64,000 nucleotides of DNA, taken from Laetmonice hystrix (Eukaryota). The stretch is from positions 21,268,001 through 21,332,000 of the forward strand of contig OZ249436.1 in assembly GCA_965235115.1 (NCBI GenBank), read 5' to 3'. This document shows positions 1 to 64,000 of this stretch, in pieces. How positions within the stretch are numbered: position 1 is the stretch's first letter; each line of letters begins with the position of its first letter. The translations under genes were made by a program, and so were the position numbers. Under the pieces are notes generated by a model. The model was not told the DNA's origin. It searched no databases and worked only from the letters and a program-made list of their open reading frames with translations.

Positions 1-487
1 AGGCTATAGCAACAGTCGTAATTTGGCTCGCATGGATTTTCGTGATTTTAATACTTTGTAGATTAGTATTTATTACCTGAATAATCGTAAAAGACACGCT
101 AATATCAGTATAAAGAATTAAGAAAAAGTAACTGACTGACTGACACCAGGATATAATGTTGATCTTCATTAATTTGCCGCCTGGGAATAAAAAGAACATC
201 CCGTTCATCTCAGGTCAACGAACCATTAAAGCAGTAAAAGCAATCTATTAGCAAAAACTAGAGCGGTAAATACGCTATACATTTATCGTAGATGCTACAT
301 TAGGGGCTTTGATTAATTTCACATTTGTGGTAGCAATCCGGGGAACAATTTGTTCCCTCCGATTTAGTCTCTGGGAATGTCAGGACGAAATGACAGGTCA
401 CCATGCGAGCCGGGAATTAAGACGAAATGATATATGTCTAAGGCTATGTAAAATGTCTGGCGACGTTTTGACGTTGTCACGTCATTG

Positions 488-578
488 ATGACGCTTGCCG
501 ATAAGGCAGTCTGCACGGCGCCAAATCACGTCACGGAGGCTCTGCGTCCTTTACCCTGGCCCTCTTCGAGCCTCAAAG
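488..578 (+). CDS. Candidate uncharacterised gene, exon 1
   Basis: ATG at 488, MTLADKAVCTAPNHVTEALRPLPWPSSSLK, donor AAG|gtacgt, phase 1. Confidence 0.45.
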
Positions 579-1137
579 GTACGTTTCCCTAAAGCAGAGA
601 TCATATTCGGAAAATAACCCTTTGGAAAGATGTCTTTGCAGCGACAGTGTAGCTTCCACAAGGAGTGTGTGGAGTGAGGAGTTGAGTAAACCAACACACT
701 GCCACCAAAGGCCACCAATGGTGTCCATGGAGACATCTTTTGGCTGGCAGAGGATAGGATAAGGTGTTCGCATACTCTGCATCTCCATGGATCAGCGCAG
801 CTCTACAGCATTTATGCATGCAAATATGATGTCTTGGTCTGTAACTGTATACCTGTAACTGGGTGTCTCAAAAAGGTAATCCACGTTCAAAGGGTCATTA
901 TGACCAAACTATATTTCAATTCAGATTTATCATGGGTTTATTATAAAGTACAGATTGTGAGCTTTCCAATGATAACTCGGTTATCTTCCTCCAGTCACGA
1001 TTTGTCACTGAGCACCAGTGTCTTGAAAATGACATGTGAAATCCTGGTTGGGACAGTTCGAACGCCTTTAACGCTTAAACAATCTTGCTTGGGACAGTTC
1101 GAACGTCTTTAACGCTTAAACTATGAGGCTTAAACTA

Positions 1138-2216
1138 GGAGGTATTCAGATATCAATTAATGTGACGAGGCCTAAGAATTCTTTCACAACACGCCGGGAG
1201 GTATTCAGATATCAATTAATGTGACGAGGCCTAAGAATTCTTTCACAACACGCCAGGAGGTATTCAGATATCAATTAATGTGACGAGGCCTAAGAATTCT
1301 TTCACAACACGCCAGGAGGTATTCAGATATCAATTAATGTGACGAGGCCTAAGAATTCTTTCACAACATGCCGGGAGGTATTCAGATATCAATTAATGTG
1401 ACGAGGCCTAAGAATTCTTTCACAACACGCCGGGAGGTATTCAGATATCAATTAATGTGACGAGGCCTAAGAATTCTTTCACAACACGCCAGGAGGTATT
1501 CAGATATCAATTAATGTGACGAGGCCTAAGAATTCTTTCACAACATGCCGGGAGGTATTCAGATATCAATTAATGTGACGAGGCCTAAGAATTCTTTCAC
1601 AACATGCCGGGAGGTATTCAGATATCAATTAATGTGACGAGGCCTAAGAATTCTTTCACAACACGCCGGGAGGTATTCAGATATCAATTCATGTGACGAG
1701 GCCTAAGAATTCTTTCAGAACATGCCGGGAGGTATTCAGATATCAATTAATGTGACGAGGCCTAAGAATTCTTTCACAACATGCCGGGAGGTATTCAGAT
1801 ATCAATTAATGTGACGAGGCCTAAGAATTCTTTCACAACACGCCGGGAGGTATTCAGATATCAATTAATGTGACGAGGCCTAAGAATTCTTTCACAACAC
1901 GCCGGGAGGTATTTAGATATCAATTAATGTGACGAGGCCTAAGAATTCTTTCAGAACATGCCGGGAGGTATTCAGATATCAATTAATGTGACGAGGCCTA
2001 AGAATTCTTTCAGAACATGCCGGGAGGTATTCAGATATCAATTAATGTGACGAGGCCTAGGAATTCTTTCAGAACATGCCGGGAGGTATTCAGATATCAA
2101 TTAATGTGACGAGGCCTAGGAATTCTTTCAGAACATGCCGGGAGGTATTCAGATATCAATTAATGTGACGAGGCCTAGGAATTCTTTCAGAACATGCCGG
2201 GAGGTATTCAGATATC
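1138..2216. repeat. 59-bp minisatellite, ~18 copies
   Basis: Unit ggaggtattcagatatcaattaatgtgacgaggcctaagaattctttcacaacacgccg; head-to-tail, no spacers. Confidence 0.97.
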
Positions 2217-2376
2217 TCTATTTATAGAGCGTCACTTTTAGAAAACCATTAAAATGATACTTTGAGATTTTGCTTCACGTAACTTTCAACCAGTAATACC
2301 TGTGTCCCGCAGCCACACAATGGAACGATTCCTCATTTTGAACTTTTGTTATAAGTGATATCATAACGGTCGACAG

Positions 2377-2469
2377 TTATAATTACCCGCCCTAAGGACT
2401 GGAATCATTGTAATCAGCCAAACAACTGTCCGTTTATCAAACCGGAAATACATGACAATTGCTGGAAAC
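2377..2469 (+). CDS. Candidate uncharacterised gene, exon 2
   Basis: cgacag|TT ... AAA C|gtaagt; 93 nt, phase 1/1; (V)IITRPKDWNHCNQPNNCPFIKPEIHDNCWK. Confidence 0.5.
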
Positions 2470-3287
2470 GTAAGTGAGTTTCAGAGACAGGAGAGGAACA
2501 CAACACATCACCCGCATTTTATTGTGTCATTTGTTACAGACATATACCGGCTGTATGAGTAGAGGCAGCCGTAGATTTTCACCGGCGGCGTGCATGGTGG
2601 ATTCTTTTATCGTAACTTACTGTCAAGGTAATGTTAGTCACAAAGCGAAGACAAAGCCGGCAAAGTCATCACAGGAAAGCTATGAAATATGCATGGTTAC
2701 ATTATATTTACCCCCCCCCCTCCCCGCAACAAACAAACACACACATACTCTACTCACCCCAACACCCAACCCCCACACACGCCTATAGTTACTGATAAAG
2801 GGGTACATGTGTATTATGTCATTCATAACTCTCATGTTGCTTGTACTTAAAGTAGGCCTAGTTCTTATTGTTGAGTTTTCTAAGAAACCCTACATAATGT
2901 GATGTCTATATGACATGATGTAATGCTGTAACATAATAGTTGCATGCCAAGGTAGACTTATTGTGTACCTATAGGTCATAGATTTTGCCCGTTAAGTTTG
3001 ACCGAATAGAAACTGTGATTGGGTCTCCGTGAAGTCAGGAACGGTCTAGCAAAGATATGGTATAGAAAAAGTATAGACAGCACGACATTCTATAATGTAA
3101 AATTGTATATCCGTTCTTTTCCTCTCACATATTTATGAGTGTAGTCACAATAAAATCGATGAGATGCCTTAAGGTTTCCCTACTTTAAGTCAGCATGACA
3201 CAGAGAATGTAGAAGGTCATTAACAAACGGCGGTTCTGGATGTCACCACAGTGACACAGAGCGGAAGTCGTCACTGAGGTCTGACAG

Positions 3288-3403
3288 CAGCGCCACCATC
3301 GGCGTGGTCTGGTACTAACCCGCTGATGACACCAGAGGGACACCGACTCCACAACATCAACAAATTCCAATCTACCATGACGAATGTTGTACGTCATGAG
3401 CAA
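3288..3403 (+). CDS. Candidate uncharacterised gene, exon 3
   Basis: ctgacag|CA (NAGNAG) ... CAA|gtaaac; 116 nt, phase 1/0; (P)APPSAWSGTNPLMTPEGHRLHNINKFQSTMTNVVRHEQ. Confidence 0.5.
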
Positions 3404-4215
3404 GTAAACATTAATCTACGGTTATCGCCAGAAATGGCCCCCAAATTGATTTGATGCCGAGCTCGCATGTTTGGGGCTTGGTTATTGTAACCTTTTCCCG
3501 CCACCAGGGGCGCTGTGCTGCCACGTCCGGTCCTGGCTGTCGACAGATAAGAACACTGGCACATAATATTGACATTGTGTGAAAAATTAACAATTTCTAA
3601 TTGAAAGGCGCACTTTTATGTAAAGTTCAGGCGGCCCTAGGGGTGCCGTTAGGCTGGTTAATGTCAGTTGTGGGGCGTTGGGAGACAATTAGATGGGTCG
3701 ATGAGGCGGGCAGGTCGCGGACAATTCGCCAAGTACGAGGTGAGCGTACGGAATGGGGACAGCGTGGGAGGACCAAGTGGACAGCGACATGTCATGTTCT
3801 GGAGGTTCTCTATCCAAATCAAGAATGAAGGCTCTCCATGAAACAATCATAAGTCGATGTTCGGCACCCGTCACGTCTATCAAAAACAAGTGTCGCGTTT
3901 ATAGGCTACCCAGTTTTATATTGACCTCGGACACAGATTTAAGTTCTATTTGAGATCAATCATGAAGCATGGATTCTATGCATGTAAATTTATATAGCTC
4001 TATAAATACATAGATCTGCAAAATATATGCATGCACAAACGCAGGAGTGTTTGCCTGGATTTATGCGTGCTATTAAATTCAATATTGTATCATATTGCAT
4101 TCCCTGGTGTTCTGTCCCGGCCCATCCTTCACCGAAAAGACAGATTTTCCCCGCCAGCCCGTCCCCCCTGTAAATACTGACGGTTGTGGCGGTGGGCCTG
4201 CGGTGTTACGTGCAG

Positions 4216-4325
4216 GTGCGCCGACCATTCGATCCCCATCCCACCGATTGGGTTACGGACGTAAAGAATGAAGATGTCTGGGTAAAGCTGGTGACGGTCA
4301 GGACCGTGGACAACTCCCGACAAGG
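4216..4325 (+). CDS. Candidate uncharacterised gene, exon 4
   Basis: gtgcag|GTG ... GG|gtaagc; 110 nt, phase 0/2. The only open frame is VRRPFDPHPTDWVTDVKNEDVWVKLVTVRTVDNSRQ. Confidence 0.5.
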
Positions 4326-4962
4326 GTAAGCAGTAAGACAAGCGTGTGCGGGACTAAACCCGTCCACCGACCTGTCACAGCGAACGTGTCGCCGCCACAG
4401 TCTCCAGATCATCGCCCTTAATTTATGCTGGGATCTATCAACCCGCCTTTACATTAGGGGCGAGATAGATACGGGATTATACCAAAAGGCCACGCAATTA
4501 TGAGTGGGGAGGAGAGCTGTCAAACTGAACTCGTGCATATCCTACCGTGAGGGCATTAGCTCGTCTCACCTGCTCTAGAACAGCTTATGATGCCAATAAC
4601 GACATCACGCTATGCTCCTTGACAATACAGAGCACGTCAATAACTCATATACAACACAAAACCAACCTGATATTGTGGGCGCCGTAGTCGTTATGTTGTC
4701 GGGTTGGGGTGGGGGTACGCATGTGTGTGGATTCCTTAAAAGACTTCTTACCTTAATGCAAAAGCAAATGTTATCTTTACTATTAACCCATTTTAATCTG
4801 CCAAAGATGCTTCTCCAATGTACACTAAAAGTAACAGAGCATAATTTGAACGCACCCATCCGTAAATTGTTTACCTATGGAGCTGATTGAAGCAGCCATC
4901 AGTTCAATGTGTAGTCAAGAGTCCCCAGCACAAGTCAAGGCTTCACTGACGCCATTCTACAG

Positions 4963-5048
4963 GTGCACAGTGGATGAAGCGACCTCTCTAATGGATCCTT
5001 TCAGGACATTAAGAGCTGAGATCGCGAGCCACAGACAACCTGAAGAAG
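4963..5048 (+). CDS. Candidate uncharacterised gene, exon 5
   Basis: Branch-like ctgac at 4946, ttctacag|G ... GAA G|gtatga; 86 nt, phase 2/1; (G)CTVDEATSLMDPFRTLRAEIASHRQPEE. Confidence 0.5.
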
Positions 5049-7816
5049 GTATGAAATCGGTGGTGTATTGAAGATAACGTCGACGGGCAAGCAAGGGGAA
5101 TATTAGTGTTCGACCATTCTCACCTTTTTATATAGCCTAGTGGCAGTACTTCACACGGCCTTTGGACACATATCTTAAATGCCAGAGTGTGAGATAGGAG
5201 CCTAATGTTGAAGTCACCCCCTCCGCCACCACGTCGCCCTAAAAAACACTTCTAAAAACCTTAAAGAAAAAAACGGGGGAGGGAATATTGCCGGGCGTGC
5301 TTTCTCACGTATACGTACAAGGGTTGTAGCAGTCGACTGGTGCTAGATTAGACAATACCACATCTGGCGCCACAGCAATGAAGATCGCAGTGGTATATTA
5401 TGGAGAGTCACGTTTGTCATTTTCATTACATTAAATAAATAAAGTCAATAGTGCCGTCACATCCAATGTTGGCCCTCCCCAGCACGGGGCGAGGGAACTG
5501 CTACTGTACATTGAGGCCCGTCACGATGACTGCCCTGGTTGAGATTCCACAATGGTTTTTCATTTGATGAGTAATTACCTATACATTGCCACCTGCTCGT
5601 ACTGTCATCTGCCCTCTGACTGACTAGCAGGTGGAGCAGGTTGTGGAGCGGGTTGTCTGCAGATTCTCCCTTTGATGAAAGGTGTTGATCTCAGTGGATA
5701 CAAACACTTGATAAAGTTGCTGTTTGGTTCTAAAAGGTTTCATGACACTTTCCAGTGGGATACGGCCGACTTCATTCAACATGTCCACCTCGAGTGGGTT
5801 GAGAATCAGAGGAGAAAGTCCAGCCTTGCGGCGTGGTGATAGGGAAGAGCCAAGTCGAGATAAACGATGACGTTTCCATGGTGTCGTGACGTGACGTCGC
5901 GGAATGTTTGCGGATGACTTTCCCCGCCAAGTGTCTGTGTTTGGGTTGGTGGAGGGGTTGGATGCGGGCGTGGCTGCCATGAGTGTCTCACCGTGTAACA
6001 GTATTGTGGAGGTCAGGGCCTACAACCTCCCGGATTGTCTACTCATCAACGCCTTTACAATATGTCGGCAATGGTGACATGTGAGTGAGCATGTTGGGCC
6101 ACCGTCCACATGTTGAGGGCGGACAGATGGAGACCGGGGGGAGGGAGGCCATACCTAGTCCTTATACCAGGCCTTGAGTCCCGTCTAATGGCCTGTGAAC
6201 GTCAGCTTCACGAACCAATACATTCGTGGATGCTGGTTGGGTGTTTTTTGAGTGGAACTATGGTTTCCTCTTGGCGGAGTTCATGATTGAGGGGATAAGG
6301 AAGAATACAGGCCCAGGCATACTCCTACATGACCCCCCCCCCCCATTTACAGTAGGCCTATATTTTTAAGATTTTCTTTGTGAATCATCGATATCTGACA
6401 ATGATCGTCCTCCCTGTCTGTCCCCAACAAGATCTGTCCCGTTCGTCCATGAGTAACACCACAAAATAAAGATCATATTTTGTTGTTGCATGGGTAGTTG
6501 GGATGGTGGGGCAGTGCATTACAGGGTGTGGTGATCTAGATTCCGAGACTATAAGCGAACCTAATGGTAGGTTGTCTGAATGTGTCCCCTGACCCCTGGC
6601 TACTCGTGTTTCTGGGGCAGTCCGTGAGTTGTCTTGAGGTGTCGTTCACCGGACAATCTCCGGTCCCTCCAGTCCCACCCCGGTACCGGCCCCTGACAGC
6701 AGCCGGGGCAAGGCTAGCGAAAAATGATCTTGAAATTGGACTGTCAAATTACGGCGGTGGCGTTCAGGTGTGTAATGTGCGCGTGGGGACGGGTTTGAAC
6801 GGGTAGACGGGGGGTTCGGGGCCGGGGCCCGGGGACAGCGGGGGCCATGTCGACCACCTAGGTCCGTCCTCTGACACCTGCCAAACCCGCGCCGCTCGCC
6901 ACAATGCCAGAAATATGGCTTCTCCTTGCAGGGCGGCAGTCGCTTGTCATAGAAGGATCACCTAGCGGTCGAATTTGCCGGACATTTGCCAGGCTGCCCG
7001 CTGGGTGCAGGTGCCCCTTGACGACCGGGCTCAGCGGCCGGGCGCTTAAACCGCAGGCTGTCACAGGGCGCCCACTGCGCCCCTGTGCGCCCGGCAGAGA
7101 GTGGGGGCATGAGGGTCTGCACTGCTTGTTGCCAGGCTGCAGAGAAACTGGAATCTTGGACAACAATTTGATTAACTTCCTCTCACATCTTTAGACCGAA
7201 TCCAGGATCCTGGCAGCCTATGCTATAATGTGATGGAAATCCATAGGCCTGATTTACCAAAAAAAAAAGTAGAAAAGAAACATATAATGATACAGGATGA
7301 TGTTTATAGTGAGCAATACAGCCACTGCCCCAACCCCCACCCAGCCCAACCCCACCCTAGCAATCCGGAATGTTTTCCTGTGATATTGGGTTATGTGACT
7401 ACCGTGGGTACAGGGCCGGGCACTCAGCTGTTTATAGGTTTATAGGTGGTAATCATGGGATGCCACTACTAACGTCGGCCAACGCCAGCCAACGCCGGCC
7501 AACGCCAGCCAACGTCGGTCAACGTCGGCCAACGTAGAGCGCTCGGAATCCGGCCCACGCCATGCGTGCACGTCGTTCGGGTGGTGGGGTTGGCGACACC
7601 CCGCAACACGTAACTGAGGTTAGTCGGTGATTTGTCGGAAATCATCGGGAATTACTGAGGCACACACGGGCGATTCCACACGCGAACACCACCACTGCCA
7701 GCCAGGGCCACTACTGCCAGCCAGGGCCAAGAACCGCCAGTCTCAGATTTATGACAGGCTTCAGTATATATATACTGCTCGGCATGGAGAGAATAACGAC
7801 AATAAATTCCATATAG

Positions 7817-10263
7817 AACTAGACATCATGATTGCAAGCAATACACTAATCCCATTTCCTCCGGACGTCATGAGGAAAACGCCAGGTGCCATTCGTATGC
7901 TATCAAGTAACTAAAGTGGCCCATAGCCTTACCACTCTGCCATCTTGGTTTTACTGTCAGTCCTGGAACCTTTGTCCCAAATCTCAGAAATGTAATTGAC
8001 AGAGGTCAAGTTATGGGAAAATTATCTCTGAAAACCATGTATGTCAAAATATTTCATAACTATGATTTTGACAAGGTCTCATATCCTGCCTGGTGGTGTT
8101 TTGGTATTCAGAGCCTGAAAAATGAGAAAAAGAAAATTCCTTATTTGGTGGGATTCGAACCCATGATCTCCAGCCTTTAGGTCGGGCATGCTACCCACTC
8201 AGCTATTGAGACTCATGCTTGTAGAGGTACCTAGGTCCTATTTGAAGTAGGTGGATGACGTCATGACACAAAAGAGTGACGTCACAGAAAAAAGTTTGCA
8301 TAAATCTAGCTCAGCATCCCATCCTCTTTAAGCCTACTAAGTTTCATTAAGATCTGTTAAAAACTGCCAGAGATAATGACTGATTTCTGGTAAACTTTAT
8401 CTTTGAGAGTCCATGTATGTCAAAACATTTCATAACTATGACTGTGACAAGGCCTCATATCCTGCCTGGTGGTGTTTTGGTTTTCAGAGTGTGAAAAATG
8501 AGAAAAAAATTGTCGTACTTGGTGGGATTCGAACCGATGATCTCCAGCCTTTAGGTCGGGCATGCTACCCACTCAGCTATTGAGACTCATGATTGTAGAT
8601 GTACCTAGGTCCTATTACAAATAGGTGGATGACTTCATGACAGAAAAGAGTGACGTCACAGAAAAAAGTTTGCATAAATCTAGCTCAGCATCCCATCCTC
8701 TTTAAGCCTACAAAGTTTCATTAAGATCTGTTAAAAACTGCCAGAGATATGACCGATTTCTGGTAAACTGACCAAAGAATCAAACTTTGATGTCACGTGA
8801 TTCAGTGAAAAAAGGTCCGATCGCTAAACAACGGCCCCACAATTTTAAGCTATCCACTAGGAACATCCAGAAGTGGTTTGGTCAAGATTTTCAAAAAAAT
8901 GAGAGAGTAGTAAGGATTTAACCATATTGTGACCTTTGACCCGAATCTCAGAAAGGGTAATGATCCAAGGTCAAGTTATGGAACAAGTATCTTAGAGAAC
9001 CATCCACGAAGAGGATCTATAACCAATATTTCCCCAAGTAACAGTAGTTTTGTGTTGGGAGTTGATGAAGTGATGCTCCATGTGACGTGTTTGAGACGTC
9101 ATAAAACCAAGACATGACGTCGCATGACGTCCTGCTTCATATGCGTAGATCTTCATCCCATGATGGAACTTCCGTGCAAGTTTCAACCTGATATCTTAAA
9201 AAGTGACCGAGATATACACTTTGTCTTACAACAGGAATAATAATAATAAAAAAAAGTTTGCATAAATCTAGCTCAGCATCCCATCCTCTTTAAGCCTACT
9301 AAGTTTCATTAAGATCTGTTAAAAACTGCCAGAGATATGACCGATTTCTGGTAAACTTTATATTTGAGAACCATGTATGTCAAAACATTTCATAACTATG
9401 ACTGTGACAAGGCCTCATATCGTGCCTGGTGGTGTTTTGGTTTTCAGAGTGTGAAAAAACGAGAAAAAAGTTTCTGTACTTGGTGGGATTCGAACCGATG
9501 ATCTCCAGCCTTTAGGTCGGGCATGCTACCCACTCAGCTATTGAGACTCATGCTTGTAGAGGTACCTAGGTTCTATTTGAAATAGGTGGATGACGTCATG
9601 ACACAAAAGAGTGACGTCACAGAAAAAAAATGCATAAATTTAGCTCAGCATCCCATCCTTTTTAAGCCTACCAAGTTTCATTAAGATCTGTTAAAAACTG
9701 CCAGAGATATGACCGATTTCTGGTAAACTGACCAAAGAATCAAACTTTGATGTCACGTGATTCAGTGAAAAAAGGTCCGATCGCTAAACGACGGCCCCAC
9801 AATTTTAAGCTATCCATTAGGAACATCCAGAAGTGGTTTGGTCAAGATTTTCAAAAAAATGAGAGAGTAGTAGGGATTTAACCATATTGTGACCTTTGAC
9901 CCGAATCCCAGAAAGGGTAATGATCCAAGGTCAAGTTATGGAACAAGTATCTTAGAGAACCATCCACGAAGAGGATCTATAACCAATATTTCCCCAAGTA
10001 ACAGTAGTTTTGTGTTGGGAGTTGATGAAGTGATGCTCCATGTGACGTGTTGGAGACGTCATAAAACCAAGACATGACGTCGCATGACGTCCTGCTTCAT
10101 ATGTATAGATCTTCATCCCATGATGGAACTTCCGTGCAAGTTTCAACCTGATATCTTAAAAAGTGACCGAGATATACACTTTGTCTTACAACAGGAATAA
10201 TAATAGTGTAGACGAAACCATACAAAATCAAAATCCCATTTCCCCGTCAGGGAAATGGGATAA
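7817..10263 (-). mobile_element. Non-autonomous Helentron/HINE-like element with internal tandem duplication
   Basis: One end has palindrome atcccatttccc-cgtca-gggaaatgggat (10233-10261) beside an (AAT)n tract. The other end has the same 11-mer atcccatttcc (7849-7859), a small hairpin attgc-aa-gcaat and CTAG. Inside are two ~960-bp copies plus a partial ~370-bp copy. Confidence 0.7.
8147..8214 (-). other. tRNA-derived module (Pol III A and B boxes), copy 1 of 3 (others ~8520-8588, ~9481-9549)
   Basis: Minus strand reads gagtctcaaTAGCTGAGTGGgtagc...atgGGTTCGAATCCcacc. Acceptor and anticodon stems do not pair well. Confidence 0.7.
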
Positions 10264-11216
10264 TCAACACGTCAGAAATCTGCTTCACTCGTTTCTTTCG
10301 AGTTCTTGTTTTTCTCAAGCTGTGGACGCAACCCATGTACTGTGTTAAAACAACGTTAAAGAAATTGTAGGCTTATAACTGTGTATACGTCAGCAGGGTT
10401 TCAAGGTGTCGAACAATCTAATATATGTCACCTAATATAAGAACTGCATTGTATAGGCCCTATACATCTGATCTTTCAAGGTTTATGTATTCCTAATATG
10501 GTGAAACTGAGACGTCTCTATGTAAAGGGAGATTTCTATCTATACTTTAAGAAGATAATTATGATTCTATGCAGGGCCTTTGGCAGTAAAAAAAAAAGTT
10601 ATGTATTGGGGGCAGTGTGATGTACCGACGAGAACGTGTCATTAAGAACATCACATTAAAAGAGCATGCACCTGCTTGCTAAAAAGGGCATTTTTTTCAG
10701 AATCGCCAGAGGGCTACTGCCCCCTTGTCCCCTTACCGCCTTACCCCCTTACCCCCTTACCCCCACCCTAGCTCGCTACAACCCTGCAGAATGTGTCTGT
10801 ATACTGAAGGTTTGTGGATGCTTGGGATGTCTGCCATCTCTGCGAGAACATCTGGAGAGACTGGTGAAACAAATCAGTTTTTTTATGGAAAGACCAAAGC
10901 GACATGCGTGCACATGTGCGTGTCGAGGGTTGGTGTGTGGGGGAGTGAGACTGGGCCGGTGTGTGTGTGTGGGGGGGGGGACTGGGCGAACTGTACGGGG
11001 AAAATGATTTCCTACATGGCCTCCCCCTTCCTCCTCCCAAACTCCTCCTCGTTTTATCTGTAGTTCATTTCTAGGCGGAGTGATCATGGGCGCCGCGCGG
11101 TGTTGGGTACACAATATGTGGCCCGGTCTTGGACACACATGTTACCGGGTGTTTGACACACATGTGGCCGGTGACTTATGACAGACGGCTGCATTCTCCA
11201 CTTGCCAATATGTGAG

Positions 11217-11426
11217 CTTGTCTTGTTAGCCCCGGTCTCTGAACCCAGCCTGCGGGCACCGTTAGCCGTGCTATAACCGCAGAGTTCAGCCAGTAATGAT
11301 CGGTCCAAACGAGATACCTTGGCCCAGAACTTCACTGTTCTTGGCTTTCTTTGGGAATTCACAAGTGTAGCATCCTAAAACATCCGTCTCTCTGCATGCT
11401 GCAGTGTCCCTTTAATGGTTTGCTCC

Positions 11427-11508
<82 letters not shown>

Positions 11509-11697
11509 CAGGGACAGAGACAGGCAGAGACAGAGGCAGAGAGACAGACAGACAGAGGCAGAGAGACAGAGACAGACAGAGACAGGGAGAGAGAGGCAGA
11601 AAGACAGAGACAGAAATGCAGAGAGGCAGAAGGAGAGAGAGACAGAGAGAGACAGAAAGATAGAGAGCGACAGAGAGAGAGAGACAGAGAGAGAGAG
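11217..11697 (+). mobile_element. SINE-like interspersed repeat with (AG)n tail, copy 1
   Basis: ~190 bp nearly identical to 24375-24582, followed in both copies by an AG-rich microsatellite. Confidence 0.7.
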
Positions 11698-12442
11698 GGG
11701 GTAGGCATGCCAGTTCGTAGTATGGAGTGGAAAAAGTGTTTTTTTAAAAAACGGACGACATCGATGGTGGGAGAGTCAAGTGAGTGAGCTGATGTGTAAA
11801 GTGAGACTCCGCCGGGTCATTAGGGCCTAATTTGGCTCTGCCATGGTGGATGTCGTCGCGGCCAGTTGGCCCACCCAGCCGACGTGTCTGTTGCTACTGA
11901 GCGTTGAATAGCGGCGCTGTGAAGGGTAGCCAAGCCTCACAATGCTAACAGTTCGCAGGAGAATAGGTGTAATATGGGGTAGCCATGCAGACCACTGCCC
12001 CCGCAGGCTGGGCCGCACGCGCCGAGTGTGCCGGCCCAACACCTCCCTCTCTCTCTCAACCAATTTAGCGCCATATAAATTCACACTGCAGCTTCCGCTA
12101 AGCTCTTTGAAACCACACAAACCTCGCCAAGACGGTCCGACTTAAATTGGGCTGCCTTAAAGTCGTAGGAACTTTTAACAACAATATCTGGCAGGAGAAA
12201 AGTATAGGCCTATAGAGGAAATCATGTTTGAGTGCACAAAAACTTGGAAGGATGGATCGGATTATTTTTGTATATTATAATACTTTATCACCAACAGTCT
12301 CGTAGACCGGTATATACTTGGGCTTGACTAGTGAATTTTGAAACAAGATAAAAGTGATAAGCTATTATAGCCTAATGCTGTTGACGGTAACGTATGTTCA
12401 ATTTTCATGTTTGAAAGATTTGAGCTACATTGAATACATCTG

Positions 12443-12612
<170 letters not shown>

Positions 12613-13857
12613 CACCGTTCTCCGACCGCCGTCCAAGACTGCCGTCCGATCCACAAGCCAAATCTCATCACCCAGAATGATGAACCCCGAGTTGGATCGC
12701 TTCCTCCAACCCCAAAACGTAATTCGCCTCCTTCTGTTTTTTCTAAAATCAACCACTGGATGACGTGCTACCGATATGTACCTCCTCTAGGGGAGAGCGG
12801 CGATCAGGCGGCCGGTCAGGGCACTTGATTTATTTGAAGATTATATGTAATTTTTATCATCAAGGTGCAAGCAGTGAGAACCGGGTTGACGCGGCCATAA
12901 TTCGTGTCGGCGGTGGTCGGAGCGGGCGGGGTCGGCCACACTCGGCCCGGCCACCCGCCCCAACCACCCGTGATCGATGGGCATCATTTCGGCGAGCCAC
13001 AATAAAATCTATCATCTTGACATGCCGATCTCGCCCTTCATTTTATTGCCGGCAGTTCGGCCACATTTACACACCGATCTTCATCTGCGGGGACTGCGCT
13101 AATTGCACACGTGTCAAAATATTTTTGCGCCGGTTCCATTAATCGTGCTCCAAAGGTCTACTATCGGGGATCGCAGACGCTAGCAAGGACAGTCGGCCGC
13201 AAGATTTAAGCGACCCGGTCAGCCCCCGTAAGGCCGGCCGCCTCCCGGCCCCAGGCCCCGACCCCGCCACCCCGTCTGACTGCCTGAACACCTTATCTAT
13301 CAAAAAACAACACTCCCGCTCGGAGCGGGTGCAGAGAGAAGACCAGTGTAGCGATCCATTATGGTATCTAAACGTGCCCTGAGATCACACGTCGAGAGCT
13401 GAGTTCAATTGTTCCAAGCGGTCGAGCGGACCCCATTACTTCCACCCGCCGAGAGCTTGCCCCCTGTCTCCTCCCAGGTCCGCGCTGCAGTGGGCCCAGC
13501 GCAATGATGGCCGGGATCGAACAACTCCCCTGGAGGTGGGTCGGTCGACAATATGGCAGCCTTTATGCGGCCACGTATAGCCCGGCGGGGGAGGGTGTGA
13601 GGTGGGGGCACGGGGTCTGATCCCTCTCCACCCGGTGTCCGGCGGGCTGGACCCCCACACCCCTCCCCTACCAGTCCCCCTGGGCCCCCACACCCCTCCC
13701 CTACCAGTCCCCCTGGGCCTGTCTCCATACAACACCAACACTTGCTGGGCCACGATAAGATGGGGGGATTGTTCTCACGGCTACAGATTAACATCCCAAG
13801 GACAGGAGGCGGGTCAGCGGGACGATCAATCACTTCCGGGTTAGTCGGGAAACATCC

Positions 13858-14255
13858 TTACCTCAGACAGAACGAACGGGTACATCTGAATGGAAAACTC
13901 TAACTTTATTACCTCAGACAGGACGAACGGGTACATCTGAATGGAAAACTCTAACTATATTACCTCAGACAGGACGAACGGGTACATCTGAATGGAAAAC
14001 TCTAACTATATTACCTCAGACAGGACGAACGGGTACATCTGAATGGAAAACTCTAACTATATTACCTCAGACAGGACGAACGGGTACATCTGAATGGAAA
14101 ACTCTAACTATATTACCTCAGACAGGACGAACGGGTACATCTGAATGGAAAACTCTAACTATATTATCTTAGACAGGGCGAACGGGTACATCTGAATGGA
14201 AAACTCTAACTCTATTACCTCAGACAGAACGAACGGGTACATCTGAATGGAAAAC
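13858..14255. repeat. 51-bp minisatellite, ~8 copies
   Basis: Unit ttacctcagacaggacgaacgggtacatctgaatggaaaactctaactata. Confidence 0.95.
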
Positions 14256-14314
14256 GCTATAATTAAAACTATAATTTCTACAAAAAGATAGATTTATGGC
14301 CCCTATATGTATTG

Positions 14315-14582
14315 CAAGCCCGTAGCCGGAGGGGGGGGGGGGGCCAAGACGGCCCATGTCCCACCCAAAATCTGGCAAGGTCCAAAAACTTCCAAAACTT
14401 TAGACTGGAATTTTGGCCCAGGAAATTATCTTGGACACGATGTCAGCCAATATATTTATGCAGTCATTCATACAGTTTTGGTTATAAATCTTCTATTATG
14501 GCTTTTCTTTAAGATTTTGTTGATAAAGATCCAAAATTTGAAAATGTGCCCCACCCAACATTATGGACTGGCTAAGGGTCTG
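14315..14582. mobile_element. MITE with imperfect TIRs
   Basis: caagcccgtagcc ... ggctaagggtctg, flanked by direct repeat tattg; internal G-run. Confidence 0.5.
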
Positions 14583-16615
14583 TATTGTACATCTAGTACG
14601 TTTTTATACACGTGACATTATTCATAACTGACAAATAAACCATGTCGCTTAAATCGGACTCGATGTAAATTAAGTGAATTGTGTCTGTGTAAATGATAAT
14701 TCAGGGCATATTACTCTGGATGGCTATTATTTTATTGGAGAATATTAATTCCACTTTTCCTCCCACGCATATTTCCTTTTCCTCATGTTCAGCGAGCTTT
14801 CAATCGCAGCACGCTAGGGATCTGTAGAAATACAGTTACCAACTCGTCAAGTTGTCTGATGAATGGTTTCTAATCACTGGCACAGTACTCGGGTTGGGTG
14901 TGTGAGACTGGCCAGTCAACACGTTGTGTGGGTTGTGGATCGGTGCCAGGCTGGGAGGCTATGCACGGACGGCTGAGAGACACGGCACAGACGGTTCAGT
15001 CAATGCACATGTAGTTAGAGAGACAATTTATGGCACCTTTTAGTTATACCGTCTGTATAATAGTGAATTGTACGAAGGCGGGAGTGGCTTTGTGCCTGCT
15101 CTACATGCGTCCCCACTCGAGCTCTATCGACACCGTATACACAAACCATCCCGACCCCCATCGCCACAGGGAGACAGTCTAAATGTATGTGAACTTAAAG
15201 TCTCATGAGACCATCCATATAGCTGATACAGACAGAAAGTATATACCACAGTGCTGTCTACTAATTATTGTATAGGTGCATCAGGAAGGCCCTGTAACAT
15301 AATGGGAACGGGTTGGTATCTCATTACAAGTTATGTTTCCCCCTTAACCTGTGTCAAACTTTGTGGGACTATCCGTCAACTCCGTTCACCGATACCCCGA
15401 GCACCGCCGTGTGGTGAGCCAGTCACGTCGACACAGTCAATAAGTCAGGGATTCCGACCAAGTGGGGGTATTTTAGTATTTCTTATTGTCAGCCCTGTAT
15501 GAAAATATTCAACCGTTTTTCTTAGACATTAATATATTTCGTAACGATGTCGTCATTTTAAATAAAAGCAGCTCAAACTATAAATTGATATGCCTCGATT
15601 GGGTTGCGCAACATTTGTCAATTTGGCCACGCCCATTTTCTTTTATTTTCAGTGAAACACTTTAAAGTACGTTATTCATGTGTTGGCTTTTGTGTGTCAA
15701 AAGGCATGCATTATAGGCATTTATATATTGGGCCGTCTGTGACACAGTATATGTGCATCTTTTGGTCAATTACATTATCGTATACAATTAATTACGTAAT
15801 AGTAAAGAGACCAGTGAAGTGTGACTGACATCATATTATTTACAATAGTAGAAGTCGTATATAGTAAAGCGGAGAGACCGCCTTCACTGCCCGCGGTAAC
15901 TGCTGACCTATTGGTACCAATGTCACCAAATGTCGTCCATCCTCGGAGGAAAAAAATGACAGTGTCATAAAGAGAAACTGCTTTAACAAAAGCGGTCGTA
16001 ACTTTACTAGGGACCTTTAGATATTAGACTATTCAAGGCACCCATCTGCTACAAAGGTGCGCGCAATTATTGCTACTTCAAAGGTGCTTTGAAAACACCG
16101 CCCTCCCGCTAAAGGTGTTTCCCCAAATATCGGCGTCGAATGTACATAGGGTCTATGCAATTTTATATGTTTCAGACAAATATTGTCACAGGGAACATTT
16201 TTTTAAATGGCTGGCCAGAAATTATCTTCAGTCGCGTGCAAACTATTTTATAATATCAACAGCACGTACATTATCGTTAATACGTAAAATAGGAAGGCCT
16301 CTGCACAATGTGCACGAAGGACAGCAACTATACCTTTTTTTAAATAAAAAAACAGACATAATTATGATAGAACATACACGCACACACGTATCACATCGCG
16401 TAATTACGTGTAAGCGCCCACCTATGCGCACACTGCCCACCCAACTTTCCATCTCAGCGCGAAAATATCCAGGAAATGGACACTTCAGGATCTATAAGGG
16501 ACACCTATTTTCATTCTGATGTTTATAATGTTGTCAAGGATATGATTATGTTTGATAGTGGTCCCGAGCTGGACAAAAACAAAATTTACCTCTTCCAACT
16601 CAGTCCGACTTAGTG

Positions 16616-17945
16616 AATGTTTTACTCACACTGCCAGTGCTATCAGGACAGGTTTTACTCACACTGCCAGTGCCATCAGGACAATGTTTTACTCACACTG
16701 CCAGTGCTATCAGGACAATGTTTTACTCACACTGCCAGTGCTATCAGGACAATGTTTTACTCACACTGCCAGTGCTGTTAGCACAATGTTTTACTCACAC
16801 TGCCAGTGCTATCAGCACATGTTTTACTCACACTGCCAGTGCTATCAGCACAATGTTTTACTCACACCACCAGTGCTATCAGGACAATGTTTTACTCACA
16901 CTGCCAGTACCACCAGGACATGTTTTACTCACACTGCCAGTGCTATCAGGACAATGTTTTACTCACACTGCCAGTGCTATCAGCACATGTTTTACTCACA
17001 CTGCCAGTGCTATCAGCACATGTTTTACTCACACTGCCAGTGCTATCAGGACAGGTTTTACTCACACTGCCAGTGCTATCAGGACAGGTTTTACTCACAC
17101 TGCCAGTGCTATCAGCACATGTTTTACTCACACTGCCAGTGCTATCAGGACAGGTTTTACTCACACTGACAGTGCCAGCACAGGTTTTACTCACACTGCC
17201 AGTGCTATCAGCACATGTTTTACTCACACTGCCAGTGCTATCAGCACATGTTTTACTTACACTGCCAGTGCTATCAGGACAGGTTTTACTCACACTGCCA
17301 GTGCTATCAGCACAATGTTTTACTCACACCACCAGTGCTATCAGGACAATGTTTTAGTCACACTGCCAGTGCTGTTAGCACAATGTTTTACTCACACCAC
17401 CAGTGCCAGCACAGGTTTTACTCACACTGCCAGTGCCAGCACAGGTTTTACTCACACTGCCAGTGCTATCAGCACATGTTTTACTCACACTGCCAGTGCT
17501 ATCAGCACAATGTTTTACTCACACTGCCAGTGCTATCAGCACAATGTTTTACTCACACTGCCAGTGCTATCAGGACAATGTTTTACTCACACTGCCAGTG
17601 CTGTTAGGACAATGTTTTACTCACACTGCCAGTGCTATCAGCACATGTTTTACTCACACTGCCAGTGCTATCAGCACATGTTTTACTCACACTGCCAGTG
17701 CTATCAGCACAATGTTTTACTCACACTGCCAGTGCTATCAGGACAATGTTTTACTCACACTGCCAGTGCTGTTAGCACAATGTTTTACTCACACCACCAG
17801 TGCCAGCACAATGTTTTACTCACACTGCCAGTGCCAGCACAGGTTTTACTCACACTGCCAGTGCTATCAGGACAATGTTTTACTCACACTGCCAGTGCTG
17901 TTATCACAATGTTTTACTCACACCACCAGTGCTATCAGCACATGA
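16616..17945. repeat. ~30-bp minisatellite (27/30/31-bp variants), >40 copies
   Basis: Unit tgttttactcacactgccagtgctatcag(g/c)aca(a). Confidence 0.97.
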
Positions 17946-17949
17946 GGTG

Positions 17950-18128
17950 TTAAGGGGGAACACACCTGGCACGATGCGACGCGATTAGGGTTTTCAACGA
18001 GTGTGAACACACCTGAAGCTGCGCGTCGGTGAAGCTTCAGGTGTGTTCACACTCGCTGAAAACAATTAGGAGCTTTTCATAATCGTGTCGCATCGCGGAG
18101 GATCGCTTCAGGTGTGTTCCCCGCTTAA
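17950..18128. mobile_element. Palindromic MITE flanked by TTAA
   Basis: ttaa-gggggaacacacctg ... caggtgtgttccccgc-ttaa, with internal inverted arms cgagtgtgaacacacctgaagct / agcttcaggtgtgttcacactcg. Confidence 0.8.
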
Positions 18129-19371
18129 CCGCGCGGCAAACATAATTGAATATGAAGTGAAGTGAATATATGAGTATCACTAGTATAATTGTAAAGTCGA
18201 ATGGATATAGATGTTATGTAGTGTAACACAAACTATTATAATAAAGGTGTACATACGGATATGTAAACCTATGATTATATAAGATGATGGATATGCCGTG
18301 ACGGTAGTTTCATCCAAGGGGAGGTTTCGTGTGCCCAATCTGCAGGGATCACTCATGTTTTTACCCTTTGGCAAGGTATATACGTTGCATGCATGCAGAA
18401 GGGAAGTTATGTCTTTTTGGAGGCAGCGAAAGGGAAATTAAAATGATGTATGCGCCTTCCCTATTTGTCACGGTCGCCAGGTAATGCAGTATAATTGAAA
18501 TATCGATGGTTTGATAGTGTCAAGGTCGACCTGGATCCGTGCCAGATACAATTATACAAATCAGTTGGCACAGGTATTATGATAAGTGATGACAAAGTGA
18601 CGAGTTGGTTTAGTAAGTTTACGGTGCTCCTTCAGTGGGGACGAGATTACTCAAGTGTGATGTATACCCCTCTGTACCTCATCATGTGTTCTCTGTATAA
18701 TATACCTTGTATAACATGGATTGGCTACAATATATACACGTATAGATAAAAATATACGGAAACGTGTAATACATTATCGCACTAAACTTTAATCGTATAT
18801 ACAATAGACTTGTCGTATGCAAAACACGTGTATGCCTGACTATATAATGCATGTAAACATAGTGGCTCATAGATATAAGTGTTTATGTTATTAAAATACT
18901 TGATGTATACTGCCGTGCAATGACGAACGGAAGCAAGTCTAACTTTCATCAAAATCGACTTAAGTGTAAATTTGGATTCAGGGAATGAATCTATCAATGG
19001 GTGTATTTCTGCTAAATATCTTTCTATGAAGCTATCAGTCGCATGACAGAAGGAAGCATGTCTATCCAACTGCACTGTAGAGACAACTTGTTTATATCTA
19101 TTTCTCGAAACTTGAACTTTTGGACTTGCTTCCTTTTGTCATTTCATGGCAGTATACCTGATTATCCTATAATCCTATAAAAGAAGAGTTGTCTATGATG
19201 CGATGTCTGTGTGAGCGGATGTTTGTACCGAATGCATGTATAAACCTCAATCCGTGTCACACAGCCCTATAGAGTTGCCGCCGGATTATATACTATCTCT
19301 GTAACTGAGACAACACTTACAAATCTTCAACTGTTTTGTAGATACAGACCATTGAAAATATGTGTGCCCTT

Positions 19372-19895
19372 AATTGACCTTTAAAGGTCACTTAAGGTCT
19401 AAAGAAATGGCACCAAACGAAAGATTATATATAACTTCCTATGTGTCAATAACAGTAACTACTTCGTTTTATTGCTTCATTTTGAAGATATAAGCCAAAA
19501 TAGTGATATTATGGGGCCAAAATAACAAATATTGCCTTCATGTCCCCCCCCCCCGAAAATACACTGGCATGCATATTGCCCCTCCTATAATTATGCTTCC
19601 TCTTTGCACCAAGTTTGAAAGAAATCCAATGTTTTTGTTTGAGTTAAAGCCCAAAATGTGTTTCCAAGATGGCCGCCCGACGGCCAATTTGAAAGATACC
19701 AGAAAACTCTTTGAAGCATCATCCTCATCATTGCGTAAAGTTTAATGCAATTTGACTATACACTTCGGCAAAATTGTTGTCTACGGACGTACGGACGTAC
19801 GCACGAACGCACGAACGTACGAATGTACGGACGGTCACGGATGTACGAACGAAAGTCAAATTAAAGGCCCCGCCACTTCCGGTTGGGGGCTACAA
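19372..19895. mobile_element. Degenerate HINE/MITE-like remnant
   Basis: tgacctt...aaggtca and aagttt motifs similar to those in the 7817-10263 element, a (CGKA)-type microsatellite at 19783-19852 and an imperfect terminal palindrome gcccc...ggggc. Confidence 0.45.
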
Positions 19896-20127
19896 ATACA
19901 GCGCTTGGCAAATCATGAAAACAATTAAAAGCAGTTGTGATCTGACTACGATATACAGTCAACGGGTAATATAATTAGACTGCTGTAACAACAATGGGAC
20001 AGATAAACTTGCCCTATAACAAGGGGTCACCTCATTTCAAGCGAGTATTCAGTAGTATGTAGAAATGGGGGCCAGTGCGCGTTAGTTACCATCTGCATGG
20101 GGACCATGCTCCACTCAGAGACAGAGG

Positions 20128-20396
20128 GAGCTATAGTAGCCAGAATCTGGGGTCTTTCACACAAGGCACATTCTATAGTCTGAGGTCCTATGGAGGCCAG
20201 AGTCTGGGGTACTACGGCAGCCAGAGTTTGAGGTCCTATGGAGGCCAGAGTCTGGGGTCCTATGGTAGCCAGAGTCTGTGGTCCTATGGTAGCCAGAGTC
20301 TGGGGTCCTATGGCAGCCAGAGTCTGGGGTCCTATGGTAGCCAGAGTCTGGGGTCCTATGGTAGCCAGAGTCTGGGGTCTTTCCCACAAGGCACAT
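20128..20396. repeat. 24-bp tandem repeat
   Basis: Unit ctatggtagccagagtctggggtc, bracketed by two copies of ggggtctttc(a/c)cacaaggcacat. Confidence 0.9.
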
Positions 20397-20676
20397 CCTA
20401 GCATAACCTTTGTATGAAGGCTGCACAAGGTTCCTTCTTCTTAATTCATACAATAATACATTTAATCGAGTGAGGAATAAAATGCCAGCAAGGTCAAATA
20501 TCAATATATGTTGGTAGGACAGGATTGAAGTGCAAGATTCCTGGCTGTGATTAAACTTCAACGCAGACTTTTAACGGGGTACGGTGTTCATTGTATAAAT
20601 TGTATTACTAAATTAAATATAATAAGACTCGCACATTTGTTATATACTAGAGTCACGTCGTCTTGCCGTCCTGTAG

Positions 20677-20765
20677 ATGACGATGTAGAGACAGGACACA
20701 GGGAGTTACAGAAGCGGGCCCAACCCCATCAAGAAGATAAACCTCACCGACTGGCACCGATATAA
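20677..20765 (+). CDS. Candidate uncharacterised gene, possible last exon
   Basis: tcttgccgtcctgtag|AT, phase 1; (D)DDVETGHRELQKRAQPHQEDKPHRLAPI*; AATAAA at ~21073. The link across a 15.6-kb intron is inferred from phase only. Confidence 0.35.
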
Positions 20766-20899
20766 AGGAGTTGGAGGTTTCCATAATCCGGAAAGCTTCG
20801 CGTAAGGTTCACAAGAAACAGCCCAAAGGGGGGAATTAACTCGAACGTCGTGTCGGACGTCTCATATCTTTGACAAAGAAAACCATAGTGACGGCTCTT

Positions 20900-21120
20900 T
20901 CCGTATCAGTTGACATTTAAGACGCATGCGCAGAGTGGAGAGTACGCGATGGGACGCGGACAATGGCGGTACTTCCGGAGGCCATCGACATCTGAGGAAC
21001 TGTGACCTCTTATCGCAAGTCAGGCGGTAATACAAGGACGACGTAACTTTCCGGCGGCACACTTCGCACGCCAATAAAATCTTGCAGTGGTTACTTTCAC
21101 GTTTTCAATGGCGTTCAGTT
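20900..21120. promoter_or_regulatory. CpG-rich promoter-like block
   Basis: NRF1-like cgcatgcgca (20923), YY1-like aatggcgg (20962), ETS acttccgg (20971), CCAAT (21071). Confidence 0.35.
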
Positions 21121-21544
21121 AATGTTGACTGACGTTTGGGACAGGTCGGTGAGAAAGTCATTAGGTTTGGTCTTCCTCACCCGCGCTGTTCCTTGTGCCC
21201 GGTCGCAAACAAGGTTGGGTCGAGAGATAACACGTAATTACCGATTCCTTTTGCACCAAATTGCCTGCTTGGCGTTCAAACGGCGGTGTTGCTGCGAGGG
21301 TGTGTTATCTGGCCGGCTCAGTGGCATCCCACTGACGGTAAGATGACCGGGAGGTTCGGCGTGTGGCCAGTAGGGGGCGTTAAAGTGGTCTCCCGGGGCG
21401 ACGCGCCCGGCACGCGTATTCACCACCACGCGTCCAAATCTTAATTCGCATTCCGCGTGCCGAATATCTTAAACTCGGCCAAGAAAAGGCGACGACGGCA
21501 GGATGCGAGGTTCGTGCTCCTTCCCTTATCCTGCTGAATAAAGC

Positions 21545-21698
21545 ATGTCTCTTCAAAGGACTGGTGATGGACAGCAGTTGAATGAGATGTCCAGTTGGAT
21601 TCAAACGTTGACGGTCTCTCTGGGGCCGGCTGTCCCTCAGTCTCTTGCACTAAAACCGGAAAGTAACTACAAAAATGATACTGAAGTCCCCGGAGCAG
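21545..21698 (+). CDS. Possible first exon of a small ORF or lncRNA
   Basis: ATG...open 51 codons...GCA G|gtaacg, downstream of a CpG-rich promoter-like block. Possible partner exon 27225-27277 (gtttcccacag|AC...TGA). Confidence 0.2.
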
Positions 21699-21843
21699 GT
21701 AACGTATGCCGCTTTGGAACTTAACAGGCAGTGAACTTTATCTTGGATCTTCAACACTGAGACTCTTCCTGATCTAAGGAAGCCATCCACGGAGGCATTT
21801 AAGATATATAGTGAAACTTATGAAGCTTATAAAGTAACAAATT

Positions 21844-21996
21844 CAGTGGTGTAGGAAGGAAAAAAATATTGGCGGCAGAAGTGACGTCACAATGACTTAC
21901 GCCTATGGCTCTGCATTGAGCCTGTGGTAAATTTATAAATATTGGGGGGGGGGGGGGGGCAGCAGCCCTCTCTGCCCCCAGCTTCCTACGCCACTG
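21844..21996. mobile_element. MITE
   Basis: TIR cagtggtgtaggaag / cttcctacgccactg; aaatt on both flanks; internal G-run. Confidence 0.7.
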
Positions 21997-22784
21997 AAAT
22001 TATTATGTTCTTTGATAAATTTGTTAGTTTGAAACGCCCTCCCGTTTGAAGTAAATATTACTTTAAGTGGTCGAGGCCCTCTTCAATCCGCCCTTGTAGA
22101 CTATAGGTGCTGAACTGTGTTTAAGCATACCGTTCATGTACACTTAGGAAATGAGGAAAAAGACTGAATTACGGCTGAGGGCCAGCTCTGGCCACGCGTC
22201 TGTCGGGTTATTTCTGATCGGCCACGGTTCAATGGAGGGTGAGGGATATGCAGATGCAATGCGCTTTGCTTGTAGTAAATAGAAGAATAATTAGGCTGTT
22301 AAATTTGCCATCTTGCCTCTCAATAAGATAATTACTACATGCTTAAGTAAACACGGTGACGGATCAAAAGCCTGGCAGGCTGGGCCAACTGCTCAAATAT
22401 CGGCGCGCCATACGCCTGCGCATCTGTACGCTCGTATCGCGGCCGTGAATCACCATGACAACAGAACGCTGCGGTTTACCCGACCTGAGCGTCCATCTCC
22501 ATAACAACAGGGCGTGGTTGGCTTGCCGCTCCCGTCAGCCGTCCTTAGCCGCTCCCAGCGCCATGAAATCGGCATATGAAGCGATTATTAAGATGTTAAT
22601 AGAGCCGAACAGGACAAGCCATAATTTAGGAGAGAGACCGAAGTCCTCTCACTCCCCTACAGCTGTCGAAGATCGAGGACTTATTGTGAACCTCGAGTGT
22701 CGATATCAAGAGGGATTATTTTCAGGGTGACAGAACAATAAAAGGACAAGTCTGCTGTTTGTAGAGACACCGCCCACCCTGCCG

Positions 22785-24130
22785 CCACCCTAGGACGGCA
22801 AGCCTGATAATAATAGACCCGCCCACCCTAGGACGACAAACCTGATCCTTACAGACCCGCCCACCCTAGGACGACAAACCTGATCCTTACAGACCCGCCA
22901 ACCCTAGGACGACAAACCTGATCCTTACAGACCAGCACACCCTAGGACGACAAACCTGATCCTTACAGACCAGCACACCCTAGGACGGCACACCTGATCC
23001 TTACAGACCCGCCCACCCTAGGACCACAAACCTGATCCTTACAGACCCGCCCACCCTAGGACGACAAACCTGATCCTTACAGACCCGACCACCCTAGGAC
23101 GACAAACCTGATAATAATAGACCCGCCAACCCTAGGACGGCAAGCCTGATAATAATAGACCCGCCAACCCTAGGACGGCAAGCCTGATAATAATAGACCC
23201 GCCAACCCTAGGACGGCAAGCCTGATAATAATAGACCCGCCAACCCTAGGACGACAAACCTGATCCTTATAGACCCGCCAACCCTAGGACGGCAAACCTG
23301 ATAATAATAGACCCGCCAACCCTAGGACGGCAAGCCTGATAATAATAGACCCGCCAACCCTAGGACGGCAAGCCTGATAATAATAGACCCGCCAACCCTA
23401 GGACGACAAACCTGATAATAATAGACCCGCCAACCCTAGGACGACAAACCTGATCCTTATAGACCCGCCAACCCTAGGACGGCAAACCTGACCCTTACAA
23501 ACCCGCACACCCTAGGACGGCAAACCTGATCCTTACAGACCCGCACACACTAGCACGGCAAACCTGATCCTTACAGACCCGCCCACCCTAGGACGACAAA
23601 CCTGATCCTTACAGACCCGCACACCCAGTGACGACAAACCTGATCCTTACAGACCCGCACACCCAGTGACGACAAACCTGATCCTTACAGACCCACCCAC
23701 CCTAGGACGACAAACCTGATCCTTACAGACCCGCCCACCCTAGGACGACAAACCTGATCCTTACAGACCCACCCACCCTAGGACGACAAACTTGGACGAC
23801 AAACCTGATCCTTACAGACCCGCCGCCCTAGGACGACACACCTGATCCTTACAGACCCACCCACCCTATAGGACGACAAACCTGATCCTTACAGACCCGC
23901 CCACCCTAGGACGACAAACCTGATCCTTACAGACCCGCCCACCCTAGGACGACAAACCTGATCCTTACAGACCCGCCCACCCTAGGACGACAAACCTGAT
24001 CCTTACAGACCCGACCACCCTAGGACGACAAACCTGATCCTTACAGACCCGACCACCCTAGGACGACAAACCTGATCCTCACAGACCCGCACACCCAATG
24101 ACGACAAACCTGATCCTTACAGACCCGACC
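22785..24130. repeat. 38-bp minisatellite, ~35 copies
   Basis: Unit cctaggacgacaaacctgatccttacagacccgcccac, with a taataat variant. Confidence 0.96.
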
Positions 24131-24282
24131 GTCCTGTGACATATTGACATCAACGTCCACCTCGGCCTTCCTTCAGTCAGCAGACCCCACACTGTCATTA
24201 GTCTGTTTCACATGATAGTGACACTGTGGGCCCCGTCCTGTGACATATTGACATCAACCTCTCCACCCCGGCCTTCCTTCAC

Positions 24283-24773
24283 TTGTCTTGTTCGCCAGAC
24301 CAGGTGTAACGATTTCAAGTTCCCCCTCATTCAGGCCCCCCTCCCCCCACCGGGAACGTGAAATCGTTACACCTGTCTCTGAACCCAGCCTGCGGGCACC
24401 GTTAGCCGTGCTATAACCGCAGAGTTCAGCCAGTAATGATCGGTCCAAACGAGATACCTTGGCCCAGAACTTTACTGTTCTTGGCTTTCTCTGGGAATTC
24501 ACAAGTGTTGTTACCGTAATACTGCGGCATCCTAAAACATGCGTCTCTCTGCATGCTTCGGTGTCCTTTTAATGGCTTGCTCAGAGAGAAAAAGAGAGAG
24601 AGAGAGACAGAGAGAGAGAGGGGGGGAGGGAGGGAGAAAGAGAGAGACAGGGAGAAAAAGAGAGACAGGGAGAGACAGACAGACATAGAGAGAGAGACAG
24701 ACAGACAGAGAGGAGAGAGAGCGAGGGAGAGAGAGAGAAGGAACGAAAGAAGCGAGGGAGAGAGAGAGAAGGA

Positions 24774-24853
<80 letters not shown>

Positions 24854-24878
24854 GAGAAAGAAAAGGAAGAAAGAAAGA
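24283..24878 (+). mobile_element. SINE-like interspersed repeat with AG/(GAAA)n tail, copy 2
   Basis: gtctctgaacccagcctgcggg...gggaattcacaagtg...tttaatgg shared with 11234-11426. Confidence 0.7.
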
Positions 24879-26144
24879 ACTTCAACGGTTAATATGCAAG
24901 ACAGAGGCTTGCCTAGATGAAAATACAATGTATAACGTTCGTCCTTGCTCCGAACCCGACACTCCCTTTCATCAAAGACCCACATCATTAGCATGTCTTT
25001 GCTTTAAGTTTAACCGAAAACTAACCTTGATTATATCATATTTCAACTGCGCTAGCTCAGGTAACAATTTTCTCATCCCCATTGGTTATTCTCAGCCGTG
25101 CTGAACCACGACCGTTAAACGATACTCTTGTATTTGACTTAGTGTGTTTTTTATATAAATAATTTATTATTCTTACCTATGGCGCCCCGGTACCTTAACA
25201 GTGGGGAGAGTATAACGTGAACAGCACTTGATTGCTTTGATGTTCTCTATAGAAACTCTCTATAGACAGTCCGATAATTCTGGCTGTAATTCTGGCTGTT
25301 CTGCGAGACACTCTATATGTAGGCAGCCAGGTAATTCTGGCTGTGATGACTTGATGGCGTGGTAAGGTAAAATGTTTTGAATGGAAACAAATAGTAGGAT
25401 GTTTGAATTTATCATTCTGACATGTGACTAATGTGCTCAGGGGTAAAAGTATGATTGGTCTGGGGTCTGAGTTACAAAAAGTTGCAAATGTGATAAAACA
25501 TAAAGAGCACTACCCAAGCCCCGCAAAGTTCCACCTTTAGCAACTGCTATAGACTATATTGTATTTATTTAAGGCTTGTTCATAGGCAAGAATTTTTTTA
25601 ACCCTTAAAGTGTTTTCAGGGAGAACACTCCCCCTCCCAACAACATACAAGAAAATTTTCGCGTATAACCTCATTGGATTCTCAATACAAGCAGTATGAT
25701 GACGTATAGACTGGTTCATCCGTTGTGTACATTGTGTTGGAGGTGGGCCGTCTGTATAAATATTTGGGGAGGGGGCAGAGAGTACCCTTATTTATAAATG
25801 TCCTGGTGTAGTACTATTATATTGAATCATGTAATATATAAGTAATTATGGTTGTGGTTTGATGACATCGATAGGAACACCGATTAGGCGGGATACTGCA
25901 AATTTGGACTGAAGGTCAAACGTGCAATTCGCGGACTTCATTAAATAATATTATTGCCCACATGATCCTCGACGCAACCATTACGTTATTCAACAATAAT
26001 CATTATCTTTGTACTTTATGTGATGATATTATTGTAAAATCATGTTAAGAACTATTAATAACTTCTTAAATGTATCAACAAAACCAGTTTCTATATTTTA
26101 AAAAATACACAAACACATTAATTATAGGCCCACCTTAACGGGTA

Positions 26145-26595
26145 CAGTATTGCCACAAAAAATGTATAGATTTTTTCAAGGAAAAAGTATCCAAATGGTC
26201 GGGAAAAAGTAGTAAAATAGTATTAAGTTACGTCAATTTACCATGATTTGTAATTTTTGGTTCTCATTTTAGGCTTCACGATACCAAGCTTTTAGGAGTC
26301 TTGTATGCAATGTTGAGAAAAGTTGAGCCTAAAAAGCTGTGTATTTCTATGTGCTGCTCAGAAAAAAACGCCACTCAACATAACGCGCACCACTCCTTTT
26401 ATTATGAGACTAGCAAACCACACCTCGAGTCTCATCATCAATGTCTGAAGAGTGTCCAATTATCCGATCTTATAGGGAAAAAAGTATTTTAAAAAAGTCT
26501 TTGTACATGAAAAAAGTTTTTTAAAAAGGAAAAAAAGTTGTTTTGCTCTTGAAAAGTATAATGTACTTTTAAAAAAGTATAAAGTGGCAGCACTG
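26145..26595. mobile_element. Possible MITE
   Basis: Imperfect TIR cagtattgccac / gtggcagcactg, with subterminal aaaaagt repeats. Confidence 0.4.
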
Positions 26596-29500
26596 TTATT
26601 TGTAGTTTTCAAACACTTGTTAAGTAAAATTTGCACTGAGTGACTCTTATCTGTGTCATAACCTTTTTACTTAATGCACTTGACAACCCCAATAATTATC
26701 CAAGGCCCACATTTGGCCAAAATAAAAACAGTAAATTAGTCAAGGGGTACTAAAACTCCCGAATCAGTCGATCCTTTGGACGTCGTACAACTTGAGGGCA
26801 ATTAAACTATAATTACTGAGGCCAATAAATATATTTAATCATGGGGAAGGGTTACAGAGCTCGTCCTTAAGTATTTAAATAAAAGAAAAACTATCAATCT
26901 CTCCTGCTGGGAACGGAAAAAACAAATAACACGTTGAATGACATTTCAATATTTTACGAAAGCCAGGCTTTTATTGTAAAGAAAATGAGGTATGAACCAA
27001 AGACTATAAAAGATCGTAGACCGAATATAAATGAACAAATACAATATAGGATAATGATTCAGGAAAACTCCTTGTATATTATAGTCTCCTTGTAAAGAGC
27101 GGCGTTGGCCCTCTAAGTTCCTTGTCGTTAGTGTAAGCCTATACGTAAACCCCAAACGTCCCGGAGTGAAGAAAGAAAACGATAGGTACAGCAGTAAATG
27201 AGTGATACACTGTGTTTCCCACAGACCCCCGCCCCATAATGAGATTCATACCCGCCCACCACCGTTCAGGTCGATGACATCATCGATTCATGCTGTCTGT
27301 CTTGCTTGCGTCATGGCCTAAAGTCGGTCACCGCGCATGCTTAAACCGATCATGCAAACCATTTCCGGCCACGAGCACTGCAAACAGAGCATCGATACAA
27401 AAAAAGCAAACTGCATCAGAACGAGACAAGTGGAACGTCAACGTAAGTGTTATAACAGAAGTGCAGTTTTTGTCAAGACCGGAATAATAACTGATTCTCA
27501 AGTACATCATTTTTCATTCACCATTGGCATGTCCTCGTTCGACCATCATGTCAGACTACTTTACACGACATAAAATTCCTGAAGCAAATTCTCAAAAATA
27601 CAGGTTTACGACTCTTATCAAAATGATAACATACATATGAATTATGTACACATGGCAAGATCTGTAAAACATTGTCTCCCAAAAAAACTACAGATTTTCT
27701 ATATCATCATGTCGAGAGCGCAGTTATATATGAGCGCCCCCTGGGACTCTGAGACTATAAGTATACACAAGGCCCCCTACGGTAGGGTCAGGTGACTCCT
27801 ACCTTACATACAGGCCTATCTGACACGTACTGTCCATCCACAACCTCCAGGCATTCCACAAGTGGCAAGAGTTATCGTCAAAATGTAAGTCTCTCTCCAC
27901 AATATTTCAGAAATGTCACTTCTGGCTTTGGCGAATCATACCTCGTGTTTCAAGACAGCGGCACATGTGCCACCTAGAATATATATATATGCGTGATCTG
28001 TCTTTTTTTTACATAATTAATATCACTGAAAATTACACTAATGAACTTTTCTCGTTCGACATTTCATTCTTTTAAATATAATTTCTCTGAAGTACAGCGC
28101 TCATCACTGTATCAGACTGAGACCATTCCTACAACCATCCATTTGTGGTTTCAACTGTTACCAATTCAACAACAGGTTACCCTTAACCCTTCGTCACCGA
28201 CTCTGGTTGCCTTGACTTTAACAGCTATTGAAGCCTATATTTACCCAAACGATTCCTGAACCTATGCTAGGGTACGAACGTGTCATGGTACAACGTCAAC
28301 TTGGCTAAAAGTCCGGCTATTGCGTTCCCGGTTTAACCACTCAGAGAGGTTCAATCTTCAGCTCCTACGTCACAAACTGCATATACACGCGTTACATATT
28401 AATTATGACGTCATGCACCATCCTACTATCATCTGATTGGCCCAGCCAGTTTTAAACGGACGTCAACATGACGGACTCTGTCAGAAACCAATCGATCATT
28501 TGGCTGTAATCACTTTGGCTTGAGACGGATTTGTGTGACACTCGGCCTTACAGGTTCGGCTTGAAATGTTCGAAATATTTCCTTTCTTTTAATAATTGTT
28601 TGCAGGATTGCCATGAACCGAGCAGTAAAGAAGATTTCAGGAGTATCAGCCATCCTATGTCAGCTCTTCTAGCAGTTTTCTACGCTTTTAATCGACAACA
28701 CTAAGAATAGGCCCTACCCGGAAACGTTGCTATTCCCGTTAATGGTCTGAATATATGCGGCTGTACGTCCCATCAGAATTAAAATCAATATAGTCCTACG
28801 GTTGTATGGTGTGAGAGTTGTATGCTACAGGTTAGTTGTTCCCGTTGGTCGGGATTACTCCAAGTCGCTGGCAGTTATTCCCCCCATCTTCACTTTCATT
28901 TCACTTTCTTAATCCTGATTGAACTCTACCTTCAGCAGGCTGTAAACTCAATATAAAGCACCAATGGTCTCTTACATTTTCAATTTTATTTGGACCGATG
29001 GGTAGAGCCATAAACATACAATTATATCAACAGTAATATGTAGTAAAAACTAACGTTCAAGTGGAGGGTCCAGTTTAAATTTCACCGTGGAAACTCTAAC
29101 GTCTTTTGTTGGTTCTTTCACTGCTAGGTGACGCTGATCACGTGATCCCGGCGTCTCACAACCGCCCATATCCCCAGGCCACGGTGACTTGGCTCAGCTC
29201 CGAGGTCGTCCTATTAAGTTGTCATCTGCTGTCCAATTCCCTCCCAAAATTTTTTCATTCTATTTTCGCCTAAAGGTTTTCAGTCCTGTTTAAAAAAATA
29301 TAGCTAAAAAGCTAATGCTTCTGAAAATAACTTTTTGTCTGTCCAAGGAGTACCTTAATATGTTTTACCACTTGTTTCCGTCACGGAGCCATGTATCTAT
29401 GAACAAAATGTGCGTGTACGACCCACAGCACGAGTCGGTCGTTGGTAATGTCCACAGCCCTGGGCTACGTCATCGCCTTGGCCAGGTACAGGCCGACTAG

Positions 29501-29649
29501 CTTGTGCCGCAGGCCCTCGCGACCTGGCTGCCGACCATAGTATAAAAAAACACAGGTCGAGCCAGGCTGTAACTGACCTAGCAATGAACAGAGGTAAGTG
29601 ACTGGTAGCAAAACAACTCGGACGAGAGCCTCCAGCAGAGAAACACCAT

Positions 29650-29780
29650 TCTCGACGTCCTTGCGATCTGGCCAAAACCATTTATAGCCGAACCACTACT
29701 GAGCACGGCACACGTCACGTCCTGGGGGTGGGCAGTCCCCCCTCCCTCCCTCAACCTCGCACCACGTGCGGTCCCGGACT
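29650..29780 (-). promoter_or_regulatory. TATA promoter-like motif cluster
   Basis: On the minus strand: E-box cacgtg, GGGAGGG/CACCC boxes, gacgtgacgtg (CRE-like), then ggcTATAAAtgg at 29686-29681. Confidence 0.3.
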
Positions 29781-31733
29781 GTGCAATAGGTTTAAAATAA
29801 AACAGACACAAACTGTCAGGCTGTCGGGACAGAGCCACAAGAACGTATGACATTTCATACTAAAACGAAAACGTACCTGATTCAGGTCGATTGGTAAGCA
29901 TACCCAAACTTCAGAAAAGAAGTCACGTAAATGCAGATATGGGTGTCTTTATTTCGGATAAATGCAAACCCTGTTATTAGTGCGAATCTTCTACTTGCTA
30001 GATCCCAACCATACATTGTGTGTGACAGTAAGTATTCGCTCGTCTCATTGGTTTTCTGATCACCTGACTCTGTAACAGCTCGCACCAGGTTAAACACTAT
30101 ATCAACAAATCAGTTTGTTTCACAAGAGGGCCATGTGAGGCCTGTTTCCATGAAAACACAGAGGCCAGGGAAGACGAATGAACGAAAGCATTGACAAAAT
30201 AACAAAATCCACTGCGCCGACTACTCCAGTTACTGTGCAACTTCTATACTCTCCAGTGACACGAAATAATAATATAAAACAGCACATTCACCTATGGCAC
30301 GCTCTGGGTAGCCGGACACCTCCACCTCTTCGTCCACATCCCCCCCCCCACCCCCCAAACACATGCTCAGTCGGACATACTTGTATCCTGGGCCAGGAGC
30401 CTCCGCCTACACGACGGTATCTCGTGGAGCCCTCTGGTCGCGAGTGCAGGAACCGTTAATACACAGAACATATGTAAGCAATAATATATATACACGGTCG
30501 GCTGATGACGCCGATCACGTGACGAGCCGTCTGACCAGTCAGATCCCGGCAATGAACACTTTCACGTGTGAGGACGTTCGACCAAATTGCAAACCACGTT
30601 TATTGTCATAAAACACAAGTTGTGTGAATTCTACGAACAACTATATTAAATCACCTGAAATATGTGACAGTACATTTTACCAATTCGGTTTTCTTCTTCT
30701 TCAATACAGGTGGAGTATTTGACATGGTTAAGTATACCGTGGCTAAAGGTTTGGGAACATCCTCACTTCCATATCTGCCGTGGATATGTTTACCTAACAA
30801 TATCGTGCTAAATCTGTCTACATCAACACGTACCGTCCGGGACGTATACCGGCTCGGCTGTAAGTGTTACGTATTCCCGCTTATTTACGAATTAATGTTA
30901 AAATGTCGGATGACAATGATATTATGACATGATGTAGCTATGGGACTCACATATCACACTGTTTTCAGCGCCTAATTGTGGACGAATTTAATTTGGTTGT
31001 TTATATCCTGAAATAATGAGTGTTTTCCCCCTTGCGAATTCTAAGACGAACCTTGATTTCGAAATCATATATGCACACATGCAAACGGGTACAGTATATG
31101 GTTCTTCCTAAAACACGACTGAAATGTTGACAATCGAACGGAGAGATGTGGGGTTGTTAAGTTAACGTCAAAACATATCGGTGTAAGTATGTACAAACAT
31201 GTTACAAGGCGATAGTTACCACCACTGGTTATACATGCTACCTAAAAACTTGCCTCTGGTTACCACACTATGTATAGTAGTGTTAGGTGGCTGGTGACAA
31301 GCGTGTGTTTGCCGTGTTGTTATCGTCAATACACGGAAACACCCTCTCACAGGGCCAGCTACATGCAATGTTCGGACCTGCCTACAGACGGCGCCCCTGA
31401 GCTCCGTCTCCGAGACCGAGACCTGCTAAGAGATTCATTTCAGCTCGCCTTTGATTCACTCCGCTCCAACTGTAGGTGTCGCCCTGACGCAATGGCTGAG
31501 ATTCCAAACCTCCGTTCAAATGGACATTAAGACTAATATCATCGTGGCAAATAAAAGGCAGTTCTCTGATATATTATAAATGACCTACGCCAATGTCTTT
31601 CGTCTCTCCCGAAGTCAGTGCTCACGTCACAAACCATCTCGGGTATAAAGTCTCGTGTATGTTTAACGCCCAAACGGTTTACTTCCGGTTACGTCGTTTT
31701 GTGACGTCAAAGGGGCCTACAGTTGTGACGTCA

Positions 31734-31900
31734 TCAATATGTGGGTTGCGGGCTGTTTGAGGAGAAGATGGCGGTGGCGTGGTCGCGAGCCTTCGTACGG
31801 AGGTCGGCCAGGCTAACATCGGTTGGGCTCACTCTTTGGGAAGGTTGTTGCTGTTGTGCCGGCTGGTGTTGCAGTTGAGGCTGTTGTTGAGTTTGGGCCA
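31734..31900 (-). CDS. Pax2/5/8: Pax2/5/8 last exon, alternative acceptor and frame encoding an OAR/PHT-like tail
   Basis: cgctcacag|TG, 25 nt downstream of the main acceptor. With the phase-1 donor it reads (M)AQTQQQPQLQHQPAQQQQPSQRVSPTDVSLADLRTKARDHATAIFSSNSPQPTY*. Confidence 0.65.
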
Positions 31901-31925
31901 CTGTGAGCGTAATTATAATACGGCG
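31813..31925 (-). CDS. Pax2/5/8: Pax2/5/8 last coding exon, canonical frame
   Basis: cctatttacag|CG; (T)PYYNYAHSGPNSTTASTATPAGTTATTFPKSEPNRC* resembles the vertebrate SPYYY tail. TAG at 31813-31815. Confidence 0.82.
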
Positions 31926-32793
31926 CTGTAAATAGGGCGGAAACAAACATAGCTGCTGATGGCATCTGAGTTGTTTTTGAGAGAAAAAGAATGCCACGAG
32001 AGGCATGTCATAATGAAGTCCCGACTGACCTGTTGGATTGTGCGACCAGAGGTTTCGAATATTCAAAACATTCTCGTTGCTTGTTTAGTCAGATGCGAGT
32101 TAAAATGGCATTCAATGACGTGCGACGTCACAGCTGTACATGCGAGAACATGTCGCCATGAGAAGCGATCAGTCACTGTTATAATAGCCATCATGCTCAC
32201 ACAATCCCACACGTATAGTCTGACGTACTACTAAAGAACTCAAGATGCATGCTTGTCTTAATCATTTGAATCTCCTAACATGCAATTAGTGCGCTTATGG
32301 ATTAAAAAGTAAATCAAAACTTGAATTAAGATCTATATGATTTTAACTGTTTTCAAAATAGAGATTTTCATATTCTTGTTTGAATTTTAAAACGTGCAAA
32401 AAGAATGGAGCACAAGTGACCATTGGTACGTAATAAATCTAAACAACGTTCAGTAGAGAAAACCTCAGTAAACCTCCAGCCTCTTAACACCCTAGCTTAA
32501 CGCGTGCAGGTCATTGTAACCCAACCCTTGACTGCAGTCTTTCCGTGTGTTAAATCATGCTCAACTTAATAAAAATAATTATAATTGTAACCCAATCTCT
32601 CTATGTGACGTCAGGGTGACGGGCCAGTCAAGGAATCGCCAATTAGATAATCTGATGAAGGAAAGGGAACTCTGTATTGCCGAATATATAATGACCAAAT
32701 TTCCCCCTACCAGTATGAATCAGCCTTGCCCATTATCTGTAACCTGGAGTTCAAACAATCACTAATTATGAAAAAACCCCGCGCAGACAAAGG

Positions 32794-32940
32794 TACTGTA
32801 TATCAGGTATTTTTCGCATGTGTTTTAATTTCGCCATTTTCGCGTTTTCAGAAAAAAACGCCAATTTAAGAAACGCCAAACCAGCTCAAAATAAAAAAAA
32901 CGCGAAATTTTAATCACGCGAAATTAAAGTGATATACAAT
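32794..32940. mobile_element. Degenerate palindromic MITE
   Basis: tgtatatca...tttcgc repeats opposed by cgcgaaa repeats...tgatataca. Confidence 0.5.
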
Positions 32941-33181
32941 CGTCGTTATATATTCGGGCTGGACCTTTAACCTTCTAACACGTGATATTTTCTTTCTACA
33001 ACTGTCTTTGAAAGATGAGGCTGTGGGTTTTTACACTTCGAATGACTAGGATATGGTTTACACGTTGACGGATAGGAGGCCGATAGATCCGACGGAGCTG
33101 CCACCTACTGGTGGTGTAAGAGAGCTGGAGCATGGGTCATGTGACCTCCTCCTGAGAAGGACGCTGCTGCCCAATACTCAC

Positions 33182-33280
33182 TTGGATAACGCATCGACCA
33201 GGACGACGGGTCGGTGGAGTAGTACTGCGCATGTGCGTGGGTGTATGGAACGGTTGTGTACGATGTGTAATCGCTTCCGG
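33182..33280 (-). CDS. Pax2/5/8: Pax2/5/8 C-terminal transactivation-domain exon
   Basis: gttttcttacag|CC ... CCA A|gtgagt; 99 nt, phase 1/1. (A)GSDYTSYTTVPYTHAHAQYYSTDPSSWSMRYP resembles Pax2 GSEFSGNPYSHPQY...W. Confidence 0.87.
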
Positions 33281-35117
33281 CTGTAAGAAAACAAGACGAT
33301 GAGAATGAGACAAACCGTGGGAAAATTAGACGGCTCTCTAAAAAAACTATTCTAACATAAATGGCAGTAATAACTAAAATCTCTTATCAGGTCTCCCAAT
33401 AAGCCTGGAAAGATTCCAAATATTATACACAAACATGAGTTGAGAAAAAACTATGTAGAACTTCTAAACACATTCCGAGTTCAGTTGTGTCTTTTAGATT
33501 CTGTGGACACGTACTAATATTATAACTTTACTACATTTGCTGGTATACATAGAGCCGTGCATACTCACAACAAAGGATACGAAATGGGACAGTAAAGTGG
33601 CTGGGACATTATTTTAAACATTATCCAAACGTGCAAGAAGTTTTGTTAGACTAAAAGGACACAACACGACTCATGATGCATGCTTCTGTCTAAGCATATA
33701 CAACTGTAAACTATACAATGAGTGACGGACAAAATGAAACATATCTCTTGGTGTATTTCTAAAAACTGCAGACTCTGATTTATACCGCTATATGTAATTA
33801 AATGGTGTCACCTAACGCCTACTCGTAAACACGTAGGAATAGCTATCTATAGCTTATGAATATGTATGAAGATTTGGCCCGATCTGTCAACACGTGCAGA
33901 GTGTCCAATTCCTATCTGGTATGTGCCTATGTGCTCAGACATGCTTTTACATAAATTTCCCCCGTAGTCAATCAACTATCCCTGCACAAAAAGTCGCTTG
34001 TAAAACGTGCTTGTGGGCTCAAAGTGGGAGACGATAAGCTGCACCTGTAGACTGCCACACTCCGTGACACACACCGACAGCTGCTGGTAATGACATTATA
34101 TGAGACTATTTACCACATATCGGCTCGCCCCTCCCTTCCTCTACATCATATATTCACATATATATTTCAGAAAGCGTTCATTAGGAGCCGGGTGTGCCTC
34201 CCCCCCCCCCCCTATGGACCCCCCACCCGCCGGGCGAGCACGCGCTGCCTCTATAACTGGGCGGCTGACATGGCTATAGTATAGAGAAGTCGGCACGCTT
34301 TGAAGGCAATCCTTCGTTAAGTCTCCTTAATCAGCAACGACCCTTGTTCGTTCCCGCTGTGCTGTAATCATTGCCCAGATGGATGAGGCGTGCGCCGGCT
34401 CCCTTCGGAACCAGGGACGCACCGACACAGTCAGTGCCACACTGAATTATATTTAAATTATATCGAGTACATAAAACGCATGTACAACGAATCACACGTG
34501 GTAGCCACCAAATACATGTGAGACGCGTTAGGCATGCGCACTTTGATGCGACCAGGCTTTACTTTTCTGGATGGCCGATCACGAGTAAAGAAGCGGAGCT
34601 GCACATAAACGCTTATAAATTCATAACATTGGGGGCCCATGGGTCGGGGCCTCGTGAGAGCGGCTGGTGGTGGGAGTCTAGCATCAAAGGGATCAGGTGG
34701 GTCGGTCTGTGTAACCATACACCGTCTGTCTCTCAGCTCTACTCTCTATCCATACCCTCTCAATCTCCGCCAATGGCATCTACACATGGCCGTCATAGAG
34801 ATACAAATTGGTGGATGGTAGAGTGAAACCGACTCAACGTGTCGGCGTCATTTCTTTGTATAGAGGTTCAATGTTCATCTCGATGGTTATTGTATATAAC
34901 AACACCAGATGTTGGCATCAAACGGCATGGTGACATAACAACAAGAAAACTCCACACCAGGTCTGTCGGCAAACTTCAGAACCTCATTATTCTCTCTCAA
35001 TCTATTAAAACATCATTTGGGTGATGTCAGCAATAATTGGCAAAGTGGCAACTGAAGCGGTGCTCTGGTTATACTGTATTATTGGGATAACACAGAACGG
35101 CCGCCGCGAACCGTGCC

Positions 35118-35304
35118 TAAACCCTCAGCTTGACCTGCAAACATTTCCCAAACCCTCAGCTTGACCTGCAAACATTTTCCAACCCCGCAGCTTGACCTGC
35201 AAACATTTTTCCAAACCCTCAGCTTGACCTGCAAACATTTTTCCAAACCCTCAGCTTGACCTGCAAACATTTCCCAACCCCTCAGCTTGACCTGCAAACA
35301 TTTT
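35118..35304. repeat. ~31-bp tandem repeat, 6 copies
   Basis: Unit aaaccctcagcttgacctgcaaacatttccc. Confidence 0.92.
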
Positions 35305-37406
35305 ACAGGGGTAAGAATTGCAGTGTCTGGTTAGAGGTTAGATTCTGATGCTTTTATGGTTGAAACTTAAATTGGCATTCCAGTTTTCCGTCAAGGATTT
35401 ACTGCACCTACGTTTGCAATCAATCAATATTGTTGTTAGAAAAAGACAACACTATCTCTCTGTTGTCATATTAATGTGAACTTCCCCCTGCTCCCTGATA
35501 TTATGCCTGTCTTATTTTCATAGCGAAAAGATGGAGGGACTTTCTGTCAGTAATGAGGTATTTGAGGACCCACCACTCGTACATAAAGTTTGTAATCTCG
35601 CTGTCTTTCCCCACAGAGCCAGTCGTTGAGTGTGCAGGCCTGTCATTTCTCATTGCATGCGGACATAGTTCTTGTGTAAACTACCATAATCGTCAGCCAG
35701 GCAAGGGAAGGTCTTGTCATTGCCGGTTATTTGGGTGTCAGTGGGTGTGGGAGGTGGCATTCTCCTACTACCAGCGGCTGGGGACACTGATGGGGTCACT
35801 GTGGAACAACCATACGATGTCGTTACCATCCCATATGGTCGCTGACAACCGAGCAACATGCGATACCACATTCATGTACAGGGGGCGCCACGCGTCGTCA
35901 GCGGGATGGATGCTTTCACTGTGCACCATGGCAGAAACCAAAACATCCATTTTCTTTTAATCATTGCGGCAAAATAAAGAATGCATTTTACCAAGCTTCA
36001 GTTTAACCGAAACACCATTGGCTGGTGCGTGCCATCTGTCGTGTGACATTATGCATTGGCAGGGACGTGGATATAGGCGTACATTGTGCATATTTATTGT
36101 GCCAATTGACCTGAGATTGCATGGGTCACCATCCGTGACAGGTGATGGTGGTGAGGTTGTGCATGGTTGCTCTACCTGGTAATCACTGTGAGTGAGAAAG
36201 GTAGTGATGAGGGTGGATTCAGCAGCAGGCGAGAGCCGGGATGCACACTCAGGTGTGAGATGGACTGTCTGATGCTTGTTGTTCCACGGCCGTTCGGCTT
36301 ATTAGTCGAACCACCTTGGTGTAGCAGACAAGTATATACGTGTAATGGTACCACCCATGCTGTCGACTGCCCTGGGGTCGGGATGCGAGACGACCGGCTC
36401 CCCGGGAGGAGTGACGGATCGGGCCGGGCCCGTGTGTCGGCGGCCGCCGTGGCTGGGCGGTCGGTGGTGCGTGGTTTGTTGGGTGAGCGCGCACTGTTAT
36501 CGGGCAGGTCGTGAGACACGTTCGGAGAGTAACTCCGGCTCCACCCGGGGAGGAGGAGGAGGAGGGGGAGGAGGAGGAACGACCCGCCGGCCAACCGACC
36601 GCTCCCACCCGGCCAGCCGCAGCACACCAACCGTGGCGGCGACAAACGCTAGCGATGTCCAATTGACCAAAAATGATATGGAGTCCGCTTCACGTCATGT
36701 GACTGACTGGGATCACAGCGCTTATATAACACATATTGGCGTGTCGAGCTTAAAGCCGCTGGCAATTGGTCATAAATCATTCCTCATCACTTGTACAGGA
36801 GCCGGTACTATGTGTCTAGTTACATCAAATGTTAGCAGTTCATATCTAAAGTGCTGAGGGCTGTATCGAACAATATACCTTATCCTGACATGTATTGGTT
36901 ATGACATATATACACATGACATAGCTGTTCTTGGCGATAGACATTACGGCTAGTGATACTACTGAGGTACCCCCATGTAATTATTTACCTGTCCTATCGC
37001 ACAACATAAATCACGTATTGGGCATGCAAAAGGAAAATGCGATTCACTGCTTATTAATATAACTTCTATATAAACGTTGATTTGAAACAAAGCCCTAGGA
37101 GCATGCTTGAATAACTATTACGGTGCCTTGACTTGACAGCCGGAACCGTTCTGCCTTTGGCGAAAGCTTGCCAATCATCACAAGTTAGCAGCGGGAAAAA
37201 CACAAGAACAAGCTAGCTCGCTGACATTTCAAACTGCATTATAAACGCCTAGGCAACATGCGATCATGCAGACACAACACCAGACACAGGGTCTTTTGTT
37301 TCAAGTGCAGTAAAGTGGGGCGGGGGTGGAGGTGAGAAACTGGTCATGCATGCTTTGCCGGGTGGTGACGTCAGTGGTGACGTCACAGTGAGTGACGTCT
37401 GCTCAC

Positions 37407-37523
37407 CTGCCATGGAGCCTGTATTGTAGCTAGCAGACCCTGTGGGTAGTACTAAAGGTGGCACGAGTCCGGCCACAGTTTGGTTCGAGTAGGACGGGTG
37501 TGTACTACTGTACCCTACTTGTG
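37407..37523 (-). CDS. Pax2/5/8: Pax2/5/8 C-terminal transactivation-domain exon
   Basis: ttctctgttgcag|CA ... GCA G|gtgagc; 117 nt, phase 1/1. (T)QVGYSSTHPSYSNQTVAGLVPPLVLPTGSASYNTGSMA resembles vertebrate Pax2 PPHVPPTGQGSYPTSTLAG. Confidence 0.85.
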
Positions 37524-39156
37524 CTGCAACAGAGAACAGGAACCAACCACCTTAGCATTAATACCTCAGCCAAGCATCCAAAGAACCTACTTAACATTTT
37601 TCAGAATACGATCAATTGTAGTTTTTTTTCCAGCAGCCCTGGTTAGTTTCTCTGGAAATTCAAACAGCCTGAGATCCCTGGGGTTTCCCAAAGGGAATCT
37701 TAATCAGCACCTGGGGAGGGATGGGGATTGCTACCCTCTTTAATTGATAAGAATTTGACAAATTTCCTTTCACCAAATGTTTTTCTGAAATACGATGCAA
37801 GTAGGGATACGAAGAATAATTAAGCCGAAACCAAGCCTACAATCAGTACGTAAGGTAGGGGGTACAGAGGAAAGGGGTTAAAGCATCAAGATCTCCATGT
37901 TCTCTAACTTATTAGCACCGCCTCTACCGAAACAACGCAGTAACATGTATTAAGTGTAAACTATAGGGCAGGCTTGATGACCAGTTGGATAGAATCATAC
38001 AGATCGTTGTGTGGGCATGATATATTTTCCCCCACTGCGGTCCAATCATAAACCAACATAATTGCGCGTTATCCGAGGTACAAACATACCACATCAAACA
38101 TTGCCACAAACGTAATCCTCCATACGGTGATATTAACTGTACATGGTTAATCACGACTGATTCATGGCCTTCCACGGCTCATTCAGACAGTTCCGGTTAG
38201 AACGCTGACCAATGGTCAAGGTCCCTGACTGACCACACGGAGGAGAACGCTGACCAATGGTCAAGGTCCCTGACAGACCACACGGAGGAGTGCATAGCAA
38301 GTGAATGATGATGTGGGGGGGCACTCACTTTTCATGAGATGCTGAGAGTTCTTTGAAACCGAGTCCGGCAGTTGTGTGCGATAGTATGGCCCCCCTGTCA
38401 GGGTGGCAGGCGGGCGGGCAGGCTCTGCCATCAATCTGGACCCCACATCAAAGGACAGCGCGGGTCGGGCGGCGGGCCTTCACCTGCCACCGAGCCGGTA
38501 ACTGCCGTGCTATATGGCCGGTCAGGTTGAGGTTACGCCGCCCAGAGATGGTACCGGCCACATAGAACCTCGACCACCCGACCAGCAGTCGTACAATTAC
38601 ACGTACGTACATGCAGAGGCAGACTCAGAAAATTCTGAGAAAGGAGGGGGGGGGGGTGAAACAGGGCATTCGGAGGGGAGATTCTCTCTTAAGAAAAGAA
38701 AGTCTCAAAGCGACATTTATATATTTATCTTAATACACTAAGGTATAGCAGGACATTTGTAGAAAATAGAGAGCTCCTTTGAGTATGGATAAATTCAGAT
38801 GTTTTTTATGACTTTAACTGGGGAGTAGGGGGGGGGGGGGCGTTCATCTCCCTGCCTTGGCGTGTACTTGAAGTCTGTTCACCACTGTTCACCACTGTAT
38901 CCTGGGTATACCGGGCACAGACTGATCCCAAGCCTTAAATTCCAGAGCCTTGCCATGGAATGGCCATTGAGGCAGGCAATGAAAGTTCCTGTTCGGCATT
39001 CCAATTGAACATCAAGAGCCCCTCGGGCATGGTTGGGGCGATGCCGTCATGTTTACCACCTGTCACAGGGTATCAGGGAGGGCGTCGGCCAACAGCAGGT
39101 TCATGGTCGGACGAGGGGCTGCTGCCAGGAGGGGGCCGCGGGGCAGGCTGTGCCAG

Positions 39157-40345
39157 AGGGTTGGAGCAAGGGCCAGTTGGTGTGGGTATCACAGGGGTAG
39201 AACAAGGGCCAGTTGGTGTGTGGGTATCACAGGGGTAGAAGAAGGGCCAGTTGGTGTGGGTATCACAGGGGTAGAGCAAGGGCCAGTTGGTGTGGGTATC
39301 ACAGGGGTAGAAGAAGGGCCAGTTGGTGTGGGTATCACAGGGGTAGAACAAGGGCCAGTTGGTGTGGGTATCACAGGGGTAGAGCAATGGCCAGTTGGTC
39401 TGGGTATCAGAGAGGTAGAGCAAGGGCCAGTTGGTGTGGGTATCATAGGGGTAGAACAAGGGCCAGTTGGTGTGGGTATCACAGGGGTAGAGCAAGGGCC
39501 AGTTGATCAGTATCACAGGGGTAGAGCATGGGTCAGTTGGCGTGGGTATCACAGGGGTAATGCAAGGACCAGTTGGTGTGGGTATCACAGAGGCAGAGGA
39601 CTTGTTAGGGGCCAGTTGGTGTGGGTATCACAGGGGTAGAACAAGGACCAGTTGGTGTGGGTATCACAGGGGTAGAACAAGAACCAGTTGGCCAGTATCG
39701 CAGGGATAGAACAAGGACCAGTTGGTGTAGGTATATCACAGGGGTAGAACAAGGACCAGTTGGTGTAGGTATATCACAGGGGTAGAACAAGGACCAGTTG
39801 GTGTAGGTATATCACAGGGGTAGAACAAGGATCAGTTGGTGTAGGTATATCACAGGGGTAGAACAAGGACCAGTTGGCCAGTATCGCAGGGGTAGAACAA
39901 GAACCAGTTGGCCAGTATCACAGGGGTAGAACAAGGACCAGTTGGCCAGTATCGCAGGGGTAGAACAAGGACCAGTTGGCCAGTATCGCAGGGGTAGAAC
40001 AAGGGTCAGTTGGCCAGTATCACAGGGGTAGAACAAGGGTCAGTTGGCCAGTATCACAGGGGTAGAACAAGGGTCAGTTGGCCAGTATCACAGGGGTAGA
40101 ACAAGGACCAGATGGCCAGTATCGCAGGGGTAGAACAAGGACCAGATGGCCAGTATCGCAGGGGTAGAACAAGGACCAGATGGCCAGTATCGCAGGGGTA
40201 GAACAAGGACCAGTTGGCCAGTATCGCAGGGGTAGAACAAGGGTCAGTTGGCCAGTATCACAGGGGTAGAACAAGGACCAGTTGGCCAGTATCGCAGGGG
40301 TAGAACAAGGACCAGATGGCCAGTATCACAGGGGTAGAACAAGAG
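39157..40345. repeat. 34-38-bp minisatellite, ~33 copies
   Basis: ggggtagaacaagggccagttggtgtgggtatcaca (36 bp), grading into 38-bp and 34-bp variants. Confidence 0.95.
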
Positions 40346-41632
40346 TGTTGCAGGGGTGGAACAAGAACTGGTTAGTATGAGGACTGGGTGATGTGAGTAG
40401 ATGAAGGGTAGAACACGGACGGTGTGGTGTGGGTACTTAGGGATAAAGAAACTTGTTGGTATAGGGTACCACTGGGAGAAAAACAAGTACTGGTTGGTAC
40501 CAATACACAGGCGTAGGACAGGTTGGCTGGCAGGTGACGGTAGACGTACCCGAGCCCTTATTGCTCAGTTCAGAAATGCTCCATGTGAAAGCTATTACAG
40601 AGTCGGTTCAAAGTCAGAGAGAAGAGAAAGAGAGAGGGCCGGACATTGGGTCGGGTCGACAACTCTCTCATCAATCGGTCTGGGGACAGGTTGGCAGGCG
40701 GAGGGCGTCAGACTGGCCCACAACCAACTACCACATCAATCCAAACTCAAGTCTTGCAGCAATTTGCAAGTGATCAACGGACTCGCAGTAACTGGAGCCG
40801 AGCTGTTGCCGGGCCACCCTCCCACTCGGCCGCTCGCCCCATGTGCCCGACATATCCTTCCTAATCAAATTCATATTTCACGTGTCGGGGTCAATCGCTG
40901 CTAAAGTCGGCAAGCCTTCCTTAATTTGACGGTTCAAAGTGAGTCGCGTACTGCTGTAATTGTGTGCAAATTGAAGAAAACCGACTCAACTGACTTATAA
41001 TCTGTTCAGGAAACATTAAAGGGCAACTTAAGACGCCCATCGAAATATTCCCACAAGACAATTTGCATGTTATACTCTGAGAATAGCGTATTTAAACTCT
41101 AACGGTCCGCTTGATAATATTATAATAATGATTCTTGTCATGACGTCCCCTAACCTTATTACTTTAACACTCCGTCCACACTTAGATCTGTGCATAAAAC
41201 CTGAAAGAAATACTACAAGCCACCTCTCCTAATAAATCAAATACGGGCACCTAAAAACTGACAACTTAAAAAAACCCGGAGATTATGTGTCCCTCAGGTA
41301 TCTGTAAAACGTGTTAGTGAATATGTTTTAGTGTCGTGAAGGTCAATGGTACAAGATAAACCGACAACCCCATCACTGGTTGTGATGCTGCATGTCCTGC
41401 AGTCTGTGGTTAATGAAACGATTGTTGTTAGTGAAGACCTTCACCGTCTACACCATCAGTTTACATCTGTCTACACCTGTAGACATGATGACACGTGTTG
41501 GCGGCCATGGTATAGAACATGTTGAGTATACTGTTAGTAAACTTTAGTGACCAGAGCCCCTCAGTCTAGAGTATGTGAGTTCCGTGCCCAGACACCAGAG
41601 TGAGACAAATACACGGTGGTTGTACGACTTAC

Positions 41633-41785
41633 TCGTGTACTGGGTGAATGTTGGTAAGAACGTTTCTTGGCTCAGAGGACCTGTTTGAACTGGTTTCAGT
41701 TCAGTCAACGACCCTTCGTCCCCGGCCTTGTCCGGGGCCGGCGAACCTCCCTGGTTCGTGGCTGTTGTCGGGTTGTTGTTGTTTG
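41633..41785 (-). CDS. Pax2/5/8: Pax2/5/8 internal exon
   Basis: ttatttcag|CA ... ACG A|gtaagt; 153 nt, phase 1/1, open frame (T)NNNNPTTATNQGGSPAPDKAGDEGSLTELKPVQTGPLSQETFLPTFTQYT. Confidence 0.82.
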
Positions 41786-42606
41786 CTGAAATAACCGGTC
41801 AACAAAGTCCAACATTACTACTTTGTCGACGGCGTAAAACGGCTACTCGCACTGAACGTTAACAGTACGGGTTCAGACCACAGTCCGTGTGAGTTCTGGC
41901 GAAGGTTTGGAATGGTAGCCGAAGAGTTTACTGTAGATTGCTGAGCATCGACCGTAAACCTATGGTAGGATATATTATAACCCTATATCACTGGAGACTG
42001 GGTGGTCTCCTCGTGACGTCATCATCCGGGACCTTGATGTCAGTTAGGGATGATGTACACACCAAGGTCTGTACACTGTTACTATCAGGTAAATATGTGC
42101 AGGCGGGGGATTGTCTTTACATAAATATCCAGATCAGACTCCAGCTAGGACCTTTCTAAGACTACTGGATGCTTAATCTTCTAGAAAGAGAATTTAGAAT
42201 GGCTTTAGAATCGAACCCATTTTCGTGTTTTTTAAATATTTTTCTTCGCACCTTTTCTATTGATGGCACGAATAAGTCATACCAAAAAAAACGAATAATC
42301 CGACAGACAATAATAGATGATCCCCTTTCTAAAGCCATTCAATCGAAACTCTCATCGATACACACAAAACAGCAACATTATAATATTGGTAAAAAAAGCT
42401 ACATGTAAAATGCACTATAGGATCTAAACATGGGCAAAGTTCACACGAAGCATTCAGTTACGATTTTAAGAGCTACGTTACGGCATGCAGCATATCAATA
42501 CATATAAATGCCCACACGTGATCTGAGAGGCATGTTGTTAACGTGAGAGTCGACCTGTCGACAGTGGCGCCCCCTTCTTCCTGTGCACAAAGAGCCCAAA
42601 ACTTAC

Positions 42607-42737
42607 TTTCAGCATACTGGCTCACTGGCACAGGGGTAGTCGATTGTTGGTGTTGGATTTGCACTTGCTGTTGCTGTTGTTGCTGCTGCTGTTGCTGCTG
42701 CTGTTGCTGAGACTGCTGTTGTTGTTGCTGATGCTGT

Positions 42738-42775
<38 letters not shown>

Positions 42776-42900
42776 CTGTTGCTGCTGTTGCTGGGGTACG
42801 ATACTAGCAGGGTCGACAGAGACCAATGTAATGGTGGGTGGTTTCACGTCGGCGGCAGTGACCACTGTGGCTAGTTGGACGGTCGCCAGTGCGTTATTGC
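42607..42900 (-). CDS. Pax2/5/8: Pax2/5/8 internal exon with polyglutamine tract
   Basis: gtttcgttag|GC ... GAA A|gtaagt; 294 nt, phase 1/1. Encodes (G)NNALATVQLATVVTAADVKPP...Q20-H-Q6-S-Q15...PVSQYAE. Confidence 0.82.
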
Positions 42901-45900
42901 CTAACGAAACAACACAACACGCCGATCAAACTCAAGCCTACCACACACAATCACATGCCATTAACTGGGGGTAGGAGATTTAAATAAAACAAAAACTTAT
43001 TGGTAAACTAAAGGTGCATGCTCGACAGTCAATCAATCCACACAGTGAACAGGTCTGATCTTATTCCACATGTTTGCATAATGATTTGTGTTCTCTAGAT
43101 AATCCTAAAGAGTTCAAAATTCAAAATTCACTTTATTTCCACGTTCTTAACGATTTAGTCGGGCTACATCTTTATAAACTAGGGTATTGTTGACGTGGGG
43201 AAAACCTAAAAATCATTACCAAAATGGATAGTCAATAATTGATAGTCAATGTTTTTATGCTATAGTTCTAATTCAACACAATACTATATGCAAACAATTG
43301 TGTGGGAATCACCTTAAGCGAAATCATTCAAATGCTATGCTGGAAAATGTAGCGTGCTTTTCCACCAGTAAGATTCGTGCTCCAGCATCAATACGTCAGA
43401 AACAGTAACACAATGCAGAGATAGTTAAAATACGGACGAAACATGATGCAGAAACATGCAGGGGGTACCATGCAATAATGGGTCATTCTCAAGTCTCAAG
43501 TGTTTGCCTGTCGGATATTTACGTGGGGTAGGGTTTTTACCCGGATAAAAGAACCTTTCCCCAGCGTTCGCTCCGCCTGTAACTTGGTTTTTACAGTAGT
43601 TGAATGAGTGCCGACTGAGTGAGCGTTGACAGGAGTGGTGCTGGATGAAGACATAGTAGGATCACAGCATGCTTGTGTCATGAACGGGAGCTGGATGACG
43701 GGGCGCGGGCCGGGGGCCGTGCTGGGCTGGCCGGGGGAGGCCCTACCCACCCCGTTAGAAGTGGTCAGCGGGAGGCCGGGGTAGTAATGGGCGCCCGGTC
43801 GGCCCGCTACACGTGTTCTCGGCCCGGCCCCTCCCAACCGTCAAACCCTGTGTCCCCGGCCACTACATCACCCGTATACCATACGCTATCAGACGTCCAG
43901 TCGGGCACATCTTGAAAACGGCCAACCGAAAACGACACTCGTATACCAAACTCCGGAGGTTTTTTTTATCGTCTGGAGGAATCACCCCAGCGGTATATCT
44001 CCATGCTGAGGAAATTCGATTTAAATCTCCTCCCTCCGACCAAGCTGCGGGCTACTGCTGCGGCGACAATGAAATAGGCCTGCGAATCATGTGCAAGATG
44101 GCATTCTCGATATGGAAGCCAGCTTTACGTTGTCTGTAATACGTCACTGATTACGACTCTGTGCTATCCCCCAGCAGGTCTGTCCAGGAAAGTTCTCAGA
44201 CACGTGTTCATGGTAACCACAGCCAAATTGGTGCTGGGATATGGACAGCAGAGCCTGTGGTGATCTGTGTCGGAACACAGGGATATGATTGCCCGTATCA
44301 TGCCATATCCACCACGGGGCAAACATGTCGGGCATGTAGGGGATGAAACCGGAAACTCTCGCCTACAAGTGTAAGGGGTCAGTCGGCGGGAAGTTGGCCA
44401 TTTACTTTTCCAAGTAACACAAGCTCCAAAGTTTGGTGTTGGCAGCCGTTTGTAATCTGACAAACATGTGCAGACTGTCATCAACCTCTAGCTGGCTGTC
44501 AACACATGGTCAAGTATGGCTGAAAACATGATTTACCTATCCGGCTCGCTGCCTGGGCAGCCCTTCTTATTATAGTCCCCGGGACCCGGGTAATCAGTGT
44601 GCATGTGTAACAATATTGAGGATGCTCCCAGACACAAATACCAACCTTTCTAAAGTTAGAGATTTTTTTCTCTAACCTGATAAAGCTCACAGCATGCCAT
44701 TCTTACACTGATTGTAGACCTTCAAGTTGTGTATCAGAACCACATGAGCTGTGGTGACGGATGCGCGACACCCAATACGTCATGTCATTTGGCGATACGT
44801 CAAGTTTGCATAGCGAGATTTCTGGCTGCTTTGGTGGCTTGTTGGTTTTTGTGGTGTTTTTGTTGGTTTTGTGCTTGACCTGGTTGGCTCGATGACAGGG
44901 TCGGTCAGCGCTAACGGTGTGTGGATATTCCGACACGATGACGATTTAATGACAAGGACGTAATGTCTCAGAATGTTGCGAGTGTTGGGATACATTGTAA
45001 GTTAGAGGCTGTGACAGGGGAGCGGGGCCTGCTTGGAGTACGACCCCACTGATGTAAGCCATGTGTGGAGGGTGGTGGGAGAGGGAGGAAGGCGTGGGAC
45101 GGTTGGTGGAGGTGGGGAGGACAGCGGCGGCCGAGGGTAGAGGGCTGGCCGGGGCCGTCCCCTGCCGGCTGCCGTCCACATGTTATACACAAGGAGCCCC
45201 GGCGGGGCGGTGACGGCCGCCGCCTGGAGCCGCCCGGTGCCCACCTCCCGGGAGCTCCCCGCCGACCCGCCGACCGGCAGCAGGTCGAGCCAGCCCCGAC
45301 ACGCACATCCAACCGGTACCGACGGAAAATTGCTCTGCATGCTGTCCTTCCAAAGCCCATTACGCTAGTTACGACAGGAGCGCAAACAGCGGTAATCGCG
45401 AGTACTACAAGTCGCTTTTTGATCGTAAAGACGCGGCTTTTACGAGTTCAAGGCAATTTTAAACAACTATATCCTGCGCTGCTTGCGGGAGACAGTATTC
45501 GTACCCACCGACTTCCGCTAAAAAAATATGACGTCATCGAGAGGCTCAAATACTTCAGACATCCCAATATTTTTCATCAGTTTTACAGTATGCCATTTTC
45601 TTCCAATACGGAAGAGCTACATGAATTGAGGAAGTTTTCAGTTAATGTGTTTACTCCCCGTCAACTCGTTGCGGTTCAATGACACCCTCAGTATACGGTC
45701 TATAGCGACGAGAGGAACGGCCAGCAATAAGGGGCCAGGGGCTATTGTTCAATGTCATGGGTATTTACTCCGGAAAAACATCCCTTCTCTACTATGATGA
45801 CTTTATAGCCAAAGGCTCTCTCCTCAAGAGGCCAAAATTGTTAACATATTTACAACTGGCCCGGTGTATGTTCTTCACACTAATACTGAGATAATTAGTC

Positions 45901-47296
45901 AGTAGGCCTGCAGGCCCTTGCCAGTCACTGAACCGACGACAAGCGGCAACCCCTTTCATATTGCATCGCCAATCTCAATGAATCTACTCACAATTTCTCT
46001 TGTAGCTGATGTAATATAATCTCTGAGGATTTAGGACTTAGATCTTATAAAACTTATATGAAACATCATTTTACGCTTAGTGCCCCTTCATAATGCCGAT
46101 GAACTTTCAGCACTTATTTGCCATCCTTCTGATGATAGCCCCACAACTTAGTTTTACACTACTGTCATACCGAATACTGACACAACTCTATACAAACTTT
46201 GCTCCTACTTTAAAGAACACTGGGACAAAAAGATGAGATAGATACCCATACAGCGGATCTCTATACTGTATGTGCCATCACGACCCGAGCGTCTGGCGCC
46301 ATGCTATATATCCAGGTCACCGTGAGAGCCATACTAATATGATGGGACAGGGATCGGTCGGGCCAGGTGGCTGGTCCCTGGTCAGTTCACATGATGATCA
46401 GACGGTGGCCATGCCACCTCATGCCCACCTGTTGGCCTCCCCCTCCCCCTCCCCGATCCACAACATGTAACTCGCCCTTAACGGTTCTCTACAGCCTCAG
46501 GCTGTACAGTCGCCATTTGCAATTTAAAACAAAAGACTGGGATTAAAGCGGATATTTAACACTGCTATCCAACCCATCGTCTGAATCTGGCTGCTGTCGG
46601 TGGCGATTTCCGGCGCCATATTTGACACAGTACGATCCAGTTTAAAGGGTTATCAAAGTACGCGCGTGCCGATCAGATGTCGACCCCGAATGTCAAACGG
46701 AGTCGTCGAAATGTGGATGGGATTGGATGGAGTGGATCAGTTCAAGCCGTGGTATTGTCCGCCATGATGACGTCAAGTGGATCGCTTCCTGTCTCACTGG
46801 CAGATCAAAACACGCGTGCTGTGACTTCATTTGGAGCCAATTATGAATCATACAGCTCGGGAGACCACTTGTACGAGTTTAGTGGGAACCATGTGAGGAT
46901 GAAAGCGAGCAGTCAAAGAGACAGTGCACGGACGATAATTGGCATGTCGGCCCTGGAGAGGTCAATGTCAGCATGACGTCTCCCAGACCATGGACGTATG
47001 TAGAGACACTGTAGTTACGGCGACATGAGTATCAATCAATCGCTCCGGACAATAAACTAGCGGCGTTTTGTTGAAGACTGAAACAAAAGTCGTCTGCCCC
47101 TGCTGTGACGTCATGGAAGCATGTGATGACTATGATGAACTGCTGGCCACGTGTGACTGTACATGTGGGGGCCCGAGGACGAACATGTAACAATTACAGG
47201 GCCAGCTGCCCGCTGAAACATGTGTACGACAGATTTTGCCTGGCACTGAAAACTTCTGATATAAACCAGAGAGAACGTCATGATCTCAGGACTCAC

Positions 47297-47597
47297 CTAT
47301 GGATTGGGTGAAGGTGCCGGCGGAACTGGTTTGGACGTCTGCTACCGTCGTTTGGACTGGATTCAAACTGGCCATAGAGACAGCTGTGGTTAGACTCGGC
47401 AGTGAGCTGAAGTCAACCGTAGGTTGTTGCTGAGGGTGACTTGTCTTGGTGGGGTCTTGGTCGGCCTGCGACGTGGCCACGGCGTAAAACTGGCTGGGAT
47501 ACGTATTGATGTTCACCAACTGTAGCTCGTCGTCGGTTTTCCTTATCTTAGGGGAAGGCTCGTAGGTGGTCCATGGGATCTGTGTCAACACCGGAAT
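47297..47597 (-). CDS. Pax2/5/8: Pax2/5/8 internal exon, S/T/Q-rich
   Basis: cccccag|ATT (or in-frame acacag|ATC starting 47579) ... ATA G|gtgagt; 301 nt, phase 0/1. Encodes IPVLTQIPWTTYEPSPKIRKTDDELQLVN...SSAGTFTQSI. Confidence 0.8.
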
Positions 47598-48384
47598 CTG
47601 GGGGTTACCCGGACATAAAAGATACGTTATTTTCGGTTGGTCAAAGAAAAGTAGGTCAATGTGAAGTGAACAAAACTCCCCTGTTAGTGACATAATAAAA
47701 TACAATATGATTAGCAAAACCGACACAGACTGAGGAACATTATCTCAGATTATTAATAAAAATTATATTAATTAGAATGCAGGTCCAACCTCCTGCAAGT
47801 CAAAACATAAGTGCCATCTGTTGATGGTCTAAGACTAGTGTTGAATTGAGGTAAGCACGTGTAGAAAAGAGATAGTCATTGTTACGGTTGAGAGAACACG
47901 CCGAGAACGAGGCGAGGACGAAGGATGTTAAGTTAAGTAGATAATGGCTATCGTTCGTGTTCTGTAAGCTGTGTGAGCTTGCTGCCCATTGCCTGATGGC
48001 AATTCGTGGGAACACTTGCTGCACGCCTCTACAGCTCTATCCTGCTCTGCTTGCATGCAACGATGCATTTTGTACGTCGTCTATACAAACCATGTAGTTA
48101 AATATTAAAACTCGCCATATGCTACAAAAAATTCGAGTGGCATGGAGCCAGGACCCTTCAGACGCCCTGACGGACCACTCTGTCATCGACATTCTGACAA
48201 ATTGTCCCAGCAATAGATCTTCAGGAAATACGGAACCCAACATATCCATACAAATTCTGGTTCATACTTTGTTTTCCTGCACCTGATAACATTTCGATGG
48301 GCGCCTTAGATCCAATCATCACCGAGCGTGACGAATACATCAAGCTGTGTAAGGACAGTTAATTAGGTGACACGGTCTGCTTAC

Positions 48385-48437
48385 CTCAGGTCGTGTCTCG
48401 CCGTTTGTCGGTGTTTCCCCGTCTATGTGCCCGTTCA
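48385..48437 (-). CDS. Pax2/5/8: Pax2/5/8 small internal exon
   Basis: tctcttccag|TG ... GAG|gtaagc; 53 nt, phase 1/0, which bridges the flanking exons. Encodes (V)NGHIDGETPTNGETRPE. Confidence 0.8.
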
Positions 48438-51400
48438 CTGGAAGAGATAAGGTGGGGTAAATTACCAGGGGGGGGGTGAGATCGTGGGGGGTTATGATAT
48501 ATGGGTAGGAGCATTGCTGGTTTGACCGAGGGCAGGTAGGCCCCGTTCCAGACGAAGAAAACAACACCTTAAGTTAAACAGTTAGAATCGAGCTGTCATC
48601 GACACCCAGCAATCTAACACGTCAAGTCGACAGAACGCGACGACTTTACCAACAGATCACAGCTCCGTTACATAAACTGTTGTCGGATTGAGACATGTGG
48701 TAATACATCACAACAAAATAAAACACTCACTCAGACAACAAAACTAAGTACCCTTAAGATAACAGATACCAACGGTATTCTCTAAGTCAACAGTTAAAGC
48801 CGTTCAATGTTTATTTTCTAAAACCAAAGCGACTTGATTAAAATGGAAGTAAACTTAACAAGATGTGATAATGTCACACAATTGTGATATAGTTCTAGAC
48901 AGTATATTAGACTAATCTACAGCTCTACGTGGATCTGAGGATGTCATGACCTTATGAAATCTAACTCGAGGCTAAACATTTCTTTTCATAGAGCAGTATC
49001 CTCACGTTATTAAAAAGTTACTTCATGTCATGATTCGTTATAACCTCTCAGTGGTGTCTGTATCACCGATTCAAGTCAAACATCACCCCAGCTACTCCTT
49101 ACAATTGTTCACGGTAGCCTATAGGCCTACGATTGGCGCTGAGAATGAGCTGACGATGATGGATCGTCGTCATCATTAAAAGGTATTCTCCACACAGTAA
49201 CAGAGAACTCGCCCAAAGCAAAGTTTCTCAGGTATCCAGTCACCTGTACCCAGAATCCCTTCTACAAGAGCGACTTTTTCGTCACCTCTTTGTTGCAGAT
49301 AATTATTGGGTAACACTTGTTATGTAAGAGGAGCACTTAGAAAATGTGCAAACAATCTCTGTTATATTGAAGCTGTATTCCGGTTAATTAAGCTACATGT
49401 CGACAAGGAAGACAGTGGGAGGGGATGTAGGTGATAGATGACTTGGTCGGTGAGACGGTAACGGATTGTAGGGACCACCTCCCACTGATTCTCACTACAT
49501 TTGTCACCTCGACTCTTGTCACCACATACAAGAGATCACACCACTGGGTGGGTGGGGGGGGGGGGACACCGTCAGAGGAGGACACCTAGATATATAGAGG
49601 CAATCAGTCTGACTGCACACGTCAAACAGTTTATTAGGACATCTAGTTTAGAAGGAGTGGAGTCTAGTCACCAACATATAGTTGCATCTGTTTAGACCTG
49701 TACTTATGTTGGCCATTCTTCTTGACTTATTGCGTAAGTTCAGCTATTATCGATATAAGATCGATGGTTACAGCTAGGTTTACAGGCACACGACGTGTGG
49801 GTGACTGGTTCACGATATCATGTTGGTCACCGGTACATCACGGGTCAGTGGACACAGACGGCGAACTCGGCCAGTCTCAGGTTTGAGCGAATCGAGCTCT
49901 GAAACTTATATACCAACTTGTACACCAAGGTGGCCCATACTAAACTGTGTCAATGGCGACACTTGTGATATACCATTGAGTATATGATTGGCTTTAGTGA
50001 ATAGCTACATATTTCATTAACGTTTCTCAAAATGAGGAAACGCTATCATGGCACTGTAATCTTGGCGTTGTCTCCACCCCACCGCACCCGTCTCCCGGCG
50101 GTGTGTAGGGTATGGAGGGGTAATGACCACCCTCGTCACCAGACATGACGACTGTTCACTCACACCGGTCACTCCTCATTCAACATACACTCTCCGACTC
50201 CTGATGTACAATGCTCAAATATTTCCTCCTCCTCAAGTGAGTCATTCTGATTGGACAATCACAGAAGCGCTTCCCATTTCTTGCCCAATTTAACCCAACT
50301 GTCCGATCATTCGGATCGTCTTGATCAGCATATACAAGGGAGAAATCGGAACGAACGGGGCGGCCTTTTGATCCGACATTGAATGGGAGTGGATTTATTG
50401 ACTTTCCGTGCTGTGTTCTGTCCGGCCCGATTGTTCGGTGCTGTGTGCCTCTACCCAGCTAGATTGTGTATATAAAAGCCAGTCGGGACGCGCTTTGAAG
50501 CGCAGGCAGACAAATTTCAGAGTCAATTTAGCAGCAGTGTATCGGTAGTCGCACAGGGAGATTGCCAAGCGTCGAGACGGGGCTGCAAACCTAAGCCAGG
50601 CCGATTCGGGTGAAGTGCCCAAATTGTGTGTGCCGCGACCAGTTTAGTTCCAGTGTCGCACTGGGACCCCGAGCACGCTTATTATAGGGGGAAAAAACGT
50701 GGACAGATTCTCATTTTGGTCGGTATACACTGACTGTCAACTATCGCTGTGCCCCTGCTATACACACACCTGCCCTGGGGATCCGTACAGAAGGCATGGA
50801 GGCTGACAACCACACAGAGCTGTCTATCGAGACCCAGTCCTGCCGGTTCCTCTCACAGTCAGCCACCGGTCCGCCTATAATCCCACACCTAAAGCCCGCA
50901 TCCAAAGCTCCCAATCTCCCTTTAATTGAAGGCGGTTCCTGAAATGGTACTCCATTCACTTTTTCGCACTCTTCGCGTGACCGACTGGAGTAAGAATTGT
51001 GTTGGGTAATTAATCGTGTGTTAACCCCAATCATTCCGGGGGAGCAGACAGTGACTAAGACGGTGCTCCCTTGTGTGTCACATAATGACACCCCTTTCTC
51101 ATCTTTCCCACGACCGTCACCGGTTCTTTGTCCGTCCACCAGGGATCCACCTGACTCAGACAAGGGTAGGCCGGGAGGGGGCGCTGGGGGTCACGGTGAT
51201 TATGTCAGGGTACTTGGGATGCGCCCATCTTATTAGACACGGTCTCTGATCAACGCTGTCCCGGCACGGTCATGTTGTAAATATCCCGCCGCCCTGTGCC
51301 ACTTTACCGCCCTACTCGTCCCTCCCTCCCGGCCGGCCGGCCCCCACCTGTCCGGCCGTGTAAGTGATCGGCCGGTCGGCTGCCCGGCCTGCTCCCTGCC

Positions 51401-54400
51401 CGCCCCGTGCCGCCATCCAGCCTCCGCCACCCCGTACCCAATGTCTGCCGGTTACAGCACAGTAAATTAAAGACGGTGACACCTCAATCGGCCCTGGTTA
51501 CACGGTCAGATTAGGACACAGTCACAAGTGTCGTTCAAAATGTGGCCATTAATATCAACGGCCCGGACAGCGTCGAGAATTGGCTCACATCATCTGCACA
51601 TCAATTTAGGTCCCCTGCGCAAAATTCTTCCTGCGCAAAATTAATATTCGCCAACACACATGGCCAGCCGATGTCGGTATCTAATTGTCTAGTATGTGTA
51701 ACAATATGACAACACACCGACACTGTGGTCAAAGTAGGACGTCAACTTCTGTTCGTATTAATGGGCGTGGTGTTGACTCAGTACAAGTAGTATATGGCAA
51801 GAGTTGTAAGTATCAGGCACTATCCAAGGTTTCGTTCTAGCCGATTGATTGGGCTGGGTTAAAGTTGAACGTTTTCAGCGTGTATAGGTTGGTCGTTTCA
51901 CGAGGTTCTACAATTATTGATACAGTGAAGGGTTGGGATGATACAACCACGTGCCCGCGGACGTACGGACGGACGGACGACCGAGAAATGAACAGCAGGA
52001 GGTATGCCTTCTCTCTATTCTCTCCCGTATTTCTATTGTGACGGTTCACAACCAATGATTCACTTAGTGTCACGATCTAATTATTTCTTCCTAACTCCAT
52101 TAAGGCGTTGATTGTCGAGGCGGGGCCGTCTGTTTATAAATATTGACGGGTTAGGCCGTCCGGCCTGCTCCGGTTCTCGATTAAACCTATCAGTCCAACA
52201 AACAAACCCACAATCGGATCACTATCGAATTACCGGCACTCCAAGCTGCGGGTTATCTGGGAGATAATGAGTGCCATCATCCTGTTGTTATAGTTATCTC
52301 TTCAAGGGGCCTGCCGTGTCATGGCATTGTCACCGTAATAACATTAGGACCCTCCTCGCAACGTGACACTTTGCCCCGACAATTAATCTCTACCCGAGCC
52401 GAGCTGTCCTGTCTCGGTCTACACGGGGCGCTGGGTGTGATCGCCCGGCTGAGGTGTGCACCCGGTCATCGCAGTCCGACCTGCACTTCTAGACGGTCCA
52501 AGGGAACCGCTACCGTGCTATAGAAACGTCTCCCGTTATATAAAGGTCAGCCTGGGTCTGAGAAACACAACCCGACTGATTCCAGCCTAACATCACCCCC
52601 TCCCGTCACCCCAAACACCCACCCCACCCCCCTCACATGGCCAATTTATGGACGCTGCTTTATCTAGCAGGCCCACGTGCCCAGCCCTGCCGCCCGAAGG
52701 AGACAAAAACCCACCCATCTCCCTGATTTATTTATTCGACAACCTTTTGACACGTCGATAAATTAGCGTGCTACATCATTATGCATTTACTTGGGCTGGA
52801 GACAATATTTCTGGGGCGCCAACGTAGTGACCTTATTGTGCTGTGCGCGTGTGTGCAGTAGTGAGTGCGCCTCACAAGTACCGCCTTCTAGCCTTCAGGG
52901 TTCCCCGGCCCCGCCACGCAAATGGAAAGGGGGTCGGTGGGGGTCTGGAAATCGAAACGAAAATGCACGTGGCCAAATGGATTCCATATCCGCCGTGGAA
53001 GTGGTCTCAATAAATCCAATTGAGACAGGTTCTGTGGGGTTTTCTGTGGCGGCCGACTGATGCACTAAGTCGTGCTGTGTGCCCTCGGGTGGAACGGGCT
53101 AGTCCTCATTTACATTAGGCGCATGTATGGCAGAGACAGCCGGCCCGACCGCTATACCCAGTTATAATGTATCTTTGTATAATTACCACCGCCCCGCCAC
53201 TATGACCACCACAGACGGCACTCATGAAAAGATGCCGGTTATTAAAAGCATCTGCGTGCATTAGACTCGTTCGTGACGGCTTAGGATGTCGGGGCATATT
53301 TTCACATAGATCGATTTGGTGATGGATTTCGTATCCGCCTCAGCCGCCCACAACACCACCCAACCCCACCCTGGTGGGTGCGTGCAGGGAGGAGTACGGA
53401 CCGTCCACCTCAGCCAAGCCGGGGCTCCGCGGCCGACAGTCCCGGCAAGTGGGAGCTACGATCGGCTATCCATTTCCCTACGTATTGTCAATTTCCAGCG
53501 TAGGGAAGCGAGTGTTCGCATTAAGTCGTAGGTAGGCATCTCCGTGCCACCATTGCCACCATTGCCACGTGCGTGCCGCATTGTTTGCTTACTCTGCCAC
53601 AAACCGCTTTAATGGGATATTCATTTAAGCGATCGGCGCACGACATGACAATCATCATAATAATTCTCTCATAAATTGGATGGATATTTGTCCTATTTCC
53701 GGCTGGAGGGTGGCAGTATCGATCGAAACATCAAGCAGGGGGCTAGCCATCACACAATTGGCGGCACGCTGTTCTTTTCACCGCCTCAATTCGAAAAGAA
53801 CGAAGTGGTTGGAAGCGAACACATCCTAGAGTTAGGCCTACATCCCTGTGCTCCTCCATACACATGTAAACTCTGCGAGGATCCCCACGCCTACCGACAC
53901 CCACACTCCAGGACCTGTTAAATGTGTACGATCCACACGCTCCGAATCACATGACTGACTTCAATTATAAATAGAGTGATGTGTTCAGGGGCCGTATAAC
54001 AACCGTATACTGTATTATACGATATACGATACGGGAGGTCGGCTGTCTGGTCCCTGTACTCCCCACCATGACATGGTATAGAGGAGTCTGGATGGGTCTA
54101 TGATCAACCGTTCAACCCTGTTATAGTGACAACTTCATGTCTAACCTCCCTGTAATAAACATAGCGCCATTCTACTGGTACGGAAACCAAACCCACATAG
54201 ACCACGCTTCCGTTCACGTTTATACTGTCTAAATCTCTCACATCTTCAACAGACGCCGGGGGGGGGGGGTAAGTTAAAGGTGATTCTATACGATTTCAGA
54301 CACTTTTCACTACACCCCCACCCAAATATACAACTTAATACCTGTCACTATTCACACAGCGCTGGGACACTGAGATGCCTATACCATGTATTTAGTCCAC

Positions 54401-54513
54401 ACAGTCAGGGCGTTAAAACATGAATGTTCCCGATTACAATGTATTTGTAATTTTTAAACTAAGACCAGATATCGTAAGACCACAAAAACTGTAGAGTTGA
54501 AGGTTTTCCTTAC

Positions 54514-54746
54514 CTGGTTCGTCATGCCGCCGTTTATTGTTGCCATTGACGTCAGCCGTGGGTGTGATGGAAGCAGGTGGGTGTGATGTTGGAATCCCTA
54601 TGATACTCGAGATGCTGTAAGACTGTGGCGGCCCACTATGTGCGGTGGGAGCCTGAGTGATCACTGGGGTGGCGTTACCCGGCGCCACCGGACTACCCTG
54701 GCCGATCTGACTCTTTGCCTTCTCCGCCGCCTTGTTCCGTACTATC
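54514..54746 (-). CDS. Pax2/5/8: Pax2/5/8 exon: end of paired domain and octapeptide
   Basis: ttacag|G ATA GTA CGG AAC completes ...INR-IVRNKAAEKAK. Contains octapeptide YSISSIIG (cf. YSINGILG) and basic KRRHDE. Donor G|gtaagg; 233 nt, phase 2/1. Confidence 0.93.
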
Positions 54747-55489
54747 CTGTAATAACGACGCCCGATTAAAACACCACTTTTAGTATACTACTCACAACAA
54801 AAGTCTTAACCTAGCCCTACTCAAGTATCGTCGCCACCTGGGCGATCCATACGAGCCGAGGCAGGCTTTTTCTCTCTCAAACACATTTGTTCTATAACCT
54901 TCAAACTAGAAGTCGTTGTCATTACAGGCCAATGTTTTAACAGTTAATGTGAGCGAATAAATCTATATCTGCCCAGGATCGGTTTATGACAGTCTTTGTT
55001 CCGTTATAAGCCGTTTTGTGTCGGGATTTATTGGTAGGTCGAAGGTTCAAACACAAGCATCCGGTGAGTAAAGCAGTCTTCACATAACCGTTCTATTCAC
55101 GTCCGACCCGTATGGTTACAGGGGGCACTAAGCCGACACACAGCGGGAACTTTACGGTACTCTGTGACATAACTGTCCCCGCTAACATCCACAGCCACCT
55201 TTTGTTACATAGTAAATAGACTGAGGTGTGCCACTGACCAATTGACGTAATCCCGACTGTTGGAATTTAAATACTCATAAATTACGCTTCTTATGGACTT
55301 TTCACACCAATGTGTTGTTCTGGAGTGTTGGACAGAATCTAGCTGCCACATAATACGATACTGTCCAATTGTTCTGACCAAGAATTAAGGGCCCCTCTAA
55401 GTGCCTGGAGTAGGTCTACAGTGAGGCTCGTTAGAGGGGACCCTATTACACCCCCCTTCTAACCCCCCCCCCCCCGCCGCCAGAACCTA

Positions 55490-55606
55490 CCCTATCCCTC
55501 TCTCTCCATTCACCCCCTGAACCCACCCTATCTCTCCATTCGCCCCCCCCCCTTGAACCCCACCTCTCTCTCTCTCCATTCACCCCCTGAACCCACCCAC
55601 CCCCCG

Positions 55607-55647
<41 letters not shown>

Positions 55648-55666
55648 GTCTCTCTCTCTCTGTCTC

Positions 55667-55746
<80 letters not shown>

Positions 55747-55806
55747 CACCCCCTAAACCCCCCTCTCTCTCTCCATTTACCCCCTGAACTCTCTCTCTCT
55801 CCATTC
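55490..55806. repeat. CT-rich microsatellite and compound repeat
   Basis: (CT)n/(CTGT) interleaved with ccattcaccccctgaac units. Confidence 0.9.
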
Positions 55807-56941
55807 GCCCTCACATTGAAGGTTGACACGGACTTCCTGTTAGTCGGGTGTGCTCGCACAGATACATATCGTCCGTTTTATGTATACGTTTGACAAAAAC
55901 AGCTCGGCCACGCTATCACTCGATCCAAACGATCCAGTTGTAATTTAGAAAACTATTGCTTTATATTAAGTTACCTCTCATTTAATGGCTGTGTTATGGT
56001 ATAGTGATGAGGATAATAATAATATCAATTTCAACAGTAATATCAACAATTATGTATAAATATACACTGACAACATTCGTACAGTCATGCAGCGACAGTA
56101 ATATGACGACAAGGAACAACAATGATTGTACGTGATTACATATAATGACGACTGCGCCGACAGAAAACATGACCAACTACCACTTACAGCACACACGTCG
56201 GAAGGTTGGACAATGTGAGCGAAGGGTTCACGAGAGTTTGGAGAGTGTGACTGGGGACATACCCCCAGCACGACGACAGTCAGTGACGTCTAGGTGTGTG
56301 ACCCCAGCCATGGTGTCCAAATCGGTGGTGAGTCTCGGTCGGACTCCTCTGTCATTACAGGCTATACCCAACCGTACCCCCTCTCACCTCTCCCGTTTAA
56401 AGCCCCCTTTCACTCGCAGGAAACTATCCCTACCCTCACCCAAATAATCTCTCAACACGCAAACTACCCCCACCAAACTCTGGACAGGTTCCCTCGCCAC
56501 TTAGCCTCGACCCACTCTCACCGCTATCCATACCCATAATCAACCACCACTTAAGAAAGTTGGCCAGGCCATTCCCATAGAAACCCATGGCCCGCTGTAT
56601 TGTGAACGTCACATCAAAAGATCTGGGTAGCACACCATAAGACAGTGCGGGAGGTTTTGGTGTCCCCGGAAACGACAGGAGAGGACAAGGGTTGGCACCT
56701 TGATACAGAGAGTTAGCAATGTCACATCGTGAAGGTCGTCTGTTCTCTGACCTTGACATGCACATCGAGCGGTCTCAGGAATCCACAGGGTGCGATTTCT
56801 TAAAGGCTATCCGTCTTCAACTTCTGCTTAAAGGAGCCGAGTGACTTAACCTTGATATCTAAACCTTTCTTAAACCGGGTGCGAGGATATTGCTACTCAA
56901 AGTGGAAACATTTCAAACAGGGATAGTGAGGACGAATGCTG

Positions 56942-57077
56942 GGCCCCGTTCTTAAAATCTGAAGATCTTGCCTAAGTTTAGGCTTAACGCTTCTGATTGG
57001 CTGGTGTGCTTAGACCAGCCAATCAGAAGCGTTAAGCCTAAACTTAAGTAAGATCTTAAGATTTTAGGAACCGGGCC
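56942..57077. mobile_element. Fully palindromic MITE, PIF/Harbinger-like
   Basis: ctg|ggccccgttcttaaaatct ... agattttaggaaccgggcc|ctg; ~63-bp arms around a 10-nt loop; 3-bp CTG duplication. Confidence 0.85.
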
Positions 57078-58121
57078 CTGGTTGGATGTGGTTTGTGTGG
57101 GCAGAGACAGAGAGAAGATGCTGTAGAGGAAACTGTGTATCCATATCCCACCTACAAGTCTCCAATTTCAAATGCCACGTAATTTCAGACGTGACAATAG
57201 CCTTAAGCGTAAGAAATGATAGGTTTTAGGATATAAGTTTGGGCTTCACACTTGCCATTCACTTGCTGCGTCTGCTTGACTTTGCCCTGACTGACTCCCT
57301 TCCCTCGATTGGGACGCCCAGACCAGATTGCGCGAAATTCTGAAAAACACAGAACGTGTCGTCACCATGGGAACAACGTCTTTTCCTAACATGCAGGAAT
57401 CATCAGCCAAAGGATATAGTGTTATACATTTCAGTCATATTTTCACCCCCCAAAAAAGCACAACCAGTTACATTAACAACAGGAAACGTGCTTTTTTGGG
57501 TAATTCCAAACAGAATATGGGGCCAAAAATAGACGACACAAAATATGACAGGTAGTTTGACAGTATTTTACGTCATTTGAAGCAAAACCAGTTCGTAATT
57601 GTCTCATTCGACTCTGGTCTGGGTTCAATCGCCTTCATTATTTCAATAAAGTGTGACGTCTGCAGACAACAGTTAAAACTTTCTTTTTTTTAAAATCATC
57701 TTTCGACCGTCTCCGGCCACATTATCTGTATGATCATTATTATCTCTAAGATTATCCAAATGGTTCTTATAAATTTTCTACTCCTGTTGCATAATTGCGA
57801 ATACCGTCAACGGAACCTTTAGCATTTGAAATTGAGAAGGTTCCTTCGAAAGGTCGGAAAAGTACATGTCATTGTGAAAGTATTCATGCATTTATATTTT
57901 CAAAAATCTTACAACAAGACTTAACTATTGATGCAAGATATTAAAACATGATGACGATATGCCTATAACATTTTGTGATAACTTAACCTAGTAACAAACA
58001 GTGGCAGCAGGTAATATTGCTGCTGGACGTTTCGTGTCACATGCATGTTAAACACGGGCATAGCTTTCATCACAACTGTGAAAAGCAGTCACACGAAAAG
58101 GTCGTCGTTTCTCGGAGGAAT

Positions 58122-58350
58122 GGATCCAAGAATGACAGGGTGTAATCTTGTCCACTGGATCCAAGACGATCCAAGAATGACAGGGTGTAATCTTGTCCAC
58201 TGGATCCAAGACGATCCAAGAATGACAGGGTGTAATCTTGTCCACTGGATCCAAGACGATCCAAGAATGACAGGGTGTAATCTTGTCCACTGGATCCAAG
58301 ACGATCCGAGAATGACAGGGTGTAATCTTGTTCACTGGGTCCAAAACGAC
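58122..58350. repeat. 45-bp tandem repeat, 5 copies
   Basis: Unit gatccaagaatgacagggtgtaatcttgtccactggatccaagac. Confidence 0.95.
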
Positions 58351-60383
58351 AAACGTTCGTCAACATTTACGTAAAATTGGGTTAGATTTTGGCAAGACTG
58401 CTACCATTTATGTTTTGACCTACTTTTGAAAAATCTAAATTTAATTCATGTCGCTCCGGAATGACTTTGGTAAAGTTAGGTAAAGTTTTAAGATTGTGGT
58501 TGTTGTTCCAGAATCTACCAGACGAGGCGTTGAAAAGTAAAATATCCTGTTGACATTTAACAGGAAGGAACATAACGGCCGTTACACGGAACTGTACCTT
58601 GAAAACGGTGTCTAGCCTTGTAGTACGATTTTCCATACCACTTGTTAACATTTAGTAACATAACTAGGTCTTATAGAACTGAAGGACCTTCATCTACTTT
58701 GAGTGGGGGGAGCCTTTGGTGTGATGTCGTGCCATGTATAATAAACCATGCGATTTCATGTACGATGGCGCTCGTGTCGGCCGACCTCGAGTCACGTGAT
58801 CAGTTTGAATGGCGTCTAATTTGGGCTAATCACACGGGTGATATCCCGGGGTACAAAGACCCAACTTGTTGCTATCCATGACGACATGAATGTATACACG
58901 AAAGTGCAGGGGTTAGTCGGGGTCTCCGGTCGTTGTCAACTGTCCACCCACCCGCCCCCTGGCGGCCAGAAATCACGGCACACTATAGCACACAACATGA
59001 ACACGTTGGCTGACAAGTATCGTTAGTGCGGGGTGGAGGGGTGGGGTGGGGAGGGGGTGGAGGGGGGTGGAGAGGGGGTGTATACTGTAGGGTCTATAAT
59101 TGAGGCAGAGCTTGGCATGTATGTAATGATATAATGTCCTCTAGTACCGTCAGCTGATTTTACAGAGTCAGGCTCAGAAGGTATGCGGTACACATGGAGA
59201 AGGGGACACCGCGGGACTGGATACATTTCTTAAAGCTACACCCTCCAGTATATACCAGGGACATTAAGAATACCGAAGGGCCTCTAGAGTAACCGTTACG
59301 CTTTGCTCTCAAATCTATTACACCCCCTTGCCCCTTTTTCTTCCAGCCTATTTGGAGATACAAAGTAGGTCTGGTCTCTGCGTCATCAGGTTAGCCCCTT
59401 GCGTGTTTAGACATCTAAAAAATCTACAGAAGGGCCAGGGTGTCCCAAGTGCGGACCATCTGGTGCGTGAAACGTAATCGGCGTCTGTATTACTTGGGTC
59501 AACTCCGCCGGCCTTTCCTCTCTCTATTCTCTTGTCTATCTATACACTGTAGGGGCTATACGGTCTCAACATGGAGTCAATTCACTGCTGTAAAATATAC
59601 GCAGAGATGGCCATCTATATCGACTTGACTTCAGCGACAGTTTCCTTTAACGGCTCGTGGTCGTAAACACATCTTATCTTGATTACATTCAAACGGGCGT
59701 TAGTGCATTACCGCCCAACGTCCTTTGTACCGCCACTTCGCCAGTCTCACCACAAACTTCTCACGTTACCATGACAACAAAGCATTCTATGTTGTGCCAG
59801 ATCAAACTTTCCATTTTCGGGGCTGGGGTTGAGTTCAACAGAAAAGGGATAAATTTAAAATGAACTTTCCGAATTGTGAAAAAAAAATCGTGTTGCCTTC
59901 ATGTAAATTTATGTGAAAAAGAATGAACACCACAAGTAGAGTGTGTGCCGATAGGTCCAATAATAAAAATAAAGCGTGGGGAAATACATGTACAAACATG
60001 AACACACAACAACAGGCGACAACTCGGGAAATCAGCAGAAAGGTTAGCCATCCAGCAGCAGCAGCAACAACAACGACAACAACAACAACAACAAAATATT
60101 GATTCGTTGCTGGATTTGGAAAGATGCATGCATTGATTACATAACGGCATGCAGCGCAGCTTGAAGAACAGGTACGGGTTGTGTGTTGTACCATGCATGC
60201 ATGACTCTCTCCGACCAGGCGACCAGCCGACCAGCGACCAGCCGACCAGCCACCAGCCGACCAGCCACCAGCCGACCAGCCGGGGAGCCACGACTATCCC
60301 ACGGCTCTCGGCCGACACATGCGGGGAGGGTGTGCGACACAAACACACTGCCACCAGAAGGTGGCCCAGTCTTGTCGCCTTAC

Positions 60384-60581
60384 CTATTGATCGAGCTCAC
60401 TGACGGCACGTTTTCTTGATCACAGACTCCCTCGGCCAGGAGCCGGTCACGGATCTCCCATGCGAACATGGTTGGGTTCTCTCGCTTGTACTTACAGATG
60501 GCATCGACTACCTTTGGGGTTGCCACCTTGGGTTTAGATCCTCCGATAACTCCGGGTTTTATAGACCCCGTCTCATAGTAC
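60384..60581 (-). CDS. Pax2/5/8: Pax2/5/8 paired-domain exon (linker + RED subdomain), copy B
   Basis: 198 nt, ttgcag|G ... AG|gtaagg, phase 2/2. Encodes (R)[65 protein letters not shown](R), closer to canonical Pax2 than copy A. Confidence 0.96.
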
Positions 60582-60650
60582 CTGCAACATCGGAACCGCA
60601 ATGCTCAAACCCTCTCCATCAATGTTGTTAGAATGGGTTACAACGCTTAC

Positions 60651-60848
60651 CTGTTGATGGAGCTGACGCTAGGAATGTTGTCCTGTGTGCACACTGACTC
60701 GTTCAGCAATCGATCGCGGATCTCCCACGCAAACATTGTAGGATTCTCCTGTTTATACTTGGTGATTGCATCCACCACCTTGGGTGTGGCCACCTTGGGC
60801 TTCGAGCCTCCAATAACTCCTGGTTTGACGGATCCAGTCTCATAGTAC
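60651..60848 (-). CDS. Pax2/5/8: Pax2/5/8 paired-domain exon (linker + RED subdomain), copy A
   Basis: 198 nt, acceptor ttgcag|G, donor AG|gtaagc, phase 2/2. Encodes (R)[65 protein letters not shown](R), the C-terminal half of a Pax2/5/8-type paired domain. Confidence 0.95.
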
Positions 60849-61586
60849 CTGCAATGGAAACAAAGGGGGGCGGGTCCACCACGGTTAGCGTTCATCTCCT
60901 GAAGACGTCACACCACCACCACCGGGTTGGCTACAGCTCCTGGCCACAAGGCGTCAGTCACTAAGGGTTAGATAAGAAACGGCATGCTCTCAATGTTAGT
61001 ATCATCCGTTAGCTTGAAAACGAATGGAACAGAAATACGCTTTAATTGCCCCAACTCGCCAGGGATGGAAGAGGTATAGACCTATTGAAGATTCCATGTT
61101 ATTATATTGATAACCACCACCGTGAGTTTAGTCAGGTCCATATATCAGAGATAAGGTGCTTGAAAATATATAATTTAAAACCGTCTATTATTATTATTAT
61201 TATTATCATTATGGACAGCCTAATTCTGACTGAGTGCAGCCTTTAAAAGTCCCCTCATAATGACATGGATAACGTTTTTTAGTAATAGATCGTTATCCAA
61301 AAAAAATAAGAAAGCTCACAGACCGAATTACATCTTGAGTTCATCTATACTAGTGTGACTAAATGATTCCTTCCGTCTAAAGTACCCACTGAGTCCATTA
61401 TGTCACCTTTTAGTGCCTCTTAACATTGCATAATTCCATGTCTAGCGGTGTCACCGGTCTATGAACACAACCATTAACGCAAATAAGGATCGAATGGAAT
61501 GCTTTAGTAACTTTACGATCTTGGAGAACCACATATCAAAGTAGATCTTTGTGCTCTTTTCCCTCCCTGAGTATGCGAGGCGATTA

Positions 61587-63048
61587 TAGGACCGCCTGAG
61601 TCTGTATCTCAGTCTGACTGGTCGACAGGCCGGGGTTCGTGCTAGGACCGCCTGAGTCTGTATCTCAGTCTGACTGGTCAACAGGCCGGGGTTCGTGCTA
61701 TAGAACCGCCTGAGTCTGTATCTCAGTCTGACTGGTCGACAGGCCGGGGTTCGTGCTAGGACCGCCTGAGTCTGTATCTCAGTCTGACTGGTCGACAGGC
61801 CGGGGTTCGTGCTAGGACCGCCTGAGTCTGTATCTCAGTCTGACTGGCCGGGGTTCGTGCTAGGACCGCCTGAGTCTGTATCTCAGTCTGACTGGTCGAC
61901 AGGCCGGGGTTCGTGCTAGGACCGCCTGAGTCTGTATCTCAGTCTGACTGGTCGACAGGCCGGGTTCGTGCTAGGACCGCCTGAGTCTGTATCTCAGTCT
62001 GACTGGTCGACAGGCCGGGGTTCGTGCTAGGACCGCCTGAGTCTGTATCTCAGTCTGACTGGTCGACAGGCCGGGGTTCGTGCTAGGACCGCCTGAGTCT
62101 GTATCTCAGTCTGACTGGTCGACAGGCCGGGGTTCGTGCTATAGGACCGCCTGAGTCTGTATCTCAGTCTGACTGGTCGACAGGCCGGGGTTCGTGCTAG
62201 GACCGCCTGAGTCTGTATCTCAGTCTGACTGGTCGACAGGCCGGGGTTCGTGCTAGGACCGCCTGAGTCTGTATCTCAGTCTGACTGGTCGACAGGCCGG
62301 TGTTCGTGCTAGGACCGCCTGGGTCTGTATCTCAGTCTGACTGGTCGACAGGCCGGGTTCGTGCTAGGACCGCCTGAGTCTGTATCTCAGTCTGACTGGT
62401 CGACAGGCCGGGGTTCGTGCTATAGGACCGCCTGAGTCTGTATCTCAGTCTGACTGGTCGACAGGCCGGGGTTCGTGCTAGGACCGCCCGAGTCTGTATC
62501 TCAGTCTGACTGGTCGACAGGCCGGGGTTCGTGCTAGGACCGCCCGAGTCTGTATCTCAGTCTGACTGAACGACAGGCCGGGGTTCGTGCTAGGACCGCC
62601 TGAGTCTGTATCTCAGTCTGACTGGTCGACAGGTCGGGGTTCGTGCTAGGACCGCCTGAGTCTGTATCTCAGTCTGTCTGGTCGACAGGCCGGGGTTCGT
62701 GCTAGGACCGCCTGAGTCAGTATCTCAGCCTGACTGGTCGACAGGCCGGGGTTCATGCTAGGACCGCCTGAGTCGGTATCTCAGTCTGACTGGTCGACAG
62801 GTCGGGGTTCGTGCTAGGACCGCCTGAGTCTGTATCTCAGTCTGACTGGTCGACAGGCCGGTGTTCGTGCTAGGACCGCCTGAGTCTGTATCTCAGTCTG
62901 ACTGGTCGACAGGCCGGGGTTCGTGCTAGGACCGCCTGAGTCTGTATCTCAGTCTGACTGGTCGACAGGCCGGGGTTCGTGCTATAGGACCGCCTGAGTC
63001 TGTATCTCAGTCTGACTGGTCGACAGGTCGGGGTTCGTGCTAGGACCG
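61587..63048. repeat. 56-bp minisatellite, ~26 copies
   Basis: Unit taggaccgcctgagtctgtatctcagtctgactggtcgacaggccggggttcgtgc. Confidence 0.97.
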
Positions 63049-63550
63049 ACCGCCAGGGTGCGTGACTGGGTCCAGGTGAGCAGATCGACTGCTGATAATA
63101 CGTCTATATCCTGTCCTGTTCCCTGTCAGCACCATAGGTGCCACCCATACATCACCAGGGTCCAATCATAGCTAAAACCGTCAGTCTGGCTGGGCCACAA
63201 CTCAGTCATTCCCGGCCGGGGCCTGCATGGGTATATACACGGTCATGGCGTGCACGTTCATGATCCATGCCATGTGCTTGTACGACCCCCACCACCTTAT
63301 CATACTATACATGTAAACATGTAAGTACATGAAGTCTGCCCTCACCACGCTGGTGACATACAAGACCTTCCTGACTATGCTGTACACGGTAACATCCCAC
63401 ACGGACTACATGTTTACACCCCTAGAGTACCAGGTTGGTCTCTGTCCAGCTAATAAAGGACGTTTAAAGGACGGTATCAGTAGGTTATAGTGTATTATGA
63501 ATGAAACGTTATCTGATGTTTTTTTACATGAACCGTACCTGGAGTACCTG

Positions 63551-63659
63551 GACCATGAGCGGACCATGAGCTGACCGTGAGCGGACCATGAGCTGACCGT
63601 GAGCGGACCATGAGCTGACCGTGAGCGGAAAATGAGCGGAACATGAGCGGACTATGAGC
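63551..63659. repeat. 11/22-bp tandem repeat
   Basis: gagcggaccat / gagctgaccgt units. Confidence 0.85.
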
Positions 63660-64000
63660 AATATTCGTACGTCCCGTGTGGAGAAGTGTTCTACCGCCGG
63701 GACAGCCGTGTGAGGTCGGGCGGGTGGGCGGGCGGGTGTGTGGGCGGGCGGGCAGAGAGAAAGAGGAGGAGGATTGTTCACACCTCACGAGCCACAACAG
63801 AGGCCCGACATTACATGGCTGTGTGAGCGGCTCGCTGCGCCTCGTAAATCTCACTCCCGAGCACAACTCCATGTAAGTGAGCATAACTCACAACCATACA
63901 TTGTGGCCGGCTGGAGACAGGTCATGGAGTAGCCTGGGTGGGTTGAGGGACACGGGTGTTAGTTCTGGTAGGCCTTCCATACGGACACGCCCTCCCAATG

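Follow-up and report, generated by a model that had tools for sequence, protein, structure and literature searches.

Two splice acceptors in the last exon of a Pax2/5/8-class gene of Laetmonice hystrix, the inner of which opens a frame ending in an OAR-type motif

The DNA analysed, called the window throughout, is a stretch of 64,000 nucleotides from Laetmonice hystrix, and all positions given without a contig name are positions within it. Within it, on the minus strand, lie the body and the 3' end of a gene that, by its encoded peptides, is of the Pax2/5/8 class (group II Pax). Two adjoining minus-strand exons, at 60380-60604 and 60647-60907, encode the RED subdomain; over 60383-60583 and 60650-60850 their identity to a Tachypleus Pax-5-like protein (its residues 74-140) is 88% and 85%, respectively. 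The comparison of the paired domain rests on these RED exons, and the PAI exon falls outside the window. Further downstream the gene has an octapeptide, YSISSIIGI, followed by the KR-rich signal NNKRRHDE, the same pattern that is given for lophotrochozoan Pax2/5/8 in the passages available from PMC5333810. Those passages also state that the homeodomain is absent from lophotrochozoan Pax2/5/8 and that annelid isoforms 'remained elusive' (PMC5333810). With the octapeptide exon as the query, an orthologue search returned two proteins, a 162-amino-acid fragment and a Tachypleus protein, and all members of their clusters end in a PYY-type tail.

The penultimate exon ends in the donor CCAA/GTGAGT, with 33182 as its last base, and passes one base (A) to the next codon; both of its ends coincide exactly with a piece of a contig from the sequencing runs described below (X4 record 25). 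The peptide that it encodes aligns with the VPYTHAQY...W..MRYP block in the amphioxus, acorn-worm and oyster Pax2/5/8 rows taken from supplementary file 5 of PMC4901127, and this match to a published block fixes the reading frame. The C-terminal block of the class, VPYTHAQY...W..(M)RY and then [ST]PYY, is thus found in the gene, its PYYNY part only by way of the acceptor with exon start 31925. The sole variant in the penultimate exon, at 33258 (TAC/TAT), is synonymous in the gene's frame. Neither of the last two exons was recovered when P0002, a horseshoe-crab Pax-5-like protein, was compared with the window by tblastn, and BLASTP of the penultimate exon against P0002 gave no match.

Other features of the gene region were also recorded. 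Each of the two RED exons encodes a complete RED subdomain, the two differ from one another at few residues, and from their sequence the pair are candidates for mutually exclusive exons. A 150-amino-acid open frame at 42473-42925 on the minus strand, in which about 50 successive glutamines separate two ordinary-looking flanks, may be an internal Pax2/5/8 exon. Two long tandem arrays in which all frames are open, one with GITGVEQGPVGV-type repeats on the plus strand (38900-40330) and one with TDSGGPSTNPGLSTSQTEIQTQAVLARTPACRPVRLRYRLRRS-type repeats on the minus strand (61450-63100), both lie within the Pax introns or the upstream region.

Table 1. Positions of the exons, splice sites, coding parts and motif at the 3' end of the gene (a slash marks the splice point)
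Feature	Position	Strand	Details
Octapeptide exon	54518-54748	-	RIVRNKAAEKAK; octapeptide YSISSIIGI, then NNKRRHDE; aligns with P0002 and P0001
Penultimate coding exon	33182..33280	-	99 nt; phase 1 at both ends; encodes (x)GSDYTSYTTVPYTHAHAQYYSTDPSSWSMRYP
Intron of assembled transcript	31901..33181	-	1281 nt; GT..AG
Upstream acceptor AG	31926..31927	-	TTTACAG/CG; exon start 31925; preceding 25 nt 76% pyrimidine
Downstream acceptor AG	31901..31902	-	CTCACAG/TGG; exon start 31900; preceding 25 nt 56% pyrimidine; the one in the assembled transcript
PYY-tail coding part	31813..31925	-	(T)APYYNYAHSGPNSTTASTATPAGTTATTFPKSEPNRC and TAG (31815-31813); upstream-acceptor frame, Pax2/5/8-type
OAR-tail coding part	31734..31900	-	(M)AQTQQQPQLQHQPAQQQQPSQRVSPTDVSLADLRTKARDHATAIFSSNSPQPTY, that is (M)AQTQQQPQ...SLADLRTKARDHATAIFSSNSPQPTY, and TGA (31736-31734); second TGA next, to 31731
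Stretch coding in both frames	31813..31900	-	88 nt; low-complexity in both frames, S/T/A-rich versus Q/P-rich
OAR-type motif	31767..31814	-	SLADLRTKARDHATAI; Pfam-aligned part 31776-31814; wholly downstream of the PYY-frame stop
3' untranslated region	30500..31733	-	X4 record 25 positions 342-1742 on 31900-30500; about 136 nt more past 30500

Two acceptors, separated by 25 nt, give entry to the last exon, and they set reading frames that are offset by one; CTCACAG is the sole other AG within 25 nt after the first acceptor. The frame opened by the downstream acceptor runs 79 nt beyond the stop of the PYY frame, and the first codon of the OAR-type motif (AGC, 31814-31812) overlaps that stop. The OAR core lies entirely past the stop of the PYY frame, which confines true dual coding in the exon to 88 nt (31813-31900). 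A first-pass annotation had placed acceptors at exon starts 31925 and 31900, a shifted open frame entered from the second, and a motif beginning at the stop of the other frame, and all of its coordinates proved correct on the minus strand. Its description of a dual-coding last exon is also fair, since the PYY frame too looks conserved: it resembles chelicerate tails, while the other frame holds the OAR-type motif.

No heterozygous site was found in 31734-31925, against seven in the 1234 nt of the 3' untranslated region, numbers too small for a test of constraint. The perfect palindrome TGACGTCA stands immediately past the OAR-frame stop, at 31702-31709 and again at 31726-31733, together with CCGGAAGT. 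The palindrome occurs 17 times in the 64-kb window, where about one copy is expected; others are paired at a distance of 12-24 nt, and the copies at 8256 and 9591 are part of a repeated element.

Evidence for the use of the inner acceptor came from four sequencing runs of one sample from one study (X1-X4), compared over 30500-34500; none of the four is on record as RNA. In runs X1-X3 cover extended over exon and intron in the same way, as expected of genomic DNA, and X4, whose library type is not on record, was taken as transcript-like only from its cover on exons and on an intronic repeat. Record 25 of the X4 contigs (1878 nt) matches 33280-33182 at its positions 243-341 and 31900-30500 at its positions 342-1742, unbroken. 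The joint between 33182 and 31900 passes over 1281 nt, its ends read GT..AG on the minus strand (CT..AC on the plus), and its position is unambiguous; it was present in one contig of X4 and in none of X1-X3. A retrocopy as the source of this joined form is ruled out, since the tail is present as a single copy in the 627-Mb genome and the joint is absent from the DNA runs; the contig therefore represents a spliced transcript. Acceptor 31900 is used in this transcript (one contig, one run, one sample), and its product ends in a Q/P-rich linker and the OAR-type motif.

These data bear on how the two frames were first named. The use of the downstream acceptor, as first proposed, is borne out by the X4 contig, and of the two junctions suggested for comparison the one from 33182 to 31900 is present, whereas the one from 33182 to 31925 was not among the listed joints of X1-X4, all from a single sample. 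Translation of the exon likewise upholds the two frames; the labels 'canonical' for the upstream and 'alternative' for the downstream entry, however, may be reversed in this animal, since 31900 gives the assembled form and 31925 went unseen. As the contig is unbroken across the junction, the X4 sample probably contained little or none of any competing path, bearing in mind that contigs indicate presence only. The last intron also contains, at about 32644-33045, a highly repeated interspersed element, at which the word depth of the DNA runs is in the thousands and there are many loose ends and internal joints.

The tail reached from the upstream acceptor starts with (A)PYYNYAHS and ends with TFPKSEPNRC, and horseshoe-crab Pax2/5/8 proteins end in ...PSYYYAHSARPPSSSGLGGPISPNTFKSERC. 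The Pax-5-like proteins of Tachypleus and Limulus (P0002-P0004), with PSYYYAHS...NTFKSERC, are thus similar at both ends to the PYYNYAHS...TFPKSEPNRC found here. Among the rows taken from supplementary file 5 of PMC4901127, the Pax2/5/8 proteins of oyster, amphioxus and vertebrates have [ST]PYYY at the position of PYY, and fly Sv ends in ...KSES.... The proteins of horseshoe crabs, amphioxus and oyster and fly Sv have no Q-rich or OAR tail, unlike the gene described here; all are single annotated isoforms and so are silent on their other frame. When the PYY tail was aligned with the last 36 residues of P0002, its score was reached by 65 of 5000 shuffles in local alignment and by 32 of 5000 in end-free global alignment; for the OAR frame, used as a control against the same protein, the corresponding numbers were 4812 and 749 of 5000. 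The similarity is modest, the best BLASTP segment against chelicerates (the first block) having an E value of 0.11. The TF.KSE..RC end is kept at a place where the other frame encodes a mere Q/P-rich linker, and this conservation is most simply explained by selection on the PYY frame. Given the resemblance of the PYY tail to horseshoe-crab C-termini, both frames look constrained, each appearing to carry information.

In a Pfam search with the 54-amino-acid tail from the downstream acceptor, OAR (PF03826) was the sole family found, with 15.2 bits and an E value of 0.019 over profile positions 6-18 of 19. This score is below the curated gathering cut-off of 20.1 bits, and we therefore call the motif OAR-type rather than a certified member of the family. 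A scan of the whole 627-Mb genome with the Pfam OAR profile gave 18 places at E <= 10, and the locus was absent from these; as a blind genome-wide OAR match it would not stand out. Seventeen of the 18 places score at least 19.7 bits, and each of the 17 lies downstream of a homeobox exon on the same strand and within 32 kb (150 of 311 homeobox candidates scored), so that together they form a clean set of true motifs.

A profile built from these 17 motifs gave the tail 18.7 bits within its 116-amino-acid ORF and 20.4 bits alone. With this own-genome profile the ORF ranked first when the 2844 ORFs in the six frames of the window (102,286 residues) were scored, the runner-up having 8.5 bits, and none of 200,000 composition-preserving shuffles of the tail reached the real score (highest, 14.0). 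Compared with the 17 motifs, SLADLRTKARDH has all fixed positions of the core S-[IL]-A-x-L-R-x-K-A-[KR]-x-H at the same spacing; it is without the preceding serine run of most of them and has T where they have L/M/R/A/K/I. The motif also lies near the C-terminus, 10-13 residues from the end, as an OAR does. From the single sequence, AlphaFold2 predicted one helix at residues 30-45, with a mean pLDDT of 84 over residues 31-40; no other element was predicted in the tail. The ten best named matches in an Atlas feature search, which serves as a lead only, were all OAR clusters (top, 0.88). The similarity of the motif to OAR is far above chance. The close match to the OAR consensus that had first been noticed is thus sustained by the core positions and by the own-genome profile; in the Pfam check suggested at the same time, OAR was indeed the sole family, at a score short of the curated level.

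One mark of an OAR is that its protein also has a paired-type homeodomain; here no homeodomain match was found in the window (150 of 311 candidates scored). Capture of the exon from a neighbouring paired-like homeobox gene was considered and ruled out on the same count. Among the ORFs of at least 60 amino acids in 1-31700, the 70 longest of 162 contained no Pfam domain at the curated level. Searches for relatives of the tail were negative throughout. The 54-amino-acid tail, compared with a collection of 5.8 billion clusters, gave 37 candidates among those of lengths 96-2000 and one among those of lengths 29-95, none at E <= 10 in either case; its last 36 residues had no match at E <= 0.001 among 1.84 billion representatives, and of 589 matches to the tail pattern in JGI metagenome contigs none was confirmed.

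Pax2/5/8 genes act as regulators of kidney, ear, eye and midbrain-type development, and how strongly they activate their targets depends on their C-terminal tails. Doerfler and Busslinger are said to have described, in 1996, the extreme C-terminus of vertebrate Pax2/5/8 as an inhibitory domain. Our preferred reading, which we hold with moderate confidence, is that the choice of acceptor in this last exon swaps a PYY tail for a Q/P-rich linker and an OAR-type regulatory helix. Entry at 31925 yields a tail like those of Pax2/5/8 proteins elsewhere (PYY...RC, with the stop at 31813), and entry at 31900 yields the linker and then, over the 79 nt past that stop, a predicted short amphipathic helix of OAR type. 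The frame of the upstream entry keeps a chelicerate-like start and end, from which we infer that this entry is also used somewhere and that splicing switches between two C-terminal regulatory tails. A possible cause of the choice lies in the branch point. Within 75 nt ahead of the second AG a strict YTNAY occurs just once, as TTTAC; its A, at 31929, precedes the first AG by 2 nt and the second by 27 nt, and branching at this A would exclude the first AG. By analogy, the OAR-type helix may serve as a module for regulation or for binding of partners, with an influence on transactivation or DNA binding; OAR itself is thought to act in transcriptional activation, according to passages of PMC4901127.

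It is also possible, however, that the OAR tail is the only one in this animal, with 31900 used constitutively, the PYY frame an ancestral relic that has not yet decayed, and no switch between isoforms. The sole listed joint is that from 33182 to 31900, and the unbroken contig suggests that a competing path is rare or absent in the sample; but contigs drop rare variants, and a single sample was at hand. The upstream AG, moreover, has the better pyrimidine tract (76% versus 56%), and the PYY frame still has a chelicerate-like start (P.Y.YAHS) and end (TF.KSE..RC-stop) opposite a mere Q/P-rich linker. We regard constitutive use of 31900 as unlikely, though it deserves to be kept in mind. Chance is a far poorer account. 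An OAR-like frame without function, reached by a sloppy acceptor, would agree with the sub-threshold Pfam match and with a stop within the last exon, which would let such a transcript escape nonsense-mediated decay; against this, the tail exceeds the field of 2844 ORFs in the window by 10 bits, none of 200,000 shuffles matches it, and the transcript assembled is the one joined at 31900, which is thus no minor form. We consider a combination of chance motif and splicing noise extremely improbable.

A further alternative accepts the helix as real and takes it for a convergent, lineage-specific invention, an amphipathic LR.KA..H element that arose past the old stop and did not descend from a homeobox OAR. 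The motif is short, a helix of 13-16 residues; its Pfam score is below the cut-off; it departs from most OARs of the same genome in the serine run and in the T at the L/M/R/A/K/I position; and no relative bearing the motif was found in the clusters, representatives or JGI metagenome contigs searched. The 2016 review, in the passages available, likewise places OAR among the Pax genes in the Pax3/7 family only, yet it also describes Pax genes as thought to descend from an OAR-bearing ancestor (PMC4901127). Against convergence, every fixed core position is matched at the same spacing, to a score not seen in 200,000 shuffles, and vertebrate PAX2 has an exon of the same design. On balance we judge an independent origin to be quite improbable, and we retain acceptor choice between two tails as the preferred reading.

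The nearest known parallel is in the same gene family. Tavassoli, Rueger and Horst reportedly described the PAX2d isoform of human and mouse in 1997. In that isoform, as summarized in the text available from PMC2689858 and PMC8665868, the first 19 bp of exon 12 (the last exon) are skipped and the stop lies 64 bp past the usual one, with an extension that human and mouse have both conserved. The present gene is alike, as far as those sources describe the isoform, in having an acceptor inside the last exon, a skip of 3n+1 nt (19 there, 25 here) and a shifted frame that stays open beyond the usual stop codon (by 64 bp there and 79 nt here). It differs in being of protostome type, in that the downstream acceptor gives the assembled form, with transcripts using it represented by one X4 contig from one sample, and in that the extension carries an OAR-type motif, which the PAX2d extension might share. 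C-terminal isoforms of amphioxus Pax2/5/8, reportedly with a PHT among them, are said to have been described by Short and Holland in 2008 and by Short, Kozmik and Holland in 2012, and they could be the same phenomenon in a chordate.

With the OAR of paired-like homeobox proteins and of Pax7 and invertebrate Pax3/7, the motif shares the core, the position near the C-terminus and a predicted helical fold; it differs in its score below the Pfam cut-off, in the lack of a homeodomain in the gene, and in being reached only through the frame shift that acceptor choice brings about. We read the exon as an acceptor switch of the PAX2d type, which here brings out a motif of OAR type in a Pax gene that lacks a homeobox. 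In the literature searched (PHT or OAR with Pax2) there was no statement of an OAR in a Pax2/5/8 gene, though one may have been described before, and the supplements of PMC5333810 contained no string of the LR.KA type. In the passages available from their review, Buerglin and Affolter (2016) restrict OAR within the Pax genes to Pax7 and the invertebrate Pax3/7, and consider it most probable that one was present in the ancestor of the Pax genes (PMC4901127).

A wider reading would make the dual-frame last exon an ancient bilaterian feature of Pax2/5/8, homologous to PAX2d, with the hidden frame preserving the ancestral Pax OAR; this we put forward tentatively, as a doubtful possibility. If it were true, Pax2/5/8 would never have 'lost' its OAR but kept it behind an acceptor switch, and each such gene would have a choice of two autoregulatory C-termini, of which most annotations overlook one. 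Expression of a tail of OAR type from a Pax2/5/8 gene would directly support the model in which 'proto-Pax had PD + octapeptide + HD + OAR', and would hint at the nature of the conserved, unexplained extension of vertebrate PAX2d. The exon also offers a checkable example of overlapping frames, each apparently with conserved information, that are selected by one splice choice. Gene models guided by homology would choose the PYY frame and so miss the form assembled from the transcript-like run.

The genome scans also brought out groups of homeobox genes elsewhere in the genome. Three paired-like homeobox genes with near-identical OARs, SIASLRLKAK[EQ]H, form a local cluster of 80 kb (G000:C1:38904569-38984722, L002-L004). 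Two tandem arrays of near-identical homeobox copies lie on another contig, one of about 14 copies at a spacing of about 3.3 kb, 12 of them scoring 42.6 bits (G000:C4:18747796-18823889), and one of about 12 copies, most scoring 79.8 bits, with open frames of 294-439 amino acids (G000:C4:22895291-22932197); both arrays look like lineage-specific expansions of homeobox genes.

Follow-up and report, generated by a model that had tools for sequence, protein, structure and literature searches.

An ancient and probably mutually exclusive pair of RED exons in a Pax2/5/8 gene of a lophotrochozoan-type animal

The gene organisation we propose combines one exon for the PAI half of the paired domain, two adjacent homologous exons for its RED half, and one common tail. 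The window, by which we mean the whole stretch of 64,000 nucleotides that was analysed (C1:21268001-21332000 of a 627-Mb, 35-contig genome), is best explained as carrying the central part of a Pax2/5/8 gene from an animal of lophotrochozoan type. Its two RED exons, A upstream and B downstream, form a real, ancient and probably mutually exclusive pair, and we consider this explanation, taken as a whole, to be likely. Most likely, each mRNA takes a single copy, giving PAI-A-rest or PAI-B-rest, an exclusive use that we infer for this organism from the evidence laid out below. The elements of the window on which the argument is built are the following.

60849..60873, minus strand: pyrimidine-rich tract and acceptor of exon A, ccgcccccctttgtttccattgcag, read from the sequence
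60848..60651, minus strand: exon A, upstream copy, 198 nt, phase 2/2; linker and RED to the start of helix 6, ending IPSVSSIN
60650..60582, minus strand: A-B intron, 69 nt, GT-AG
60627..60631, minus strand: branch-point-like CTAAC, the sole CTAAC of the A-B intron in a motif scan
60581..60384, minus strand: exon B, downstream copy, 198 nt, phase 2/2; alternative version of RED, ending VPSVSSIN
54746..54514, minus strand: next exon, single copy, starting with G; remaining part of helix 6 (IVRNKAAEKAK), octapeptide-like YSISSIIGI and basic NKRRHD

Exons A and B have the features by which tandem exons are recognised: they are adjacent and homologous, equal in length and phase, and each possesses its own splice sites (acceptor cattgcag and donor gtaagc for A, acceptor gttgcag and donor gtaagg for B), the tract before the acceptor of B being, when read from the sequence, poorer in pyrimidines than that of A. 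A repeat finder reports them as one direct pair of 209 nt, 267 nt apart and 75% identical, and the similarity ends about 5 nt outside each exon boundary. Both match the Pfam PAX profile (PF00292) at positions 57-121 of 125, which represent the linker and RED half of the paired domain, with E-values of 4.6e-32 (A) and 4e-33 (B). Over 65 codons, 24 are identical, 33 differ synonymously, among which the serine of codon 60 (AGC in A, TCA in B), and 8 change the residue (A/B: V/I, T/C, Q/R, N/A, S/G, T/D, D/E and I/V). The first-pass annotation had given the same exon coordinates, length, phase 2/2, acceptors and donors, and its hand count of 33 synonymous codons and 8 residues is exact when compared codon by codon. 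Exon A is 94% identical to the RED segment of Lingula anatina; exon B is 98% identical to the downstream copy of two metagenome loci (L040/L041) and 95% identical to isoform X1 of Tubulanus.

The assignment of the gene results from its context in the complete genome. A whole-genome scan with Pfam PAX reveals a single PAI exon for the locus at C1:21340016-21340195, on the same strand, about 11 kb upstream of the RED pair and beyond the window. It matches PAX positions 1-60 and ends ...KILG, GGA AG/gtaggc; exons A and B both start with the G that completes this Arg codon, and both end with AG. When five related full-length proteins are aligned on the window, the downstream exons are matched once each, in agreement with the earlier claim of a single downstream set, and the RED exon is matched twice. 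Since the PAI exon is single, the RED exon matched twice and the downstream exons once, we are dealing with one gene comprising one PAI, two RED and one tail. Its best full-length matches are proteins named Pax-2/5/8 from brachiopods, nemerteans, annelids and molluscs (86-95% identity), the other Pax loci of the same genome are at most 71% identical, and the closest solved chains are those of Pax8 (2K27) and Pax5 (1K78). The octapeptide-like YSISSIIGI and the NKRRHD stretch can be aligned to the corresponding region of Pax2/5/8 from Lingula and Terebratalia. The gene thus combines a paired domain with PAI and RED, nearest relatives in Pax2/5/8, and an octapeptide followed by a basic stretch, which are the features of this class.

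Some other elements of the locus deserve to be recorded. Between the PAI exon and exon A, the intron contains a long array of 56-nt tandem repeats (window positions 61577-63100, approximately) with repeated reading frames. A short-period repeat at 60206-60304, with units of 8 and 15 nt (CCAGCCGA-like), is GGCUGG-rich on the RNA strand; it begins about 80 nt downstream of the exon B donor and might act as an intronic splicing element. Within the intronic segment 56761-57262, the depth of the read contigs, about 40 before, climbs to 10,000-42,000 and loose ends are numerous, which marks a very high-copy repeat. At 42473-42925, on the minus strand and thus on the strand of the gene, an open frame of 150 aa that includes a long run of glutamines sits between the octapeptide exon and an LTELKP-like segment (41544-41798), and is probably a Q-rich exon of the Pax2/5/8 gene. 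Elsewhere in the same genome, C30:1559422-1563132 (L016, L022-L038) holds about 21 tandem units of about 180 nt, in each of which the last part of a PAI exon, belonging to another Pax gene, precedes a (CT)n run. A full PAI exon and a RED exon flank this array on either side, some of its units are joined into open frames of up to 446 aa, and its appearance is that of a minisatellite derived from the end of an exon; a smaller relative is present at C30:1533736-1535001.

Raw reads spanning two adjacent copies had been named by the first-pass annotation as a check, and three short-read runs of one sample, mapped on 54000-61500, provide them. The runs are DNA-like, introns and exons being covered evenly and without exon joints, and one contig per run (768, 804 and 799 nt) covers 60283/60252-61050 unbroken, spanning A and B. 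Because these contigs cross both copies, the tandem is no assembly artefact, the contigs being an assembly check rather than independent support, as the runs possibly derive from the assembled sample. This possible sharing of the sample is the one specific point in favour of the idea that the tandem is an artefact or a recent, meaningless local duplication, for which there is otherwise a general possibility. Besides the spanning contigs, the idea is opposed by coding parts that are 73% identical with saturated synonymous sites, and by the recurrence of the same pair in 33 unrelated contigs, so that we hold its probability to be negligible.

Both copies bear the mark of selection. Window A and B differ at 53 of 195 bases (8, 6 and 39 at the first, second and third codon positions), which corresponds to a dN of 0.119 and to saturated synonymous sites (39 of the 65 third positions differ). 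Between orthologous copies, omega ranges from 0.025 to 0.052 for the upstream A type and from 0.010 to 0.036 for the downstream B type, in those comparisons where dS could be estimated. These values support the view, already expressed in the first-pass annotation, that both copies are under purifying selection. This selection is strong, and neither copy is a decaying relic.

The same pair is present in other loci. Metagenome contigs were scanned with exon B, yielding 80 Pax2/5/8 loci that were searched by tblastn with A and B. Two tandem copies on the same strand are found in 33 of the 80, always in the order of the window, upstream A and downstream B, and they fall into three sequence groups.

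Group 1 (L040, L041, L046, L047): upstream copy of A type; downstream copy of B type, up to 98% identical to window B
Group 2 (24 loci): upstream copy more divergent (YYDTGSIKPRV...); downstream copy of B type
Group 3 (L101, L105, L108, L109, L111): downstream copy a divergent B type; upstream copy 60/65 identical to Bugula neritina

Both acceptors and the upstream donor are canonical in 33/33 of these loci and the downstream donor in 32/33, that of the remaining locus being cut by the contig end. In L040 and L041, one PAI exon lies about 2 kb upstream, in the same order as in the window. The upstream copy of L047 is 64/65 identical to the Lingula anatina RED and is followed by a B exon 73 nt downstream. 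Two database fragments, P0030 and P0186, would in our reading, which comes from comparing their N-termini with the shifted frame of exon A rather than from a computation, each run through an out-of-frame upstream copy before an in-frame copy of B type. Mollusc-, insect-, chelicerate- and deuterostome-like loci show one copy within their flanks (tblastn), and among 185 proteins the mollusc isoforms carry one RED version per species, whatever the isoform. A separate metagenome contig encodes a Pax3/7-like sequence (P0219) with a paired domain and a homeodomain, then a second partial paired box and the start of a homeodomain; either two genes in tandem have been merged in the reading, or the contig is chimeric.

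The distribution of the two types in a RED tree (75 segments, 65 columns, 14 redundant group 2 rows being left out of 89) argues for an old duplication. The RED exons cluster by type and not by lineage: the downstream copies of the three groups form one group with window B, Tubulanus X1 and Lamellibrachia (support 84/82), and the upstream copies form another with window A, Tubulanus X2, Lingula, Bugula, Terebratalia and the molluscs (90/92), inside which the group 3 upstream copies join Bugula neritina (99/96). Forcing window A and B to be sisters lowers lnL by 10.3 (p-AU 0.049), and forcing four lineage-specific duplications at once lowers it by 30.7 (p-AU 0.019, LG+G4) and is rejected. Taken one at a time, with the copies as one clade, a lineage-specific duplication is not rejected for group 3 (p-AU 0.10) or for group 2 (p-AU 0.33); the groups of all these tests were defined once the tree was known, and an alignment of 65 columns has little power, so that single-lineage AU tests are underpowered. 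Diagnostic residues concur with the tree over 21 distinct pairs.

Cys29: downstream copies 21/21, upstream copies 0/21
Arg/Lys33: downstream copies 21/21, upstream copies 0/21
Asp54: downstream copies 21/21, upstream copies 1/21
Glu56: downstream copies 21/21, upstream copies 3/21

B states are also met outside the pairs, Cys29 in L060 and L068 and CDQ in Priapulus and chelicerates. Since B states thus occur in deuterostome-type and ecdysozoan sequences, copy B looks as if it had kept ancestral, bilaterian-like residues, copy A being the derived one; and as molluscs are placed among the A-type copies, they would have lost B. The tandem duplication of the RED exon arose before several lophotrochozoan lineages split, both copies having remained coding ever since. 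The old duplication supposed by the first-pass annotation is borne out in this respect, tblastn in relatives and the exon tree giving A and B clades across loci.

In relatives, protein models contain the two versions as isoforms. Tubulanus polymorphus XP_074648388.1 and XP_074648389.1 (X1 and X2, both 574 aa) are identical at 562/574 positions, and all their differences fall in the RED exon (66 residues); X1 is of B type and X2 clusters with the A-type copies. Likewise, Procambarus clarkii XP_069173293.1 and XP_069173298.1 (X1 and X2, both 657 aa) are identical at 644/657 positions and differ in the RED exon only. Both pairs come from automatic RefSeq annotation and represent annotation-level evidence. 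Four crustacean models (P0003, P0004, P0006 and P0007, from Portunus, Petrolisthes, Amphibalanus and an older Procambarus entry) join both RED copies; one of them is flagged LOW QUALITY by its source, and they look like predictor output. As they string both copies together, crustacean genomes hold a pair that predictors mishandle.

A common origin of the window pair and the crustacean pair was considered and finds no support: the order of the copies is reversed in crustaceans, the ancestral-like copy being upstream, and a tree constrained to an arthropod-only origin of their pair is not rejected (p-AU 0.29). From these two points, the crustacean pair is a probable parallel duplication. The two derived types, that of the window and that of crustaceans, sit together weakly in the tree (81/78). 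The complete history that we would draw from these data, in which the A/B switch is older than the divergence of at least four lophotrochozoan lineages, disappeared in molluscs and was re-invented independently in pancrustaceans, is offered tentatively, as a possible scenario that we would rather doubt than assert.

How would the use of both copies in one message be avoided? Among the 33 loci, the A-B intron measures 25 nt in one (L111), 48 nt in four, 52-81 nt in 24 and 213-225 nt in four that belong to one sub-lineage; it is thus of 25-81 nt in 29/33. In the window, CTAAC lies 23 nt from the exon A donor and 46 nt from the exon B acceptor, and is a putative branch point judging by its motif. 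The exclusion would be steric, the intron being too short, and the best branch-point motif too near the exon A donor, for A and B to be spliced together. This model is our best-supported guess for the use of one copy at a time. An intron of 25 nt is clearly too short to be spliced out; the 69-nt intron of the window may be spliceable in an invertebrate. Both introns have GT-AG ends. In group 2, CACCTG occurs by eye in 12/15 distinct short A-B introns (e.g. L043, L050 and L055), about 20-35 nt before the downstream exon acceptor, and is possibly a conserved splicing element.

Competing RNA structures, another mechanism considered, were set aside, pairing being at chance level in all folding and duplex comparisons. 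Together with its flanks, the A-B intron gives a fold that does not improve on shuffled sequences (z -0.64); the longest inverted repeat, between the exon A donor and intron sequence after B, comprises 26 nt at 77% complementarity; and duplexes between the exon A donor and the 400 nt that follow B have chance-level energies, both in the window and in 8 related loci (z -1.1 to +1.2).

A message containing both exons would escape nonsense-mediated decay, since their joint inclusion (198 nt) is in frame, and might be translated into a Pax protein in which a single PAI is followed by two RED subdomains. The kept frame, the GT, AG and branch-like motif of the 69-nt intron, and the four crustacean models holding both segments speak for such a product. 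The related introns of 25 nt (L111) and 48 nt (four loci) are, however, too short or marginal for splicing, and their retention gives a stop or a frameshift, just as reading through the A-B intron of the window meets an immediate stop (AGg taa); moreover, the Procambarus and Tubulanus isoforms of the curated pipeline take one copy each, and one of the double models bears the LOW QUALITY flag of its source. We regard the double-RED protein as very unlikely. The mutually exclusive use advanced in the first-pass annotation gains indirect support from the isoform pairs of relatives in RefSeq and from the short A-B intron; for the organism itself, we infer it.

A more serious alternative is that one copy only is used, probably A with its stronger pyrimidine tract, the other being included so rarely that the gene makes effectively one protein. 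It is consistent with the pyrimidine-poor acceptor tract of window B and with Lingula anatina, in which 12/12 isoforms of the cluster examined carry the A-type RED only, an observation that makes it less likely that B is often used in this species; as L047 nevertheless has B, this exon may be rare, restricted or unannotated there. The divergent upstream copy of group 2 is likewise absent from the full-length proteins found, the protein search having returned only a 122-aa genomic frame (P0220). On the other hand, the reading frames of both copies are still open, their splice sites canonical and their omega 0.01-0.05 across many diverged loci, an unused exon would have decayed at such saturated synonymous distances, and the RefSeq models of Tubulanus and Procambarus use each copy. 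The use of one copy only is therefore judged unlikely, and we retain the alternative use of A and B.

The two forms would be two versions of a transcription factor that share the PAI half and the recognition helix and differ in the surface of helix 4 and in the loop between helices 5 and 6. A structure model of the 65 residues (mean pLDDT 70, residues 1-17 below 50) predicts helices at 22-34, at 40-49 and from 61 onward, and alignment to Pax6 (6PAX) equates exon residues 1-65 with paired-domain residues 57-121. The A/B differences are distributed as follows.

Position 7: linker
Positions 29 and 33: helix 4
Position 49: end of helix 5
Positions 51, 54, 56 and 58: loop between helices 5 and 6

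None of these eight differences lies in the modelled recognition helix, whose start, PSVSSIN, does not vary between A and B or among 25 aligned copies. Since this start is identical, the swap would more likely act on a surface, or on how the recognition helix is set, than on direct base contacts. The two forms may differ in function, for instance by the tuning of DNA or partner binding that the first-pass annotation proposed.

Pax2/5/8 genes act in the patterning of sensory organs, excretory organs and the nervous system, and small insertions in the PAI half, or paralogues, are the usual explanation for the choice of targets by one Pax protein. Exchanging the whole RED by an old and conserved swap would solve this problem in another way, and the A and B forms constitute a natural pair of proteins for testing the contribution of the RED subdomain. 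There are also consequences for annotation, as several public models fuse both copies or give only one, and for studies of Pax evolution based on a single sequence per species, which mix A-type and B-type exons. If the switch is indeed ancient and was re-invented in pancrustaceans, Pax2/5/8 would have been repeatedly selected for two RED surfaces, the two forms would control different targets or partners in different tissues, and Pax genes would possess a regulatory layer that is absent from model organisms (vertebrates, Drosophila, C. elegans).

Duplicated or mutually exclusive paired-box exons are undescribed in the full-text literature that we searched, a coverage outside which subscription journals fall. 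The supposition of the first-pass annotation that such exons had not been described holds for this literature; it does not hold for automatic annotation, which already gives isoform pairs in other species. In the parts of a review of Pax2/5/8 and Pax6 splicing that deal with Pax2/5/8, exon duplication goes unmentioned, and the variants presented are insertions, alternative sites and skipping only (PMC4488758). A survey of lophotrochozoan Pax genes states that the Pax2/5/8 isoforms of annelids remained elusive (PMC5333810).

The pair can be compared with four known systems. The known paired-domain splice variants, Pax6(5a), Pax8(S), Pax3/7 Q+/-, Pax5 exon 2 skipping and medaka Pax2 exon 2 (PMC4488758), resemble it in that alternative splicing alters the DNA-binding paired domain of one Pax gene; as described there, they consist of insertions, alternative sites or skipping, mostly in or beside PAI, whereas here the whole RED module is swapped. 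The Tubulanus and Procambarus pairs are alike in their equal length and in differences limited to the 66-residue RED exon, but they belong to other phyla, come from automatic annotation with no paper found, and in the crustacean the order of the copies is reversed. In Lingula anatina, isoforms XP_013394323.1 and XP_013394322.1 have the same length and differ at 7/536 residues, all in the PAI exon (GGV/GNL, V/I, A/V, V/I, I/V and G/S between P0009 and P0201), which suggests that this Pax2/5/8 gene has a duplicated, alternatively used PAI exon. It is the same gene family, with equal-length isoforms whose substitutions are confined to one paired-box exon, but the alternative exon is PAI and not RED; the present genome has one PAI exon at the locus, and no second one like that of Lingula appeared there in the Pfam PAX genome scan, nor in the 28 of the 80 metagenome loci that contain a PAI exon. 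Finally, exons 2 and 3 of alpha-tropomyosin are mutually exclusive because the intron is too short or the branch point lies near the upstream donor. The adjacent homologous exons, the very short intron and the CTAAC 23 nt from the upstream donor recall this case, while the sub-lineage with introns of 213-225 nt, the in-frame joint inclusion and a mechanism proposed from the sequence set ours apart. The A/B pair adds one more example to a well-known arrangement, that of tandem alternative exons.
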